DNA of 64,000 nt from an uncultured Gemmatimonadota bacterium (GTDB lineage Bacteria; SM23-81; DAOVCL01). Of the stretch, positions 1 to 64,000 are shown piece by piece. Numbering within the stretch: the stretch's first letter is position 1; every line of letters starts with the position of its first letter. Below the pieces are notes generated by a model. The model did not search any database. It was not told the DNA's origin and saw only the letters and a program-made list of their open reading frames with translations. The translations under genes were made by a program, and so were the position numbers. Location: contig CAZVGK010000001.1 of the NCBI GenBank assembly GCA_964626665.1, positions 96,001-160,000 of the forward strand. Direction: 5' to 3'.

Positions 1-633
1 CTCCGGTTAAACGACTTATATATTTTAGGGTCGTCTCCTGAGATATTGGTGAAGTTAACAAATGGTGTGGCAATAAGTAGACCTTTGGCAGGAACAAGAC
101 CCAGAGGCAGAACAGAAAAGGAAGATCGGTCTTTAGAGGTAGATCTTTTGAAGGACGAGAAAGAAGTGGCAGAACATATAATGCTTGTTGACCTTGCGAG
201 AAACGATATCGGTAGGGTATGTGAGTATGGTAGCGTAAGGGTAACAGAGCTTTTACAGATTGAAAGATATTCGAAGGTAATGCATATAGTTTCAAATGTT
301 GTTGGCAAATTGATGAAGGGCCGAGATGCCTTTGACCTTCTACGGGCGACGTTTCCAGCCGGAACGGTTTCCGGGGCACCCAAGGTAAGGGCAATGGAGA
401 TAATAGATGAGTTGGAGCCCTCAAAAAGAGGGGTTTATGCTGGTGCTATTGGGTATTTTTCCTTTTCTGGTAATATGGATATGTGTATTGCTATAAGGAC
501 AATTGTGGTAAAGGATGGGATAGGTTATATTCAGGCAGGTGCAGGTATTGTTGCTGATTCAGTACCGGAAAGAGAATATATGGAAACACTGAATAAAGCA
601 AGTGCATTAAAGAAGGCCATTGAGATAGTGTGA
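1..633 (+). CDS. trpE: Anthranilate synthase component I, C-terminal part (truncated at window start)
   Basis: Chorismate-binding motifs [48 protein letters not shown]; frame open to the left edge. Confidence 0.9.
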
Positions 634-1202
634 TGATACTGGTGATCGATAATTACGATTCATTTGTTTATAATCTTGTTCAATATTTAGGTGAATTGGG
701 GCAAAAGCTTTTGGTTTACAGGAATGATGAGATTACCGTCAGGGATGTGAGAAAGATTAACCCCTCTTTTATAGTCGTTTCTCCTGGCCCTTGCACACCC
801 CAGGAGTCTGGAATCAGTCGGGAAATTATTTCCGCTTTTGCAGGGGAGATTCCCATACTCGGAGTCTGCCTGGGGCATCAATCGATTGGAGAGGTCTTTG
901 GGGGCCGGGTCATCAGGGCCAACGCTGTGGTTCACGGAAAGACATCGAAAATATATCATGATGGGAAAACTATTTTTCGTGGGATTAAAAGTCCTTTTAT
1001 TGCAACACGTTATCACTCACTCATTATTGAAAAAGAGAGTTCGCCTGACTGCCTTGAGATTAGTGCTAGAACAGAAGATGGAATTATCATGGGAATAAGA
1101 CATAAGATGTTTAATGTGGAAGGTGTCCAATTCCATCCGGAATCTGTATTAACAAAGGTAGGTAAACAAATATTGAAGAACTTTTTAAGAGGTGTAAAGT
1201 GA
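630..1202 (+). CDS. trpG: Anthranilate/aminodeoxychorismate synthase component II (glutamine amidotransferase)
   Basis: IDNYDSF, SPGP, GVCLGHQ, RYHSL and QFHPES motifs; overlaps the trpE stop. Confidence 0.92.
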
Positions 1203-1591
1203 GAATTATCAACTCTTCAAAATTAGGAGAGAATTTTTTTAAAATATAAGGAATTGATCGATGTTTCTTTAGTCCGAAGGATAATCTTAGATGTAAAGAA
1301 CAACAGAGATAATGCGGTAATAGATTACACTTCAAAAAGCCCTCTGGTGACGGTGCAGATTCTCTGGCTTAATCCCCCTTAATTCACATTCCACCAGAGT
1401 ATAATCCTAACATATGCGGTGCAGATTCGTAGGCTTCGCTAACTTACAGTAAAACAGGCACTTATCATTGAAATATTGAGAGATATGGGAAAAATTGGAG
1501 AAGAAATAAACTGTGAAGATTATATGATTTTAAGAGTTCGTCTGTTGCACGAGGTACACCTTAAAACTATTTGCTATCCAAATAGAAAAGC

Positions 1592-1627
1592 TTGACTTTT
1601 TTTGATATCTGATATATTATATATCAG
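1592..1627 (+). promoter_or_regulatory. Sigma70-type promoter overlapped by a palindromic operator
   Basis: TTGACT (1592-1597), 17 bp, TATTAT (1615-1620); palindrome CTGATATA-TTA-TATATCAG at 1609-1627. Confidence 0.75.
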
Positions 1628-1640
1628 TTGGGAGGTAAAA

Positions 1641-2375
1641 ATGGATAATGAAAATGGGCTTTTGAATCTCAAATCGCTTAAACAGCAGGTTTACGAATAT
1701 TTAAGGAAACAGATGGGCAAAGGAAATATCCTTCCAGGCTCGGTTATAAATCTCAATAAGACTGCAAAGCAGCTTGGGATAAGCAAGACTCCTCTGAGGG
1801 AAGCCCTTATCCAGCTTGAGATGGATGAATTCGTCAGGATTCTACCAAGGAAAGGAATTGTTGTGAATGTTTTAACTCTCAGGGATATAAAGGATTTTTA
1901 CCAGCTCATAGGTTCTCTTGAAAGGTCGGCTGTGCTTTCTGCATTCGCAAAAATAGGAAGGGAAAAAATAGAAGAGATGGAGAAGCTCAATAGGAAAATG
2001 CAAGAGGCCATAGAAAACGGTGGTTTTGATATCTATTACCAGAAGAACTTAGAATTTCACAATACATATCTTAATCTTTGTCAGAACAAACACCTTGTTA
2101 AGATAGTAAATACCCTTAAGAAAAGACTTTACGATTTCCCGCGACAGAGGGGATATCTAAAAGAATGGGAAGAAGCTTCAATAAAGGAGCACGAGAAGTT
2201 TCTAAATTTCTTAAAAGAAAATAACCCCAGGTTAGCAGCAGACTATATCAGGGATGTCCACTGGTTCTTTGAAGTCCAGAAAAAGTTCATTAAGAAGTAT
2301 TATCCTCTAAAGGAATATCAGAAAAGATTAGAGGAAACCCTTGGGGAAAGATATACGAAGGAAGCCGTTGATTAA
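1641..2375 (+). CDS. GntR-family (FCD) transcriptional regulator
   Basis: wHTH LGISKTPLREAL...PRKG and C-terminal FCD-like NLEFH...EH; GGAGG RBS before ATG 1641. Confidence 0.9.
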   Translation: MDNENGLLNLKSLKQQVYEYLRKQMGKGNILPGSVINLNKTAKQLGISKTPLREALIQLEMDEFVRILPRKGIVVNVLTLRDIKDFYQLIGSLERSAVLSAFAKIGREKIEEMEKLNRKMQEAIENGGFDIYYQKNLEFHNTYLNLCQNKHLVKIVNTLKKRLYDFPRQRGYLKEWEEASIKEHEKFLNFLKENNPRLAADYIRDVHWFFEVQKKFIKKYYPLKEYQKRLEETLGERYTKEAVD

Positions 2376-3270
2376 AGGTATGATATTTGATATAAAAAGA
2401 TATGCCATCCACGATGGGCCTGGAATAAGAACGACAATATTTTTTAAAGGCTGTCCTCTAAGATGCCCATGGTGCCACAACCCGGAGGGTGTAAAAAAAG
2501 AGCAGGAAATTATGTTGTGGCAGGACAGATGCACAAAATGCGGTGATTGTGTCCCCGTGTGTCCTTACAGGGCAATTTCCATAGACAGAAATCTTTCCAT
2601 TGATTGGGGAAAATGTGACCTCTGCGGGGAATGTATAAAAGTATGCCATCCAAAGGCAATAGAAATGGTGGGAAGAGAAATTTCCGTTGAAGAGGTGGTG
2701 AGGGAAATAGAAAAGGACATAGTTTTCTACGATGAATCAGGTGGAGGAGCAACTTTCTCAGGGGGAGAGCCGTTCTTCCAGCCGAAATTTCTTGAGGCCC
2801 TTCTAAAAGAATGCAAGAAAAGATACATAAACACGGCAGTTGATACCTCAGGCTATGTTAGCAAGGAAATTCTCTCAGGGCTAAGCGACTATATTGACCT
2901 TTTCCTCTATGATTTAAAGATAATGGACAGTGAAAAGCACAGTAAATACACAGGGGTACCAAACGAATTGATTCTTGAAAATTTGAGGGAGCTTTTGAAA
3001 AGGGGAAAAAGAGTAAATGTTCGCCTTCCCCTTATTCCAAAAGTAAATGGTGATAGAAAGGGTATAGAGAAAACAGGTGAGTTCCTCGCATCTCTTCCTA
3101 ACCTAAAAGGTGTAAATCTTCTTCCTTATCACAATACCTGGGTCAATAAATTTAAGAGACTCTCAAGGGAGTGGAAACCATATATAACTCCTCCTCTATC
3201 CCGGGAAAAGGTGGAGGAAGTGAAATCAAGACTTGAGAAATATGGGTTGGAAATAAAAATAGGAGGGTAA
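2368..3270 (+). CDS. Glycyl-radical enzyme activating enzyme (radical SAM with ferredoxin insert)
   Basis: HDGPGIRT, GCPLRCPWCHNPE, two CxxCxxCxxxC motifs, SGGEP; start uncertain (TTG 2368 or ATG 2380). Confidence 0.95.
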   Translation: MIKGMIFDIKRYAIHDGPGIRTTIFFKGCPLRCPWCHNPEGVKKEQEIMLWQDRCTKCGDCVPVCPYRAISIDRNLSIDWGKCDLCGECIKVCHPKAIEMVGREISVEEVVREIEKDIVFYDESGGGATFSGGEPFFQPKFLEALLKECKKRYINTAVDTSGYVSKEILSGLSDYIDLFLYDLKIMDSEKHSKYTGVPNELILENLRELLKRGKRVNVRLPLIPKVNGDRKGIEKTGEFLASLPNLKGVNLLPYHNTWVNKFKRLSREWKPYITPPLSREKVEEVKSRLEKYGLEIKIGG

Positions 3271-3271
3271 A

Positions 3272-5635
3272 ATGACTGAGAGGGTAAAAAAATTAAGGCA
3301 AAAAAGCGTAAACACGGAACCCTATGTTTCATCGGAAAGGGCTGAGCTTCTGACAGAATTTTACAGGTCTGGTGTGCCGCACAGGGTGGCGACCCCGATT
3401 ACCCGTGCCTTAGCGCTTAAATACATAATGGAGCACAAGAAGATTTCCATAGATGAAGGGGAGCTAATAGTTGGAGAGAGGGGACCTGCTCCAAGGTCAA
3501 CTCCGACATATCCTGAACTCTGCACCCATACTCTAAAGGACTTTGAGGTAATGAGCAGCAGAGATAAGACAAGGTTCCAGGTTTCAGATGAGGTGAAGAA
3601 GGTTTACAGAGAGAAAATAATTCTGTTCTGGGAGGGAAAAACTATGAGGGAAAGGGTCTTTGGAACTATGTCAAAGGAATGGCACGATACTTTTGAAGCA
3701 GGAGTTTTTACAGAGTTTATGGAGCAGCGAGCACCTGGACATGCAATATTGGATGACAAGATTTACCATAAGGGTATGGAAGATTTCAAGGGAAAAATAG
3801 ATGAAAGGATAACACAACTGGATTATTTCAATGACCCTGATGCATATAAAAAGGAACAGGAGCTTAAAGCTATGAAAATTGCGGCAGACGCCATCACAAT
3901 CCTTGCAGGCAGATACTCAAAGCTTGCAAAGCAGCTCGCAGAGAAGGAGAAAAATCCTCAGAGGAAAAATGAACTTGAAAAAATTGCCGGGGTTTGCTCT
4001 TATGTCCCCACCCATGCCCCAAGGGATTTCTGGGAAGCTCTCCAGATGTACTGGTTCATCCACCTTGGGGTTATAACTGAGCTGAATGTATGGGATTCGT
4101 TTAATCCGGGCCGCATTGACCTTAACCTTTATCTTTTTTACAAAAAGGACATTGAGGAAGGAAAACTCTCAGGGGATTTTGCAAAGGAACTCCTTGAATG
4201 CTTCTGGATAAAATTCAACAACCAGCCAGCTCCTCCTAAAGTAGGTGTAACAGAGGAACAAAGTGCAACCTATCAGGATTTTTCTCTTATAAATGTTGGG
4301 GGACTCAAAAAGGATGGTTCAAATGCTGTAAACGAACTTTCATATCTCACGCTTGATGTCCTTGAAGAAATGGAAATAATGATGCCGAGCGTATGCGTTC
4401 AGCTCAGCAAGAAAAACCCTGATGCTTTTCTGAAAAGGGCAATTAAGGTTGTAAAGAAAGGTTTCGGCCAGCCATCCTTCTTCAATACAGATGCCATAAT
4501 CATGGAATTTCTGAGACAGGGAAAAAGCATTGAAGATGCAAGACTTGGAGGACCAAGCGGATGCGTAACAATAAGTGCCTTTGGAAAGGAAAGCTGCACC
4601 CTCACAGGGTATATGAACTGGCCCAAGATACTGGAGATTACACTAAACAATGGTATAGACCCTCGTACAGGGAAAAAGGTGGGGATAGAAACTGGGAAAC
4701 CAGAGAACTTCAAGAGCTTTGAGGATCTTATGGAAACTTACAGAAAACAGCTAAAATACTTTGTGGATATAAAGATCAAGGGAAACAGCATAATAGAAAG
4801 GCTCTATGCCCAATATATGCCAGCTCCTTTCATGTCCCTTCTCATGGATGATTGCATAAAAAAGGGAAGAGACTATCACGATGGAGGACCCAGATATAAT
4901 ACAACATACATCCAGGGAGTCGGAATGGGAACTATTACAGACTCCTTATCCGCTATAAAATACCATGTGTATGATAAGAGAAACCTTGAAATGAATGAAC
5001 TTCTGAAAGCTCTGAGGAAGAATTTTGAGGATAACGAAAAGATAAGACAGATGCTGTGGAACGAAGCTCCAAAATACGGGAATGACGATGATTACGCGGA
5101 TAAGATTGCAAAGGAAATTTTTGAAGCCTATTTCAAAGTTTTAGATGGAAGACCCAACACAAAAGGTGGAAAATACAGGGTAAATCTCCTTCCAACAACT
5201 GTCCACATATACTTCGGAAAAGTCACAGGTGCAACCCCCAATGGAAGGAAAGCAGGTGAGCCTTTATCCGATGGTGTTTCCCCAACTCAGGGTGCTGATA
5301 AATATGGTCCAACAGCAGCGGTAAAGTCCGTCGCAAAATTTGACCATATAAGAACAGGAGGAACTCTCCTCAATCAGAAATTTATGCCCAAGCTCCTTGA
5401 AGATGATGAGGGTATTGACAAACTTGCCTATTTAGTGAGAACCTATTTCAGGTATGACGGGCACCATATTCAATTCAATGTTATCAGCGCAAAAACCCTC
5501 AGGGAAGCCCAGAAATACCCTGAAAAATACAAAAACCTCATAGTGAGGGTTGCAGGTTACAGCGATTACTTCGTTAATCTCGGCAGTGACCTTCAGAATG
5601 AAATAATCGCAAGAACAGAGCATGAAAATTTTTAA
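3272..5635 (+). CDS. Glycyl radical enzyme, HypD (trans-4-hydroxy-L-proline dehydratase)-like, variant active site
   Basis: RVAGYS glycyl loop; HypD-like segments EQRAPGH, WDSFNPGR, SATYQDF, LTGYMN, LPTTVHIYFG; Cys loop reads SGCVT, not SGCVE. Confidence 0.9.
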   Translation: MTERVKKLRQKSVNTEPYVSSERAELLTEFYRSGVPHRVATPITRALALKYIMEHKKISIDEGELIVGERGPAPRSTPTYPELCTHTLKDFEVMSSRDKTRFQVSDEVKKVYREKIILFWEGKTMRERVFGTMSKEWHDTFEAGVFTEFMEQRAPGHAILDDKIYHKGMEDFKGKIDERITQLDYFNDPDAYKKEQELKAMKIAADAITILAGRYSKLAKQLAEKEKNPQRKNELEKIAGVCSYVPTHAPRDFWEALQMYWFIHLGVITELNVWDSFNPGRIDLNLYLFYKKDIEEGKLSGDFAKELLECFWIKFNNQPAPPKVGVTEEQSATYQDFSLINVGGLKKDGSNAVNELSYLTLDVLEEMEIMMPSVCVQLSKKNPDAFLKRAIKVVKKGFGQPSFFNTDAIIMEFLRQGKSIEDARLGGPSGCVTISAFGKESCTLTGYMNWPKILEITLNNGIDPRTGKKVGIETGKPENFKSFEDLMETYRKQLKYFVDIKIKGNSIIERLYAQYMPAPFMSLLMDDCIKKGRDYHDGGPRYNTTYIQGVGMGTITDSLSAIKYHVYDKRNLEMNELLKALRKNFEDNEKIRQMLWNEAPKYGNDDDYADKIAKEIFEAYFKVLDGRPNTKGGKYRVNLLPTTVHIYFGKVTGATPNGRKAGEPLSDGVSPTQGADKYGPTAAVKSVAKFDHIRTGGTLLNQKFMPKLLEDDEGIDKLAYLVRTYFRYDGHHIQFNVISAKTLREAQKYPEKYKNLIVRVAGYSDYFVNLGSDLQNEIIARTEHENF

Positions 5636-5686
5636 AAAAGGAGATATAAATTTTCAAAACTGAAATTTATGTGAAAAGGAGGAAAA

Positions 5687-6880
5687 ATGAGAGCAAAATT
5701 CGATTGGAAACCTCCAGAAGATTGGCCTGTGATTTTCACAATAGATGCGCATGCAGGAGGAGAACCTCTGAGGATAATTGTAGGAGGGCTCCCCAAAATT
5801 CCTGGGAAAACAATACTTGAAAAGAGAAGGTATGCCATGGAGAACCTGGACTACCTGAGGAAAGGACTTATGGGGGAACCGAGAGAACATGCAGATATGT
5901 ATGGAGCAATAATCACAGAACCAGTTTCATCAGAAGCAGATCTAGGAGTGCTTTTCCTTCACAATGAGGGATTTAGCACGATGTGTGGCCATGGAATTAT
6001 AGGGCTCACCACAGTGTTGCTTGAGACAGGGATACTACCCATGGAAGCTCCTGAAACAGTGCTCAAAATAGATGCACCTGCAGGGCTTATTACTGCCCAT
6101 GCAAGGATAAAAGGAAATAGGGTGAAAAGTGTCTATTTCCACAACGTTCCGTCTTTTGTCCTTGTTCTTGATGAAACTCTAAATGTTCCAGGAATCGGTA
6201 AGGTTAAATACGACATTGCCTTTGGCGGTGCATTTTATGCCTTTATAAATGCGGAAGAAATAGGTCTTTCCTGTAATCCCGAAAATTACAGGGAGCTTAT
6301 AGCGAAAGGAACAGCAATAAAAAAAGCGGTTATGAAAACAAGACCAATAAACCACCCATTTGATAAAGATTTAAGTTTTCTATACGGTACAATCTTTATT
6401 TGCCCGGCAGAAAAAAAATCCCACAGTAGAAATGTCTGCATATGAATATAAAGTCAACTCTTCCCATAAGGAGTTAATCCTATTATCTTGAAAGGGTTCT
6501 GAGACATTGAAGAGCGAAAGCACTTGTAGTCCCTGGAACTCATATAGAATTTAGGAAAAGTGTGTTGAGATTGAGAGTCAACCTTATATTCATATGTCTG
6601 CATATTTGCAGGGGGCGAAGTTGACAGGAGTCCAACGGGGACAGGTGTAAGTGCCAGGCTCGCTCTGAATTACGCAAGGGGAGAAATAAGTATTGAGCAG
6701 CCAATAGTGATTGAAAGCATTATTGGGACGAAATTTACAGGAAAGGTGGTGAGAGCTATAAAATTCGGACCATATAATGCAGTTATACCTGAGGTTGAAG
6801 GGAGCGCCCATATCGTGGGAAAGAACCAGTGGATTTTCGACCCCGAAGACCCTCTACAATTCGGATTTTTCCTGAGATGA
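5687..6880 (+). pseudogene. Proline racemase family, Cys/Thr type (trans-3-hydroxy-L-proline dehydratase-like), interrupted by a 162-bp insertion
   Basis: IDAHAGGEPLR and STMCGHG in the 5' half; after the insertion the frame resumes FAGGEVDRSPTGTGVSAR...DPLQFGFFLR* (TGA 6878-6880). Confidence 0.9.
6442..6593. mobile_element. Non-autonomous MITE-like insertion with terminal inverted repeats and target duplication
   Basis: Ends ATGAATATAAAGTCAACTCT and AGAGTCAACCTTATATTCAT are imperfect inverted repeats; ATGTCTGCAT duplicated at 6432-6441 and 6594-6603. Confidence 0.85.
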
Positions 6881-7310
6881 ACTATAGGAAAATAAGATTT
6901 CTTTCTGCCCGGGATGTGAAAAGTTCTCTCTTCATGAAGGAAGCAATAGATGTAGTGGAAAAAACCTTTCTGCAGCTTTCAATGGGGAAGGCCACAGTCA
7001 CACAGCGCACAATTATGGAAATTTCGGGAGAGATTATTTTAAGAGCAAAGACAGTTATTGACCATAGGGAATCCTGTCTTGCCGAAGCTGGCGATCTCAT
7101 AATTCCTATGGAAGAAAGGCTTATAGACGAAAACCATATATGTGCAGAAATAGGTGAAATAATAGCTGGACAAAAGCCTGGAAGGGAAAACTCGGAAGAG
7201 GTGACATTTTCAAATCAGTTAGGAACGCTGTTCAGAATCTTGCAGCATCGAGTAAAGCTCTTGAAAATGCCGAAAATCTGAATCTGGGAATTGAAATTTC
7301 CCTGTTTTGA
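6877..7310 (+). pseudogene. Ornithine cyclodeaminase/mu-crystallin family (Pyr2C reductase-like) remnant
   Basis: N-terminal ~45 aa (IRFLSARDV..MKEAIDVVE) fused directly to the C-terminal EAGDL..EIGEIIAGQKPGR; frameshift before FKSVRNAVQNLAA. Confidence 0.8.
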
Positions 7311-7329
7311 GTCCTGAAAAGAGCAAAAT

Positions 7330-8234
7330 ATGGAAGATATAAGAACAAGAACTATAAAATCAGACCTTTTATTACTGCTCACGGCAGCCATCTGGGGCTT
7401 TGCCTTTGTTGCCCAGAGGGCAGGAATGAAATATGTGGGTCCCTTCACATTCAATGGAGTGCGCTTTGCTCTGGGAAGCCTGATCCTTATCCCATTACTT
7501 TTAATAAGAAAACCTCCAGTTCGGACAGCGAAACAAGGACTGGCTCTTCCTGGATTCCTTGCAGGCACTGCAATCTTCCTTGGCGCTTCTTTGCAACAAG
7601 TAGGCTTAATTTACACCACAGCAGGAAAAGCAGGCTTTATTACAGGATTGTATGTGATAATCGTTCCTATCCTTGGCCTTATAGGAGGAAAAGATCAGGG
7701 ACAGGAGTCTGGATTGGAGCACTCCTCGCAGTTGTTGGTCTCTATTTTCTCAGCATAAGAGCCAATTTTTCCATGGTAAAAGGAGATCTTCTGGTCCTTA
7801 CAGGGGCCTTTTTCTGGGCAGTACATGTTCATCTTATAGGAAAATTTTCCCCAAGAGTTGACACAATAAAGCTGGCATTTCTTCAGTTTGTAACTTGCTC
7901 TGGACTTAGCTTTATAGTGGCCATTCTTGTTGAAAAAATTAATCTGGCACAAATACTGGCTGCCTGGATTCCAATTATTTACGCAGGAATCTTCTCCTCA
8001 GGGATTGCCTACACACTTCAGGTAGTTGCGCAGAAGGAAGCACACCCATCCCATGCAGCTATAATCCTCAGTCTTGAGGCAGTCTTTGCCGTTATTGGTG
8101 GATGGATGATTTTAGGTGAGAGGCTCTCTGCAAGGGAGGTTTTGGGTTGTGTCCTTATGCTTGCAGGGATGATAATCTCCCAGCTCTATCTTTCTTACCT
8201 TCAAAGGAAAACAAAGAAGACGGTGGTTTTGTGA
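7330..8234 (+). pseudogene. DMT/EamA transporter, frameshifted near 7685
   Basis: AIWGFAFVAQ..GPFTFNGVRF..TTAGKAGFITGLY in ORF 1; second frame GTGVWIGALLAVVGLYFL runs into ORF 7773-8234 with the second EamA repeat. Confidence 0.8.
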
Positions 8235-8480
8235 AAGTAACTTTAAAGGAAGAGCCTTTAAAGCATATCATGGCAGGTCAATGGGGTCAGGCTGAAAAAT
8301 AGAAATTAAGGAGATAGAGGAGGGCAACCCGAAAGTGCTTGGCAGTTTCTGCCCCACCGTCCCCTGTTTCCGATAATTGTTATTTAAAGGTTTGGCCACG
8401 ATCCCTCCACAAAGGTAAGCAGGACAGCCTCGATGATGGCAAAAAGCTAGAACTGACCTCTTACTGCTCAACCGAACTGT

Positions 8481-8744
8481 TCAACTCCTGTATATCTCTT
8501 TCCGGTGTCGGACGGTATAGAGAATAATTTGGTCGCCCTCAATGTCGTACCTGATGCGGTAGGGCCAGGCCACCCAACGCCATCTGGCAAAGGGTTTGGC
8601 TTTTAGTTTTCGCCCTTGATAAGGGTCCTTGAGCAGGGAATCTAAGGCCCGGTCCACCTTTTTCCGATCATTGGGGGCGACCTTCTTTTTTAGATCTCTC
8701 AAGAAAGTGTCTGTGGGAACCAGCTTAAATTTGGCTTTAAGCAT
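8481..8744 (-). CDS. RelE/ParE-family toxin
   Basis: 87 aa basic protein, DPYQGRKLK...YRIRY...VRHRKEIY. Confidence 0.85.
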   Translation of the reverse strand: MLKAKFKLVPTDTFLRDLKKKVAPNDRKKVDRALDSLLKDPYQGRKLKAKPFARWRWVAWPYRIRYDIEGDQIILYTVRHRKEIYRS

Positions 8745-8747
8745 CTC

Positions 8748-9044
8748 TTAGGTATGTAAGATCTTTTTAATCTCCTCTGCTGTCCCCACTTTACCTTGTT
8801 CAAATTCCAGCCTTGCTTTTTCTAAGTCTTTTTGAAACTTAGAGTCTAACTCCTCAGCCATGGTATCAACCATATCCAGTAAATTCTCGTAATCTTCCAC
8901 AGCTAACATAACCGCCGCAGGTTTTTCCAGTTTGGTAATCAAATAAGGTTGATGACCATAACTTACTGTATCCAGAATTTCTCCTAAGTTGTTGCGTGCT
9001 TTTTTAGCACTAACAGTTTTGGGGGTTTTAAACATAGGTTTCAA
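8748..9044 (-). CDS. Phd/YefM-family antitoxin
   Basis: VSAKKARNNLGEILD...YLITK...PAAVMLAVEDYE; directly upstream of the toxin. Confidence 0.85.
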   Translation of the reverse strand: MKPMFKTPKTVSAKKARNNLGEILDTVSYGHQPYLITKLEKPAAVMLAVEDYENLLDMVDTMAEELDSKFQKDLEKARLEFEQGKVGTAEEIKKILHT

Positions 9045-9084
9045 TTTAATCCTCCTTGCTTAGGTGTGGAGTTTACCTACTTTC

Positions 9085-9113
9085 AAGATATAAAATATTC
9101 CCCAGGGTGTCAA
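9085..9113 (-). promoter_or_regulatory. Sigma70-type promoter of the TA operon
   Basis: Minus strand TTGACA-N17-TATCTT; short palindrome TAGGT..ACCTA at 9061-9079 could be the operator. Confidence 0.6.
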
Positions 9114-9212
9114 GGATTTTCAAACAAAAAAATATGGAAGTTCATCTGGTTCACCTCTAATTTCGTTGATGGCATAAATCATTTATTTTCAGAAGGTTTT
9201 TGTCAGGCTATA

Positions 9213-9252
9213 AAATAGCAACCTCCCGCAGATTTGACATCTGCGGGAGGTT
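9213..9252. repeat. Palindromic REP-like element, copy 1
   Basis: AAATAGC-AACCTCCCGCAGAT-ttgac-ATCTGCGGGAGGTT; second copy at 26301-26340. Confidence 0.85.
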
Positions 9253-9294
9253 TAACATTCTTGCTCAGCTTGATAGTATAGGCAATTCCATTTT

Positions 9295-9550
9295 GAACGC
9301 AGATTTTGCATGTCATTGCGAGCGCGGCGAAGCAATGTCTCATTTAGTGTCATTGCGAACGAAGTGAAGCAATCTCCAAGGGATTGCTTCATCCCGATTT
9401 CATCGGGATTCGCAACGACTTCGTCGGATTGCTTCGGCCAGTTCCCTCGTTCACACTCGGGACAAGCCTCGCAATGACACTTGAGATATCAATATGCAAA
9501 TTATAATGTGTCCCTGAGTAATCCTAAAGATCTGCGTTAATCTGCGTCCC
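9295..9550. repeat. Nested REP-like palindrome cluster (GTCATTGCGA...GAAGCAAT / GATTGCTTC...CGCAATGAC inside ACGCAGAT...ATCTGCGT)
   Basis: Two forward and two reverse arms visible; same family at 37362-37543. Confidence 0.75.
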
Positions 9551-9577
9551 ATAAAGTCCGCTCGCAGGAAGCTAAGT

Positions 9578-11743
9578 TCAAAAGAGCGATCTTAATTCGG
9601 ATGGAGTGAAGTCGCTCTTTCCTTCATCCGAGATGTGGATGGCCCTGCCGTGAAGGAGAAATATGACCTCATCCCCCAGAGCAAGGAACCTTCCCACATC
9701 CGGAACCTTGCTTAGGAGTTTGAAATAGGCTTCCGAGAATCTTTTTATCTTTACTGTCTCTACCTTTCCCTCGTATGCGGTATCCACCCAGAGCCCGTTT
9801 TTGTTGAAGAAAGTCCTGTTTCCAACCTGAACCACCTTGGTTATTCTCTGCTCTTTCCCTTCCGCGTCCAGATATTCCTGGGGAGCCGTGAGGGCACTTT
9901 GATAAGCCGTTATTGCCATGGTTCGGTTCACCGCTCCTGCGCCCACCTCCTTTTTTAATCCTCTTTGCAAGTGTCTCTCCGCCTGGGGAGCCAATTCGTC
10001 AACAGCCAATCTATAATCGGCACCCACCAGAAAGGAGGTATATTCAGTGATGATGCCATATTTTTTGGATAACCTCACTACCTCATCCACCAACTCCTTG
10101 TTTTGACCATGAAGCCTTAATTGATCAATTAGATACCCGATCCTTCTGGTCGCCCAGAGTCGAGGGATAAAGTCGTTTTTGTCATCCGGTGAGAAGTTCA
10201 CCTTATAGGTGAATCTTCTGGTGGTTCCCTGGGTGGAGCCGGATAGCGTCACTTTGGTATGCCCTCCATTCCTGTATCTCCCCAGCACCAGAAGTTGCGT
10301 CCCCTTGAATATATCCGGCAGCTCTTGGGGGTAGAGATCATAGACTTTAACATCGCCAAAGGAAAGGTTAACATCTGTCAGAATTGGGTGGGAAACCTTC
10401 TTATAGAAGCTGGAGACCTTCACCTCGATATCCTCGGATGGGCGAACATAATCGGAGGTGGCGTGATTATCCTGGGCCAGTCGATCTAAAAGCCTGGTGT
10501 TCACATCATATCCCACTCCGAATACAAATATCCTGGTTGCGGATCGGTTCGCTTTTTTCACATTTCCCAAGATATTCCTGATGTCTGTCTCCCCCACTGT
10601 GGGCAGACCATCGGTCAAGAAGATGATGAAGGAGAGGTTATCATCCCCTGCCACCTGTCTGAGACTGATGAGAAGTGCATCATTTATGTTGGTTCCACCC
10701 TTTGCCTCACATCCCTCTACGAAGGAAAGCCCCTCCCGGATATTCTCATGATCTGCCCCCGCCAATTCAGGCTTGAAGTTTCTGATCTGGTCATCAAAAT
10801 CGATTATGTTGAAACAGTCCCCTTTATACAAGCTGTTCAAACAGAAAGAGAGGGCGCCCTTGGCTTGTTTTATCTTCTCTCCACTCATGCTCCCTGAGGT
10901 ATCGAGAATGAAGATTATGTTTTTGCTTAAGGTCTTATCCGCAGGAACTTCCACCTGGGGAGAGATCATAGCTAAAAAGTAACCGTTTTTATCCTCATCC
11001 TGGTAGGGAAGAAGATCAAAGCCAATATCCCTCTCTGAAACGGTATAATAAAGGAAAAAATCCTTGTCCGGACGAGTGTTTTCCTCCACATAGGTTATTT
11101 TGGCACGGTGATCGCTCTCTTTTTCAATTCTTATATTATGCGAAGGGGAATAGATGCTCTTTATGGGCTTTTTCGAATTTATCTCCACATTGAGCTTCAC
11201 GCTCTGCAAGGGGTCCCGAGAGAATTTCTCGGTGTTTAAGGTGTAGCGATAGCCGCATATTCCCCTGGTTAGCTTCAGAATTTCGGAATAATGTAATCTT
11301 ATGCGGGTTTCGCCGTTGGCTGGAATGGGGTAGACCGACGCCTTGAACATCCCGTCTTTGAAATATTCCAGAAGGGCGGGGTCTCTCTTTCTCCGGACTA
11401 TATCCTCGTAGATCCTGCGGGCTTCATTTTTGCCTAATACCTTCCCCCTGACCTCCTCATTTCCCACAAACATAGAGAAGTCTGAGATAGAAGCGCCTTC
11501 CGGTATGGGGAAGATGTAGGTCCCCTCAATGTCCCTATGAAAGTTGTTGATGAAAACCTGGTCCACCGCCGTCTGGGCAACCTGGTTGTCGATCTTTACC
11601 TGCACATGATGGTATTTTATGGATAGATTGGGGGGGAAAGGTTCATAGGGGCGCGGGGGCCGGGGAATGATGAATCCATCAGCCAGCACAAGCGAGCTGA
11701 GGAACAAAACTAAAATCAAGCTTAAGCCACATATCTTTTTCAT
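9578..11743 (-). CDS. Secreted VIT (vault inter-alpha-trypsin) + von Willebrand A domain protein
   Basis: Signal peptide; VIT segment EGTYIFPIP..ISDFSM; MIDAS DTSGSM, GGTN, FLTDG; LWATRRI and ITEYTSFL. Confidence 0.9.
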   Translation of the reverse strand: MKKICGLSLILVLFLSSLVLADGFIIPRPPRPYEPFPPNLSIKYHHVQVKIDNQVAQTAVDQVFINNFHRDIEGTYIFPIPEGASISDFSMFVGNEEVRGKVLGKNEARRIYEDIVRRKRDPALLEYFKDGMFKASVYPIPANGETRIRLHYSEILKLTRGICGYRYTLNTEKFSRDPLQSVKLNVEINSKKPIKSIYSPSHNIRIEKESDHRAKITYVEENTRPDKDFFLYYTVSERDIGFDLLPYQDEDKNGYFLAMISPQVEVPADKTLSKNIIFILDTSGSMSGEKIKQAKGALSFCLNSLYKGDCFNIIDFDDQIRNFKPELAGADHENIREGLSFVEGCEAKGGTNINDALLISLRQVAGDDNLSFIIFLTDGLPTVGETDIRNILGNVKKANRSATRIFVFGVGYDVNTRLLDRLAQDNHATSDYVRPSEDIEVKVSSFYKKVSHPILTDVNLSFGDVKVYDLYPQELPDIFKGTQLLVLGRYRNGGHTKVTLSGSTQGTTRRFTYKVNFSPDDKNDFIPRLWATRRIGYLIDQLRLHGQNKELVDEVVRLSKKYGIITEYTSFLVGADYRLAVDELAPQAERHLQRGLKKEVGAGAVNRTMAITAYQSALTAPQEYLDAEGKEQRITKVVQVGNRTFFNKNGLWVDTAYEGKVETVKIKRFSEAYFKLLSKVPDVGRFLALGDEVIFLLHGRAIHISDEGKSDFTPSELRSLF

Positions 11744-11786
11744 AACCGCCTCCTTTCAAGGACTTCACCACAAAACATGCTATAAC

Positions 11787-12105
11787 CACAGCGCGGCAAA
11801 GCCGCAATCAAACAGTAGCCACAGATTACACGGATTTCACTGAATCTTTGGAACACGAATAAACGAATCTACACGAATAGATAATTTACCACGGAAATTC
11901 ACGGAATCTCACGGGGAAAAGGTAATTGAGAATCAAAGATTTAGACGGATTTCACGAATAGTAAAGAAGATACTTGAGACTTCAGGCTTTCACCTTCTAA
12001 GTGAAAAACAGGTTTTGAATTCAATTCCTGTAAGTACCCTTATTTTGTACATCTTGTGATAATCTTGTGGAATCTCGTGGTTTCTTAATGCATAATCTGG
12101 GTTAA
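11787..12105. repeat. ~320-bp composite repeat, inverted relative to 13362-13701 and related to 27353-27862
   Basis: CACAGCGCGGCAAAGCCGCAATCAAACA matches the reverse complement of 13674-13701; 32 bp at 11829-11860 is the exact reverse complement of 27801-27832. Confidence 0.8.
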
Positions 12106-12122
12106 TGTTCAATCTATCTTTT

Positions 12123-12150
12123 ATACAATTCAGAAGAGGGGAATATTCCC
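12123..12150 (-). promoter_or_regulatory. Candidate ECF-sigma promoter upstream of the VIT-vWA gene
   Basis: Minus strand GGGAATA-N15-TTGTAT, same motif and spacing as at 14342-14369. Confidence 0.65.
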
Positions 12151-12157
12151 CAAAAAT

Positions 12158-13345
12158 TCATCTTTTCCTCAATGTCTCTATTTTTTTCAGTTGGTCACTT
12201 AATTGGGCCTTGATCTTCGGGTCTTTGGTCTGATTAAGATATTCCCCTATGAGTTTTGAGCCTGCAGAGATATCTGTGGTATCCTGGGTAAGCCTACCCA
12301 AGAGATAGTAACCGATCGCCACCTGAAGATAGCCCTGATTGGCCAATGAGTCGCCGGGATTTTCCTCAATGTAGGTCTTCCATACTTGGATAATTTTTAT
12401 CAATTTATCCACCTGCATCAATGTGTCGTTGGGTTCTACTCTCGGGACCCTCATTTTATCCACTACATAATGACCCAAAGCCGAAGAGGGACCATAGACT
12501 GAATCGGCAGTAATAACCTCGCCTGCTGGCTTTTCAGTTCCCCCCCTTTGGTTAACCCCTTCAATCCTTTGGCTCTTAGCCCTAACCTCTTTCCTCATTC
12601 CTCCTCCGCTGGGTTTTACCTCCCGGGACAAAGATTCTTTTTTTGACGGTCTTGCAGCCTCCATAATGCCTTCATACTTCGTAATGGGTACAAGGGAAGG
12701 GGGTGCTTTTTCTTCGGCAACCTTTGGTTGGGGGATGGTTTTCTCCTTCCTTAACATAGTCTCCCTTTTATTAACCGCTCCCTCTGAGGAAATGGCCTTC
12801 TCTTTTGTTTCATCCGTAGTGATGGATTTCGTTTCTTTCTGGAGTTTTTCAGAGTATATTTTCTTTTCTCCCTCCTCTGTGGGAAATGCCTTGCCCTTTC
12901 CCATTCCCCTGGTATCAAAACCTGGTATTTCAACAGGTCTCATGACAGGTGCCGGTGGTGTTATCCTTCCCCCGTGATATTCCATATACATTTTTCCGAT
13001 GATGAAGACCAACACAACCGCTACCAGGCCGGCTGCTATCTTTATCTTAAATGGGGAGAAGGTAAGGATATTCTCCATAAGCTTTCTGAATCTGACTGCA
13101 GGTGACCTTTCTTTTCGGACAATGATCTTCTCCCTTACCCGGCTGGAGAAGCTTTCCCAGTATTCCTGCGGTGGCTCTTTTACTTCAATTTTTTTCGCTT
13201 TCCCTTCTACCGCTTCCCAAAGGGACAGTTTCTCCTGGCATCTTTTGCACTGAGAAAGATGCTTCTGGAGTTTCCTCTTTTCTCTTTGGTTTAGCCTCCC
13301 ATCCAGGAAAAGGTAAATCAGCTTGTCAAACCCTTTGCATCTCAA
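12158..13345 (-). CDS. Zinc-binding (HxxxCxxC) transmembrane anti-sigma factor
   Basis: C..YLFLDG..KHLSQCKRC, one TM helix, long charged linker, helical C-terminus; TTG start. Confidence 0.88.
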   Translation of the reverse strand: MRCKGFDKLIYLFLDGRLNQREKRKLQKHLSQCKRCQEKLSLWEAVEGKAKKIEVKEPPQEYWESFSSRVREKIIVRKERSPAVRFRKLMENILTFSPFKIKIAAGLVAVVLVFIIGKMYMEYHGGRITPPAPVMRPVEIPGFDTRGMGKGKAFPTEEGEKKIYSEKLQKETKSITTDETKEKAISSEGAVNKRETMLRKEKTIPQPKVAEEKAPPSLVPITKYEGIMEAARPSKKESLSREVKPSGGGMRKEVRAKSQRIEGVNQRGGTEKPAGEVITADSVYGPSSALGHYVVDKMRVPRVEPNDTLMQVDKLIKIIQVWKTYIEENPGDSLANQGYLQVAIGYYLLGRLTQDTTDISAGSKLIGEYLNQTKDPKIKAQLSDQLKKIETLRKR

Positions 13346-13361
13346 CTTGACCCCCCTTATC

Positions 13362-13701
13362 TCAGATTATGGTCAGGAAACCACAAGATTTCACGAGATT
13401 GTCACAAGACATTAAAAACAACGAGTTCAAGAAAAATTGAATTCAAACCCTTCTTTCGCCTAAAAGATAAGCCCTCTTATTCTTAAAGATTCTTGTGTAA
13501 TCTGTACTACAATTTTGCAAGAACTTGTTTTGTGAGCAAAGTTTTTCAGGTTTTCTTGGCGAAAAGCGTTAAAAATCAAAGAATTACCTATGGTATTTTC
13601 CGTGAGGTTCTGAGGTAAATCGTTATGATCTTCTTATCTATTCGTGTTATTCGTGTTCTGCAATTTGTGGCCTTGTTTGGTTGCGGCTCTGCCGCGCTGT
13701 G
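13362..13701. repeat. Composite repeat, inverted partner of 11787-12105
   Basis: GGAAACCACAAGATTTCACGAGATTGTCACAAGA..TTGAATTCAAACC block shared with 27375-27450. Confidence 0.8.
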
Positions 13702-13712
13702 AAAATCCGTGC

Positions 13713-14321
13713 TTATCTGTGGTTTATGTATGTTTTGGGCTTGTATTCCTTTAACATCTTCTGCATCTTTTCCCTGGCCCTGAAGAGCCGGGACATCACC
13801 GTTCCCAAAGATACCTTCAGAGATTTAGCGATCTCCTCATAGCTTAGATCATCGTATATCCTCAATACCAACACGGCTTTATATTTTGGCGAAAGGGAAT
13901 CTATGGCCTTCTCTATCTTATTTTCCAGTTCCTTTAGGGCCAAGTGATTTGAGGGATCTGACCCGGCTGTCTCCCTCTCCAATGGGCTTGAGGTCTCTGC
14001 AAATTGGCTCTCCGATAGCACGAACTTCTCACGCTTCAGGTAATTTATGCTCAAGTTCACACATATCCGGTATAGCCAGGTATAGAAATTATATCCGGCC
14101 TTGAAGGATTTGATACTTTTGAATGCATTGATGAAGGTTTCCTGGGCAATATCGTCTGCGGCATCATGATTTTTAACCATACGATAAGCTAAGAAATAGA
14201 CTCTTTTCTGATAACGTTTCACTAATAAATCAAAGGAATATAAGTCACCTTCCTTAACTTTGGAAATCAGCTTATCGTCATTTTGGTGGTTGAAAGACGC
14301 TCGCTCGTCATTTTTGTTCAT
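13713..14321 (-). CDS. ECF RNA polymerase sigma factor
   Basis: DAADDIAQETF, FYTWLYRI, LSYEEIA..GTVMSRLFRAR; AGGTGG RBS. Confidence 0.95.
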   Translation of the reverse strand: MNKNDERASFNHQNDDKLISKVKEGDLYSFDLLVKRYQKRVYFLAYRMVKNHDAADDIAQETFINAFKSIKSFKAGYNFYTWLYRICVNLSINYLKREKFVLSESQFAETSSPLERETAGSDPSNHLALKELENKIEKAIDSLSPKYKAVLVLRIYDDLSYEEIAKSLKVSLGTVMSRLFRAREKMQKMLKEYKPKTYINHR

Positions 14322-14341
14322 TGGCACTACCACCTAATAGA

Positions 14342-14369
14342 ATACAAATTAAATTTAAAAATTATTCCC
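14342..14369 (-). promoter_or_regulatory. Candidate ECF autoregulatory promoter
   Basis: Minus strand GGGAATA-N15-TTGTAT immediately upstream of the sigma RBS. Confidence 0.65.
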
Positions 14370-14799
14370 TGAAATCTTGGGCCCTTCGTTTTTTTTTTGG
14401 GAATAGGTGATGTTTTTAATTGGGACGCAGATTTTCGCCGATAACCGCAGAAAGTTAAAATCCTGACAATCTGCGTTTATCTGTGTCCAAAAAGGAATTT
14501 CCTCTTTTTTCAAGTTAGTTCATCAAGATATGATTGTCAATAGGAAAGGGTTCTCTGGTTGTAGGACATCGTATTTAGTCGCTTTACAAGATGATCGATA
14601 GTAGTAGTTATGAGGGTAAATCAGGGATTGGGAGCGAACATTTTTAGGGGGAGCCCATCTACCGTTTCTGGTAGGTGCCTGTCCTGAGGGAGAAGAACAT
14701 TGGAAGCGTCCTCAAGATAGATGCTTGGTTAGTTTCTTTCTCTTCCTCAAAAAAATGCTTGACCACTGGCTCAGTATTTGTTATTTTAGTCTAAACCGG

Positions 14800-14873
14800 G
14801 GGCCCATAGCTCAGTTGGTTAGAGCGGCTGACCCATAATCAGTAGGTCCTAGGTTCGAGTCCTAGTGGGCCCA
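14800..14873 (+). tRNA. tRNA-Ile2(CAT) (lysidine type; elongator Met less likely), no encoded CCA
   Basis: Acceptor GGGCCCA/TGGGCCC with C4-G69 and C5-G68; anticodon stem GCTGA/TCAGT, loop CCCATAA; TTCGAGT T-loop. Confidence 0.85.
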
Positions 14874-14880
14874 TTAAGCT

Positions 14881-14954
14881 GGGCGATTAGCTCAGCCGGT
14901 TAGAGCGCTTGTTTCACATACAAGAGGTCACTGGTTCGAATCCAGTATCGCCCA
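14881..14954 (+). tRNA. tRNA-Val(CAC)
   Basis: GGGCGAT/ATCGCCC acceptor, CTTGT-TTCACAT-ACAAG anticodon arm, TTCGAAT T-loop. Confidence 0.92.
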
Positions 14955-15071
14955 TTGTTTGAACAAAGAGGGGAGGGAATAGTGAGGATACCATTTTGGA
15001 CAATATCTTGTGGAGGAAAATTTGGTTAAAGTGCACCTGGGTGCACTTTTTCTTTTGTGAAAGGGGGGTAG

Positions 15072-15782
15072 ATGTGGGAAGAGCTGAAGAGGCTCCTCCA
15101 GTTGCAGGAGATGGATGATGAGCTCTCATCATTGGAGAGGGCCAAAGTGGAGTTGCCTAAGAGGATCCAGGCCCTGGAGGAGAGGATAAAGGAAGCCAGC
15201 CAGAAGTTGGATGATGGGAAAGCTATCTTGGAGGAGCTGAAGAGGAAGAAGAGACATTCGGAGCTGGAGCTGAGGGATGCCGAGGCGGGGTTGAAGGAGT
15301 TACAGGAAAAGGTCTATGAGATAAAAACCAACAAGGAGTATGATGCCCTACAAAGTGAGACAGGGAGTAAAAAGGAGGAGATATCCAACTCCGAAGAGGA
15401 GATATTGACCCTGATGAGCCAGATAGAGGAGACGGAGGAGGAGATTGAAAAACAGGAAGGTGAGTTCGCCACGATCTCTCAGGAGAGCGGGGCTGAGTTG
15501 GAGGCCCAGAAAAGGGAGCTGGCCACCTTAGAGGAGAAGATCGCCATAAAACAAGGGGAAAGAAAGAATATAGTGGTCCGTGTCTCGCGGAAGAACCTCT
15601 CCACCTATGAAAGGATAAGCAAGGGGAAGGATGGGTTAGCCGTGGTTAGGATAAGAAAGGGGGCCTGCGGTGGCTGTTTTAAATCCCTCCCTCCCCAGAA
15701 ACTTCAGGAGATAAGGAGGAAAGATCGGCTGATAACTTGTGAAAACTGTGGTCGCATTTTGGTTTGGGATCAGGAAGATTAA
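15072..15782 (+). CDS. Coiled-coil C4 zinc-ribbon protein (DUF164/CT398/HP0958-like)
   Basis: LQEMD, long coiled coil, NKEYDAL, CGGC...CENCGRIL. Confidence 0.88.
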   Translation: MWEELKRLLQLQEMDDELSSLERAKVELPKRIQALEERIKEASQKLDDGKAILEELKRKKRHSELELRDAEAGLKELQEKVYEIKTNKEYDALQSETGSKKEEISNSEEEILTLMSQIEETEEEIEKQEGEFATISQESGAELEAQKRELATLEEKIAIKQGERKNIVVRVSRKNLSTYERISKGKDGLAVVRIRKGACGGCFKSLPPQKLQEIRRKDRLITCENCGRILVWDQED

Positions 15783-16213
15783 TGGGCAAACATTTAGTGG
15801 CCTATGTAGATGGGGCCTGCCGGGGGAATCCCGGGGAAGGTGGGGTGGGAGTCCTCTTCCAGGACGAAAAAGGCACCACCCTTTTTAAAGCCTACAAGTA
15901 TATTGGGAAGGTTACCAATAACATCGCTGAATATCGCGCCCTTATCTTGGCCTTAGAGAAGGCCCAGAAATTCAGGGCAAAATCGCTTACCGTCTATTCT
16001 GACAGCCAGCTTATCGTAAACCAGGTAAATGGGGATTATCGGGTAAGGGATACCAAGCTTAAGCCCCTTCTCAGGGAAGCCCTATTCTTGATCAGGAAGT
16101 TTCAGGGGGTTGAGGTTAAGTCAATAGGTAGGGATAAGAATAAATTGGCTGACTCCCTGGCCAATAGGGCCATCGATACCAAAGGAGAAGAGGAATACCT
16201 TTTAGATGAATGA
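15782..16213 (+). CDS. rnhA: Ribonuclease HI family protein
   Basis: [32 protein letters not shown]. Confidence 0.9.
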
Positions 16214-17663
16214 CAAGAAATCGCTAAAAATGGGGTTGGCATTTGATGATGTTCTCCTATTGCCGGCCAAGTCCCGCGTGCTTCCCAGGGAGGCGAATCT
16301 GCGCACAGTCCTGGCTGGCCAGATAGAGCTTAATCTGCCCATAATAAGCGCAGCTATGGATACGGTGACTGAAGCCGGGATGGCCATAGCTATGGCTCAG
16401 GAAGGGGGGATGGGGATCATCCACCGCAATATGTCCATAGAGAAACAGGCCGCAGAAGTTGCTCGGGTGAAGAGGTCGGAGAGCTGGATTATCTTAGATC
16501 CAATTACCCTCTCCCCTGAGGAGAAGATCGGCCGGGCCCTGAAGGTGATGAAGGAGGCAGGCATCTCCGGTGTGCCTATAACCGAAGGAAAGAGGTTGGT
16601 AGGGGTTCTCACCAACAGGGATCTGAGGTTTGAGGGGGACAGGGAGAGGCCCATTTCTGAGGTGATGACCAAGGAGAACCTGATCACTGCCCCTATGGGG
16701 ATTGGCTTGGAGGAGGCCAAGGGGTTGCTCCACAAATACAGGATAGAAAAGCTCCCTGTGGTGGATGGAGAGGGGAACCTTAAGGGCCTGATAACGGTTA
16801 AGGATATAATGAAGGGGATCGAGCATCCTTTGGCCTGTAAGGATAACCAGGGGAGGTTGCGGGTAGGGGCAGCCATAGGGGTCTCCTCCGGGACGATGGA
16901 GAGGGCGGAGAGGTTGCATCGGGCGGGGGTTGACTGCTTAGTGGTGGATACCGCCCACGGACATTCCCTAATGGTCCTGCGTATAGTGGAAGAGCTGAAG
17001 GCTGCCTTCCCTCATCTTCCCCTTATCGCTGGTAATGTGGCTACCGGGGAAGGGGTGGAGGATCTGATCAGAGCGGGTGCTGATGGGGTTAAGGTGGGTG
17101 TGGGACCAGGCTCCATTTGCACCACCCGGGTGGTGACCGGAGTGGGCGTGCCCCAGTTCACCGCCATCAGGGATTGCAGCCAGGTGGCTCAAAGCTATCA
17201 AATACCCCTGATTGCTGACGGAGGGATAAGGCATTCCGGGGACATAACCAAGGCCCTGGCTGCTGGGGCGGACTCGGTGATGATCGGCAACCTTCTGGCC
17301 GGGACAGAGGAGAGCCCCGGGGGAAAGATCCTCTATGAGGGGAGGAGTTTTAAGCTATACCGAGGGATGGGTTCGGTGGAAGCAATGAAAGTTGGTTCCC
17401 AGGACAGATATTTCCAGGAGGGGGCAGAAAAATTTGTCCCCGAGGGGGTGGAGGGAAAAGTCCCCTATAAGGGATTGATTGCAGACCTTCTCTTTCAGTT
17501 GGTGGGAGGGGTAAAGGCCGGGATGGGTATGTGTGGGGCCAAAACGATTAGGGAATTTTGGGGTAAAGCCCGATTTATCCAGATAACAGGTGCAGGTCTC
17601 ATAGAAGGTCATCCACACAATGTATCTATCACCAAGGAGCCACCAAATTATAGCGTTCACTGA
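16206..17663 (+). CDS. guaB: IMP dehydrogenase
   Basis: [17 protein letters not shown] pair, [21 protein letters not shown]. Confidence 0.97.
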
Positions 17664-17677
17664 TTCAGGAGGGAAAT

Positions 17678-18247
17678 TTGTCTAAAGGTAAAGCAAGTTT
17701 AGGTTTGATAGTTGTCGTTGGCATAGTCTTGGTTGCTATCCTCTCGGGGATTGTTATCTACAATCGCCTGGTGAAGATGGATGAGACCATAAAGGAGGCC
17801 TGGGCTCAGGTGGAGAACCAGTTGGAGAGGAGATCCGATCTCATCCCAAATTTAGTCAACACGGTGAAAGGTTATGCCAAGCATGAGAAGGGAATATTCG
17901 AACACATCGCCGACGCCCGGGCCAGGTTGGCTGGAGCTCCTTCTCGTCCAGAGGCCATAAAGGCGGCCAATGAGCTCTCCGGACTCTTGGGTAGGCTCTT
18001 AGCCATAGCGGAGAACTATCCCCAATTGAAGGCAAACGAGACCTTTAATCGGCTGATGGATGAGCTGGCGGGGACGGAGAACAGAATCGCTGTAGAGAGA
18101 AAGAGATATAACGAGAAGGTGAGAGATTTCAACCGCACGATAAGGAGTTTTCCCACGAATCTAATAGCTGGAGGACTTGGCTTCCACCAGGAGGTCTACT
18201 TCCAGGCGCCGCCAGAGAAGAAAGGCGTCTCAGAGGTTAAATTTTGA
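17678..18247 (+). CDS. lemA: LemA family protein
   Basis: N-terminal TM, YN..V, RRSDLIPNLV, ENYPQLKA, TENRIAVER. Confidence 0.93.
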   Translation: MSKGKASLGLIVVVGIVLVAILSGIVIYNRLVKMDETIKEAWAQVENQLERRSDLIPNLVNTVKGYAKHEKGIFEHIADARARLAGAPSRPEAIKAANELSGLLGRLLAIAENYPQLKANETFNRLMDELAGTENRIAVERKRYNEKVRDFNRTIRSFPTNLIAGGLGFHQEVYFQAPPEKKGVSEVKF

Positions 18248-18620
18248 AGGGGGGCGGCGATCGCCTCTTCCGAACGATAGGCAGGGGAGGAAAGTCCGAG
18301 CTCCACAGGGCAAGGTGCTGGGTAACGCCCAGGCCCTGACAGCCAAAGTTGTCGGGGACGGAAAGTGCCACAGAAAAGATACCACCCCGCACCTATCTGT
18401 AGTCAGATAGGTGCGGGGCAAGGGTGAAAAGGCGAGGTAAGAGCTCACCGCCCTGATGGTGACATCAGGGGCAGGGTAAACCCCACCTGGAGCAAGGCCA
18501 AATAGGGGAGGAGAGGTGGCCCGCCTCACTTGACTCCCGGGTAGGCCGCTTGAGCCTCGAAGCAATCCGGGGCCTAGATTGATGATCGCCCAAAACAGAA
18601 CTCGGCTTATGCCCCCCTTC
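18246..18620 (+). ncRNA. rnpB: RNase P RNA (type A)
   Basis: GAGGAAAGTCC, AGTGCCACAGAAA, GGTAAACCCC..GAGCAAG, ACAGAACTCGGCTTA; terminal P1 GAAGGGGGGC/GCCCCCCTTC. Confidence 0.96.
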
Positions 18621-18744
18621 AAAAAAACTTTATGGCAAAGGTTTTCATAACCCTATTTCTGTCCTTTTCAATGTTTGTTAGAATTTCAGGCAATTCCTAA
18701 CAATTTGGAATTTGGAAATTCTCCGATGGAGGGGCAAAAATAGG

Positions 18745-18775
18745 TTGACAAGTGAGGAGCAAAAGGGTATATTTG
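18745..18775 (+). promoter_or_regulatory. Promoter of the sigma-70 gene
   Basis: TTGACA-N17-TATATT(TG). Confidence 0.65.
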
Positions 18776-18891
18776 GGTCTGTCTCCCCATATAGGGGCCG
18801 TTAGCTCCGTGGGGAATAGTTCGACATTTTTGGGAACCAATTGACCCTTTTTTCGTTTTATCTATTGAAACTGGGGAAAGGAGCTTTTGCG

Positions 18892-19746
18892 TTGGCCGAA
18901 GTGAAGAGAAAGTATAAGGGGGAAGAGAGATCCTTAGATCTTTATTTAAGGGAGATAGGGGAGACCTCCCTCATCTCCTCTCAAGAGGAGATCAACCTCG
19001 CCCAGAGGATAAAAGAAGGTGATGAGGGAGCATTGGAGGAGTTAACCAAGGCTAACCTCAGGTTTGTGGTTAGCGTGGCCAAGCAGTATCAGAACCAGGG
19101 TCTCTCCTTGGCCGATCTCATCAACGAGGGGAATATAGGTCTCATCAAGGCGGCAAAGAGATTTGATGAAACCAGGGGATTTAAGTTTATCTCCTACGCA
19201 GTATGGTGGATTAGGCAAGCTATCCTTCAGGCGCTTGCCGAACAGTCCCGCATAGTGAGGCTTCCTTTAAATCGCGTGGGTGCCCTCCACAAGATCGGCA
19301 AGATCTCTTCCAATCTGGAGCAGGAATTTGGGAGGGAGCCAATGACTGAGGAGATCGCCGCAAGGTTGGAGATGACCCCGGAAGAGGTCTCTGAGACCCT
19401 GAAGATTTCCAACAACCATCTCTCTCTGGATGCTCCCTTTAATGAGGGCGAGGACAGCAACCTCTTAGATGTGCTGAAGGATGAATTTCAACCAGCGCCG
19501 GACAGGGACCTCTTAGGGGAATCACTGAGGGTGGAGATCGAAAAGGCCCTGGGGACCCTCACGGAGAGGGAGGCCGAGGTGATCATCCTTTACTTCGGGA
19601 TAAAGAGGCCAAAGTCAATGACCTTGGAGGAGATCGGTAACCGGTTTAACCTTACCAGGGAAAGGGTAAGGCAGATAAAGGAGAAGGCGATAAGAAGGTT
19701 GCGGCATGCCTCTAGGTCACGAAGGTTGAAGGCCTTTGTCAACTAA
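18892..19746 (+). CDS. RpoD/SigA-family sigma factor lacking region 1.1
   Basis: [48 protein letters not shown] start after AAGGAG. Confidence 0.92.
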
Positions 19747-19787
19747 AAAAATCTCCTTCCGCCTGTGGGTGGGAGGAGATTTTTTTT
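19745..19787. terminator. Intrinsic terminator, possibly bidirectional
   Basis: A-run, ATCTCCTTCC..GGGAGGAGAT stem, T-run. Confidence 0.8.
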
Positions 19788-19855
19788 CTGCGGCCCCTTA
19801 AGCTGATCAGCGACGCACGGCAAGTCGGTTTATCGCTAAAATTGCTGAAGGTTAT

Positions 19856-20923
19856 ATGAAGAGGAAAGCTAATGCCCTACTCCCAGGCCTGCGGGTATCC
19901 TTCCCCCTTCTCTCCATCCGTTATCACGGTGGGGTTAAGGTGGTCATCAGTTTGGCTAACTACCTGGCCCAGAGGGGCTGGAGGGTTTCCCTGATCACCC
20001 CCAAGGACAGATTCAACCCCCATTATCCCATCTCAGAGAGGGTGGCTTTGATCCTCATCCCCCGGGTGGGGCGGCTTGGTCTCCTCTCCCACCTCCTGGC
20101 CCTCTTCTATCTCCTTCTCTGGATTCCCAAGTCAGATCTTCTGGTGGCCAACTTCTTCCCCACATTCTACCCCTCCTATCTGAAGAGCAAGCTTGGGTAC
20201 GGTAGACTCCTCTACCTCATTCAAGGTTATGAGCCCTGGTTCCGGGGGTTCCCCTTTAGCCTATTTGCCTCCCTCAGCTATCGGCTGAGATCGGCTCAGG
20301 TGGTCGTCTCCCGCTGGTTGCGGAGCCAATTAAGGGGTAACCCTCCGGTGTTTAACCCTGGTCCCACCTATGGGTTCTTTCCCGATAAGTCCGAGGATCT
20401 CCTCAGGGAGAAGGAAGGAAGGAAAGCAGTCGTCTATCTCTGGTCGTCCCCTCTACGGGGGAGGATATCTATCTTCGGGGAGGTGGTCAGAGGTTGGCAG
20501 CGGGATAATCTGGAGCTTTGGATAGTAGGGGGAACTGCCATAAAGCTGAAGCCAGGATTGAAGGTTCGGTTCTTCCCCCTCCTTAAAGAGGATGAGCTGA
20601 GAAAGGTCTACTCCTCGGCGGACATCCTCCTTCACCTATCACCTTACGAGGGGTTCGGACTTCCCCCCTTGGAGGCCATGGCCTGTGGAACCCCCTCTGT
20701 GCTCACCGACTCTGGGGGAGTGAGGGATTATGCCCGGGATGGATGCAACTGTCTTCTGGTGGAGAAGGATCCCGTTCAGATAAGAGAAGCAGTAGAGAAG
20801 CTCCTTACCAATGATATTTTGAGGGATAGATTGGCAAAGGGGGCTTTAAAGACGGCAACCCGTTTCTCTATGGAGAAGATGGCCAGAAAGTTCGAGGGGT
20901 TACTTCAGGAGGTGATCGATTAA
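19856..20923 (+). CDS. Glycosyltransferase family 4
   Basis: HGGVKV, EGFGLPPLEAMACG. Confidence 0.88.
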   Translation: MKRKANALLPGLRVSFPLLSIRYHGGVKVVISLANYLAQRGWRVSLITPKDRFNPHYPISERVALILIPRVGRLGLLSHLLALFYLLLWIPKSDLLVANFFPTFYPSYLKSKLGYGRLLYLIQGYEPWFRGFPFSLFASLSYRLRSAQVVVSRWLRSQLRGNPPVFNPGPTYGFFPDKSEDLLREKEGRKAVVYLWSSPLRGRISIFGEVVRGWQRDNLELWIVGGTAIKLKPGLKVRFFPLLKEDELRKVYSSADILLHLSPYEGFGLPPLEAMACGTPSVLTDSGGVRDYARDGCNCLLVEKDPVQIREAVEKLLTNDILRDRLAKGALKTATRFSMEKMARKFEGLLQEVID

Positions 20924-22060
20924 CCTCCTGGCCACATTATCCATCCTGTAGGGGGCAATTTCTTCGGCCTGCAGGTGGGGAAGTTTATCCTCCTCCCAGA
21001 GGTGATAGAATTCTCTTAGCGCTTTCCTGATCCCTTCTATATCATCAGGCTCCTCTATCCTTACCCCTTTGATCCCCTGGAGTATATCCTTAGCGGCAGA
21101 ATCCGGTATGGTGGCCATAATGGGTCTTCCTGACCCCAGATAGTCAAAGAGCTTGCTGGTGGAGACAAACCTCGCCCCTCGCCCCCTTCCTACCATAAGC
21201 CAGAGAAGATCAGATGTAACCATATACCTCAGTGCCTCCGGGTAGCGAACCTCAGGGATGAGCCTTACCTTCTCCTTTAGGCCATATGCGGTGACCAGTC
21301 CGGCCACATCAATCCATTTACGTCCCACCAGGAGGAGCTCCCAGTTTAGGTCCTTCATCTTGGAGAGAGCTTTGAGGATAAACTTTGGGGTTCTCCTCTC
21401 GGTTATTGTCCCCACCCAACCGATTTTGAACTTTTCTCCCCTCTTGTGTTTAAACCCCCGAAAGTCATCCGGCTCGAATCCATGGGTGATGGTTTCCACC
21501 TTAAGCCCCGGGTATCTTTCCTTTAAGTTATTGGTAATTCTTTCGTTTATGGTGATCACCAGTCTTGCATGGCTCAAGCTCCTTTTCTCCCCCAACCTGT
21601 GCAGCCACTTTAGGAGATTGCTTTCATATATCAGTGGGGTCTCCACCCAGGGGTCCCTGAGGTCAACGATGTATGGTCTCCTCGTGGTAAGGGAGAGAAG
21701 ATAGGTGCAGAGGAGGGGTGAGAAAGGGGGGGCAGAGGAGATCAGAAGGTCAATCTCCTTCTCCTTGATCAGACCTTTAAGCCTATGGTAGTTGAGGATA
21801 GACCAAAGGAGTTTGGTATCGGGGAAGGCGATGAGCTTAAGAAGCCTATAGATAAGCTTCCTCCCTCTCTTTATCCCCTCCCCTGAGCTGGTGGGCTCAG
21901 GGGAGGAAAAGGAGATGACCCCCTTAGCTCCCTTCTCCTTGGTGACAACGGTTATCTTATAGCCTTTTTGACGCAGATATTTGACCAGTCTGGGCCCCCT
22001 CTTCACCCCAGGTTTGGGCCAAGGAGGAAAGTAGTAGGAGATGTAAAGGATCTTTTTCAC
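20900..22060 (-). CDS. Glycosyltransferase family 4
   Basis: YYFPP, SAPPFS, DLRDPW, SKLFDYLGSGRP. Confidence 0.85.
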   Translation of the reverse strand: MKKILYISYYFPPWPKPGVKRGPRLVKYLRQKGYKITVVTKEKGAKGVISFSSPEPTSSGEGIKRGRKLIYRLLKLIAFPDTKLLWSILNYHRLKGLIKEKEIDLLISSAPPFSPLLCTYLLSLTTRRPYIVDLRDPWVETPLIYESNLLKWLHRLGEKRSLSHARLVITINERITNNLKERYPGLKVETITHGFEPDDFRGFKHKRGEKFKIGWVGTITERRTPKFILKALSKMKDLNWELLLVGRKWIDVAGLVTAYGLKEKVRLIPEVRYPEALRYMVTSDLLWLMVGRGRGARFVSTSKLFDYLGSGRPIMATIPDSAAKDILQGIKGVRIEEPDDIEGIRKALREFYHLWEEDKLPHLQAEEIAPYRMDNVARRLIDHLLK

Positions 22061-24207
22061 CGCCTCCTCCCTCGCACCGAGTTCACCAGATCGGCCAATT
22101 CCCTTACCCTTTGATCGCTAATTATCTTTTCTATCTCGTAGGGGATCTTCTGGCACCAGTTGGGATGGTTTTCCACCGTGCCAGGGAGGTTCTGCTGTTC
22201 CTCCTCTCCTAAGAGGTCCCATATATTCAGGATCAATAGCTTACAGGGGGTAAGGGATAGCCAGGAGATCACCGCCCTTAAGAGTTCCATCTCCAAATTG
22301 GCCCTGGAGAAAAGAAGCCCCCTTGACTTCAAGGCCTTGAGAATCGCCTTCTTCTGCGCCTCCCTCCTTCCCCTCTCCTCTTCAGCCATCTCCGTCTGGG
22401 GGTAGAGTCCAAGCTTCTCCCTCCATTCTATGTCCCTTAGCTGCCAAAATCCCCTTAAGGTGGGCATATCGTGGGTGTTTATCCCCGCCAGAGCCAGGGC
22501 CGGATAGTGCTCCGGAGGGATGGGGCTGTCATCTTCCCTCTCAAAGTAGAAGACCTTGGTGGAGAAAATCCCCCAATTTGCCAGGCCAACCCGCACCCAG
22601 GGAGGAACTGTGCCCAGATCCTCACCAATGATCAGGGTTTTGCGGAGATGACTTTCTAAGGCCAGGATGCCCAAAAGCTCCCCTGGATAACCCCTCACAT
22701 AGGCTCCATCTTGAGAGGCCATTCCCGAGGGGACCCAGAAAGTGTGGAAGAGCCCCATCACATGGTCAATCCTCAAAGCTCCCCCTAAGGGAAGGTTGTG
22801 GCGCAATATTTGGATATAGGACCGATAACCTTCTTCCCTCAGGCGGTCGGGGATAACCGGGGGAAGGCCCCACCTCTGCCCTTTGGGGAAGAACTCATCA
22901 GGAGGTGCCCCCAGCTCGGCTCCGAAAGCGAAGATCCCCTGATTGCTCCAGGCCTCGGCCCCACACCCCTCCACGCCCAAGGCCAGATCCTCATATAATC
23001 CCAGGGGCATCCCCGATTTATGGGCCTCTCCTGTGATCTGTGTCAACTGCTCCTCTATGTTCCACTGGATATACTGGTAGAAGAGGATTCGCCGTTGGTG
23101 GCTTCTTTGGAATGATCTCACCTCCTCGCTTTTAGGATCTCTATGCTCTCTCGGCCAATTGGGCCAAACCCGATCCGGGAAGTGCTCGCTCAGGGCCTGG
23201 AAGGTGGCAAACTCCTCTAAGGCCTTCCCCTCTTTCTCCCGATACCGGGAAAAATCCTGGGCTCTTCCTGGGTGATCTTTTTCCAGGAAGTTCTTAAAGA
23301 GGAGCTCCAAAACCCTCAGCTTTAGGGAGGCCACCCTTTCATAATCGACCAGAGGGGATGACCTCAGGGCCGCAAGCTCCCTCTGAAAATCCTTTCCTTT
23401 CACCATCTTCTGAGCCTCTGGACACTCCCTGAATTCCGGGATCCCTTCCACATCCAGATAGATGAAGTTGCGGTAGCTGCGGATAGAGGGGAAGTAAGGG
23501 CTCAGGTTATATGGCCAACGATTCTTAATGGCATGGAGGGGATTTATCTCAACAAAACCAGCCTGGAGCTCTTTACCCATCCATACCATAAGCTCTCTCA
23601 GATCCCGCAGGTCGCCTATCCCCCAATTCCTTGCAGATCTGAGAGCATAGAGGGGGAGGAATATACCCCAGGTTCTTCCCTTTCCTCTAAGGAACTCCGG
23701 AAGGTAGGTGGTCTCTGGATGGACGACCAAGCGGGAACTGCCGGCCAGATTCCCACCTGGTGTCGCAACTACCTTCAGTTCATAATAGCCCAGAGGAAGA
23801 TCCAAGGGTAAGGGAAAGTGGTAGGAGTTTACGCCCAGCTTCCCCTTGGAGGTTAGATCTTCCCCTCTAAACCTCTTGCTCCAGAATTTCCCCTTATCCC
23901 CGGAGACCTCCATCTCTATCCCAAAATTCCGAGGAATTGATTTACCTGGAAGGTGGATGGGAAAGCCTTTGGAGAGATCCCTCCGAGTCCTGACCAGCAC
24001 GGGCTCCAGGAATCTTTTCTCCTCAAAGAGGGAGAGCTCCCCTCGCAGACTCTCCTCGCTTCGGGTCTCCAGGCCCAGAGCCTTCAAGATGGCAAGCTTG
24101 GTCTCAAGGGATGTCCTGTGGTGGTTTCCCCAGATGTCGGTGTATTCCGGCTCGATGCCAAAGAGGACGGCTATTTTATCAATAAGTTCACCTTGGTCAG
24201 CGAACAT
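22057..24207 (-). CDS. malQ: 4-alpha-glucanotransferase (GH77)
   Basis: WGIGD, SPY, DLALG, RIDHVMG, IGEDLG, THD, QNLPGT. Confidence 0.93.
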   Translation of the reverse strand: MFADQGELIDKIAVLFGIEPEYTDIWGNHHRTSLETKLAILKALGLETRSEESLRGELSLFEEKRFLEPVLVRTRRDLSKGFPIHLPGKSIPRNFGIEMEVSGDKGKFWSKRFRGEDLTSKGKLGVNSYHFPLPLDLPLGYYELKVVATPGGNLAGSSRLVVHPETTYLPEFLRGKGRTWGIFLPLYALRSARNWGIGDLRDLRELMVWMGKELQAGFVEINPLHAIKNRWPYNLSPYFPSIRSYRNFIYLDVEGIPEFRECPEAQKMVKGKDFQRELAALRSSPLVDYERVASLKLRVLELLFKNFLEKDHPGRAQDFSRYREKEGKALEEFATFQALSEHFPDRVWPNWPREHRDPKSEEVRSFQRSHQRRILFYQYIQWNIEEQLTQITGEAHKSGMPLGLYEDLALGVEGCGAEAWSNQGIFAFGAELGAPPDEFFPKGQRWGLPPVIPDRLREEGYRSYIQILRHNLPLGGALRIDHVMGLFHTFWVPSGMASQDGAYVRGYPGELLGILALESHLRKTLIIGEDLGTVPPWVRVGLANWGIFSTKVFYFEREDDSPIPPEHYPALALAGINTHDMPTLRGFWQLRDIEWREKLGLYPQTEMAEEERGRREAQKKAILKALKSRGLLFSRANLEMELLRAVISWLSLTPCKLLILNIWDLLGEEEQQNLPGTVENHPNWCQKIPYEIEKIISDQRVRELADLVNSVRGRRR

Positions 24208-25465
24208 AGTAGATCCTCATCTGAGCTGGTTTTAGCCTCTTCGGCAAGGAAGGGGAAGGTTGGGCTGGCTTGGAGGTAAGTTCCCGGAGAGAACCATCTA
24301 TAGCCTGGGGATCCAGCTTGATCCGGTGGGGTTTCTCGGGATCGGAGTTGATCAGGGCTAAAACCTTGCCTGGTAACCTCTCCGAACTCTTTACAAGAAT
24401 TACTGCCGGATCCTTAACCTGAGAGAGCATCTCTATGGGGCCTTCCGTGTTTAAGATGGGAGAGGAAGCCTTTATCCTGTTGACCGCTGTTATGAATTTG
24501 CTGAGGCTAAAAGCTGGTTCCTCCCAGTCGGTTGGCCTGGTACGCACCACATCTAACTTCTTCCGGAAACCGAACTCATAGCCGAGGGGCATCAGGATTC
24601 CCTGAGAGAAGAAGGCGGCAAAGAGGTAGCGAAGTTTAGAGATCTCCTCCTTGCCCCCTGTCTCCTGGGCCAGGCGCGGGGTGTCGTGGCTCTCCGGGAA
24701 GCTGATGGAGGGGGCGATCTTCCGGAACTCCTCATACTGTTGCAGCAGCCATCCCTGGTGGAAATCCCACCATTTGGAACTGTTGAAGAGGTAATCAAAC
24801 CCGCAATGGGCCAAGTTTGCCACCTCCTTTAGCCGACAGCCCAGGGTCTCGGCGAAGAAGCAAACCTGCGGGGAGAGGAGCTTAGCCTGAGAGATGAGTT
24901 GGGCCCAGATAACGGGGGGGACCTTGTAGGCAGCATCACAGCGGAAACCCTTAAACCCCAGCCCAATGTAGAACCCTACCAAATTTTGCCAATAGGCCGA
25001 TAGATCCTCTTGCTGGGTGGGGTTTTCATAGTCGATCTCCGCCAGATCCCCCCAGACGGTTACCCGGCGAGCATCGGCAGGATCGATTGCCGAGGGGCTT
25101 TTGAGGGAACCGTTGGGGTTTCTCCTAAACCACTGCGGATGTTCTTTAACTAAGAGGGAATCCTTTGCCGTGTGGTTGATCACCAGATCCATCATCACCG
25201 AAAGGCCAAATCCTTCGGCCCTTTGGAGAAAATTTCTTAGAAGGTCAAATGGCCTGGCATCTGCGTTCTCCAAGAAGAGGGGGTTTATGCGGTAGTAGTC
25301 CTTTACGGCATAGAGGCTGCCGGAAAAACCGGGGTAGTGAAAGGAATTTATATATACCCAATTGAAACCCATTCCCGCAATTCTCTCCAATTCCTCCTCC
25401 CAACGGGTGATCGGTCCCACCAAGAGGGGGAAGAGGTTGTAGATGCGGGGGCCTTGCTCTACCAT
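24197..25465 (-). CDS. GH13 alpha-amylase family (GlgE-like)
   Basis: DLVINH, GFRCDAA, FAETL, ESHD catalytic regions. Confidence 0.88.
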   Translation of the reverse strand: MVEQGPRIYNLFPLLVGPITRWEEELERIAGMGFNWVYINSFHYPGFSGSLYAVKDYYRINPLFLENADARPFDLLRNFLQRAEGFGLSVMMDLVINHTAKDSLLVKEHPQWFRRNPNGSLKSPSAIDPADARRVTVWGDLAEIDYENPTQQEDLSAYWQNLVGFYIGLGFKGFRCDAAYKVPPVIWAQLISQAKLLSPQVCFFAETLGCRLKEVANLAHCGFDYLFNSSKWWDFHQGWLLQQYEEFRKIAPSISFPESHDTPRLAQETGGKEEISKLRYLFAAFFSQGILMPLGYEFGFRKKLDVVRTRPTDWEEPAFSLSKFITAVNRIKASSPILNTEGPIEMLSQVKDPAVILVKSSERLPGKVLALINSDPEKPHRIKLDPQAIDGSLRELTSKPAQPSPSLPKRLKPAQMRIYYVR

Positions 25466-25998
25466 AGTCTCCTCAATCCCCGGAGAAATTTCCACCTGGG
25501 AACCCTTTTCATATAATCCTTGTATCCATCTCCGAACTTCTTAACATCGAACTCATCCTCCTTTTTGGAGGCTATCCAGAAGCAGAAGCCAGCCACTGTC
25601 CCCAATATGGTCGTTGGTAATGATTGGATGAGAGATATTACCCCTACCGCCCATAAGGCAGAGCCCAAGTAGAGGGGATGGCGGACGATGCGATATATTC
25701 CACTTTCGATCATTATGGTAGTATGCTCCCATCCGGATGGTGGTTTGCCTTTACTTTTGAGGTTAAAAAATCCAAAGCCCACAAAAAGGGCTGCGGGAAG
25801 AGACAGGATGAATCCAAGAATCCTTAAAGGGAAAAGGTTTATCTTACCCCAGGACCAGTTCAAGAGGAACGGGGTAAAATAGAGACCCAGTCCGCAGGCT
25901 TCATAGATCTCATAAACGATATGCTTGCGCACGACGGGGATTAGCCACTTAATGAGGATGCCAATCCAGATGCCGGCAAGTATGATGTAATTCCACAT
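25459..25998 (-). CDS. Isoprenylcysteine carboxyl methyltransferase/PEMT family membrane protein
   Basis: GIYRIVRHPLY and ED..FG..Y..Y...VPRW. Confidence 0.85.
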   Translation of the reverse strand: MWNYIILAGIWIGILIKWLIPVVRKHIVYEIYEACGLGLYFTPFLLNWSWGKINLFPLRILGFILSLPAALFVGFGFFNLKSKGKPPSGWEHTTIMIESGIYRIVRHPLYLGSALWAVGVISLIQSLPTTILGTVAGFCFWIASKKEDEFDVKKFGDGYKDYMKRVPRWKFLRGLRRLW

Positions 25999-26021
25999 CC
26001 AGGTCTCCCAATTCGTAACAG

Positions 26022-26173
26022 TTCACCACGGGATCTCAGGGAGAGAATCATCATCAATGGTCAATTAACAATTAGCAAGTTAAAATGAAATGAAGCCAGA
26101 AAATCCTGAGGAGTGGGCCATTTTTCATTGATCATTGACCATTTCTTTGTCTGTTCGTGATTATCCGTGGTGA
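26022..26173. repeat. Palindromic element with heptamer arms (CAATTAA/CAATTAG...CATTGAT) inside CACCACGG...CCGTGGTG
   Basis: Related copies at ~46876-47110, 54471-54613 and 58744-58825. Confidence 0.75.
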
Positions 26174-26300
26174 GCCATTGTTCTTGGGTTATTAATATAA
26201 TGAAACTGCTTGGGGAAGCAACGATTTTTCGATGACCTATATTATTATTCCATTAAAGGGCAAAATGGAGAAGCAAAGGGAGGGCAAAAACTGGGGCCAC

Positions 26301-26340
26301 AAATAGCAACCTCCCGCAGATTCAGAATCTGCGGGAGGTT
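26301..26340. repeat. Palindromic REP-like element, copy 2
   Basis: AAATAGC-AACCTCCCGCAGAT-tcaga-ATCTGCGGGAGGTT. Confidence 0.85.
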
Positions 26341-26458
26341 GTAGTTGACATCGCGAGATTGCGAGGGTGGTGCGGAGGGGCCTCTTATCTCTATCTCTCG
26401 TCTCTATCTGATTAGCCTTCTCGATCACGATCTACCAGCACAGTAGGACTCCAATCTA

Positions 26459-26715
26459 TCGGATTGAAGGGATTCTCTTTGAAAAGCTCCACTTTTCACG
26501 CGGCTTTCCTTTGGATCTTAACATTTAACTTCCGAAAGAGCCGGGCAAATGTATGAGGGGTGACAATTTTCATTCACTGCTCCTGGACAAGCTCACGCAG
26601 GGAGTCCCTCTCAGTGATCCGTCCTTCCTGACGGTCTTTTTCAGAAGCATCCAATAGGTCAAGAAACTCTTTTTTAAAGAGGCCACAGGTATGGCAAAAG
26701 CTTTCGATATCTTCT
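26459..26715 (-). pseudogene. Decayed antitoxin/RelE-like toxin pair
   Basis: Minus-strand frames ..EFLDLLDASEKDRQEGRITERDSLRELVQEQ* then MKIVTPHTFARLFRKLNVKIQRKAA*KVELFKENPFNP. Confidence 0.6.
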
Positions 26716-26719
26716 CTAT

Positions 26720-26777
26720 CTATTGGCTGAGTTCAGCGGCAGTATTTACGCCGTCCGCTGGAACGAATTGTCAGATG
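26720..26777 (-). mobile_element. Degenerate integron attC-like site
   Basis: Minus strand CATCTGAC-AATTC-GTTCCAGCGG..CCGCTGAAC-TCAGC-CAATAG, overlapping the toxin stop codon. Confidence 0.6.
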
Positions 26778-27076
26778 ATATCTATTCTCCTTTTTATTAG
26801 ATTCGGACTTCTTTTGCCATGTATTACAGCCAAAACAATTATCTTTTTATTTTCAACCAGATAAATTATTTTGTATGGGAACCTTTTAATGAGATATTTT
26901 CTTGCCCCTTTATACTCTGGCGGACTAATCACTGGATTTCTTTCTATAAATCTTAATCCAGCCTCAACCTGTAATAGAAAGTTATATCCTAATCCCTTTC
27001 TTCTATCTTCATACCATGAAAATGTTTCCTTTAAATCATCTTCAGCCTCAGGTCTGATAATAACTCTATATTCCAT
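26771..27076 (-). CDS. RelE/ParE-family toxin
   Basis: AEDDLKE..WYE..GLG..F, RFPYKIIY, VLAVIHGKR. Confidence 0.9.
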   Translation of the reverse strand: MEYRVIIRPEAEDDLKETFSWYEDRRKGLGYNFLLQVEAGLRFIERNPVISPPEYKGARKYLIKRFPYKIIYLVENKKIIVLAVIHGKRSPNLIKRRIDII

Positions 27077-27294
27077 TATTTACGCACTATTCTTTTAAAA
27101 ACGTCCTCCCATAGAGAGCCTAAACTCGGACTCCTATGGTATGCCTCCAATCGTTCATCAATTATTCTTTTCTCCTCAGCGGTTAATTCCACAGAGTCAG
27201 CTTCAACAGCTATCGTATCCCAGATATCCTCTACCAGTTGAATTCTCTCCGGGATTGATAAATCAAGAGTATCGGTTACCTTTATCTTCTTCAT
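27076..27294 (-). CDS. Addiction-module antitoxin (TIGR02574-like)
   Basis: LSIPERIQLVEDIWDTI..IDERL..WEDV; GGAGG RBS. Confidence 0.88.
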   Translation of the reverse strand: MKKIKVTDTLDLSIPERIQLVEDIWDTIAVEADSVELTAEEKRIIDERLEAYHRSPSLGSLWEDVFKRIVRK

Positions 27295-27352
27295 GTTAAC
27301 AACCTCCTTCTTGCATTTATTGTGCATCTATCTCAATAGATAGCTTGCGAGA

Positions 27353-27862
27353 TTTAATCCTGGATTATGCATTAGGAAACCACAAGTTTTCACCAGATTG
27401 TCACAAGATGTTGAAAACAGTAGGCTTACAAAACTTGAATTTAACCCTCCTCTTTCACTCAAAAGGCGAAAACCCATATTCTTGAAGATCCCTATATAAT
27501 CTGTGCTACAAGCTTGCAGAATCTCGTTTTTTTGACAAACTTTTTTAACCGCAAAGCTCGCAAAGTAGGCGCAGAGAAGACAAAGACTTGAATGTAAATT
27601 GCGACATATACCAGGTGAAAGCCTGAAGCATCGAGTATCTTTTTCATAATCAGTGTAATCTGTCTTAATTCTCAATTGCCTTTTTCCGTGAGATTCTGTG
27701 GTAACTTCACCAAGGACTATGCACAGAAAAACAGGAATCACGAATGACCAGCACAAATCTCATTCTTAATTCTCAATTCATAATTGCTTTTCCCCGTGTC
27801 ATTCGTGTTCCAAAGATTCAGTGAAATCCGTGCCCATCTGTGTTTATGCATATTTTGGGTTA
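27353..27862. repeat. Composite MITE/REP-like repeat region
   Basis: GGATTATGCA..TGCATATTTTGGG ends; shares blocks with 11787-12105 and 13362-13701. Confidence 0.7.
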
Positions 27863-27974
27863 AACTTTCTTATTTTCATCCTCAAATTCGTTGCCATCAT
27901 TCACCTCCACATTTAGCTGTTTTCCCTGAAATCATTTCTCGGGTAAGATAATGAATAATTTGGCAGAAGTCAAT

Positions 27975-28140
27975 AAGGATATCCCAAAAAGAGAAGCCAC
28001 CATGACCCTCAGGTGGGTTCCCTTCTTTGGCTATGAGGGTTTGTGCCGCCAAGACACCTGCCCTGACAGACCCCCGATTACGATCTGCGAGCATGGGGGG
28101 TGAAATATGACGGGATGCCGCCGCTCATTGGACGATTTTC
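27975..28140 (-). ncRNA. ssrS: Probable 6S RNA
   Basis: Minus strand TGAGCGGCGGCATCCC..GTCTTGGCGGCAC..AGCCAAAGAAGGGAACCCACCTG resembles Firmicutes-type 6S RNA as recalled; ends can pair into a rod; boundaries approximate. Confidence 0.6.
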
Positions 28141-28188
28141 TTTACTTTATGCGGGATTCATAACGACTTAAATGGCTGTCAAAATTAG

Positions 28189-28956
28189 CTACCTTCTCTT
28201 GGCCACAAATATCTGCTCCCCTGAAGAATGGTCGTAAGGGGATTTGTCAAAGCCGCCGAAGAGGTCCTCTAGCTCAAATCCGTGGTTCTTTAGGAGGAGT
28301 TCCGCCTCGTATCGGAAGAGGTAGGAAATCCGGTAAGACCAGATGAGACGGTGGAATTGGCCCTCCTGATCGGTCCATTCGTAAAACCTGTCCTCTTTGA
28401 GGGTCTGCTTTACCAAATCATATTTTACCTCAGCCCTCCGGGTGACAAAGATAACCCACTCCCTGTCGTAAAACCCCTTCAGATATAGGCTTACCTTCCG
28501 CTGGGCCAAAAGGTCATACCTGGGGGCAAAGAGATCAATGATCAGCCTTCCCCTGGGCTCCAGGTGTTCCCTCACGCATTCCAGGCAGAGCCCCTGATCC
28601 TCTTTGGTTAAGAGGTTTTGAAAGGAACGAAAGGCGATGAAGATAAGAGGGAACCTCCTTCCCAGGTCAAAATGTCTCATATCCCCCTGGACAAGTTCTA
28701 TTCTCCTTTTCACTTCTCCATCAAGAGCTTTGATCTTTACTTCAGCCACCTTAAGCATCTCCCCTGAGATATCCAGCCCAACGACCGTTATCCCCGCTTC
28801 GGCCATTGGGATGAGAACCCTCCCTGTTCCGCAGGCAAGTTCAAGCGCAGCTCCCCCTTTCTTGGCGTATTCAATATAGAAGGGGATATCCTCATTCAAT
28901 CCCTCAGTCTCCAGATCATAGAACCTGACTACCCTATCGAAGTCTGCTTCTGTCAT
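28189..28956 (-). CDS. Class I SAM-dependent methyltransferase
   Basis: LELACGTGR, GLDIS..ML, QGDMR, HLEPRG. Confidence 0.9.
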   Translation of the reverse strand: MTEADFDRVVRFYDLETEGLNEDIPFYIEYAKKGGAALELACGTGRVLIPMAEAGITVVGLDISGEMLKVAEVKIKALDGEVKRRIELVQGDMRHFDLGRRFPLIFIAFRSFQNLLTKEDQGLCLECVREHLEPRGRLIIDLFAPRYDLLAQRKVSLYLKGFYDREWVIFVTRRAEVKYDLVKQTLKEDRFYEWTDQEGQFHRLIWSYRISYLFRYEAELLLKNHGFELEDLFGGFDKSPYDHSSGEQIFVAKRR

Positions 28957-30491
28957 AGCCTCTCCTTTGCTTGATCGCAATCTCCAATCTCACTGGCCTC
29001 ATTTCTCACTACCACTGGACAGAGGAAAGGGCTCTCACAGTGAGTTCCCGGGTTCCGCTGAGGGCTATTATGAGCGAGCGGCCGGAGATAACCAATAAAC
29101 TCCCCAAACCTATCCCTCTCTTTGTAGACCTTTCCTACTCCCCACTCCTTTGAGTCCTCCCTGGTAACTATTACCACCCGTGCCTTTCCCCCTTCGATTA
29201 AATCCCCCATCTCCTCATTGGATGGGATGTTATACCTTTCCCCCTCTTCTTTCCCAAGCCTCTTGGCCAGTTCCTTGTCCCAGGGCTTGGCTCTGGGGGG
29301 GATCCCTCTCTTGGCCAAAACAGGGAACCCTGGCCAGGAGGAGAAGATTTCCTCTCCTTCTTCAGAATTTTTGTCAATCCAGGATACAGCCCTTCTTATA
29401 TTTTCCACCTTCCAGGTCTTATCGTGTTCCCTTATCCCCAGAATATGCAGTGCAATGGGGACAACCAAGAAAATGGCATAGACGGGGAGGAGGGTGTAAA
29501 TGAGCCTTCTCCTTCTTTGAATTAAACTTTTTAAGTAGGGCAGGGAGACGATGAGAAAAAAGGGCAATGTCTGTACGAAGTAATGGAACATAGAAGGGGT
29601 AGCTAAAAGGTAGGTAAGGAAAATGGTTGTCCCGATGAGGAAAGCCAGGAGTTCCGGCTTGAAATCTTTCAATCTTTTTCGCAGATAGATTATAGAGACA
29701 AGGGCCAGAATTGTTATTCCGCCAGTCTGAGGGAATCCAAGAAATTTTCCTAAGACCAAGCATTTCTGGAAGAGTGGATGGGCAATGGGGAGAAAAAGGT
29801 CCTTCCTTCTGAGCTGGGAAAGGAGGACATTAAATAAGAAAACCGATTTGTATTTAAACAGATAGAGGAGCCAGAAGCTGCTGGCAAGAAGCCAGCCAAC
29901 CAGCCAGCCAAGGGTATCTCTCCCTCTTTTTTCTACTATTAGCCAAACGAAAAAGAGGAGGAAAAGGGGGAGGAAGACAATTCGTAAGCTTAGGACAACC
30001 CCCAGAAGAAGTCCACTGAGAAATAGATAAATGGGTTTCCCCTTTAAAGATGACCAGAAGGCCAGGAAGAGAAGGAGATCAGTGGGGGCATTGAACTGCA
30101 GCACTGTATGCCAGGAAAGGATAAACCCATTGAATGTGTAAAGGATAAAAGAGAGCAGGCTTACTTGTAAATCATTGGTTCTTTCTCGGCTATAGGAGAA
30201 AATGGCTAAACCTAACAGGAGGCCAAAAGCGGCATAGAGCAGTCGGGCAGCGAAATAGCCATTTAATCCTTTGTCGGCAAAGGGGGAGAGAAGATACAGG
30301 ATTAAGGGCATCTGGGGGAAGAAGAAGTCCTGGTAAGGGGTTTTCCCTTCTAATATCTCCCGGGCATAGAGGAGGTGTAGCCCTTCGTCGATGTTTACTA
30401 TCCGCAAGAGGGCGAAACCCACGGAGAGGAGGATATAAAGGGAGAGGGTAGAAAGGAAAAGATTTTTGTTGCCTTTTAGGTAATTGATCAT
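28953..30491 (-). CDS. GT-C fold membrane glycosyltransferase (ArnT/PMT-like)
   Basis: NIDEG after the first TM helix, PYQDFFFPQMP, multiple TM helices. Confidence 0.75.
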   Translation of the reverse strand: MINYLKGNKNLFLSTLSLYILLSVGFALLRIVNIDEGLHLLYAREILEGKTPYQDFFFPQMPLILYLLSPFADKGLNGYFAARLLYAAFGLLLGLAIFSYSRERTNDLQVSLLSFILYTFNGFILSWHTVLQFNAPTDLLLFLAFWSSLKGKPIYLFLSGLLLGVVLSLRIVFLPLFLLFFVWLIVEKRGRDTLGWLVGWLLASSFWLLYLFKYKSVFLFNVLLSQLRRKDLFLPIAHPLFQKCLVLGKFLGFPQTGGITILALVSIIYLRKRLKDFKPELLAFLIGTTIFLTYLLATPSMFHYFVQTLPFFLIVSLPYLKSLIQRRRRLIYTLLPVYAIFLVVPIALHILGIREHDKTWKVENIRRAVSWIDKNSEEGEEIFSSWPGFPVLAKRGIPPRAKPWDKELAKRLGKEEGERYNIPSNEEMGDLIEGGKARVVIVTREDSKEWGVGKVYKERDRFGEFIGYLRPLAHNSPQRNPGTHCESPFLCPVVVRNEASEIGDCDQAKERL

Positions 30492-30604
30492 TGGGCACGA
30501 AAAACCGTAGTCTTCTCCTTCTTAGAGGATGCCTCGCTTGATTTGTTTCCTTGGAGAAAATTAAGGGTACAGAATGATGGCGTTTGAACCCAGCTTTACT
30601 CCGC

Positions 30605-30633
30605 ATTATACGCAAGTTGCCTCCTCCGGTCAA
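30605..30633 (-). promoter_or_regulatory. Near-consensus sigma70 promoter
   Basis: Minus strand TTGACC-N17-TATAAT, ~110 bp upstream of the GT-C gene. Confidence 0.75.
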
Positions 30634-31075
30634 GTCCTTTTGAACATAGTCGCTTTGAGAGGCTTTTCTGACAGGAGAAAAGGATTTACATGATTTTTGT
30701 TTGTCCCTTCTAATAAAAGAGGGGATCCCCATGCTACGGACTTAAATTGCCGTGGGCTTCCGCCCTCGCAATGATAGGTTTCATCCTCCTGTAACCCAGC
30801 CATAATATTGGGTGCTGTGGAAGAGGTTTCAAGACCTCCATTATCAACATCAGGAGATGTCTCCGATAATAAGTCTTCCTGCCCGGCTTTCCCGACTCGT
30901 TCCGGGATGGGTAGCTGAGGGTGTAACCTTGCATTAAAGTGCAGTAGAATGTGTCAGGGCAGAAGTTCTGCCAACACCCATGAGAGGATAAAAAAGGGAC
31001 AAAGCGGAAAAGAATCGGACACACCCAGGGGACCGTGGGTGTGCCTTTCATCACTGGGAGCCGAGATAAGCCCGG

Positions 31076-32431
31076 TCACTTGACCAACAATAGCTTCCGC
31101 ACTTCCTCTATTCTTTGCCCTTTGACTTCTAACCTGCAGAGGTAGACTCCACTGGCAACTGGGTTGCCACCTGAATCCTTACCATCCCAGAGAAGGGAGT
31201 ATCTCCCTGGTCCTTTCTCCTCATCCACCAGCGTTCTCACCTCTTGGCCTAAAATGTTGTAGATTATTAGGGTGGTGTGGAGCGGCCTGATCGCCGATAG
31301 CCGATAGCTGATAGCTGTATTTGAGTTAAACGGATTGGGGTAGTTCTGTTCCAAAGCAAATCCGCTGGGGAGGGGGACATCTTTGGCTTCGTCAACAAAA
31401 TCTTGTCCGCCGTATATGGCCATATCCTGAGCCCCGTCGCCAAAGCCATAGGTGGCCATCACCGAGTCATTTTGGGGATTGAACTTCTGCACTGTGTCAT
31501 CACCAAAATTGCTTACCCAGATCACATCCTTTCTATCATCGTAGAGAACCCTCATTGCCCCCTTGCCAATACGGATGGGATTGGAACTGTTATGATACAC
31601 ATCCCCAGTGGAGGTGTTGTAGCTATAGAGGAAGCCGTTGTTCTCATCGCCCCAGTCGGGGAGATAGCCTCTGCCGTCCTGGGTGATTGCTATGTCCCCC
31701 GACCAACCGCCGAGCTCGATGGTATCCACCACCGCCGGTGTCGAATCCAGTCCTGCCCAGCGGTCTATAACACAGACCTTGCCGGCATTGGCCTCCCAGA
31801 GCCCTGAACAGACCACATGAACCCTTCCGTCGGGAGCCAGGGCCAGGTCCTGAGCGTTGCAGGGCATAGGGAGGGTTGTAGTAACCTCATCGGTAGCGAG
31901 ATCAATGAGGGAGACCGAGGAAGGTTTGAAGTCAGGATACCCTCCGGTGTTGGCCACAAAGGCCAGGTTATCCACCACCAAGATCCCCTCAGGTCCGACC
32001 CCGACGGGAATATCTTTCACCACTAAACCACTCTCTAAATCAACAACCGACACGGTATTAGCCAAGTAGTTGGTCACATAGGCCCTGTTAGATGCAACAA
32101 CTGCCATAAACCAGGGATTGCTCCCCTCGGCCAGGCCGATCCGCCTCTCCACCTGTTCATCTTGGGGATCGATCACCATAATCTCCGGCGGCGTGGAATT
32201 GAGCACGTAGATCCTCTCTCCGAAACCAACTACCTGATTGGGAATATCTCCCAGTTGGAGAAAATCATTGGTGATCTCAAGGGTTTGTAGGTTCATCTTG
32301 GAAAGGGTTCTCCCCAACCCATTTAGGACATAAAGGATGCGGGAATTGTCACCCCCATAGAGAACGGAAGCCAAGATGAGCAGAAACAACATTTCGATCA
32401 CCAATAGGATTTTTGCAGCTATGTTTCTCAT
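31076..32431 (-). CDS. YVTN/YncE beta-propeller (BtuG-like) with FlgD-Ig/T9SS-like C-terminal domain
   Basis: Signal peptide, AYVTNYLANTVSVVD blades, LEQNYPNPFN..WDGKD..SGVYLCRL. Confidence 0.82.
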   Translation of the reverse strand: MRNIAAKILLVIEMLFLLILASVLYGGDNSRILYVLNGLGRTLSKMNLQTLEITNDFLQLGDIPNQVVGFGERIYVLNSTPPEIMVIDPQDEQVERRIGLAEGSNPWFMAVVASNRAYVTNYLANTVSVVDLESGLVVKDIPVGVGPEGILVVDNLAFVANTGGYPDFKPSSVSLIDLATDEVTTTLPMPCNAQDLALAPDGRVHVVCSGLWEANAGKVCVIDRWAGLDSTPAVVDTIELGGWSGDIAITQDGRGYLPDWGDENNGFLYSYNTSTGDVYHNSSNPIRIGKGAMRVLYDDRKDVIWVSNFGDDTVQKFNPQNDSVMATYGFGDGAQDMAIYGGQDFVDEAKDVPLPSGFALEQNYPNPFNSNTAISYRLSAIRPLHTTLIIYNILGQEVRTLVDEEKGPGRYSLLWDGKDSGGNPVASGVYLCRLEVKGQRIEEVRKLLLVK

Positions 32432-32486
32432 GGTCTCCTCCTTTGGTTTGTTTTATTTACCGTTGAAGGTGAAAAATCATCAGTGG

Positions 32487-34715
32487 TTAATCCCATCTCA
32501 GAGCCCTCTTTAGGGTTAACTCCATCCTCCACTCCTGGGGGGGGATAGGGGCTCGTTCCACCATCTCATATTTCACATTCCTTAGGTTGTATATCGAGCC
32601 CCTGATCTGAATTTCTACCCCTTTGATCCTTGGCTTCACCCCAACCGTGAGATCGTCTACCCCATAGCCGGGCATCTCCACGGTGTTGGCCTCGGTGACA
32701 AACCGCTTTCCGATTAGCCTCCGCTGGTATAGGAGCTGAAAGACCCTGTAGTTCAAATCCACTCCGATCCTGACACTCCTGCGAGGACGGTAAGGAAGGT
32801 CCATGTTATGGGTGGTGCGCTCCCCGCTTTTGTTGATCGGCTTAAGGTGAGTCTCACTCCAGTGAAAACCAAAGGTCTCATCCAGACTTTGCCAGGCTAG
32901 CTCGTATTCCTCCCCTGATATTTCGGCATCGGTATTAAAGGGGGAGAAGGTGGCAAAGGAGCCAAGTCGCCAGCTTATGAGATCGGTCACCTTGTTATAA
33001 AAGTGGGTGATCTCGCCCTGAAACTCACCCCAGCCATGCCAACTAACGTTCACTCCGACCTCGTAAGAGAGGGATCGTTCCGGTCTTAGATCCGGCTTGC
33101 CCTTGACCCGATACTCCTGGTAGAATAGATCGGCAAAGGTGGGAGGACGGAATGAACGGCTGAGATTGGCCTTAAGCCCAACCCTGTTCAGTTTGCCTCG
33201 CCAAAGAAGTAGGCCCAACTTGGGGCTCCACTGGCTCTCATATCTACTTATCCCCTGATTTTCAATGCGGTTCTGGTCATAGCGTAACGCTGAGGTCAAT
33301 AGCCCCTGCCTAAACCCTATGGGAAATGGGAACCTCAATTCATCATAGAGGTAAATTCCGTTGGTGTAATCCCTGGTCTTCCCAATCGGTTTATGAGAAG
33401 GTTGCATCAGATCTTCATCGGTATAGTGGGTCCAATTCCCCTCATAGCCAAATCGAAGGGTCCCTGATCCCTGCGGGAAAACCTGGGTGGTAAATCTTAG
33501 CTGGTAGTCGGTCAGCCAACTCTTAGAGTGGTATCGAGGGACAGTGCGATACCGCAGAGGGGCATCGGGGGGATAGATATGTCTGTATTCTGTGGTTGAC
33601 CTATGATAGCTCAGGTTTAAATCTGCTTGCATCCGCCGCCACCGGGTTCCCCAGTGGCCTCCCAAGATGTCCCGATCTGAGATTGCTCTGGCATAAGGGG
33701 TCAGGCTGAAAACCAATCCTGGGAGCCCCCGCTTTGAGCGGAGCCGATAGCCGTGTAGTTCAAATTCGAAACTCCCCCATCGGTAACTGAACTTACCAAA
33801 CCCACAGTTGGAGAAGAAATCTGCATTCATTCGCTCTTCCTTAACCTTAGTCCCATCCGATCGCTCGTAGGAGTAAGGGTAATCCCCCTCGCTTTTCTGC
33901 TGTTCAAATGAGACAAGATACCCCAGCCTCTTTAAACTGCCGGAGGAAGCCGGGGCCCAGCCAGATCTGCCGAATGCCCCGGTCCCCCCCTGGAGGGTTA
34001 TCTGGGATTGGGAGGGCTTCCTGGTCAGGATATTGATGACGCCACCGATGGCCCCGGCACTGAAACGGGCGGAGCTCCCCCCCTTGATGACCTCAATCTT
34101 TTCCACCATTCTCAAGGGGATATTAGCCAGATTCACCTGTCCGATCATAGCATCGTTAAGCTTGATGCCATCCAGCAGAACCAGCACCTGGTTTGGGCGA
34201 CTGCCGCGGATGGAAACCGTCTTCTCCCCATCCTTCTCCTGAATCTCCACCCCTGGAACCTGCTGGAGAATCTCCCCTAAGTTCTGAGCGTTGCTTTGTT
34301 CGATATCTTTGGCCGTGATGACCATCACCGAGGCTGGTTGCTCCTCTGGAATGCGGCTACCAGTGACAGTAATGCTGGGCAGTTTAATAACTTTGGGCTG
34401 AAGATTGAAATCAACCTCCACAGGACGATCCAGGCCTACCTTAACCCCGGACTTGGTCTGGCTTTCATACCCTATATAGCTGGCGGTTATGGTATATTCG
34501 CCCACGAAGAGGTCCTCGATCACCCACCGACCACATTCATCTGAGGAGGTCCCCAGGCCAGTGCCCTCCACCACGATATTGGCCCCATAAAGGGGTTTGT
34601 GGGTGGTGCGGTCCCGGACCCTTCCCGTTATCTTTACCACCGACTGGCACCAGCCTGAGGTAAAGATCAGAGAGATCAGAAGAGCTATCCCTGATAGGTG
34701 GATAAGCTGTTTCAT
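32487..34715 (-). CDS. btuB: TonB-dependent receptor, probable cobalamin transporter
   Basis: N-terminal carboxypeptidase-regulatory-like domain, plug SIRG..VLVLLDG..IEVIKG..GGVINI, barrel FRPPTFADL..LRPE; downstream of a B12 riboswitch. Confidence 0.82.
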   Translation of the reverse strand: MKQLIHLSGIALLISLIFTSGWCQSVVKITGRVRDRTTHKPLYGANIVVEGTGLGTSSDECGRWVIEDLFVGEYTITASYIGYESQTKSGVKVGLDRPVEVDFNLQPKVIKLPSITVTGSRIPEEQPASVMVITAKDIEQSNAQNLGEILQQVPGVEIQEKDGEKTVSIRGSRPNQVLVLLDGIKLNDAMIGQVNLANIPLRMVEKIEVIKGGSSARFSAGAIGGVINILTRKPSQSQITLQGGTGAFGRSGWAPASSGSLKRLGYLVSFEQQKSEGDYPYSYERSDGTKVKEERMNADFFSNCGFGKFSYRWGSFEFELHGYRLRSKRGLPGLVFSLTPYARAISDRDILGGHWGTRWRRMQADLNLSYHRSTTEYRHIYPPDAPLRYRTVPRYHSKSWLTDYQLRFTTQVFPQGSGTLRFGYEGNWTHYTDEDLMQPSHKPIGKTRDYTNGIYLYDELRFPFPIGFRQGLLTSALRYDQNRIENQGISRYESQWSPKLGLLLWRGKLNRVGLKANLSRSFRPPTFADLFYQEYRVKGKPDLRPERSLSYEVGVNVSWHGWGEFQGEITHFYNKVTDLISWRLGSFATFSPFNTDAEISGEEYELAWQSLDETFGFHWSETHLKPINKSGERTTHNMDLPYRPRRSVRIGVDLNYRVFQLLYQRRLIGKRFVTEANTVEMPGYGVDDLTVGVKPRIKGVEIQIRGSIYNLRNVKYEMVERAPIPPQEWRMELTLKRALRWD

Positions 34716-34734
34716 CGGCGAGGTTTCGCGGCGA

Positions 34735-36126
34735 CTACCGCAGGAGGATCATTCTCCTTAGCTGGGTAAAATTTCCAGCTTCGAGGCGGCAGAAGTAGAT
34801 TTCGCTGGCAAAACCTGAGGCATTCCAGGAAACCCTCTTCTGCCCTGCTTTCTGGTATTCATCCACCAAAGTGGCCACCCGCTGACCCAGGAGATTATAA
34901 ATCTCCAAACTAACGTGGATCATGCTTGTAGCTCGTGAATCCCCGTTCGCCGACTGCCGACCGCTGACGGCCGATAACTGATAACGATCTACGATCAGCG
35001 AGTAACGAATAACGGTTGTTGCATTAAATGGGTTGGGATAATTTTGCAAAAGCGTAAAACCCCGGGGAACCACATCACCTTTTTGCTCTGCCACCCAAGT
35101 GGAGTCGCTGGAGGGACGGATAGCTATGTACCCAGGGCCATCGCCGACGGAGAAAGTTCGCACAATGACATCATTGGTGTCTATCTGAGAAACAGTATTG
35201 ACCAACCAGTTACAGGAGTAAGCATAGTTGTCCCTGTCCGTGCCAATTTCTAAAGCACCTTTTCCTACCAGAATGGGATTGTCCGGGCCGCGCAGCACCT
35301 GGTTGGTCTTGGTGTCAAAGGCATAGACAAAACCGTCGTCGCCAAACCAACCCCCGGCTGCCAGGTAGGCCTTGCCTCGAGGGGTAATGGCTATGGCCAT
35401 TGGTGCTCCCCCAATAGCGATGCTGTCTACAACCGAGTCGCTTACCGTATCGATCACCCATATCTTCCCCGGGATCAACCAGTAGTCTCCTGTGCAGACG
35501 ACATTGAGCTCACCGTCTTGGTCTAAGGCCAGATCCTGCGGATTAGTGCCCACATCGATAACCTTCGTCACCGAATCGGTAGCCGTTTCGATGACGGAGA
35601 CCGTCCCCTGTCCATAGGTTCCGGTCACAGTGTCCCACTCGGTGTTGGTGACATAGACCTTATCCCCTACCAAAGCTATCCCCTCTGGACCAATTCCAAC
35701 AGGTATTGTATCGATAACCTTTCGGGTGTTAACATTTACTACCGAAACCGAATCAATGTTGAAGTCGGTCACATAAGCAATACTGTCATTGAGAAAGGCC
35801 ATATGCCAAGGGTTGCTATAGGGATGGGTCATCTCGATGTATCCCTCAGTGCTGTCTGCATCCAGATTGACTATCTGGATGTTGTTCGATGTCCGATCCG
35901 AATTGACCACATACCCTTTGTTCCCCCTTATCACAATTTGATTGGGGGTCTTTCCCACGTCCACCACATCGTTGAAGATCTCGTTTGTCTCCAAATTGAT
36001 GCGAGACAAATCCTCCGATGATGTCGCCCCATTCACCACCCAGGCTGTCTTTGGATTCCCTGCCTGGGAGGTGGTTACGGCAACCCCAATGATCAAAACC
36101 AATGCGAGAAACAGACTCCTTTTCAT
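34735..36126 (-). CDS. YVTN/YncE beta-propeller (BtuG-like) with T9SS-like C-terminal domain
   Basis: Signal peptide, AYVTD/VYVTN blades, QNYPNPFN..IYNLLGQRV..IYFCRL; paralogous to 31076-32431. Confidence 0.82.
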   Translation of the reverse strand: MKRSLFLALVLIIGVAVTTSQAGNPKTAWVVNGATSSEDLSRINLETNEIFNDVVDVGKTPNQIVIRGNKGYVVNSDRTSNNIQIVNLDADSTEGYIEMTHPYSNPWHMAFLNDSIAYVTDFNIDSVSVVNVNTRKVIDTIPVGIGPEGIALVGDKVYVTNTEWDTVTGTYGQGTVSVIETATDSVTKVIDVGTNPQDLALDQDGELNVVCTGDYWLIPGKIWVIDTVSDSVVDSIAIGGAPMAIAITPRGKAYLAAGGWFGDDGFVYAFDTKTNQVLRGPDNPILVGKGALEIGTDRDNYAYSCNWLVNTVSQIDTNDVIVRTFSVGDGPGYIAIRPSSDSTWVAEQKGDVVPRGFTLLQNYPNPFNATTVIRYSLIVDRYQLSAVSGRQSANGDSRATSMIHVSLEIYNLLGQRVATLVDEYQKAGQKRVSWNASGFASEIYFCRLEAGNFTQLRRMILLR

Positions 36127-36265
36127 AATTTTACTCCCTTCCAGTTTGAGGTTAAAGGGCTTCGTATTGGGCTACGAAGCCAGAACATTGGCTTTCAAAT
36201 ATGCATAGCGTCACCTCCATGCTTTGAGATTTGTTGCTTTAGTTTTGGCGGGCGGTCTCTTTTTT

Positions 36266-37222
36266 TCATCTAATCAGCACAAGTCTCCTTATCCTTTCGG
36301 CTTTCAGCTTTCGGCTTTCAGCTTTCAACCTGCAGATATATACCCCGCTGGCCAACTCTCCCCCCAGGTTGTCTCTTCCATCCCAGATTACGGTATGATC
36401 TCCGGGCGACTGTGGCTCATCCACCAGGGTTCTCACCTCTTGGCCTAAAATGTTGTAGATTATCAGGGTGGTGTGGAGCGGCCTGATCGCCGATAGCTGA
36501 TAGCTGACAACTGTATTTGAGTTAAATGGATTGGGATAATTCTGGGCCAGGAGAAAGGAGCTTGGCAGGATTTGGTCATTAACTTCCCTGCACCCACTCG
36601 ATGAGTGGATGGCTACAACGGCATCCAGATCAAAGGAGGGGCCTGAATCCTGAACCAGGCTATCCGCATCGGTAATCCTCACAAAACGGGCAAAGGCCAA
36701 ACCCACCTCTGCCAAGTCAAAGGAGTCTCCTCCTGAGCCAGTGGGATCAGTGGGATCTGCAGCTCCATTGGTGGGAGTCACCCCGGCCAGCCCAGCGAAA
36801 GTTTCAGGATCATAGGGAAACTCAACGAATTTAATCCCATCCTGGCCAACTGCCACTATTCCCGTCTCGGCATAGGACTTGGTGGTATCTCCTCCGATAT
36901 AGAAGGGGTTTTCGAAGACGGTGAAATCGGGGCCTTCTTTGTCCACTATGATGTTGTCTACAAATTCCAAGATGATGCTCCCACCTGTTCCCAGGGACAA
37001 AAGCTCCCTTGGGCTACAACTGGGGCTGGTGGGAGTAGCCATTGAATCCGGTGGCCCAAGCACATTATCGGGGAAATATGGTTCTCCAAAACCAGCTCCT
37101 GGCCCGGGAGAAAAAGCAACCACGGAATCGGCCCAAGGGTCACCAAGATCCTGCGCCAAACTGTCCGGAAGGGGGTAAGATATCGCCAACAGGATAAGCA
37201 TCCCGATTAAGGTCTTCTCCAT
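36266..37222 (-). CDS. Secreted cell-surface protein (BtuH-like domain, tentative) with FlgD-Ig/T9SS-like CTD
   Basis: ADSVVAFSPG..SLGTGGSIILEF..DFTVFENPF..GGDSFDL..FDLDAV; NYPNPFN CTD. Confidence 0.7.
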   Translation of the reverse strand: MEKTLIGMLILLAISYPLPDSLAQDLGDPWADSVVAFSPGPGAGFGEPYFPDNVLGPPDSMATPTSPSCSPRELLSLGTGGSIILEFVDNIIVDKEGPDFTVFENPFYIGGDTTKSYAETGIVAVGQDGIKFVEFPYDPETFAGLAGVTPTNGAADPTDPTGSGGDSFDLAEVGLAFARFVRITDADSLVQDSGPSFDLDAVVAIHSSSGCREVNDQILPSSFLLAQNYPNPFNSNTVVSYQLSAIRPLHTTLIIYNILGQEVRTLVDEPQSPGDHTVIWDGRDNLGGELASGVYICRLKAESRKLKAERIRRLVLIR

Positions 37223-37281
37223 TCCTATTATCTGCCTCCTCTGACAAACATTGTTTTAGATAAAAAAAGACTGTAAAAATT

Positions 37282-37705
37282 CACCACAGATAACCACGGA
37301 ATAGCACAGAAAAGGATTTATTACTCCGGCCACATTATAGTTTGCACCTTGCTATTTCATTGGTCATTGCGAGGAGCACTTCGCTATTGCTCAGCACAGG
37401 TTCCGCGACGAAGCAATCCCTTAGCCCCAACAGGTATTCGGTGTTTGGAGATTGCTTTGCTTTGCTCGCCCCGTTAGACAATTTCTACCAATCTCGGAGT
37501 TCAGCGAAACGTCATTAGATATCTAACGGGGCTCGCAATGACATGTATCTACTTTACGCTCCCAGTAGTAAATAGGTAAGGTGCTTACCCGATGATAAAA
37601 GTCATCTGTGTATTTTTGTGAGATTCCGTGGTGATCTGTCACATTCAAGAAATATCTGGGTTTATTCTGATCCCATCTGTGTCTATCCGTGTTCACCCGT
37701 GGTTG
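37282..37705. repeat. Nested palindromic repeats in the riboswitch-controlled leader
   Basis: CACCACAGATAACCACGG..CCGTGGTG encloses GTCATTGCGAG..CTCGCAATGAC, which encloses CCCCGTTAGA..TCTAACGGGG. Confidence 0.75.
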
Positions 37706-37720
37706 GCTATTATTTGCAAT

Positions 37721-37759
37721 AAAAAATCCCAACCTTCTTGGGAAGAAAGTCGGGATTTT
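37721..37759 (-). terminator. Riboswitch expression-platform terminator
   Basis: Minus strand AAAATCCCGACTTTCTT-CCC-AAGAAGGTTGGGATTTTTT. Confidence 0.75.
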
Positions 37760-37814
37760 ACCCTCAAAATGATACTCCAAACCTCACCCTCGAAGGCTTC
37801 TGGAATTTTAGACG

Positions 37815-38014
37815 AACCCGGCAGGTTTCCTGACTTAGGGCTTCAAACCTACTAACCAAACCTTCCCATTCTGACTTAGGTCAAAACAGTGGTTGTCTTA
37901 AGTCATCAGGCCGAATGGTCTGAATGACTTGGCTGGCTTTCGTAGCCCATCACAGTAGCGGGGCTGTGACGGATTCTCACCGTCTTCCCTTTTACCCTGA
38001 CAAGGCACCGGGAA
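37815..38014 (-). ncRNA. Cobalamin (AdoCbl) riboswitch
   Basis: Minus strand GGTGC..AAAAGGGAAGACGGTGAGAATCCGTCACAGCCCCGCTACTGTGA..CCACTG..GGGAAGG..AGTCAGGAAACCTGCC. Confidence 0.95.
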
Positions 38015-38040
38015 CGCAAAATTTATCAAAGAACAAACTC

Positions 38041-38068
38041 AGTATAGTAGACTCTCAGCAGAAGTCAA
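38041..38068 (-). promoter_or_regulatory. Promoter for the riboswitch/B12 operon
   Basis: Minus strand TTGACT-N16-TATACT. Confidence 0.6.
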
Positions 38069-38510
38069 GAATTTTTTTTTGGGCCAAAAGTTCACCTCAA
38101 GAACTTAGCCCGAATTATTCATAAACTATGACAAATCCGTTGTTCAGAGGTTTTCTCATCATCCCGTAGGGACAAACCGGAACTTGTCCCGACCGCCGCA
38201 GGTTGTCGGGAGATCTGTCCGTACGACATGAAACCTTTGATTTAACCCAAATACAGACATAAATATCTGTCCCCACGGAATTGTCCATAAAATTCCCAAT
38301 CCCAATAAATTGTGCGAACCTGATGGTAGTTTTATGGATGGATCGGGTTAAGGTTCTAGGGGTTGAATTCACCCCAGGCCTGAAAATTTAGTCTCTTTGG
38401 GAAGGAATTTTTTTCCCATTACCCATCCTTTTGGAGTGAAAGGAAGAAAGAGTGGTCTTTTAACTCCCAAAAATTCAAGGGAATAGAAAAAAACCATGGG
38501 AGATGGATCT

Positions 38511-38526
38511 TGGTATGGTTTTTGTA
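38511..38526 (+). promoter_or_regulatory. Candidate sigma54 (-24/-12) promoter of the flagellar operon
   Basis: TGGTATGGTTTTTGTA (GG-N10-GT; one mismatch to GC). Confidence 0.45.
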
Positions 38527-38559
38527 TAGAGTTCCATCGATGAAAGCTAAGGAGAAGAT

Positions 38560-39072
38560 ATGCCTATAGAAGGATTATTTACCAGCATGGAGATAAGTAG
38601 CTCTGGGCTTTTAGCCCAGAGGTTGAGGATGAATGCCATCGCCTCAAACATCGCCAATGTGAACACAACCAAGACCCCAGATGGCCATCCCTATAGAAGG
38701 CAATGGGTGGCCCTGACCTCCAGTGGCCAGGGGCCCTCCCTCCCCGCAGAATCCTATCCACCCCTTTCTAATCAGCTTCCCCTTGTCTCCACCGATCGGG
38801 CCCATCTGCCCCGGGGAGAGTTTCCCCCCTTACAGGGGGGGGGAATGGGAGTTGAGGTTAAGGGGGTTGTGCAGGAGGAGGGGGGGTTCAAACACATTTA
38901 TGATCCGCAAAATCCAGAGGCAGATGAGGAGGGATGGGTGACTATGCCCAACATAGACCTGGTTACCGAAATGGTGGATATGATCACGGCCAGAAGGGCC
39001 TATGAGGCCAATGTCACCGCATTCAACGCTGCGAAGCATATGGCCTTAAAGTCAATGGAGATTGTAAGATAA
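38560..39072 (+). CDS. flgC: Flagellar basal-body rod protein FlgC
   Basis: SGLLAQRLRMNAIASNIAN, YDP.NP.AD..G.V.MPN, RAYEAN. Confidence 0.95.
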   Translation: MPIEGLFTSMEISSSGLLAQRLRMNAIASNIANVNTTKTPDGHPYRRQWVALTSSGQGPSLPAESYPPLSNQLPLVSTDRAHLPRGEFPPLQGGGMGVEVKGVVQEEGGFKHIYDPQNPEADEEGWVTMPNIDLVTEMVDMITARRAYEANVTAFNAAKHMALKSMEIVR

Positions 39073-39075
39073 AAA

Positions 39076-39366
39076 ATGGATGGTATATCAAAGCTATCGT
39101 CTCTCTCTGGACTTTTCAAAACACCTCAGGGGCCAACCACTGATAAGGAGTCCTTTAAAAAGACGCTCCTTGGCTACATAGACCAAGTCAATGAATTACA
39201 GAATCGAGCCGACAGATCCATCGAGAAACTCATCTCCGGGGAGACCAAGGACATCCATCAGGTGATGATTGCTGCTGAGGAGGCCTCCATAAGCTTTCAA
39301 CTGATGATGGAGCTGCGCAACAAGATCTTGGATGCCTACCACGAGGTGATGAGGATTCAGGTTTAG
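39076..39366 (+). CDS. fliE: Hook-basal body protein FliE
   Basis: DIHQVMIA..RNKILDAYHEVMRIQV. Confidence 0.95.
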   Translation: MDGISKLSSLSGLFKTPQGPTTDKESFKKTLLGYIDQVNELQNRADRSIEKLISGETKDIHQVMIAAEEASISFQLMMELRNKILDAYHEVMRIQV

Positions 39367-39494
39367 CGAAGCTTCGAATGTAGAATGGAGAATTAAGAAT
39401 GAAAGAAACATGTAACCATGGACAATCGGGGCCTCAGCCCAATTGCTTTTGTTTCCAATCTTGCCTTATAAAGGGGTTTAATCGGGAGTAGTTA

Positions 39495-40976
39495 ATGGGA
39501 TCCTGGCAACAGTTAGCCAAGGCGACGCAAAGGCTGAGCATAGGCCAAAAGTTGGCTATGGTGGCGGTCTTTCTCCTGGTGCTTCTCAGCGTCATATTTG
39601 CCCTTCAGTGGGCAAAGAGGCCGGACTTTACCCCCCTCTATACCAATCTTTCCCCCCAGGATGCGGCCCAAATGGTGGATAAGCTGAGGTCGGCAAAAAT
39701 ACCCTATAAATTGTCCTCTGGGGGAACAGCCATTATGGTTCCCTCCAAGGATGTTTACCAAACCAGGATAAGCCTGGCCTCTGAGGGGCTTCCCCAGGCC
39801 AGCACCGTGGGGTTTGAGATCTTTGACAAGACCAACTTAGGGACTACGGACTTTGTGCAGAAGATCAACTATCACCGCGCCTTGGAGGGTGAACTCACCA
39901 GGACGATTGAGCAGTTGGCGGCAGTGCGGAGTGCCCGGGTACACCTGGTTATTCCCAACCCAAGCCTCTTTACCGAGGAGCAGAAGGAGGCTACAGCCTC
40001 TGTGGTCTTGACTATGGCCGGAGGTGGGGAGTTGGGCCGCGGCCAAGTTAAGGGGATAGCCCATCTGGTGGCCAGCTCGGTGGAGGGCCTCAAGCCCGAA
40101 AATGTAACTATCTTAGATAATTGGGGCAATATCCTCTCCGGAGGGGGGGGGGAGGACAACTCCCTCTTTGCCCTCAGCAATACCCAATTGGAGATGCAAA
40201 GGAATGTGGAGACCTACCTTTCCCATAAGGCATTGGCTATGTTGGAGAAGGCCTTAGGTGCGGGGAATGCTATAGTGAAGATGAATGTGGAGCTCGACTT
40301 CAAAAACTTAGAGAAGACGGTGGAAAGCTACGACCCGGAAAGTTCGGTGATCAGGAGCGAGGAGAGGAACGAACAGGCCACAACTACCCAAGGGGGAAAG
40401 AGCGAAAGCTCCGTTACCAATTACGAGATATCGAAGACCGTGGAGCATGTAATAGACAAGACCGGAAACATAAAGAGGCTTTGGGCAGCTGTGTTGATAA
40501 ATGGGTCATACAAATCCCAGAAGGGAAAGAAGGGCAAGGAGGTTAAGGTATACCAACCAAGGTCAGAGGAGGAGATTAGCAGGTTAACCGAAGTAGTGAA
40601 AAAGGCCGTGGGTTTTGACCCCTCTCGCGGGGATCAGATAGAGGTGGCCAATGTGCAGTTTGGCATTCCTCCGCAACTGACCCCAGTGAGCCCGAAGAGC
40701 TCACCCTTAGGAAAGTTAGGGTCAGGAATGGGAAGAAACCTCTTAATTGGGCTCGTCTTGGTTGTTGCCCTCCTTTTTCTGAAGTTGGCCCTCAAACAGT
40801 TGGGGGCCATTGCCTCCTCCCTGCAGGAGACCCCTTCATCCCCAGCTACAGAAGAGGAGAGGGAAGGTAAAGAAAAAGAAGCTAAGTATGACGCTAAAGG
40901 GCAGATAATCAGGATGGCCAATGAGAAACCGGATCAGCTTGTCTCTCTGATGAGAAGTTGGCTGACCAAAGGATAG
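39495..40976 (+). CDS. fliF: MS-ring protein FliF
   Basis: GFEIFD, RALEGEL.RTI, ARVHL, ASV, GFDPSRGD. Confidence 0.95.
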   Translation: MGSWQQLAKATQRLSIGQKLAMVAVFLLVLLSVIFALQWAKRPDFTPLYTNLSPQDAAQMVDKLRSAKIPYKLSSGGTAIMVPSKDVYQTRISLASEGLPQASTVGFEIFDKTNLGTTDFVQKINYHRALEGELTRTIEQLAAVRSARVHLVIPNPSLFTEEQKEATASVVLTMAGGGELGRGQVKGIAHLVASSVEGLKPENVTILDNWGNILSGGGGEDNSLFALSNTQLEMQRNVETYLSHKALAMLEKALGAGNAIVKMNVELDFKNLEKTVESYDPESSVIRSEERNEQATTTQGGKSESSVTNYEISKTVEHVIDKTGNIKRLWAAVLINGSYKSQKGKKGKEVKVYQPRSEEEISRLTEVVKKAVGFDPSRGDQIEVANVQFGIPPQLTPVSPKSSPLGKLGSGMGRNLLIGLVLVVALLFLKLALKQLGAIASSLQETPSSPATEEEREGKEKEAKYDAKGQIIRMANEKPDQLVSLMRSWLTKG

Positions 40977-40979
40977 GTA

Positions 40980-41999
40980 ATGGCCTTGATTAGAGGGAAA
41001 TTGAGCGGGGTTCAGAAGGCTGCCGTTCTCCTCATCACCTTAGGACCTGATACTGCCTCCCGGGTATTGAAGGAGTTTGATCAGGCAGAGGCACAGATGG
41101 TGGTTGGGGAGATAGCCAACTTAAAGGAGGTTTCCTCTGAGCTAAAGGATGAGGTGTTGGGGGAGTTTTACGAGATCAGCCAAAGGAAGAAGGAAGTAAT
41201 TGAGGGGGGAGCGGGGTTTGCCGGGGAGCTTTTGCGGAAAGCAGTTGGTGGGAAGAAAGCCCAGGGGATGCTGCGGAAAGCTATGGAGGGATATGAGATA
41301 AACCCCTTAGAGCTGATTAAAAGCACTGAGCCAGAGGAGCTTACCAAACACCTCAAGGAGGAACATCCGCAGATCATCGCCCTCCTTTTGGCCTTCCTGC
41401 CCAGGAATCTGGCCTCCCAGGTGCTCTTAAACCTCCCAGATGAGACATCCCGGGATGTAATCAAGCGGATGGCCATCACGGAGAAGATCTCCCCCCAGAT
41501 AATAGAGGAGGTGACAGACCTCTTAGGTGAGAAATTGGACACTGGTTCCGCATTAGGGGTGGAGACCTTTGATGGGGTGAAGACGGCAGCAGAGCTTTTA
41601 AGCTTCTTAGGGGCTACCACGGCCAAGGAGATACTTGACGACTTAGAGAAGGAAAATCCGGAAATGGCCCAGAAGATGCAGGAGTTCCTCTTTATGTTTG
41701 AGGATGTCGCCCTCTTAGATGATCGTTCCGTGCAGAGATTGCTCAAGGAGATCGATACCAAACAGTTGACCCTGGCCTTAAAGGCGGCCAGCGAGGAGCT
41801 AAAAAACCGTTTTCTGCAAAATATGTCGGAGAGGGCCCAGGAAGCCCTTAAGGAGGATATGGAGCTATTGGGGCCGGTGAAGGTGTCTGAGGTAGAGGAG
41901 GCCCAGAGGGCCATAGCGGCCACGGTGCGTAACCTCTCCTATGCCGGGGAGATAATCATCCCCAAAAAAGGAGGGGAGGGGGGAGATGAGTACATATAA
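40980..41999 (+). CDS. fliG: Motor switch protein FliG
   Basis: QKAAVLL, EHPQ, FMFED, NMSERA. Confidence 0.95.
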   Translation: MALIRGKLSGVQKAAVLLITLGPDTASRVLKEFDQAEAQMVVGEIANLKEVSSELKDEVLGEFYEISQRKKEVIEGGAGFAGELLRKAVGGKKAQGMLRKAMEGYEINPLELIKSTEPEELTKHLKEEHPQIIALLLAFLPRNLASQVLLNLPDETSRDVIKRMAITEKISPQIIEEVTDLLGEKLDTGSALGVETFDGVKTAAELLSFLGATTAKEILDDLEKENPEMAQKMQEFLFMFEDVALLDDRSVQRLLKEIDTKQLTLALKAASEELKNRFLQNMSERAQEALKEDMELLGPVKVSEVEEAQRAIAATVRNLSYAGEIIIPKKGGEGGDEYI

Positions 42000-42600
42000 G
42001 GTAATAAAAAGCAGATTGCCTATCTCTGGGATAAGGGTGGTAGGGGGAAACCTGAACCAATCCACTTCATCCTCATCTTCGCCTCAGGAGCCGCCAAACC
42101 TTTCCCCGTCAAACAACCTTAGTTATCAGCAAGGTTTTGCGGAGGGGAAGAGGAAAGGTTTGATGTTGGGGAGAAGGGAGGTGGCCCCCCTCATCTCTAA
42201 GCTGAAGCTGATCACCAGGTCCCTTTTGCAGGCTAAAGAGGAAGTTACCAACCAAGCCCAGAGGGAGATGGTGGAGCTGGCCTTGGCTATAGCCAAGAGG
42301 GTGGTCAGGGCCAATGTCCAGATGAATAAGGAGATAGTAACCCATATGGTTAAGGAGGCCTTGCGCCGGGCTGCGGACAGGGAGAGGATCGTTATCAGGA
42401 TCAACCCCCAGGATGTAGAGGAGATAAAGGCCCAGCGCGACGAATATACGACCTCGATTGAGGGGATAGGAAGCTTGGAGATAGTGGCAGATCGGAGGGT
42501 CTCCCCGGGGGGGTGCGTGGTGGAGACCAATACCGGGAATATCGTCGCTGACCTCGATGCGCAACTTGAGGAGATAAAGGGAAAATTGATTGGGAATTGA
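41986..42600 (+). CDS. fliH: Flagellar assembly protein FliH
   Basis: GxxxG repeats, RINPQD, GGCVVET; sits between fliG and fliI. Confidence 0.88.
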   Translation: MSTYKVIKSRLPISGIRVVGGNLNQSTSSSSSPQEPPNLSPSNNLSYQQGFAEGKRKGLMLGRREVAPLISKLKLITRSLLQAKEEVTNQAQREMVELALAIAKRVVRANVQMNKEIVTHMVKEALRRAADRERIVIRINPQDVEEIKAQRDEYTTSIEGIGSLEIVADRRVSPGGCVVETNTGNIVADLDAQLEEIKGKLIGN

Positions 42601-42601
42601 A

Positions 42602-43963
42602 ATGGAGTTAGGGAAATATCTTAAAGCCATAGAGAGGATAGATCCCATTAAACAGAGTGGGAAGGTTACCCAGGTGGTGGGATTGCTGATAGAATCCCTG
42701 GGTCCGGCGGTCTCCGTGGGGGAGATCTGCGATTTGGTCTACAGCAGGACGGCAAAGCCGGTCAAGTCAGAGGTCGTGGGCTTCAAGGAGAGGAAAGTTC
42801 TTCTTATGCCCTTGGGACCAATGCTGGGAATTGGCCCGGGAACTGAAGCGATAGCTACCCATCAGACCCTGTCCGTGGGTGTGGGAAGGGAACTCTTGGG
42901 CAGAATCCTCGACGGTTTAGGTGAACCGATGGATGGAAAGGGACCCATAATCACCGAGCAGAGGAGATCGGTCTATGCTTCCCCCCCTCCTCCCTTGGAG
43001 AGAAGAAGGATTAAGGATCCCCTGCCCACGGGGATCAGGGCCATTGATGGGCTGCTTACCTGTGGAAAGGGCCAGAGGGTGGGGATTTTCTCCGGCAGTG
43101 GGGTGGGGAAATCCGTCCTCTTGGGAATGGTTGCCCAAAAGAGCGAGGCCGCGGTCAACGTTATCGGGCTCATCGGGGAGCGGGGAAGGGAGGTGCGGGA
43201 TTTTATAGAGAGGGACCTGGGCAGGGAAGGGTTACAGAGGTCTGTCGTTGTGGTGGCTACCTCAGATCAGCCGCCCTTGATCAGGTTGAAGGGGGCCCTG
43301 GTGGCCACCACCATAGCGGAATTCTTCCGGGATGAGGGGCTCGATGTGATGTTAATGATGGACTCGGTGACCAGAATCGCTATGGCCCAGCGGGAAATTG
43401 GGCTGGCCATTGGAGAGCCACCCACCACCAAGGGGTATACCCCATCGACTTTTGCCCTTCTCCCTCAATTTTTGGAAAGGGCGGGGAGTTCCCAGCAGGG
43501 GAGCATCACCGGCCTCTACACCATCTTGGTGGAAGGCGATGATATGAACGAACCCATCTCTGATGCCTGTCGGGCCATCCTGGATGGGCATATAGCTCTC
43601 TCCCGGAGGTTGGCCTCTCAAAATCATTATCCTGCCATCGATGTGTTAGAGAGCGTATCCCGGGTGATGATCGATGTGGTGAGGCCAGAACATATGGAGG
43701 CAGCCAAGAGGGTAATAGAGGTTCTCTCCACCTACAGGGATGCCGAAGACCTCATAAACATTGGTGCTTATGTACCAGGTTCAAACAAGAAGATAGATTA
43801 CTCCCTCTCTATGGTTGATCGCATAAACTCTTACCTCAAGCAGGATATCGAGGAGGAGACAAGATATGCCGAGGTGGTTGAGGGGTTGCTGGGGATGTTT
43901 AAGTTTAATCCCGGCCAGAAGATCCCTCCCCCTGAGGAGAGCCTGGTACAGAGGGCGAGATGA
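42602..43963 (+). CDS. fliI: Flagellar export ATPase FliI
   Basis: GSGVGKS, GERGREV, MDSVTR, GEPP, LDGHI. Confidence 0.96.
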   Translation: MELGKYLKAIERIDPIKQSGKVTQVVGLLIESLGPAVSVGEICDLVYSRTAKPVKSEVVGFKERKVLLMPLGPMLGIGPGTEAIATHQTLSVGVGRELLGRILDGLGEPMDGKGPIITEQRRSVYASPPPPLERRRIKDPLPTGIRAIDGLLTCGKGQRVGIFSGSGVGKSVLLGMVAQKSEAAVNVIGLIGERGREVRDFIERDLGREGLQRSVVVVATSDQPPLIRLKGALVATTIAEFFRDEGLDVMLMMDSVTRIAMAQREIGLAIGEPPTTKGYTPSTFALLPQFLERAGSSQQGSITGLYTILVEGDDMNEPISDACRAILDGHIALSRRLASQNHYPAIDVLESVSRVMIDVVRPEHMEAAKRVIEVLSTYRDAEDLINIGAYVPGSNKKIDYSLSMVDRINSYLKQDIEEETRYAEVVEGLLGMFKFNPGQKIPPPEESLVQRAR

Positions 43964-44415
43964 AAAGGTTTAACTTTAGATTAAAAAAGGTGCTTAAACA
44001 CAGGGAGATAGTGGAAAACCTAAAAAAGGAGAAATTGGGAAAGGCCAAGTCTGAACTAAAGAGGGAGAGGGACCTGCTGAGAAAGATGGAGGACCAAAGG
44101 AGAAGGACAAGGGAGGAGCTGAAGGAGAGGCGATCAGTTCAGATTAGCCTTCCTGAGGCCTTGCTCTATGAGGCCTATTTGGAAAGGGTGGATGAGGAGG
44201 TTAACCAACAGGTGACAAAGGCCGCCCAGCTCTCCCAGAAGGTGCAGAAAACCAGGGAAGATCTCCTCCAAGCCTCCCAGGAGAAGAAGGTAGTAGAAAA
44301 GCTAAAGGAGAGAAGAGAAGAGGAATATACCAATGAGCTAAGGAGATTTGAGCAGGGGATGAGCGATGAGGCCTCAATTAACCAATTTAATCGGAAACTT
44401 AGGGGAAAGTTATGA
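43960..44415 (+). CDS. fliJ: Flagellar export protein FliJ
   Basis: F.FRL.KVL N-terminus, coiled coil, EQ..SDE; follows fliI. Confidence 0.88.
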   Translation: MKRFNFRLKKVLKHREIVENLKKEKLGKAKSELKRERDLLRKMEDQRRRTREELKERRSVQISLPEALLYEAYLERVDEEVNQQVTKAAQLSQKVQKTREDLLQASQEKKVVEKLKERREEEYTNELRRFEQGMSDEASINQFNRKLRGKL

Positions 44416-44990
44416 AGAAGTTAATTCTGAACATTTTCCTTACCGCTGGCATATTCTTGGGGATGATGATGGCCACCGGGGTGATGCAAAAGCAACTGCT
44501 GCCGGTGCTCAAGCTAAAGAAGGAGCTCAAAGAGAAGGCCACCCCAGGCCAAAAGGAGGTAGTGAGGGATACCCTTGCCGCAACGGAGAGCTCTCCTCCC
44601 GATTCGGTTTCCCAGATGCTTAAGGAGTTAGATGCCCAGAGGGAGAAGATCGCCAAGAGGTTGGCCGCCTTACAGAAAAGGGAGAAGGAGGTTGCCCAGC
44701 GGGAACAGAAGGTGGAAGGGGAACTTGCCCAATTGAAGAGTCTGAAGGAAGCGCTAAACACCACAACAAATGCCCAGGCCTCCAAGTTGGCCAAAGCATT
44801 TCAGGCTATGGATGCGGGTCAGGCGGCAAAGATAGCCAAGGATTTAGATGATCACACCCTGACTGAGTTACTCCTGCAGATCAGAGAGAGAAATGCAGCA
44901 AAGATCTTGGCAAGCTTGGACCCTTCCCGCGCCGCGCGCATCTACAAGCAGTTGAGCAGCAAAAGTCTGCAGGCGGCAAATGAACATTAG
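44412..44990 (+). CDS. MotE/YlxF-like flagellar protein (TM, coiled coil, MgtE-N-like end)
   Basis: MDAGQAAKI..AAKILASLDPSRAA; position after fliJ. Confidence 0.75.
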   Translation: MKKLILNIFLTAGIFLGMMMATGVMQKQLLPVLKLKKELKEKATPGQKEVVRDTLAATESSPPDSVSQMLKELDAQREKIAKRLAALQKREKEVAQREQKVEGELAQLKSLKEALNTTTNAQASKLAKAFQAMDAGQAAKIAKDLDDHTLTELLLQIRERNAAKILASLDPSRAARIYKQLSSKSLQAANEH

Positions 44991-45005
44991 ACGAATATCC
45001 ATAAG

Positions 45006-46856
45006 ATGAATGAAAGTCTATTGAACATATATAGGCCTTCTTCCTATAAGGATCTCCATCCTATAAAGAAGCAGAAGAAAGGGTCAACCGCTTTCCAAAA
45101 CCTTGTTCTGGGGCTAACCCAGGAAGGGACCGCATTTGAGGGGCAGACAAAGCCGTTCGCAGGAAGGGGAGGGAACCCCACCGGCTGCGCCCAGGAAAAC
45201 CTTAAAGGGCAATCCCACTTTGGGGCAGTCCCCTGCAAGATCTTCTCTCAGGGAGGCAAAGTTATGGGGGGAAAGGTAGTTCTCTCCCTTCTTCGGGGAA
45301 CTCAACCCAAGGCAGCAAGTGTTCCCAGCTCCCCTTCCTCCCCTCAAAAAGATGGACAAAATTCAGAGGGGGGAGGAAATCCCACCATCAGGCCAGATGG
45401 CCCCCTCTCTCCCCGGGTAAAGCCGAATTCAGTCAGGCTTTTATCCTTCTGGCCGAAAGGGAATAGAGGCAGGGGGGAAGCCGCAGATTTCCCCCTAAAA
45501 CATCCTCCTCCAACCTCACATAGTTCCCTTTCCCCCTCTCTGAATGCTAAGTTGGCCTTTTTAGGAGTGGGTTTCTCAGATCTTCCTGCCGAGACAAACC
45601 TCTTAGGCTCTCGCAGTCTGCAGCCCATTCCACCGGCTGCCCCGCTGGATCTCGTTCCCTCCCTGCGGGTGGGGCAAGCTTTCCAATTTGGCCAAGGCTT
45701 ATGGACGAACCTTTCATCCGGAGAGCTTCTGGGGGAGTGGGTGAACCCTGCCGTAAACCTAAGAAGCCAATGGGGCACCGAGGGGGGAGGAGCCCAGCAG
45801 ACTACCAATGGGTTGCCCCCCAAAGGGATATTGTCAATTGTCCAGCCAGCCCCCCCCCACCAATCCGAGAGCAAGGGGATCTCCCCGCAACCTCCAGTAA
45901 AGATAGAGGTGATGGAGGCTTCACCTTCCCAGCTCACCCTAATCCTGCACCCCCCGCAGGGTGAGGGGGAGATGCGGTTGGATGTAAACCTCTCTCAGGT
46001 GGATTCCTTCCTGAACAGGGTAGCCCTCCAATCACTTAAGGATGCCTATGGGCTGAAAGGGGGAAAGGGTGAGGTAACCGCTAAAACTGGAATGGACCCT
46101 GCTGATCAGCTTCATCTTAAACTTAGTTTAAAAAAGGGGGAAATCGTCGGGGAGATAATTACCCCCAATCCAAAGGTGAAGAGGATAGTTGAGCAAGCCT
46201 TACCTCAGGTGAAAAAGATACTCAGTCATGTGGGCATTGAGATGGATGGTCTCAAGGTCTCCTCTTCCCTTGCGCAGGGCAAGTCATCTCGGCCAGCCCA
46301 TTCCAAACCGGTGGCCTCTAATCTTCATAGCTCTCCGGGGGAAGAGCCAAAGAACTTGAAGATAAGCTTCTCCTCTCAGCCAATAAAACTGCAGACCACC
46401 CCTATGCACCACCAATCCCCAACCTCCCACCAGGTTAAGGATCTAAATAACCTCATAGAGCAGCTTATAGGAAAACTTAAGGTAAACCTGCAGCACGGGA
46501 GGTCGGAGGCTATGGTCTCCCTGAAGCCGGACTATCTGGGGCACCTGCAGATAAAGCTCACCCTGGACGGTAAAAGCATTGTAGGAAAGATACTTGTGGA
46601 CAATCCCCTGGCCAAGAGTCTCATCCAGAACTCCCTACCTCATCTGCGAAGTTCCCTGGTTAACCTGGGCATTCAGGTGGAACACCTTGATGTCTTCGTG
46701 GGAGAGAGGTTTCCCTCCCCGCAGCAGAGGTCATCCCCTAAGGGCAAAAGATATCAACCCCGTTTCTCGCCGCAGCCTCTTCTGGGGGCAGAGGCCCTCT
46801 CACCACCGTTGGGGGTGAATATGGCTGCTGGAGGGGGAGTGGACTATTTGGCTTAG
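45006..46856 (+). CDS. fliK: Flagellar hook-length control protein FliK
   Basis: Pro/Ser-rich N-terminal region, C-terminal LKPDYLGHLQI..LPHLRSSL..GI, ends VDYLA. Confidence 0.85.
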   Translation: MNESLLNIYRPSSYKDLHPIKKQKKGSTAFQNLVLGLTQEGTAFEGQTKPFAGRGGNPTGCAQENLKGQSHFGAVPCKIFSQGGKVMGGKVVLSLLRGTQPKAASVPSSPSSPQKDGQNSEGGGNPTIRPDGPLSPRVKPNSVRLLSFWPKGNRGRGEAADFPLKHPPPTSHSSLSPSLNAKLAFLGVGFSDLPAETNLLGSRSLQPIPPAAPLDLVPSLRVGQAFQFGQGLWTNLSSGELLGEWVNPAVNLRSQWGTEGGGAQQTTNGLPPKGILSIVQPAPPHQSESKGISPQPPVKIEVMEASPSQLTLILHPPQGEGEMRLDVNLSQVDSFLNRVALQSLKDAYGLKGGKGEVTAKTGMDPADQLHLKLSLKKGEIVGEIITPNPKVKRIVEQALPQVKKILSHVGIEMDGLKVSSSLAQGKSSRPAHSKPVASNLHSSPGEEPKNLKISFSSQPIKLQTTPMHHQSPTSHQVKDLNNLIEQLIGKLKVNLQHGRSEAMVSLKPDYLGHLQIKLTLDGKSIVGKILVDNPLAKSLIQNSLPHLRSSLVNLGIQVEHLDVFVGERFPSPQQRSSPKGKRYQPRFSPQPLLGAEALSPPLGVNMAAGGGVDYLA

Positions 46857-47160
46857 CCCCCCATAGAAGAGCGAAAACAATCAATTAGCAATGAACAATT
46901 ATCAATGGAAAAGGAAACTGCAGGATTTTCCCTCTTTCAAAAGAAAGAGGTGGTAGAACCCCGATTCTGCCACCTACCGCCGTCAGATGAGGGCATCTGA
47001 CGGCTCAGTCTAAATTTCCATTTTCCATCACTCAGGGCTCTGCCCTAACGGCACAGGAAAGTTTCATTTTTAATTCTTAATTGCTTTTTTCCGTGAGCTT
47101 CCGTGGTAAACTGTTAGCCCTCAACAATGAAACCCAAATTTAGAAAGGAGGTGAAAAGAG

Positions 47161-47823
47161 ATGAGCAGCGAAATCATTGCTCCCCTTAGTTCCACAGGCG
47201 ATCAAACCTCTTACTTTACGGGGGGCGCGACCCTGGGGAAGGAGGATTTCCTCAAGCTCCTGATCATACAGCTTCAATATCAGGATCCCCTAAGCCCTAT
47301 GGAGAACACGGACTTTATGGCTCAACTTGCCCAATTCAGTAGCTTGGAACAGCTCCAGAATGTAAACTCCAATCTCCAGGCGAACTTTCTCCTCACCCAA
47401 TCCCTGAACAACTCCTTGGCCACTAACCTGATCGGGAAGAGGGTCATTGCCCAGGGCAACCAGGTTTACTTAGCGGGAGATGAGGGGGAGGAGATAACCT
47501 TTGCCCTGGCCGCCGACGCTGGGGTCACCGTAGAGGTCTACGATGCCGCTGGAAACCTGGTGAAGACTCTCAAGGGTGGTGCCCTCTCCTCCGGGAGAAA
47601 CCAAATCCACTGGGACGGTAAGGACAGTGATGGCAACCAACTTCCCCCTGGCAACTACACCTACAAGCTTACGGCTACCGACTCCGATGGGAATTCGGTG
47701 GATGTAACCACCTATAGCACAGGGCTGATCGGTGGGGTCAGGTTCCAGGACGGCAATGCCGTTCTCATAATGGGAGACCAGGAAATTAACCTCTCCGATA
47801 TAGTGGAGATTCTTACTCCATAG
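47161..47823 (+). CDS. flgD: Hook capping protein FlgD
   Basis: FLKLLIIQLQYQDPLSP, AQLAQFSSLEQ, WDGKD. Confidence 0.95.
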   Translation: MSSEIIAPLSSTGDQTSYFTGGATLGKEDFLKLLIIQLQYQDPLSPMENTDFMAQLAQFSSLEQLQNVNSNLQANFLLTQSLNNSLATNLIGKRVIAQGNQVYLAGDEGEEITFALAADAGVTVEVYDAAGNLVKTLKGGALSSGRNQIHWDGKDSDGNQLPPGNYTYKLTATDSDGNSVDVTTYSTGLIGGVRFQDGNAVLIMGDQEINLSDIVEILTP

Positions 47824-47839
47824 GGAAGGAGGTGATGAG

Positions 47840-48226
47840 ATGGTCGATATAATCCACGGTGCTCCAGTTAACCCTTTAACTTCTCCCCCTTCACAGGGGA
47901 GGAGGCCCCAGCTACCCAACAATTCTCAAGCCTTTCGCCAGATCCTCAGCAAAAAGATAGAAGAAGGGAACTACAATTTGAGATTCTCCTCCCATGCAAT
48001 GCAGAGGCTGGTGGCCCGGGGCATAAACTTAACCTCTTATGACCTGAATAGGGTTGACGGCGCTGTGGAGAGGGCAAAAGCAAAGGGGGCCAAGGACTCG
48101 CTGGTTCTTCTTGGCGATCTGGCCTTTTTAGTGAGTGTGGAAAACAGAACAGTTATCACCGCCCTGGTGGGCTCCTCCCTGAGGGAGAAGATCTTTACCC
48201 ACATTGATAGTGCGGTGATAGCTTAA
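47840..48226 (+). CDS. Flagellar operon protein (TIGR02530 family)
   Basis: FSSHAMQRL.ARGI, KGAKDSL, NRTVITA, FTHIDSAVI. Confidence 0.88.
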   Translation: MVDIIHGAPVNPLTSPPSQGRRPQLPNNSQAFRQILSKKIEEGNYNLRFSSHAMQRLVARGINLTSYDLNRVDGAVERAKAKGAKDSLVLLGDLAFLVSVENRTVITALVGSSLREKIFTHIDSAVIA

Positions 48227-48228
48227 AA

Positions 48229-48283
48229 CTGGGCTGGACCCCCATAGGGGAAGCCCAGGGTTGCCGAACGACGGAGGCAACCC
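48229..48283 (+). promoter_or_regulatory. Two-hairpin RNA structure in the flgE leader
   Basis: CTGGGCT-GGA-CCCC-CATA-GGGG-A-AGCCCAG followed by GGGTTGCC-GAACGACGGA-GGCAACCC; no U-tract. Confidence 0.55.
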
Positions 48284-48305
48284 AGGAAAAAGGGGGTAAT
48301 TTAAG

Positions 48306-50351
48306 ATGATGCAGTCACTCTATGCCGGTGTATCCGGATTGAAAAACCATTTAACCAGGATGGATGTCATCGGCAACAACATAGCCAATGTGAACACCAT
48401 TGGCTTCAAGTCGGGAAGGGTAACCTTCAAGGAGGCAATGTCCGCCCTCCTGCGGGGGGCTACCAGGCCCTCGTTGGAGAGGGGAGGGGTCAACCCGATG
48501 CAGATTGGCTTGGGGATGGCCATAGGCTCAATTGACAACATCTTCACCCAGGGGAGCTTAGAGACCACAGGCATTATCACCGATCTGGCCCTGCAGGGCG
48601 ATGGTTTCTTTGTCCTCAGGGACGGGGAAAAGAGGTATTTTACCCGAGCCGGGGCCTTCCGGGTGGACTCCTTAGGGAGAATGGTTAGCCCTGATGGTCT
48701 GATAGTTCAAGGGAAGATGGCCGATGCCTTAGGGGTGATCGGGTCGGGAACCGCAGTGGGCGATATCACCCTACCCTTTGGCCAGAAGACGGCAGCAAAG
48801 GCCACATCGGAGATAGGCTTCACCTGTAATCTGGATTCGAGGGAGAGCCCTTTGAGCTCCATCTTTGACTCCAAATCCCTCTTGGCTATTGAGGAGGGAA
48901 GCAACGATATGAGCGGCCTCTATGCCAATGGAAATGCTAACAGCGCACTCGCCCTCACCCCGGGCGATACGGTAACGGTGCAGATAGGCGCCACATCTGT
49001 AACCTATACCTATGTGGAAACAGACTCCGGAGCCACGGCTGATGACTTTCACACCATCAATGACCTCATAGCCGAGGTGAACAATGATTTTTCCGGCACG
49101 ATTACCGCAAGCATAGACTTGGATGGAGCCATAAACTTCACCAATGGTTCAGGTGGGGATATCACCCTCACCATCACCAGCTCCAATGCCACCCTACAGA
49201 GTAGCTTGGGAGCAGAAGGGGGAGTAAGCATTGCCAATGGGGGGTCTCACCTAAGCGATCAGTTCTCCCATACCTCGATGGGAGGTGATCTCTTGGTTAA
49301 CCTCAGGGATTCCGAGGGGAATGGTCTGGAGATTGTAGCCACTGATGTGATCAACATCAGCGGCTCCATCGGGGGAACAGGGATTGGAGCCAGCAGCTTC
49401 ACCGCTACCTCATCAAGTACCCTGACCGATCTGGCTACTGCTATCGAGACTGCTTTTGACACCTCTGCCGCCGCGGGAGGTAGTGACATAGCGGAGGTAA
49501 CCATCGACAGTGATGGTTCTATCAGGGTGGGAACTGTGGCTGGAGCTCCTTCTCAGGTAACATCGGTTACCGTGAACTGCAGTGGAAAACCTGTCTTCAA
49601 CACGGCGATGACCTTTATGCAGACTCAGCAGCCCACCACCGTTTCCCACTCCACCTCCATAACTGCATATGACAGCCAGGGGGGAACTCATATAATCACC
49701 TTCACCTTCACCAAGGATGCTACCGCGGAAAACATATGGGACTGGACGGCCTCGGTAGAGGAGCCAGCCACGATGATCAGCGGCTATTCGGGGAAGGTGG
49801 AATTCAATACTGACGGCTCCCTGAAGAGCTTTAGCTATGATACGGGGAGCAGCTTCAAGTTCGCCCCAGGGACCGGTGCGGATAGCCCGGTGGAGATTAG
49901 CCTCAACCCAGGTGAGATGGGGGGTTTCACTGGCGTCACCCAGTTTGCCTCCCCCTCTACCACCATTGCCTCCAGCCAGGATGGATATGGAATGGGAACC
50001 CTGGACTCCATATCCATAGGTGAAGATGGGACGATCACCGGCTCCTTCACCAACGGCGTGCTCCGTACCTTGGCCCAGATCTCCCTGGCTTCCTTTAAAA
50101 ATCCTGAGGGGTTGAAGAAAGCAGGGGACAGCCTCTACCAGGAGACCACCAACTCCGGACTTCCTCTGATTGGATCAGCAGGAACCACCGTCCACGCCAC
50201 CATCTCCTCCGGGGCCTTAGAGATGTCCAATGTGGACCTGGCTCAGGAGTTCGTCAATATGATCGTCGCTCAGAGGGGATTCCAGGCTAACGCCAGGATC
50301 ATTACCACCAGCGATGATATGCTGCGAGAGCTGGTCAACCTGAAGAGGTAA
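48306..50351 (+). CDS. flgE: Flagellar hook protein FlgE (long form)
   Basis: GNNIANVNT.GFK, DLALQGDGFF, LEMSNVDLAQEF, QRGFQAN. Confidence 0.95.
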   Translation: MMQSLYAGVSGLKNHLTRMDVIGNNIANVNTIGFKSGRVTFKEAMSALLRGATRPSLERGGVNPMQIGLGMAIGSIDNIFTQGSLETTGIITDLALQGDGFFVLRDGEKRYFTRAGAFRVDSLGRMVSPDGLIVQGKMADALGVIGSGTAVGDITLPFGQKTAAKATSEIGFTCNLDSRESPLSSIFDSKSLLAIEEGSNDMSGLYANGNANSALALTPGDTVTVQIGATSVTYTYVETDSGATADDFHTINDLIAEVNNDFSGTITASIDLDGAINFTNGSGGDITLTITSSNATLQSSLGAEGGVSIANGGSHLSDQFSHTSMGGDLLVNLRDSEGNGLEIVATDVINISGSIGGTGIGASSFTATSSSTLTDLATAIETAFDTSAAAGGSDIAEVTIDSDGSIRVGTVAGAPSQVTSVTVNCSGKPVFNTAMTFMQTQQPTTVSHSTSITAYDSQGGTHIITFTFTKDATAENIWDWTASVEEPATMISGYSGKVEFNTDGSLKSFSYDTGSSFKFAPGTGADSPVEISLNPGEMGGFTGVTQFASPSTTIASSQDGYGMGTLDSISIGEDGTITGSFTNGVLRTLAQISLASFKNPEGLKKAGDSLYQETTNSGLPLIGSAGTTVHATISSGALEMSNVDLAQEFVNMIVAQRGFQANARIITTSDDMLRELVNLKR

Positions 50352-50368
50352 TAGTTAAAATGAAAGAG

Positions 50369-50583
50369 GCGGCAGAACTGGGTTCTGCCGCCATCCTCTC
50401 TTCCCGTCAGGTGAGGGCACCTACCTGCTCAGGGGTTAATTCTCCCCCACTGGCGGGAGGGTAGCCGCACTTTTAGATTGCGAAAGGACGCAGACTGAAG
50501 TCTGCAGCTACCGGCGGGACAATATAGTAGCTGAGCGGTCAGGTCCCCTGATTTGACCGTGGCAGAACAAGGGTTCTGCCACC
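50369..50583. repeat. Cluster of short palindromes (GGCAGAAC..GTTCTGCC; GTAG..CTAC REP-like)
   Basis: Related units at ~30957, 46950-47004, 56824-56875 and 38166-38224. Confidence 0.65.
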
Positions 50584-50640
50584 TCGTTCCATTTTGTGCC
50601 CCCAGCAGCAAAGTCAAGCTTCGCTAAACTGTGAGGAAGG

Positions 50641-52164
50641 ATGAAGTTATTTTACATCTCCACCTTTCTATCCCTTGTCCTCTTGGTCTCATCCTGTGCC
50701 AAGAAGCCGACCAAGGAAGAGAATCATCCACCGGTAATCAGCGAGCTTAAAGCCAGCAAATTAGCCGTGGATTTCCAAACGGATGTGACCATCACCGCCC
50801 AGGTTACCGATCAGGATGAGGATGAGCTCAGTGCAACCTGGAGGGCTAACTGGGGAAACTTTAAGGCTAGCTCCCAGGATTCGGCCATCTGGACATCGCC
50901 TTCTTCCCCAGCTATCGCCACCCTGACATTGGTGGTTTCCGATGGAAAGGGGGGAGGGGACAGGGACAGTCTGCAGATAGGGGTGAGGGACAACCCACCC
51001 CAAATAACCGGCCTCATCGCCCGTTCTCCCAACCTCACCTTGGGGGGAGAGACGGTCATCCTTTGCACTGCTTCTGATCCCGATGGGGATACACTCAGCT
51101 ATGCCTGGGAAGGGTCTGGAGGGGCCTTCTCGTGGCTCCAGGGCGACTCCTGCGGCTGGGTAGCCCCCTCCCAGGAGGGAATCTATCAAATCACAGTAAA
51201 GGTTGTAGATGGGAAAGGGGGAGAGGTGGGAGACAGCCTCAGTATGAAGGTATATAGGGAGTCTGGATGTTGCTGGGTCTCCGATACCTTTCACGATCAG
51301 GTGGTGAAGGTCTCTCCGCAGGGGATAGTGCTCTTTCGGGTGACAGGCTTCTCCCAGCCCTTTGGTATGGCCGTCAACCCCTTAGAGGAAGCCTGTTGGG
51401 TGGCGGATACCTACAATAACAGGGTGGTAAAGCTGGATTCTCAGGGAGGAAATGAGGCCATTGTAACAGGATTTCAGGCTCCAAAGGCCCTGTCCTGTTT
51501 CTATATTGAAGGGGCCTGTTGGATAACCGATTCCGGAGGAGATCAGGTGGTGAAGGTCTCTTATGATGGGCAAGAGCTGCTTAGGGTGGGAGGATTCCAT
51601 TCTCCCCAATCAGTGGCCGTTGATCAGGCAAACGGAGGCTGTTGGGTGGCTGACACTGGGGGGGATCGGGTCGTTTGGCTCTCCGCAACGGCGCCCGATG
51701 GAGCATTGGTGGATAGCCTTCCCTCTACGGATGCGCTGATTGTAGGGGGGATGGGTAGTCCGATAGCGGTCTCCGTGAGCAGATTTGATGGCTCCTGCTG
51801 GGTAGCGGAGAAGGACTCCAATAGGGTAGCGAAGATCTCCTCCCAAGGGCAGGTATTGCTGCGCATTCAGGACTTGCAGGCCCCTCAATCGGTAAGCGTA
51901 AACTCCCGGGATGGATGTTGTTGGGTGGCAGATACGGGAGCCAACCGGGTAGTTAAGTTCTCCCCTTCCGGCGATCTCCTCTTAGAGGTGAAGGATCAAT
52001 TCCACCAGCCATACTCCGTAGCGGTGAACCCTACCGATGGTTCTTGTTGGGTGGCAGACACCTATGGCTATCGGGTGGTAAAACTGTCATCTCAAGGTGA
52101 TCTCCTCTACGCGATAGGGGGTTTTACCGCTCCCCGGGCCATCTCAGTGAACCCCGGCCAATGA
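50641..52164 (+). CDS. Lipoprotein with two Ig/PKD-like domains and an NHL-repeat beta-propeller
   Basis: Lipobox LVSSC; NHPP..D.D.D.L..W..VSDGKGG twice; repeated CWVADT..NRVVK blades. Confidence 0.82.
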   Translation: MKLFYISTFLSLVLLVSSCAKKPTKEENHPPVISELKASKLAVDFQTDVTITAQVTDQDEDELSATWRANWGNFKASSQDSAIWTSPSSPAIATLTLVVSDGKGGGDRDSLQIGVRDNPPQITGLIARSPNLTLGGETVILCTASDPDGDTLSYAWEGSGGAFSWLQGDSCGWVAPSQEGIYQITVKVVDGKGGEVGDSLSMKVYRESGCCWVSDTFHDQVVKVSPQGIVLFRVTGFSQPFGMAVNPLEEACWVADTYNNRVVKLDSQGGNEAIVTGFQAPKALSCFYIEGACWITDSGGDQVVKVSYDGQELLRVGGFHSPQSVAVDQANGGCWVADTGGDRVVWLSATAPDGALVDSLPSTDALIVGGMGSPIAVSVSRFDGSCWVAEKDSNRVAKISSQGQVLLRIQDLQAPQSVSVNSRDGCCWVADTGANRVVKFSPSGDLLLEVKDQFHQPYSVAVNPTDGSCWVADTYGYRVVKLSSQGDLLYAIGGFTAPRAISVNPGQ

Positions 52165-52361
52165 TCCATCTTAGCAGACTGAATGGAAAACCTTTGGTGA
52201 TCAATGCGGAGTTGATAGAGCTCATCGAGAGAACGCCAGATACCATTCTCACCCTGACTACAGGGAGAAAGATAATGGTCAAGGAAGATGTTGCCGAGGT
52301 AGTGGAAAAGGTGAAAGAATATCTGAGGGAAGTTAGAATATGGACATTACCACCTTCATAG
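52161..52361 (+). CDS. flbD: Flagellar FlbD/SwrD family protein
   Basis: MIHLSRLNG..NAELIE..TPDT.LTL..G.K..VKE. Confidence 0.9.
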   Translation: MIHLSRLNGKPLVINAELIELIERTPDTILTLTTGRKIMVKEDVAEVVEKVKEYLREVRIWTLPPS

Positions 52362-53134
52362 GAATCATCAGCGGGGTCTTCGTTCTGGTAGTGGCCATCT
52401 TTATGGGTGGGGGACTGGCTATCTTTATCAACATCCCCTCTTTGATGGTGGTGGTAGGTGGAACCTTTGCCGCCACCCTGATTAATTTTCCCCTGCCGGA
52501 GATGCTCAGGTTGATCAAGGTGGTGAAAAACGCCTTCCTGCACAAGGTGATCTCCCCGGTGGAGACGATCAATAAATTGGTTCACTTTGCGGAGATAGCG
52601 CGGAAGAACGGTATGTTGGCCCTGGACAAAGAGCTGAAGGATATCGAGGATGCTTTCTTAAGGGAGGGGATGCAGTTGGCTGTGGATGGGATGGATCCGG
52701 AGCTGATCAGAAATGTCTTAGAGGTGGAGAAGGCCTTTTTAGAGGAGAGACATACGGTAGGTCAGGGGATCTGTAAGGCTATAGGCAAATATGCCCCCGC
52801 TTTTGGTATGATGGGGACCCTGATCGGACTTATCCAAATGTTGAGAAGCCTTGATGATCCCTCGAAGATAGGGCCGGGGATGGCCGTGGCCCTGATCACC
52901 ACCTTCTATGGGGCGATGATAGCCAACCTCCTCTTCCTCCCCTTGGCGGGAAAGCTGGAGACTCTCTCCCAGCAGGAGATGCTGCTCAAGGATTTGGCCA
53001 TAGAGGGGATACTCGCCATCCAGGCCGGGGATAGCCCGCGTATAGTTGAACAGAAGCTACGGGCCTTCCTGGCCCCCCATCTGCGGGCGGGGATAAAGAG
53101 AAGAAAAGCGGGGGGGGAGGAAAGTGGCAATTAA
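52340..53134 (+). CDS. motA: Stator A subunit (MotA/PomA type)
   Basis: PAFGMMGTLIGL, GMAVALITTFYG. Confidence 0.93.
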   Translation: MDITTFIGIISGVFVLVVAIFMGGGLAIFINIPSLMVVVGGTFAATLINFPLPEMLRLIKVVKNAFLHKVISPVETINKLVHFAEIARKNGMLALDKELKDIEDAFLREGMQLAVDGMDPELIRNVLEVEKAFLEERHTVGQGICKAIGKYAPAFGMMGTLIGLIQMLRSLDDPSKIGPGMAVALITTFYGAMIANLLFLPLAGKLETLSQQEMLLKDLAIEGILAIQAGDSPRIVEQKLRAFLAPHLRAGIKRRKAGGEESGN

Positions 53135-53876
53135 GAGAAAGAAGAAAAAGGCAGAGGAGGGAGCACCTGAATGGATGGTCACTTATGGGGATCTGATGAC
53201 CCTGTTGATGACCTTCTTCGTTCTGCTCTTCTCCTTCTCCTCCATTCAGGAGTCAAAGTTTAGAAATGCCATTGGTTCCCTGAAGGGTGCTCTTGGCGTG
53301 CTGTTAAAGAACCCCAAGGCAATGAGCCAGATAAAATCTGATTCCCATTTTCTCCCGCAGAGGGAAAAACGATTGATGGAAGCACTGAAAAAGGTGAGAA
53401 ATCTTTCCCAGGAGGGAAAGTTCAAAGGGCAGATAAAGCTGATCAAAACAAAGAAGGGATGGTTGATCAGTATTTCCAATCCGGTGATGTTCGATATTGG
53501 CAAGGCCGACATAAAGCTTGGGCTCTATCCGGTCTTGGATATGATTGCCGATGTGATCAGGGCCAAACCGATGGAGGTGCGAGTAGTGGGCCATACCTGC
53601 GATCTTCCCATTCACACCAGCCAGTTCCCTTCCAACTGGGAGCTTTCGACCACCAGGGCGGTAAATGTGGTAAAATACTTGGAATCCAAGGGTATCCCGG
53701 GGGCCAAATTCTCGGCTGAGGGAAGGTCTAAATACTCCCCCATTGTCCCTAACGACTCGGAGGAGCACAGAAGGTTAAATCGGAGGGTGGAGATATACCT
53801 CGATTCTATCAATCCCCCGGTGGTGCCAGTAGAATCGATTAACCCTGTCCCATGGTCAGGAAAGGAGAAAAGTTAA
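53124..53876 (+). CDS. motB: Stator B subunit (MotB/PomB type)
   Basis: WMVTYGDLMTLLMTFFVLL, GHT, NWELS..RA, NRRVEI. Confidence 0.93.
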   Translation: MAIKRKKKKAEEGAPEWMVTYGDLMTLLMTFFVLLFSFSSIQESKFRNAIGSLKGALGVLLKNPKAMSQIKSDSHFLPQREKRLMEALKKVRNLSQEGKFKGQIKLIKTKKGWLISISNPVMFDIGKADIKLGLYPVLDMIADVIRAKPMEVRVVGHTCDLPIHTSQFPSNWELSTTRAVNVVKYLESKGIPGAKFSAEGRSKYSPIVPNDSEEHRRLNRRVEIYLDSINPPVVPVESINPVPWSGKEKS

Positions 53877-54463
53877 TGGCAACCAAAAAGACGGAAACTG
53901 AAAAAGAGAAGAAGGGAAACTCACCTGCCGAAGTTCCTGAGGCTAAGGTAAAAAAGGGGGGAGAGGGGGACCAGCCAAAGAAGGGATTTATTCCCGGCAG
54001 AATGAAGCTAATCGCCCTTCCCCTGATTGTGGCGATTATATCCTGGGTGGTCATTACCAAGGTTATCTCCCCAAAGCTACTGGCCCAGAAGAAGGATTTA
54101 GAGAAGAAGAAGACAGAGCTGAAAGAGGAACCACCCAAGGAGAAGCCAAAGGACGACATGGTCGGCCAGATCTACACCATTGAAAACATTATAGTTAACC
54201 CGGCAGATTCTAACGGGGAGAGGTTCGTTAAGACTTCCATAGCCTTGGAGATGGAGCAAGCCAAACTTGCCGAAGAGCTCACCAAGAGGGATGTTCAACT
54301 ACGGGACATATTGATAGGCATCTTCACCAGCAAGACGGTAGAGGAAATCACTAACCCCGCCAAGAGGGAAAGTCTCAGACAAGAAATCAAGGGAAAGATA
54401 AACTCCCTTCTGGTAGGTGAAAAAATAAAGAATGTCTATTTCACGGATCTGGTAATCCAATAG
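53876..54463 (+). CDS. fliL: Basal-body-associated protein FliL
   Basis: TM helix, IVNPAD..RF, LRD, VYFTDLVIQ. Confidence 0.9.
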   Translation: MATKKTETEKEKKGNSPAEVPEAKVKKGGEGDQPKKGFIPGRMKLIALPLIVAIISWVVITKVISPKLLAQKKDLEKKKTELKEEPPKEKPKDDMVGQIYTIENIIVNPADSNGERFVKTSIALEMEQAKLAEELTKRDVQLRDILIGIFTSKTVEEITNPAKRESLRQEIKGKINSLLVGEKIKNVYFTDLVIQ

Positions 54464-54638
54464 GTAACACTTACCACGGAATGGACCTTCATCAATGATC
54501 AATTAACAATTAGCAATGGTCAATTAGCAAGTCTTAAAGAGGGAAAATCCTGAAGTGTCAATTTCCATTGATCATTGATTATTTCTGTGCCAGTCCGTGG
54601 CTATCGGTGGTGAACAATTATTCCAATAGGAAGGAACA

Positions 54639-55643
54639 ATGCCGGGTATCTTATCCCAGGAGGAGATAGACCAATTAGTTTCATCGGTGTCTGAGGGCAA
54701 AGGTCAGGGGAGAAGGCCCCCTGGCGCTGAAAAGGAGGCGATCCCCTATGACTTCCGCCAGCAGAACATAATTCCTAAGGGGTCTTTGCACGCCTTCCAG
54801 ATAGTCCACAGCGATTTTGCCAAATCCTTGAGTGGCTTTCTCCTGAGGAGCGTAAAGACCGAACTAATCGTGAACTTGGCCACTGTCAACACCATTCCCT
54901 TAGGGGAGTTTATAAAATCGCGGGAGAATCCCACTTATCTAAATTTAGTAAGGCTGAAACCCTTTGAGGGCAACCTGATTATAGATTCCTCTCCTAACTT
55001 GGTCTTCCTTCTTGTTGACCTCCTCTTCGGGGGGACGGGCAGTCCTCCTTCTACAAACGGGTTAATTACCCATATGGAAAGGAAGTTCATGCGGAAACTG
55101 ATGGAAGGTATGCTCGAGGAGTTCAAAACCACCTGGGAGAAGATAACCCTCTTTCATCCTAAGATCGAAGAGGAGGAAACCGACCCCTCAATTGTGGGCT
55201 CACCATCTAACCTGGAGAACGCAATGATGGTCATCTACGAATTGAGCCTGGAAAAGGGATCAGAAACCCACCACCTCCTGAGTTTTTGTTATAGCGCTAA
55301 ACTCCTCAAATCCCTGGTGGCCGTTCTGGGCCAGAAGAGAGGGGGAGAGGAGAGGGAAGTCCCTCCGCAAGAGCGGGATCAATCGGGGAAATTGAGGAAG
55401 AGCTTGGGTCAAGTGGAGGTCCCGGTGGAGGCAAAGTTGGGTGAGGCCCACCTGACCATTAGGGATATGATTGACCTGCAGGCAGGGGACATCATCAGGC
55501 TGAGCAACTATGTGGGTGGAGATCTAACGGTTGAGGTGAAGGGAAAGCCAAAGTTTCTTGCCCGTCCTGGGGCTTACCGGGGCAAGGCGGCCGTAGTGGT
55601 TACCTCAACCCTGAAGGAAGGAGTGGTGAAAGATGGCGAGTAA
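54639..55643 (+). CDS. fliM: Motor switch protein FliM
   Basis: ILSQEEIDQL, YDFR, C-terminal SpoA domain GDII.L. Confidence 0.9.
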   Translation: MPGILSQEEIDQLVSSVSEGKGQGRRPPGAEKEAIPYDFRQQNIIPKGSLHAFQIVHSDFAKSLSGFLLRSVKTELIVNLATVNTIPLGEFIKSRENPTYLNLVRLKPFEGNLIIDSSPNLVFLLVDLLFGGTGSPPSTNGLITHMERKFMRKLMEGMLEEFKTTWEKITLFHPKIEEEETDPSIVGSPSNLENAMMVIYELSLEKGSETHHLLSFCYSAKLLKSLVAVLGQKRGGEEREVPPQERDQSGKLRKSLGQVEVPVEAKLGEAHLTIRDMIDLQAGDIIRLSNYVGGDLTVEVKGKPKFLARPGAYRGKAAVVVTSTLKEGVVKDGE

Positions 55644-56274
55644 AAAAGAGAAAGTGAGCCCACCTCCCCCGGAGGAGAAGCAGAGTAAAGAGGAGAAGGG
55701 AATTCCAGAGGTGGACGAAAATTTAGAGGAAAAGGATAAAAGCCAGAGGGAAGAGAAAACCCCTGAGGTAGCTGAAAATTTAGCGGGAGATCAGGAGGAA
55801 ACTTCTGCTGGTGGAGGGGAGCAGGGTGGGGAACCTCTGGGAGAAGAACCAGGAGATGAGAGCAAAGCCTCCGGAGAGCAACCGGATCCTGATGCCAACT
55901 TAGAATGGCCAGAGGAGGATACCTCCTCTGGTGAAGAGTCAGCCCCCCAGGAGGAGGTGGCAGTTCAGGATGTCCAATTTGACCAGATTAAGCCCCAACA
56001 ATCAAGTGGCCAACCCAACAATATAGACATCCTCCTGGATGTTGACCTTCCCATCTCCGTGCAATTAGGAAAGACAACAATGACCATCCAGGAGCTCTTG
56101 GAAGTTGGCCCCGGTTCAGTGATCGAGCTGGACAAAATGGTGGGGAACCCAGTGGAGATCCTGGCTAACAACAAGACCATAGCCCAGGGAGAGGTAGTAG
56201 TTGTTGACGAAAACTTTGGGGTGAAAATAACCTCCCTGATCAGCGCGGAAGAGAGGATAAAAAGCCTGAGATGA
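55633..56274 (+). CDS. fliN: Motor switch protein FliN with a long acidic N-terminal extension
   Basis: ILLDV.L..QLG..GSVIELDK..GEVVVVDENFGVKI. Confidence 0.92.
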   Translation: MASKKEKVSPPPPEEKQSKEEKGIPEVDENLEEKDKSQREEKTPEVAENLAGDQEETSAGGGEQGGEPLGEEPGDESKASGEQPDPDANLEWPEEDTSSGEESAPQEEVAVQDVQFDQIKPQQSSGQPNNIDILLDVDLPISVQLGKTTMTIQELLEVGPGSVIELDKMVGNPVEILANNKTIAQGEVVVVDENFGVKITSLISAEERIKSLR

Positions 56275-56819
56275 GGTTCCTCTTCCTGATAAGCTCCGTC
56301 CTAAATCCTCAGGGGCCTCCCCTTCCTCTCTCCTATCAGGATCCAACCCCCCTCTCCTCCGTGGGTTTCTGGGGCCTGGCGGGTAAAACCATTGGTTCAC
56401 TCTTCCTTGTGCTGGGTTTAATTGTTTTGCTCATCTTTTTCCTCAAAAAACTCCACTTCCACAGCCCCTTCTCCAATGCCCGCTCTGGGATGATGAAGGT
56501 TATCTCTCACCAAACTCTCCTCCCGAAAAGGGCCCTCTACTTGGTAAAGGTGGCTGATAAGTTCTTGGTTTTAGGGGTAACATCCTCGGAGATAAGTCTG
56601 ATTACCGAACTGGAGAATGGGTTGGATGCCGATTTCGGATCTTCCCATCATCCCAGCGAATTTTCCCAACAGTTGGATAGTTTCCTCTCCAAATTCAAGG
56701 GTGGGGAGCCATCCCCGAAGAGGATGATATCCCTTCAATCAGACTTTCAGGGCAATCTAAGGAAGATACAGGAAAGAATAGGGAAACTGGAGAGGTTGGT
56801 CAACTCCAATTTGCAGTAG
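56271..56819 (+). CDS. fliO: Flagellar biosynthesis protein FliO
   Basis: TM helix then L.PKRALYLVKV..LVLGVT; between fliN and fliP. Confidence 0.82.
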   Translation: MRFLFLISSVLNPQGPPLPLSYQDPTPLSSVGFWGLAGKTIGSLFLVLGLIVLLIFFLKKLHFHSPFSNARSGMMKVISHQTLLPKRALYLVKVADKFLVLGVTSSEISLITELENGLDADFGSSHHPSEFSQQLDSFLSKFKGGEPSPKRMISLQSDFQGNLRKIQERIGKLERLVNSNLQ

Positions 56820-56893
56820 CGCGGTGGCCAACCCCTGTTCTGCTGGGATCAGATCGGGGGGCTGACCACTCTGCCATCAAGGAGGTTTAAATC

Positions 56894-57667
56894 TTGAGAG
56901 ATCAAAATTCATGGAAGAAGTTTAGATCGATCCTCCTGAGGAGGTTCCTTCCGCTGATCCTCCTGCTGTTTTTTTTCTCACCCCAGGCAAAGGCCTTTTC
57001 CTTTCCTCAGCTTCCGTTAGGGGGAGGGGGGACCCCCCAGAATGTCTCCACTGCCATAGAGATACTTCTCCTCCTCACCGTCATCTCCCTGGCCCCTGCC
57101 ATCCTGGTCACCTTGACCTCCTTCACCCGCATTATTGTCGTTTTCTCCCTGTTGAGACGCTCTATGGGAACTATGCAGATGCCCCCCAACCAGGTGATGA
57201 TCGGCCTGGCCCTTTTTCTCACCCTATTTGTAATGGCCCCCGTCTTCAATCAGATAAATGATCAGGCACTTAAACCATTTTTAGCCGAGAAGATAAGCCA
57301 ACAGGAAGCCTATGATCGCGGGATCCAGCCGCTGAGAGATTTTATGCTCAACCAAACAAGGGAGAAGGATCTGGCCCTCTTTGCCCATTTCGCTAAAATT
57401 GAGAGACCTAAGGGACCCTCTGACGTCCCTACCTATGTTATCATTCCCGCATTCATCATCAGTGAGCTGAAGACGGCCTTTCAGATGGGGTTTCTTATCT
57501 ATTTGCCTTTTCTGATCATCGATATGGTGGTGGCCAGTGTGCTTATGTCAATGGGGATGTTGATGCTCCCCCCGATAATGATCTCCTTACCCTTTAAGAT
57601 CCTCCTCTTTGTGATGGTGGATGGATGGAATTTGGTGGTGAGATCATTGATAATGAGCTTTCACTAA
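56894..57667 (+). CDS. fliP: Export gate protein FliP
   Basis: [37 protein letters not shown]. Confidence 0.96.
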
Positions 57668-57678
57668 AAGGATAAGGG

Positions 57679-57948
57679 ATGAGCCCAGAGACCTTTCTCT
57701 CCCTCTTTCGGGAGACCTTAATCACCACTCTTCTGGTGTCTGCACCTATGCTCCTTTCCGGGCTTTTGGTCGGGCTTTTAGTCAGCATATTTCAGGCGGT
57801 AACCTCAATTCACGAGATGACCCTGACCTTTATCCCCAAGATCCTGGCGGTGGCCCTAGCCTTGCTCATTTTTCTTCCCTGGATGATAGCCAAACTGTTA
57901 GATTTTGCCTCTCATCTCTTCATTAACCTCCTTTCCTATATCGGCTAA
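57679..57948 (+). CDS. fliQ: Export gate protein FliQ
   Basis: VSIFQAVTSIHEMTLTFIPKI. Confidence 0.95.
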   Translation: MSPETFLSLFRETLITTLLVSAPMLLSGLLVGLLVSIFQAVTSIHEMTLTFIPKILAVALALLIFLPWMIAKLLDFASHLFINLLSYIG

Positions 57949-57950
57949 AT

Positions 57951-58730
57951 ATGAACCTCTCCTCCTTGGATCACCGTTCCCTTCTGGCCTTTAGCCTACT
58001 CTTTATTAGGGTGCTAGGGTTGATATTTGCGGCCCCCTTCTTTGGCAACACGGCCATCCCCAAGAGAACGAAGGTGGGGCTCTCTCTGGTCTTGGCCGGT
58101 CTCCTCCTCCCTTTTATTCCCTTTCCACCACCGGTCCCGGATGGTCCACTGCCCATAGCCCTTGCTGTAATTAAGGAACTTCTTATTGGCGTTATTTTGG
58201 GGTTTTCCGTCTTTCTGCTCTTTGAAGCCGTAGTCTTCTTCGGCCAGGTGGTTAGCTACCAGATGGGGTTTGCTATCGTCTCCTCCATTGATCCGGAATC
58301 CCAGCAAAGGGTCCCTATCATCGGAAAGTTTGAATACCTTTTGGTCTTTCTGGTCTTCCTAGCGGTGAACGGACACCACCTCCTCCTCTCCGGCCTCTAC
58401 TCCAGCCTGCGGGTTATCCCCCTGGGGGAGGCATCCCTAAACTCCTCCCTCCTCCCCTTTATGATCGGTTCTACCAAAGGGGTATTTGCCATAGCCCTCA
58501 AGTTGGGGGCTCCTGTTATAGCTGCCCTTCTCTTCAGTGATTTAATAATGGGCCTGATGGCCAGGGCTATCCCTCAAATGAATGTTTTTATCATCGGTTA
58601 TCCCATCAGGATCGGGGTTGGTTTTCTGGCCCTGGCCTTTGGCATCCCCCTTCTGGTGGGCAACCTGCATCAGCTTTTTCGGGGTTTGGGGGGGGAGATC
58701 GCTACCCTGCTCAGGATTTTAGCCCCCTGA
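57951..58730 (+). CDS. fliR: Export gate protein FliR
   Basis: QMGF..DP, NGHH, RAIPQMNVF. Confidence 0.94.
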   Translation: MNLSSLDHRSLLAFSLLFIRVLGLIFAAPFFGNTAIPKRTKVGLSLVLAGLLLPFIPFPPPVPDGPLPIALAVIKELLIGVILGFSVFLLFEAVVFFGQVVSYQMGFAIVSSIDPESQQRVPIIGKFEYLLVFLVFLAVNGHHLLLSGLYSSLRVIPLGEASLNSSLLPFMIGSTKGVFAIALKLGAPVIAALLFSDLIMGLMARAIPQMNVFIIGYPIRIGVGFLALAFGIPLLVGNLHQLFRGLGGEIATLLRILAP

Positions 58731-58858
58731 GTAGAGGCTTATACAATTATCAATTAGCAAGTTAAAATGAAATGAAGACCGAAGTGTCACTTTCCATTGA
58801 TAATTGATAATTGATCATGACCATTTCTTAGCGGTGGACTTGAGCGCAAAGGAGAAAT

Positions 58859-59929
58859 ATGACCGAGGACTCCTTTCAGGAAAAGACTGAGAAGGCAACC
58901 CCCCGTCGGAGACAAAAGGCCCGGGAAAGGGGGAATGTAGCTAAGAGCACCGAGTTGAACTCTGCCCTCATCCTCTTGGCCAGTCTTGCTGCTCTGGGAT
59001 TTTTGGCCGCTGGTATGAGCAGAAGATTGATGGCTCTCTCTCGCTTCTTCCTCTCCCAGGGTTTTGCTATACAACTCAACCAGGTCAATCTCTATTCCTA
59101 CTTTTGCTTTGTTCTCAAGGCAATTTTTACCTTATTTGCTCCCTTTCTCTTGGTGGTCGCCATCGCCGGGGTAGCTTCTAACCTGGCTCAGGTTGGTTTT
59201 CTCTTTACCCTGGAGCCCCTGAAACCAAAGCTAAGTACCCTCAATCCGCTGTCCGGGTTCAAGAGGCTTTTCTCCCTTAAGGGGCTCTTTGAACTACCCA
59301 AGGCGGTCTTCAAGCTAATTATTATCGGAATAATCAGTTATCTCACCATTAAGGGTAAGCTAACTCAATTCTTTCTCCTCTCTCAAATGGGATTAAATGC
59401 GATGTTAAAGGTTATTGGGAAGGTTGCTTTACTCTTGGGGGTGAGGGTCTCCCTGGCGTTTCTCGTCCTGGCGGCAATTGACTATGCCTTTCAAAAGTGG
59501 GACTATGAAAAAAAGCTAAGGATGACCAAAGATGAGGTGAAAGAGGAGAGAAAGCAGTATGAGGGTGATCCATTGATCAAGGGAAGGATAAGGAGCGTGC
59601 AGAGGGAACTGGCTCGGAGGAGGATGATGAAGGAGATTCCCAAGGCCGATGTGATCATCACTAACCCTACTACCTTGGCGGTGGCCCTCAGGTATGATCC
59701 CGAAAAGATGTCTGCTCCTCAGGTGGTGGCCAAGGGGGCGAGGCTCCTGGCCCAGAAGATTATGGAATTGGCCAGGAAACATAATGTCCCCATAGTAGAG
59801 AACAGGAGGTTGGCCAGGCTGCTCTACAGAAAGGTCAAGGTTGGAGAGGAGGTACCTGTCGCCCTCTATCAGGCAGTGGCTGAGGTTCTTTCCTACATTT
59901 ATAAGTTGAAGAATAAGGTGATAGGCTAA
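58859..59929 (+). CDS. flhB: Export switch protein FlhB
   Basis: KTEKATPRR, EGDP, TNPT(T) cleavage site, VENRRLAR. Confidence 0.95.
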   Translation: MTEDSFQEKTEKATPRRRQKARERGNVAKSTELNSALILLASLAALGFLAAGMSRRLMALSRFFLSQGFAIQLNQVNLYSYFCFVLKAIFTLFAPFLLVVAIAGVASNLAQVGFLFTLEPLKPKLSTLNPLSGFKRLFSLKGLFELPKAVFKLIIIGIISYLTIKGKLTQFFLLSQMGLNAMLKVIGKVALLLGVRVSLAFLVLAAIDYAFQKWDYEKKLRMTKDEVKEERKQYEGDPLIKGRIRSVQRELARRRMMKEIPKADVIITNPTTLAVALRYDPEKMSAPQVVAKGARLLAQKIMELARKHNVPIVENRRLARLLYRKVKVGEEVPVALYQAVAEVLSYIYKLKNKVIG

Positions 59930-60076
59930 TAAAGCTTCGAATCTGTACAGATGGGGCTGCACGCTCTTTGTGGATGTTATCATCCACAAAGAGACTCCTT
60001 GCAAGCCCATGGTTACCAGAATGAAATATCGTCTCAAAGTTTAGTCACCTTAGCGAAGATAAGGCAACAGAAACCA

Positions 60077-62158
60077 ATGAGTAAACACCTTCCAGAAAAT
60101 AGTTTTGTCTCCCAGCTAGCCAAGAGGGGAGATACCATTGCAGCCATTGGGGTGATTGTGGTTATTACCCTGATTGTCATCCCTTTACCCCCTCACCTGT
60201 TGGATGTTCTCCTCACCTTCAACATCGCCTTCTCCTTGATCATCATCCTGGTTTCTATGTATACCCTAAAGCCCCTTGACTTCTCCGTATTCCCCTCCCT
60301 TTTGTTGGTGGTCACCCTCTTTCGGTTGGGCCTCAATGTATCTACCACCAGGCTTATCCTGTTGAAGGCCTATGCCGGAGATGTGATATTGGCCTTTGGC
60401 AATTTTGTGGTGGGGGGGAATTATGTGGTGGGGATAGTTATCTTCCTGGTGATAGTGGTTATTCAGTTTGTTGTTATTACCAAAGGAGCCACCAGGATAG
60501 CAGAGGTGGCGGCCAGGTTTACTTTGGATGCTATGCCGGGAAAGCAGATGGCCATTGATGCTGACCTCAATGCCGGCCTGATCGATGATGAAGAGGCCAG
60601 GAAGAGAAGGATGGAGATAGCCAGGGAGGCCAATTTCTATGGGGCAATGGATGGGGCATCTAAGTTCGTCAGGGGGGACGCAATTGCTGGCATCATCATC
60701 ACTACGATCAATATACTTGGCGGCCTGGTTATTGGAGTGCTCCAGAGGGGGATGCCCCTACCCACTGCCCTGCATACTTATACCTTGCTCACCGTTGGTG
60801 ATGGGCTGGTGGCCCAGATCCCGGCCCTGGTTGTCTCCACTGCGGCGGGTATAATCGTCACCCGAGCTGCTGCTGAGGCGGATATGGGGGCCGATATAGT
60901 CAAACAATTGTTAGTGCAGCCAAAGCCCATTGCCCTGGTGGCCATCACCCTTCTTTTTGTGGGGTTGGTCCCTGGTTTGCCCATGGTCCCGTTCTTCATC
61001 CTTTCCGCAGCAGCGGGGGGCATTGCCTACTTCTCCCGCCAGGCGCAGAGAAGGTCGGAGGAGTTGCCCCCTCCAGAGGCTGACCTCCAACCACCCAAGG
61101 GGGGGATCGAGGATATCAAACAGCTACTCCACATAGACCCTATGGAACTGGAGATAGGTTATGGGCTAATCCCCTTAGTGGACAAGGAACAGGGTGGTGA
61201 TCTTCTCGATCGGGTCTCTATGATTCGCCGCCGCTCCGCCCTGGAATTGGGAATTATCGTTCCTCCCATTAGGATAAGGGATAATGTGGCCCTGGAGCCT
61301 GACTCCTATCTAATTAAGATTAAGGGGACGGAGGTAACCAAAGGGAAGCTAAGGGGGGGGGCTCTCTTAGCTATGAACCCTGGCCTGGCTAAAGGTGAGA
61401 TAGAGGGCACGCCCACATCTGAGCCGGTTTTTGGCCTTCCCGCCTACTGGATCGAGCCTTCCCAGAAGGGGAAGGCGGAGAGGATGGGCTACACCGTTGT
61501 TGAGCCTCCGGCGGTAGTGGCTACCCACCTATCCGAGGTGATCAGATCCCATGCCGATGAGCTGCTTGGTAGGCAGGATGTGCAGAACCTGGTAGATGGG
61601 ATAAAGGAGAGCCATCCGGCCGTGGTGGAGGAGCTTATCCCTAAGGTGATGGGAATAGGAGGGGTGCAGAAGGTCCTCCAGAGGTTGTTAAAGGAGCGAA
61701 TAAGCATTAGGGACCTGGTGACTATATTGGAGACTCTGGCAGATTATGGGCCCATGGTCAGGGATATAGACCAACTGACCGAATATGTAAGGCAATCCCT
61801 TTCCCGTTCCATCTGCAAACAGTTCTCCGATGAGCAGGGGGAGATAAAGTGTCTTACCCTGGATCCTAAGTTGGAGCAGATTCTCTCTGATTCCATTAAA
61901 AGGTCGGAGACAGGGGCAACCCTGGCCTTGGAGCCGGGAATCGTCCGTAAGCTCTTCGATAGCATATCCGCTAAGCTGGAGAAGTTTGCCCCGATCAATC
62001 AGCAGCCTGTAATCCTCTGCCCGGCAAGCATAAGGGTCCACCTCCGCAGACTAATGGAAGGAATCCTGCCCAATTTGGTTGTTCTCTCCTATAAGGAGAT
62101 TGCCCCTTCCATAAAGGTAAACTCCATAGGGATGATAGGACTGGAAGATGAGAGTTAA
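60077..62158 (+). CDS. flhA: Export protein FlhA
   Basis: RFTLDAMPGKQMAIDADL, FYGAMDGASKFVRGD. Confidence 0.97.
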   Translation: MSKHLPENSFVSQLAKRGDTIAAIGVIVVITLIVIPLPPHLLDVLLTFNIAFSLIIILVSMYTLKPLDFSVFPSLLLVVTLFRLGLNVSTTRLILLKAYAGDVILAFGNFVVGGNYVVGIVIFLVIVVIQFVVITKGATRIAEVAARFTLDAMPGKQMAIDADLNAGLIDDEEARKRRMEIAREANFYGAMDGASKFVRGDAIAGIIITTINILGGLVIGVLQRGMPLPTALHTYTLLTVGDGLVAQIPALVVSTAAGIIVTRAAAEADMGADIVKQLLVQPKPIALVAITLLFVGLVPGLPMVPFFILSAAAGGIAYFSRQAQRRSEELPPPEADLQPPKGGIEDIKQLLHIDPMELEIGYGLIPLVDKEQGGDLLDRVSMIRRRSALELGIIVPPIRIRDNVALEPDSYLIKIKGTEVTKGKLRGGALLAMNPGLAKGEIEGTPTSEPVFGLPAYWIEPSQKGKAERMGYTVVEPPAVVATHLSEVIRSHADELLGRQDVQNLVDGIKESHPAVVEELIPKVMGIGGVQKVLQRLLKERISIRDLVTILETLADYGPMVRDIDQLTEYVRQSLSRSICKQFSDEQGEIKCLTLDPKLEQILSDSIKRSETGATLALEPGIVRKLFDSISAKLEKFAPINQQPVILCPASIRVHLRRLMEGILPNLVVLSYKEIAPSIKVNSIGMIGLEDES

Positions 62159-63188
62159 GGTGTTTTCCGCCCCCTCAGTGAGGGAAGCGCTGAACAGGAT
62201 AAAGGACGAACTTGGCTCCCAAGCGGTTATCCTGAAAACAGAGCAAGTGAAGGGGAAAGTAGAGATAACTGCAGCCACTGATGTCGATTATCCACCCCTA
62301 CAGAGGCAAAGGGGTAGGGTAGAGGGGATATACGATGTCTTAGATGAGCTCAGGGAGAAGGTTGACGTCATCTCCCAGACCTTGGTTTCCTCCCCTTTTC
62401 TCCCTCGCTCTCCCCTTTCCCAGCTCTGGTTTGTGCTCTTGGGGCGAAGGATAGGGGAGGAGACTTCCCTCCAACTAATCAAAAACCTGAAGAAAGACCT
62501 CTTTTCCGGGGGAGATGAGGAGGTGTTGTGGGATGAGCTCATCTCCCAACTGAGTTTGTTCCTCCCCTCGGAGGAGATTGGGGAAAGGCCAAAGGGGCCA
62601 GCCGTCGTCGCCCTCGTTGGACCCACCGGAGTAGGGAAGACCACAACTATCTCTAAATTAGCAGTTAACTTCTCAACTCTGCAGAGGAAGAAGGTTGCCC
62701 TTATCAGCATAGACAACTTCCGCCCGGCAGCAGGGGAGGAATTAGCCGAGATTGCTCAGAGCTTGGGAATCCCCTTGGAGCTGGCCAAGACTCCAGGGAG
62801 TATGGGAAAACTGCTGAGGGGTTTTCGGGATAGGGATTTCGTCTTTGTAGATACCGCAGGCCATAGCTATCTGGATACCCAGCAGATTTCAGAGTTGAAA
62901 TCCTTTCTCCAGCGGCTGCCCTTGCCAGAGATCCATCTCGTCCTTTCCTCTGCGACTAAGCCGGAGGACAACCTTGAGGCCTGGAGGAGATTTCACCCTA
63001 TACCCATCCACAAGCTCCTCTTTACCAAGCTTGATGAGACCACCTCCCCAGGGGGGATAATGGAGACCATTTTTAAGGCAAAGAGGCCGGTCTCCTACCT
63101 GACCAATGGACAGAGGATACCAGAGGATTTATGGGAAGCAGAAAGCAGAACGTTAGCCGAGATAGTTATGGGAGAGAGGACCTTATGA
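62148..63188 (+). CDS. flhF: SRP-type GTPase FlhF
   Basis: GPTGVGKTT, DTAG, TKLDE, GQRIPED. Confidence 0.93.
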   Translation: MRVKVFSAPSVREALNRIKDELGSQAVILKTEQVKGKVEITAATDVDYPPLQRQRGRVEGIYDVLDELREKVDVISQTLVSSPFLPRSPLSQLWFVLLGRRIGEETSLQLIKNLKKDLFSGGDEEVLWDELISQLSLFLPSEEIGERPKGPAVVALVGPTGVGKTTTISKLAVNFSTLQRKKVALISIDNFRPAAGEELAEIAQSLGIPLELAKTPGSMGKLLRGFRDRDFVFVDTAGHSYLDTQQISELKSFLQRLPLPEIHLVLSSATKPEDNLEAWRRFHPIPIHKLLFTKLDETTSPGGIMETIFKAKRPVSYLTNGQRIPEDLWEAESRTLAEIVMGERTL

Positions 63189-63946
63189 GAAAAATCCCTT
63201 ATATGATAAGCTTTCCCAGTGGAAAAGGGGGGGTGGGGAAAACCAATTTGGTGGCCAGTTTAGCAGTAGCCCTCTCCCAAAAGGGGAAGAGGGTAATGAT
63301 CTTGGATGGGGATTTGGGTTTGGCCAATGTGGACCTCCTCTTTGGGGTGAATCCATCTTTTACTCTCCAACATGTTCTCTTGGGGAGAAAGGATTTGCCG
63401 GAAATTATTGTAGATGGTCCCCAGGGGGTGCAGATCATTCCAGCCAGTTCGGGGGTGGATGACCTCCTTAGACTGGAGGAAAGGGAGATGAAGAGGTTGA
63501 TCAAGGAGTTCCGGCTCTTAGGTCAGAGCACAGATTTTCTCCTCATAGACACCCCCCCCGGCCTGAGTCCCAATGTGCTGAATTTTGTTTTGGCCTCTGA
63601 TCTGGCCATAGTCATTACCACCCCGGAGGTTACATCCATAACGGACGCCTATGCTACCATAAAGGTCATCTCCCTGCGACAGCCCACCCCGCAACTGCCC
63701 TTAGTAGTTAATATGGTCGGGGGAAAGAGGGAGGCATCCGAGGTGGTAGAGAGGATTGGACTGGTGGCTGCCAGGTTCCTTAAGGTTCAGGTAGAGAATT
63801 TGGGGTTTATCCCCTCTGATCAATCGGTCCCCCGATCAGTGGCTAAGCAATTGCCATTTTACCTGGCTTTCCCGCATTCTCCCGCCTCCCAGGGGGTTGC
63901 CACCCTGGCCCAGAGGTTGATAAAGCGGGAACCCTTTGGTGAATGA
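63185..63946 (+). CDS. flhG: MinD-like ATPase FlhG
   Basis: SGKGGVGKT, DGDLGLAN, TSITDAYA; follows flhF. Confidence 0.92.
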   Translation: MRKIPYMISFPSGKGGVGKTNLVASLAVALSQKGKRVMILDGDLGLANVDLLFGVNPSFTLQHVLLGRKDLPEIIVDGPQGVQIIPASSGVDDLLRLEEREMKRLIKEFRLLGQSTDFLLIDTPPGLSPNVLNFVLASDLAIVITTPEVTSITDAYATIKVISLRQPTPQLPLVVNMVGGKREASEVVERIGLVAARFLKVQVENLGFIPSDQSVPRSVAKQLPFYLAFPHSPASQGVATLAQRLIKREPFGE

Positions 63947-64000
63947 ACCAGATAATCAACAGATTGGCCAAAGCCGTTGCCTTCTCCTTGGCTGCGGTTA
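63943..64000 (+). CDS. Start of the next gene (hydrophobic N-terminus), truncated by the window end
   Basis: ATGA overlap with the flhG stop; MNQIINRLAKAVAFSLAAV. Confidence 0.5.
   Translation, partial: MNQIINRLAKAVAFSLAAV

Follow-up and report, generated by a model that had tools for sequence, protein, structure and literature searches.

HypD-type dehydratases are oxygen-sensitive, anaerobic radical enzymes. In C. difficile HypD, the CXE residue Glu436 hydrogen-bonds to the leaving 4-hydroxyl and to His160 (PMC7077986); an earlier note on the DNA analysed here wrongly had it engaging the substrate amine. The proposed HypD mechanism has Glu436 position the leaving hydroxyl and Asp278 do the acid-base work (PMC7077986). 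Glu436 is reported to be essential: the E436Q variant had no detectable activity, but it carried only 12% glycyl radical and the assay was an end-point assay (PMC7077986). According to a June 2026 review, CXE is kept in all six glycyl radical enzyme (GRE) eliminases that cleave C-O bonds. In aerobes, the Lhp cluster described by Watanabe et al. 2016 (PMC5144071) combines a trans-4-hydroxyproline route with a trans-3-hydroxyproline dehydratase, an AcnX cis-3-hydroxyproline dehydratase, a Pyr2C reductase, a transporter and a regulator.

A HypD-family GRE with Thr at the CXE position

The window (the whole 64,000-nucleotide stretch that was analysed) contains a GRE gene adjoined by an activase gene (Table 1), both in intact frames as the earlier note stated. 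The GRE scores 1284.4 bits on the NCBIfam equivalog NF043068 (cut-off 1100; 1284.1 bits in the genome search), and Pfam Gly_radical covers residues 666-768 (5e-36). The best PDB match is HypD, 6vxc, with the next structure at 579 bits; the 1060 bits to 6vxc place the fold assignment beyond doubt. The activase scores 355 bits on TIGR02494 (cut-off 174) and lies below the cut-off of the HypD-activase equivalog NF043069 (383 vs 425 bits). A GntR/FCD regulator also stands upstream of the activase in loci L002, L003, L010, L011 and L018.

Table 1. Features of the GRE cluster in the window, in window positions.
Feature	Position	Strand	Remarks
GntR/FCD-family regulator	1602-2375	+	First cluster gene; Pfam GntR 1.6e-12, FCD 2.9e-17
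Glycyl-radical activating enzyme (radical SAM)	2341-3270	+	Intact open frame adjoining the GRE
HypD-family GRE	3272-5635	+	787 aa, intact; Pfam PFL-like and Gly_radical
Cys-loop codons TGC GTA ACA	4562-4570	+	Cys431-Val432-Thr433 = HypD C434-V435-E436
Glycyl-radical glycine codon	5555-5557	+	Gly762 = HypD G765, RVAGYS motif
Xaa-Pro aminopeptidase (M24, pepP) remnant	5650-5686	+	Some 12 codons remain, with ATT in place of the start codon; aligned with the start of pepP in L002 and L003
Cys/Thr proline-racemase-family pseudogene (trans-3-hydroxy-L-proline dehydratase type)	5687-6880	+	Split by insertion
162-bp insertion	6444-6605		MITE-like element of about 150 bp with terminal inverted repeats, plus second target-duplication copy
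OCD/mu-crystallin-family (Pyr2C-reductase-type) pseudogene	6877-7304	+	Residues 1-49 and 234-329 left; frameshift near residue 298
EamA-family transporter	7330-8234	+	Split by a frameshift near 7695 into ORFs 7330-7758 and 7773-8234; EamA domain in both

The Cys loop of the window GRE is GCVT, and the frame reads GGPSGCVTISAFGKES. The CXE Glu (HypD E436) is replaced by Thr433, whose codon ACA (4568-4570) is two substitutions from GAA or GAG; the loop codons and this distance had been reported before and were found again in the sequence. Window residue numbers equal HypD numbers minus 3. The equivalents of HypD F152, H160, D278, S334, D339, F340, C434, Y450, T645 and G765 are all kept, both in the alignment to 6vxc and in a separate one, and the list given in the earlier note (H160, D278, S334, D339, F340, Y450 and T645) holds. 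Radical Gly762 and catalytic Cys431 are present, together with the acid-base network of His157, Asp275 and Asp336 (HypD His160, Asp278 and Asp339), invariant in 73/73 rows, and the substrate contacts Ser331, Phe337, Tyr447 and Thr642 (HypD Ser334, Phe340, Tyr450 and Thr645). The equivalents of F152, H160, D278, S334, D339, F340, C434, Y450 and G765 are invariant in 61/61 Thr rows and 12/12 Glu rows. At the T645 equivalent, 60/61 Thr rows (L023 is unreadable there) and 12/12 Glu rows have Thr. No compensating column that tracks the Glu/Thr switch was found in the alignment. HypD position 338 (T vs Q/N) and window position 582 were considered as compensating residues and rejected, since they follow the phylogeny or vary within the Thr set. 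By its sequence, the window GRE would be classed as a HypD in every respect apart from the Cys-loop Thr.

The genes downstream are decayed. A tblastn search of the genome gave no pepP ortholog, only 26%-identical M24 paralogs. Pfam Pro_racemase matches 5687-6445, and both halves of the racemase-family pseudogene match NF045511 and share 71% and 69% identity, respectively, with the intact 342-aa protein of L003. The STMCGHG and DRSPTGTG motifs, which hold the Cys/Thr catalytic pair, are kept. We take this pair as the sign of a trans-3-hydroxy-L-proline dehydratase. The Figure 1 legend of PMC5144071 gives it as well. An intact enzyme would be one polypeptide of about 335-345 aa, but in the window gene the frame is broken by the 162-bp insertion, which carries stop codons. 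The MITE-like element is flanked by a 12-bp target duplication, ATGTCTGCATAT, at 6432-6443 and 6594-6605, and a second copy of the element on contig C29 is 98.75% identical over 160 nt. Both junctions are bridged by public contigs, although these break within the element. Runs X21 and X22 contribute only short contig pieces in this region, and the X21 piece at the left junction was not counted as a bridge because it reaches fewer than 31 letters beyond it.

The OCD remnant was measured by tblastn with the intact 329-aa L003 protein; about 185 codons are deleted, and the Pfam match spans profile positions 233-293 of 314 only. The window gene does not encode a full-length Pyr2C reductase, which would have about 320 aa and a dinucleotide-binding central part. 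The intact 301-aa L003 EamA protein matches two frames in the window (tblastn). The dehydratase and reductase genes that the earlier note read as neighbours are therefore both remnants, one by insertion and the other by deletion and frameshift. All three pseudogenised genes (3-hydroxyproline dehydratase, OCD and EamA) are missing from the closest relative, L002 (93% identical), and L003 and L010 carry gntR-activase-GRE-pepP-trans-3-hydroxyproline dehydratase-OCD(-EamA) intact. The 3-hydroxyproline branch and the peptidase gene thus appear to belong to an ancestral hydroxyproline-utilisation operon that is intact in relatives and decaying here.

Distribution, selection and operons of the Thr form

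Thr occupies the CXE position in 118/120 best database homologs and in 65/80 related genome loci, the other 15 having Glu; both samples over-represent relatives of the query. Among 80 unselected metagenome matches, Glu is found in 70 and Thr in 10, with no intermediate residue (Ala, Lys, Asn or Asp) in any. A set of 150 GRE representatives at 50% identity contains 107 Glu and 4 Thr (one a HypD fragment), but gives no Glu/Thr census because the HypD family collapses to about one full-length representative plus fragments. In the genome sample, the Asgard, Bathyarchaeia, Aminicenantes-type and WOR-3 homologs have the Thr form, as do most of those from Thermotogota/Bipolaricaulota. It is common in uncultured sediment microbes. 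All four ACN codons are used for the Thr across 66 sequences. In comparison with L002, whose GRE ortholog is 93% identical, the GRE has a dN/dS of 0.087 and the activase one of 0.080. These data argue that Thr at the CXE position is more than chance and that the Thr form is conserved and under selection in many lineages of bacteria and archaea. The window enzyme is therefore not a decayed singleton among close homologs that keep Glu.

Thr and Glu forms interleave on the tree with at least four switches, and a single Thr clade was rejected (p = 3e-8), which removes the distinct subfamily proposed earlier. The Cys-loop columns were left in the trees, where the trait column is 1 of 792. Because the two codons are two substitutions apart, intermediates are absent and at least four switches occurred, two selected states are likelier than neutral drift; Glu and Thr could therefore mark two functions.

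Planctomycete Glu loci (L025, L026, L032 and L038) and Thr loci (L022, L036, L045 and L047) share one gene order, activase-GRE-M3 peptidase-SSF symporter-M24 peptidase(-S9 peptidase). Each of five Planctomycete genomes checked has a single HypD copy. The 3-hydroxyproline/Pyr2C genes adjoin 7/65 Thr loci and 0/15 Glu loci, which is not significant (Fisher p = 0.34). The dehydratases beside Thr-type GREs, spread over three distinct lineages of the GRE, are of non-homologous types. Loci L003, L010, L065 and L069 have the Cys/Thr racemase-family type, and L028, L035, L067 and L069 have the AcnX type. Four of these loci (L003, L010, L028 and L067) also have an OCD-family reductase. The 3-hydroxyproline count excludes the AcnX genes of the Heimdallarchaeotal locus L020, where they lie 6-9 kb from the GRE; we take this archaeal AcnX to be of the heterodimeric type. 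Heterodimeric AcnX is a mevalonate-5-phosphate dehydratase (PMC8184944), and the L020 genes were not counted for that reason. The Pyr2C-route context claimed for the window GRE does not stand, being pseudogenised in the window, absent from L002 and found beside only 7 of 65 other Thr loci. Such neighbours also imply no different GRE substrate, because clusters of mixed isomers have been described in aerobes (PMC5144071).

Candidate functions of the Thr enzymes

We put about an even chance on the window GRE being a working variant of trans-4-hydroxy-L-proline dehydratase whose product, P5C, goes to glutamate. The gene is intact, conserved and under purifying selection, the other HypD residues are kept, and Thr and Glu forms have operons in common; the substrate, the product and the role of the Thr are what we infer from these observations. 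The enzyme would dehydrate free trans-4-hydroxy-L-proline to P5C, with hydroxyproline supplied by Pro/Hyp-rich peptides. The Cys431 thiyl radical would abstract the C5 hydrogen, and Asp275 (HypD D278) would deprotonate the amine and then protonate the leaving 4-hydroxyl. Thr433 and His157 would only orient the leaving hydroxyl, the non-basic role published for Glu436. A stand-alone P5C dehydrogenase would then oxidise P5C to glutamate. The inactivity of E436Q, the retention of CXE in all six C-O-cleaving eliminases and the two-state site count against this assignment.

The genome (99.65% complete) contains no proC, either in the cluster, as noted before, or elsewhere, and Pro_dh (proline dehydrogenase) was not found in it. 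It does encode an L-glutamate gamma-semialdehyde dehydrogenase (P5C dehydrogenase; TIGR01237, 716 bits, cut-off 660). This enzyme is present in 7/7 genomes of the phylum and HypD in 2/7, so their co-occurrence is uninformative, and the dehydrogenase is an available but not a linked sink because it is there whether or not a genome has HypD. proC was found in 0/7 genomes of the phylum and in none of 5 Asgard carriers. Its absence is not specific to the Thr form: 14/37 Thr and 7/13 Glu genomes, MAGs whose completeness is not established, have proC, which gives no signal (Fisher p = 0.35).

A functionally different GRE that binds the proline scaffold alike and differs in the C4 (or C3/C4) group it acts on is possible, although we hold this tentatively. 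Candidate substrates would be a 3,4-dihydroxyproline or another 4-hydroxyproline stereoisomer. The sole active-site residue changed in the Thr forms is the one that contacts the 4-substituent, and a site with two states, no intermediates and repeated switches favours a different function. The Glu/Thr dimorphism may, with some doubt, be a specificity switch, the Thr types having a new GRE activity on another ring-substituted proline instead of trans-4-hydroxy-L-proline. A similarly speculative example is 3,4-dihydroxyproline from diatom or glycoprotein debris, which is described from diatom walls and freshwater glycofibrils in the literature consulted; its dehydration product would feed the adjoining 3-hydroxyproline dehydratase and Pyr2C reductase. 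Dehydratases of this kind adjoin Thr-type GREs in three GRE lineages and none of the 15 Glu loci. However, the association covers 7/65 Thr loci only, is not significant, and is expected anyway since hydroxyproline clusters mix isomer pathways. Thr and Glu orthologs also lie in identical operons, and the genomes checked have a single copy each. The 4-dehydration product of 3,4-dihydroxyproline would lead to 3-hydroxyproline, Pyr2C and proline, a route that requires a P5C-type reductase, and proC was not found in the phylum or Asgard genomes given above. L002 and the window keep the GRE under purifying selection without functional 3-hydroxyproline genes.

It is very unlikely that the window GRE is an inactive relic decaying alongside its neighbours. 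Four adjacent genes are deleted or broken, the GRE is absent from both same-genus genomes searched, and E436Q is reported inactive in C. difficile HypD (PMC7077986), but neither the GRE nor the activase frame is broken (dN/dS 0.08-0.09), Thr is conserved at this site across phyla and in both domains, and every other catalytic residue, including the radical glycine and the catalytic Cys, has been retained. Also very unlikely is the earlier proposal that the enzyme acts on an N-substituted hydroxyproline (N-methyl-hydroxyproline or its betaine) and feeds the neighbouring Pyr2C route: proC is absent from the cluster and GRE dehydratases for N-methyl-4-hydroxyprolines, HpyG and HpzG, are known (June 2026 review), but the amine-contacting Asp278 and Asp339 equivalents are invariant, HpyG and HpzG (chains 8id1 and 8iof by the review's PDB codes) are far more distant at 478 and 472 bits vs 1060 for HypD and both have CXE, the neighbours are unconserved pseudogenes, and 4-dehydration yields a C5 imine, not Pyr2C.

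The CXE Glu is missing from a large and conserved set of HypD homologs that is under selection in bacteria and archaea alike. The NCBI HypD model scores all four Thr forms submitted above its cut-off, and some Thr forms are named trans-4-hydroxy-L-proline dehydratase in NCBI records. If the Thr enzymes still dehydrate hydroxyproline, the Glu is dispensable in HypD chemistry, and they would be natural support for Asp278 as both base and acid with the Glu serving in positioning only. If they do not, many of the annotations that credit sediment bacteria and Asgard or Bathyarchaeial archaea with anaerobic use of hydroxyproline are wrong, and there is a new GRE reaction to discover. The sister pairs L032/L022 and L038/L047 differ at this one site, so the question is directly testable.

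Comparison with known hydroxyproline systems

The window GRE aligns with C. difficile HypD (6VXC/6VXE, NF043068) over its full length (residues 3-784). The two have the same glycyl-radical and Cys loops, the same His160/Asp278/Asp339 network and the same carboxylate and ring contacts (S334, F340, Y450 and T645), and an activase gene adjoins both. They differ in the replacement of Glu436 by Thr and in the residues around it, SGCVTISAFGKES in the window vs SGCVETGCFGKEA in 6vxc. Unlike HypD, the window GRE has no proC next door or in its genome. Carriers of the Thr form are uncultured environmental bacteria and archaea, whereas carriers of HypD are gut Clostridia.

The other GREs described as acting on the hydroxyproline ring (HpyG, HpzG and one more) place the thiyl radical beside C5 or C4. 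Their similarity to the window GRE is far lower (417 bits for the third), and all three retain CXE in the published account. The layout reported for the aerobic Lhp cluster matches those of L003/L010 and L028/L067. Its 4-hydroxyproline branch consists of an epimerase, an oxidase and a deaminase, where the present loci have an anaerobic radical enzyme, and, unlike in the Lhp cluster, the 3-hydroxyproline branch of the window is pseudogenised.

The Thr-containing GRE and its broken neighbours

The region opens with four co-directional genes that include a regulator, a glycyl-radical activating enzyme (activase) and the glycyl radical enzyme (GRE). Among solved structures, the GRE is closest to C. 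difficile HypD, which it matches at 1060 bits across residues 3-784 (6vxc); the runner-up structure scored 579 bits. GRE residue numbers are the HypD numbers minus 3 in the 6vxc alignment, which shows retention of His160, Asp278, Ser334, Asp339, Phe340, Cys434, Tyr450, Thr645 and Gly765 (HypD numbering). The sole difference among the HypD active-site residues compared is Glu436, the CXE position, which is Thr433 in the window. The Cys loop is GGPSGCVTISAFGKES, with codons TGC GTA ACA at 4562-4570. These codons and the residue retention in the alignment bear out the core observation of the earlier note, a CVT Cys loop in an otherwise conserved HypD active site. Judged by its sequence, the GRE is a member of the HypD family that fails one feature held essential.

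The available text of PMC7077986 describes HypD Glu436 as hydrogen-bonded to the leaving 4-hydroxyl and His160, and not to the amine as stated in the earlier note. Asp278 is proposed there as both base and acid, and E436Q had no activity at 12% radical content. CXE is retained in all six C-O-cleaving GRE eliminases and three isomerases covered in the accessible part of a June 2026 review (PMC13450708).

Coordinates of features in the window and in related loci and contigs
Feature	Position	Details
trpE/trpG-like genes (by translation)	1-1202	upstream of cluster; 3' part of anthranilate synthase component I gene and glutamine amidotransferase gene
GntR/FCD regulator	1602-2375
Glycyl-radical activating enzyme	2341-3270	TIGR02494, 355 bits (cut-off 174)
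GRE, 787 aa	3272-5635	NCBIfam HypD equivalog NF043068, 1284 bits (cut-off 1100)
Xaa-Pro aminopeptidase remnant	between GRE and dehydratase	about 12 codons; start now ATT; remainder deleted
Cys/Thr proline-racemase-family gene, broken	5687-6445, same frame again from about 6606	162-bp insertion with stop codons between
MITE-like element, roughly 150 bp	6432-6605	12-bp target duplication
OCD/mu-crystallin gene, remnant		only residues 1-49 and 234-329 left of those in the intact 329-aa L003 homolog; frameshift
EamA transporter gene		frameshifted
Second copy of the element	C29:6558-6716 (contig of the window's genome)	98.75% over 160 nt
Aldehyde dehydrogenase match	C7:56685-58058 (contig of the window's genome; L092)	511 bits; one in-frame TAG
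Thr-type GRE plus downstream M3-like peptidase	L022:10001-14008 (Pirellulales MAG)	one 1335-aa open frame
3-Hyp gene sites	L067:4189-6878; L028 about 6500-9500; L035 about 6500-8600; L069 about 12400-15300

The Cys/Thr dehydratase and OCD reductase, taken in the earlier note as working genes, are both broken, the first by an insertion with stops and the second by a deletion and a frameshift. The insertion is flanked by the 12-bp direct repeat ATGTCTGCATAT (6432 and 6594) and has terminal inverted repeats, and is therefore classed as MITE-like. At least two nearly identical copies of the element are present in the genome, and contig C25 holds a weaker partial match. Public contigs from two runs match 2341-6582 and 6553-8234 with zero differences and break only inside the repeat, but these runs may be the assembly's own source and so lend the broken genes no independent support. 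A tblastn search found no further OCD, proline-racemase-family or AcnX gene in the window's genome.

The operon is intact at two loci in Aminicenantes-type MAGs, L003 and L010, whose GREs are 84% and 81% identical to the window's. The order gntR-activase-GRE-pepP (M24)-Cys/Thr dehydratase (342 aa)-OCD (329 aa), extended in L003 to EamA (301 aa), reads as the ancestral operon. The closest relative, L002 (GRE 93% identical), has gntR-activase-GRE-pepP followed directly by the gene that comes after EamA in L003, and an EamA fragment is all that remains of the downstream module in L011. Set against L003 and L010, these layouts indicate that the downstream module was repeatedly lost in this lineage while the regulator, activase and GRE stayed. 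Compared with L002, the GRE has a dN/dS of 0.087 and the activase one of 0.080, so the GRE is under purifying selection in the absence of its downstream partners.

Distribution and phylogeny of the Thr form

GCVT occurs in 118 and GCVE in 2 of the 120 best database homologs, from a search that favours proteins with exact words in common with the query. Thr is present at 65 and Glu at 15 of 80 genome loci, a biased set comprising the best 80 of 401 relatives. Decay of a singleton, a reading entertained in the earlier note, does not fit these counts. Hosts among the same best 80 of 401 are Aminicenantes-type bacteria, WOR-3, Latescibacteria, Synergistota, Planctomycetota, Chloroflexota, Thermotogota and Bipolaricaulota, together with archaea of the Bathyarchaeia, Theionarchaea and Asgard groups. 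A metagenome scan admitting Thr, Ala, Lys, Asn, Asp or Glu at this site gave 70 Glu, 10 Thr and no other residue among the 80 matches listed, which are an arbitrary sample and not a census. All four ACN codons are used for Thr and GAR for Glu, and ACN to GAR requires two substitutions.

The distinct GRE subfamily proposed in the earlier note is not recovered, as the Thr forms are not one clade. In a FastTree built from 73 full-length rows (61 with Thr and 12 with Glu), the Glu/Thr state changes five times. A quick IQ-TREE of 42 rows, comprising the full set of 12 Glu rows and 30 Thr representatives (31 Thr rows were omitted for speed), also requires five changes, at least four of which are forced by well-supported branches. 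With the Thr rows constrained to group together, the best tree loses 399 log-likelihood units (AU p=3e-8), and some Glu forms (for example L032, L038 and L040/L076) are nested within Thr groups. The known HypD active-site residues do not vary in either set (the Thr645 column of L023, a Thr row, cannot be read), and the 73-row alignment contains no other column that follows the switch. Ser occupies HypD position 438 in 59/61 Thr and 7/12 Glu rows; the Glu rows with Ser438 are mostly nested among, or next to, Thr groups.

Gene context and fate of the product

An activase-GRE-M3 peptidase-SSF symporter-M24 Xaa-Pro peptidase(-S9 peptidase) operon of Planctomycetota carries Glu at L025, L026, L032 and L038 and Thr at L022, L036, L045 and L047, and in five of these genomes HypD is single-copy. 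From this shared context, the two forms look like orthologs with one job, the use of Hyp from Pro/Hyp-rich peptides. The 1335-aa frame of L022 is either a real fusion or the result of a lost stop codon. Nine Thr-type GREs of Asgard and other archaea (L012, L017, L021, L027, L029, L031, L050, L053 and L055) have no adjoining activase and are placed with archease plus an RNA methyltransferase on one side and the L3-L4-L23-L2 ribosomal protein operon on the other; a GRE activase lies elsewhere in 3/5 such genomes.

Genes of a 3-hydroxyproline-to-Pyr2C-to-proline route (Cys/Thr dehydratase, split AcnX, OCD) adjoin the GRE in L003, L010, L028, L035, L065, L067, L069 and the window. The split AcnX resembles cis-3-Hyp dehydratase (NF051439), with a score under the cut-off. 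Several of the L067, L028, L035 and L069 sites also have an OCD-family and/or a Cys/Thr racemase-family gene. Among the best 80 of 401 relatives, 3-Hyp genes lie beside 7/65 Thr loci, in three separate GRE lineages, and 0/15 Glu loci, a difference that is not significant (Fisher p=0.34). Aerobic 'L-hydroxyproline gene clusters' often mix trans-4-, trans-3- and cis-3-Hyp genes in the available text of PMC5144071, and 3-Hyp genes can therefore be expected next to a 4-Hyp enzyme of any kind. With the window's own neighbours broken as well, the argument of the earlier note from a Pyr2C-type context to another substrate fails.

The window's genome is 99.65% complete. The absence of proC, noted earlier for the cluster, extends to the whole genome by two models but is no mark of the Thr form, since proC occurs in 14/37 Thr and 7/13 Glu genomes among 50 carriers. 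It was found in 0/7 genomes of the phylum and 0/5 further Asgard carriers. The genome has a P5C dehydrogenase over the equivalog cut-off (TIGR01237, 716 vs 660) and no proline dehydrogenase; without proC and proline dehydrogenase, its proline synthesis and its P5C source are both unexplained. P5C dehydrogenase is present in 7/7 and HypD in 2/7 phylum genomes, and the other HypD copy (genome G006) is the canonical GCVET form. The in-frame TAG on contig C7 could be a pseudogene mutation or a sequencing error.

Proposed function and comparison with known systems

We give about an even chance to the window GRE being a working Hyp dehydratase. Thr433 would assume the hydroxyl-positioning role of Glu, and the resulting P5C would be turned into glutamate. 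The main rival is that this single residue switches the enzyme to a second specificity; it is kept alive by the strict two-state Glu/Thr pattern and the recurrent 3-Hyp neighbours, and we consider it possible but rather unlikely.

The Thr variant is real, widespread and apparently unreported, and it is easy to test. It appears in no title or abstract listed by searches of the open literature, and goes unmentioned in the available portions of PMC7077986, PMC13450708, PMC6219649 and PMC5144071. Archaeal and thermophile homologs are treated simply as HypD in the accessible text of PMC6219649. Compared with C. difficile HypD, the window GRE belongs to the same sequence family and lacks the CXE Glu. 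Compared with the aerobic hydroxyproline cluster, the layouts of L067, L028, L035 and L069 look like an anaerobic counterpart.
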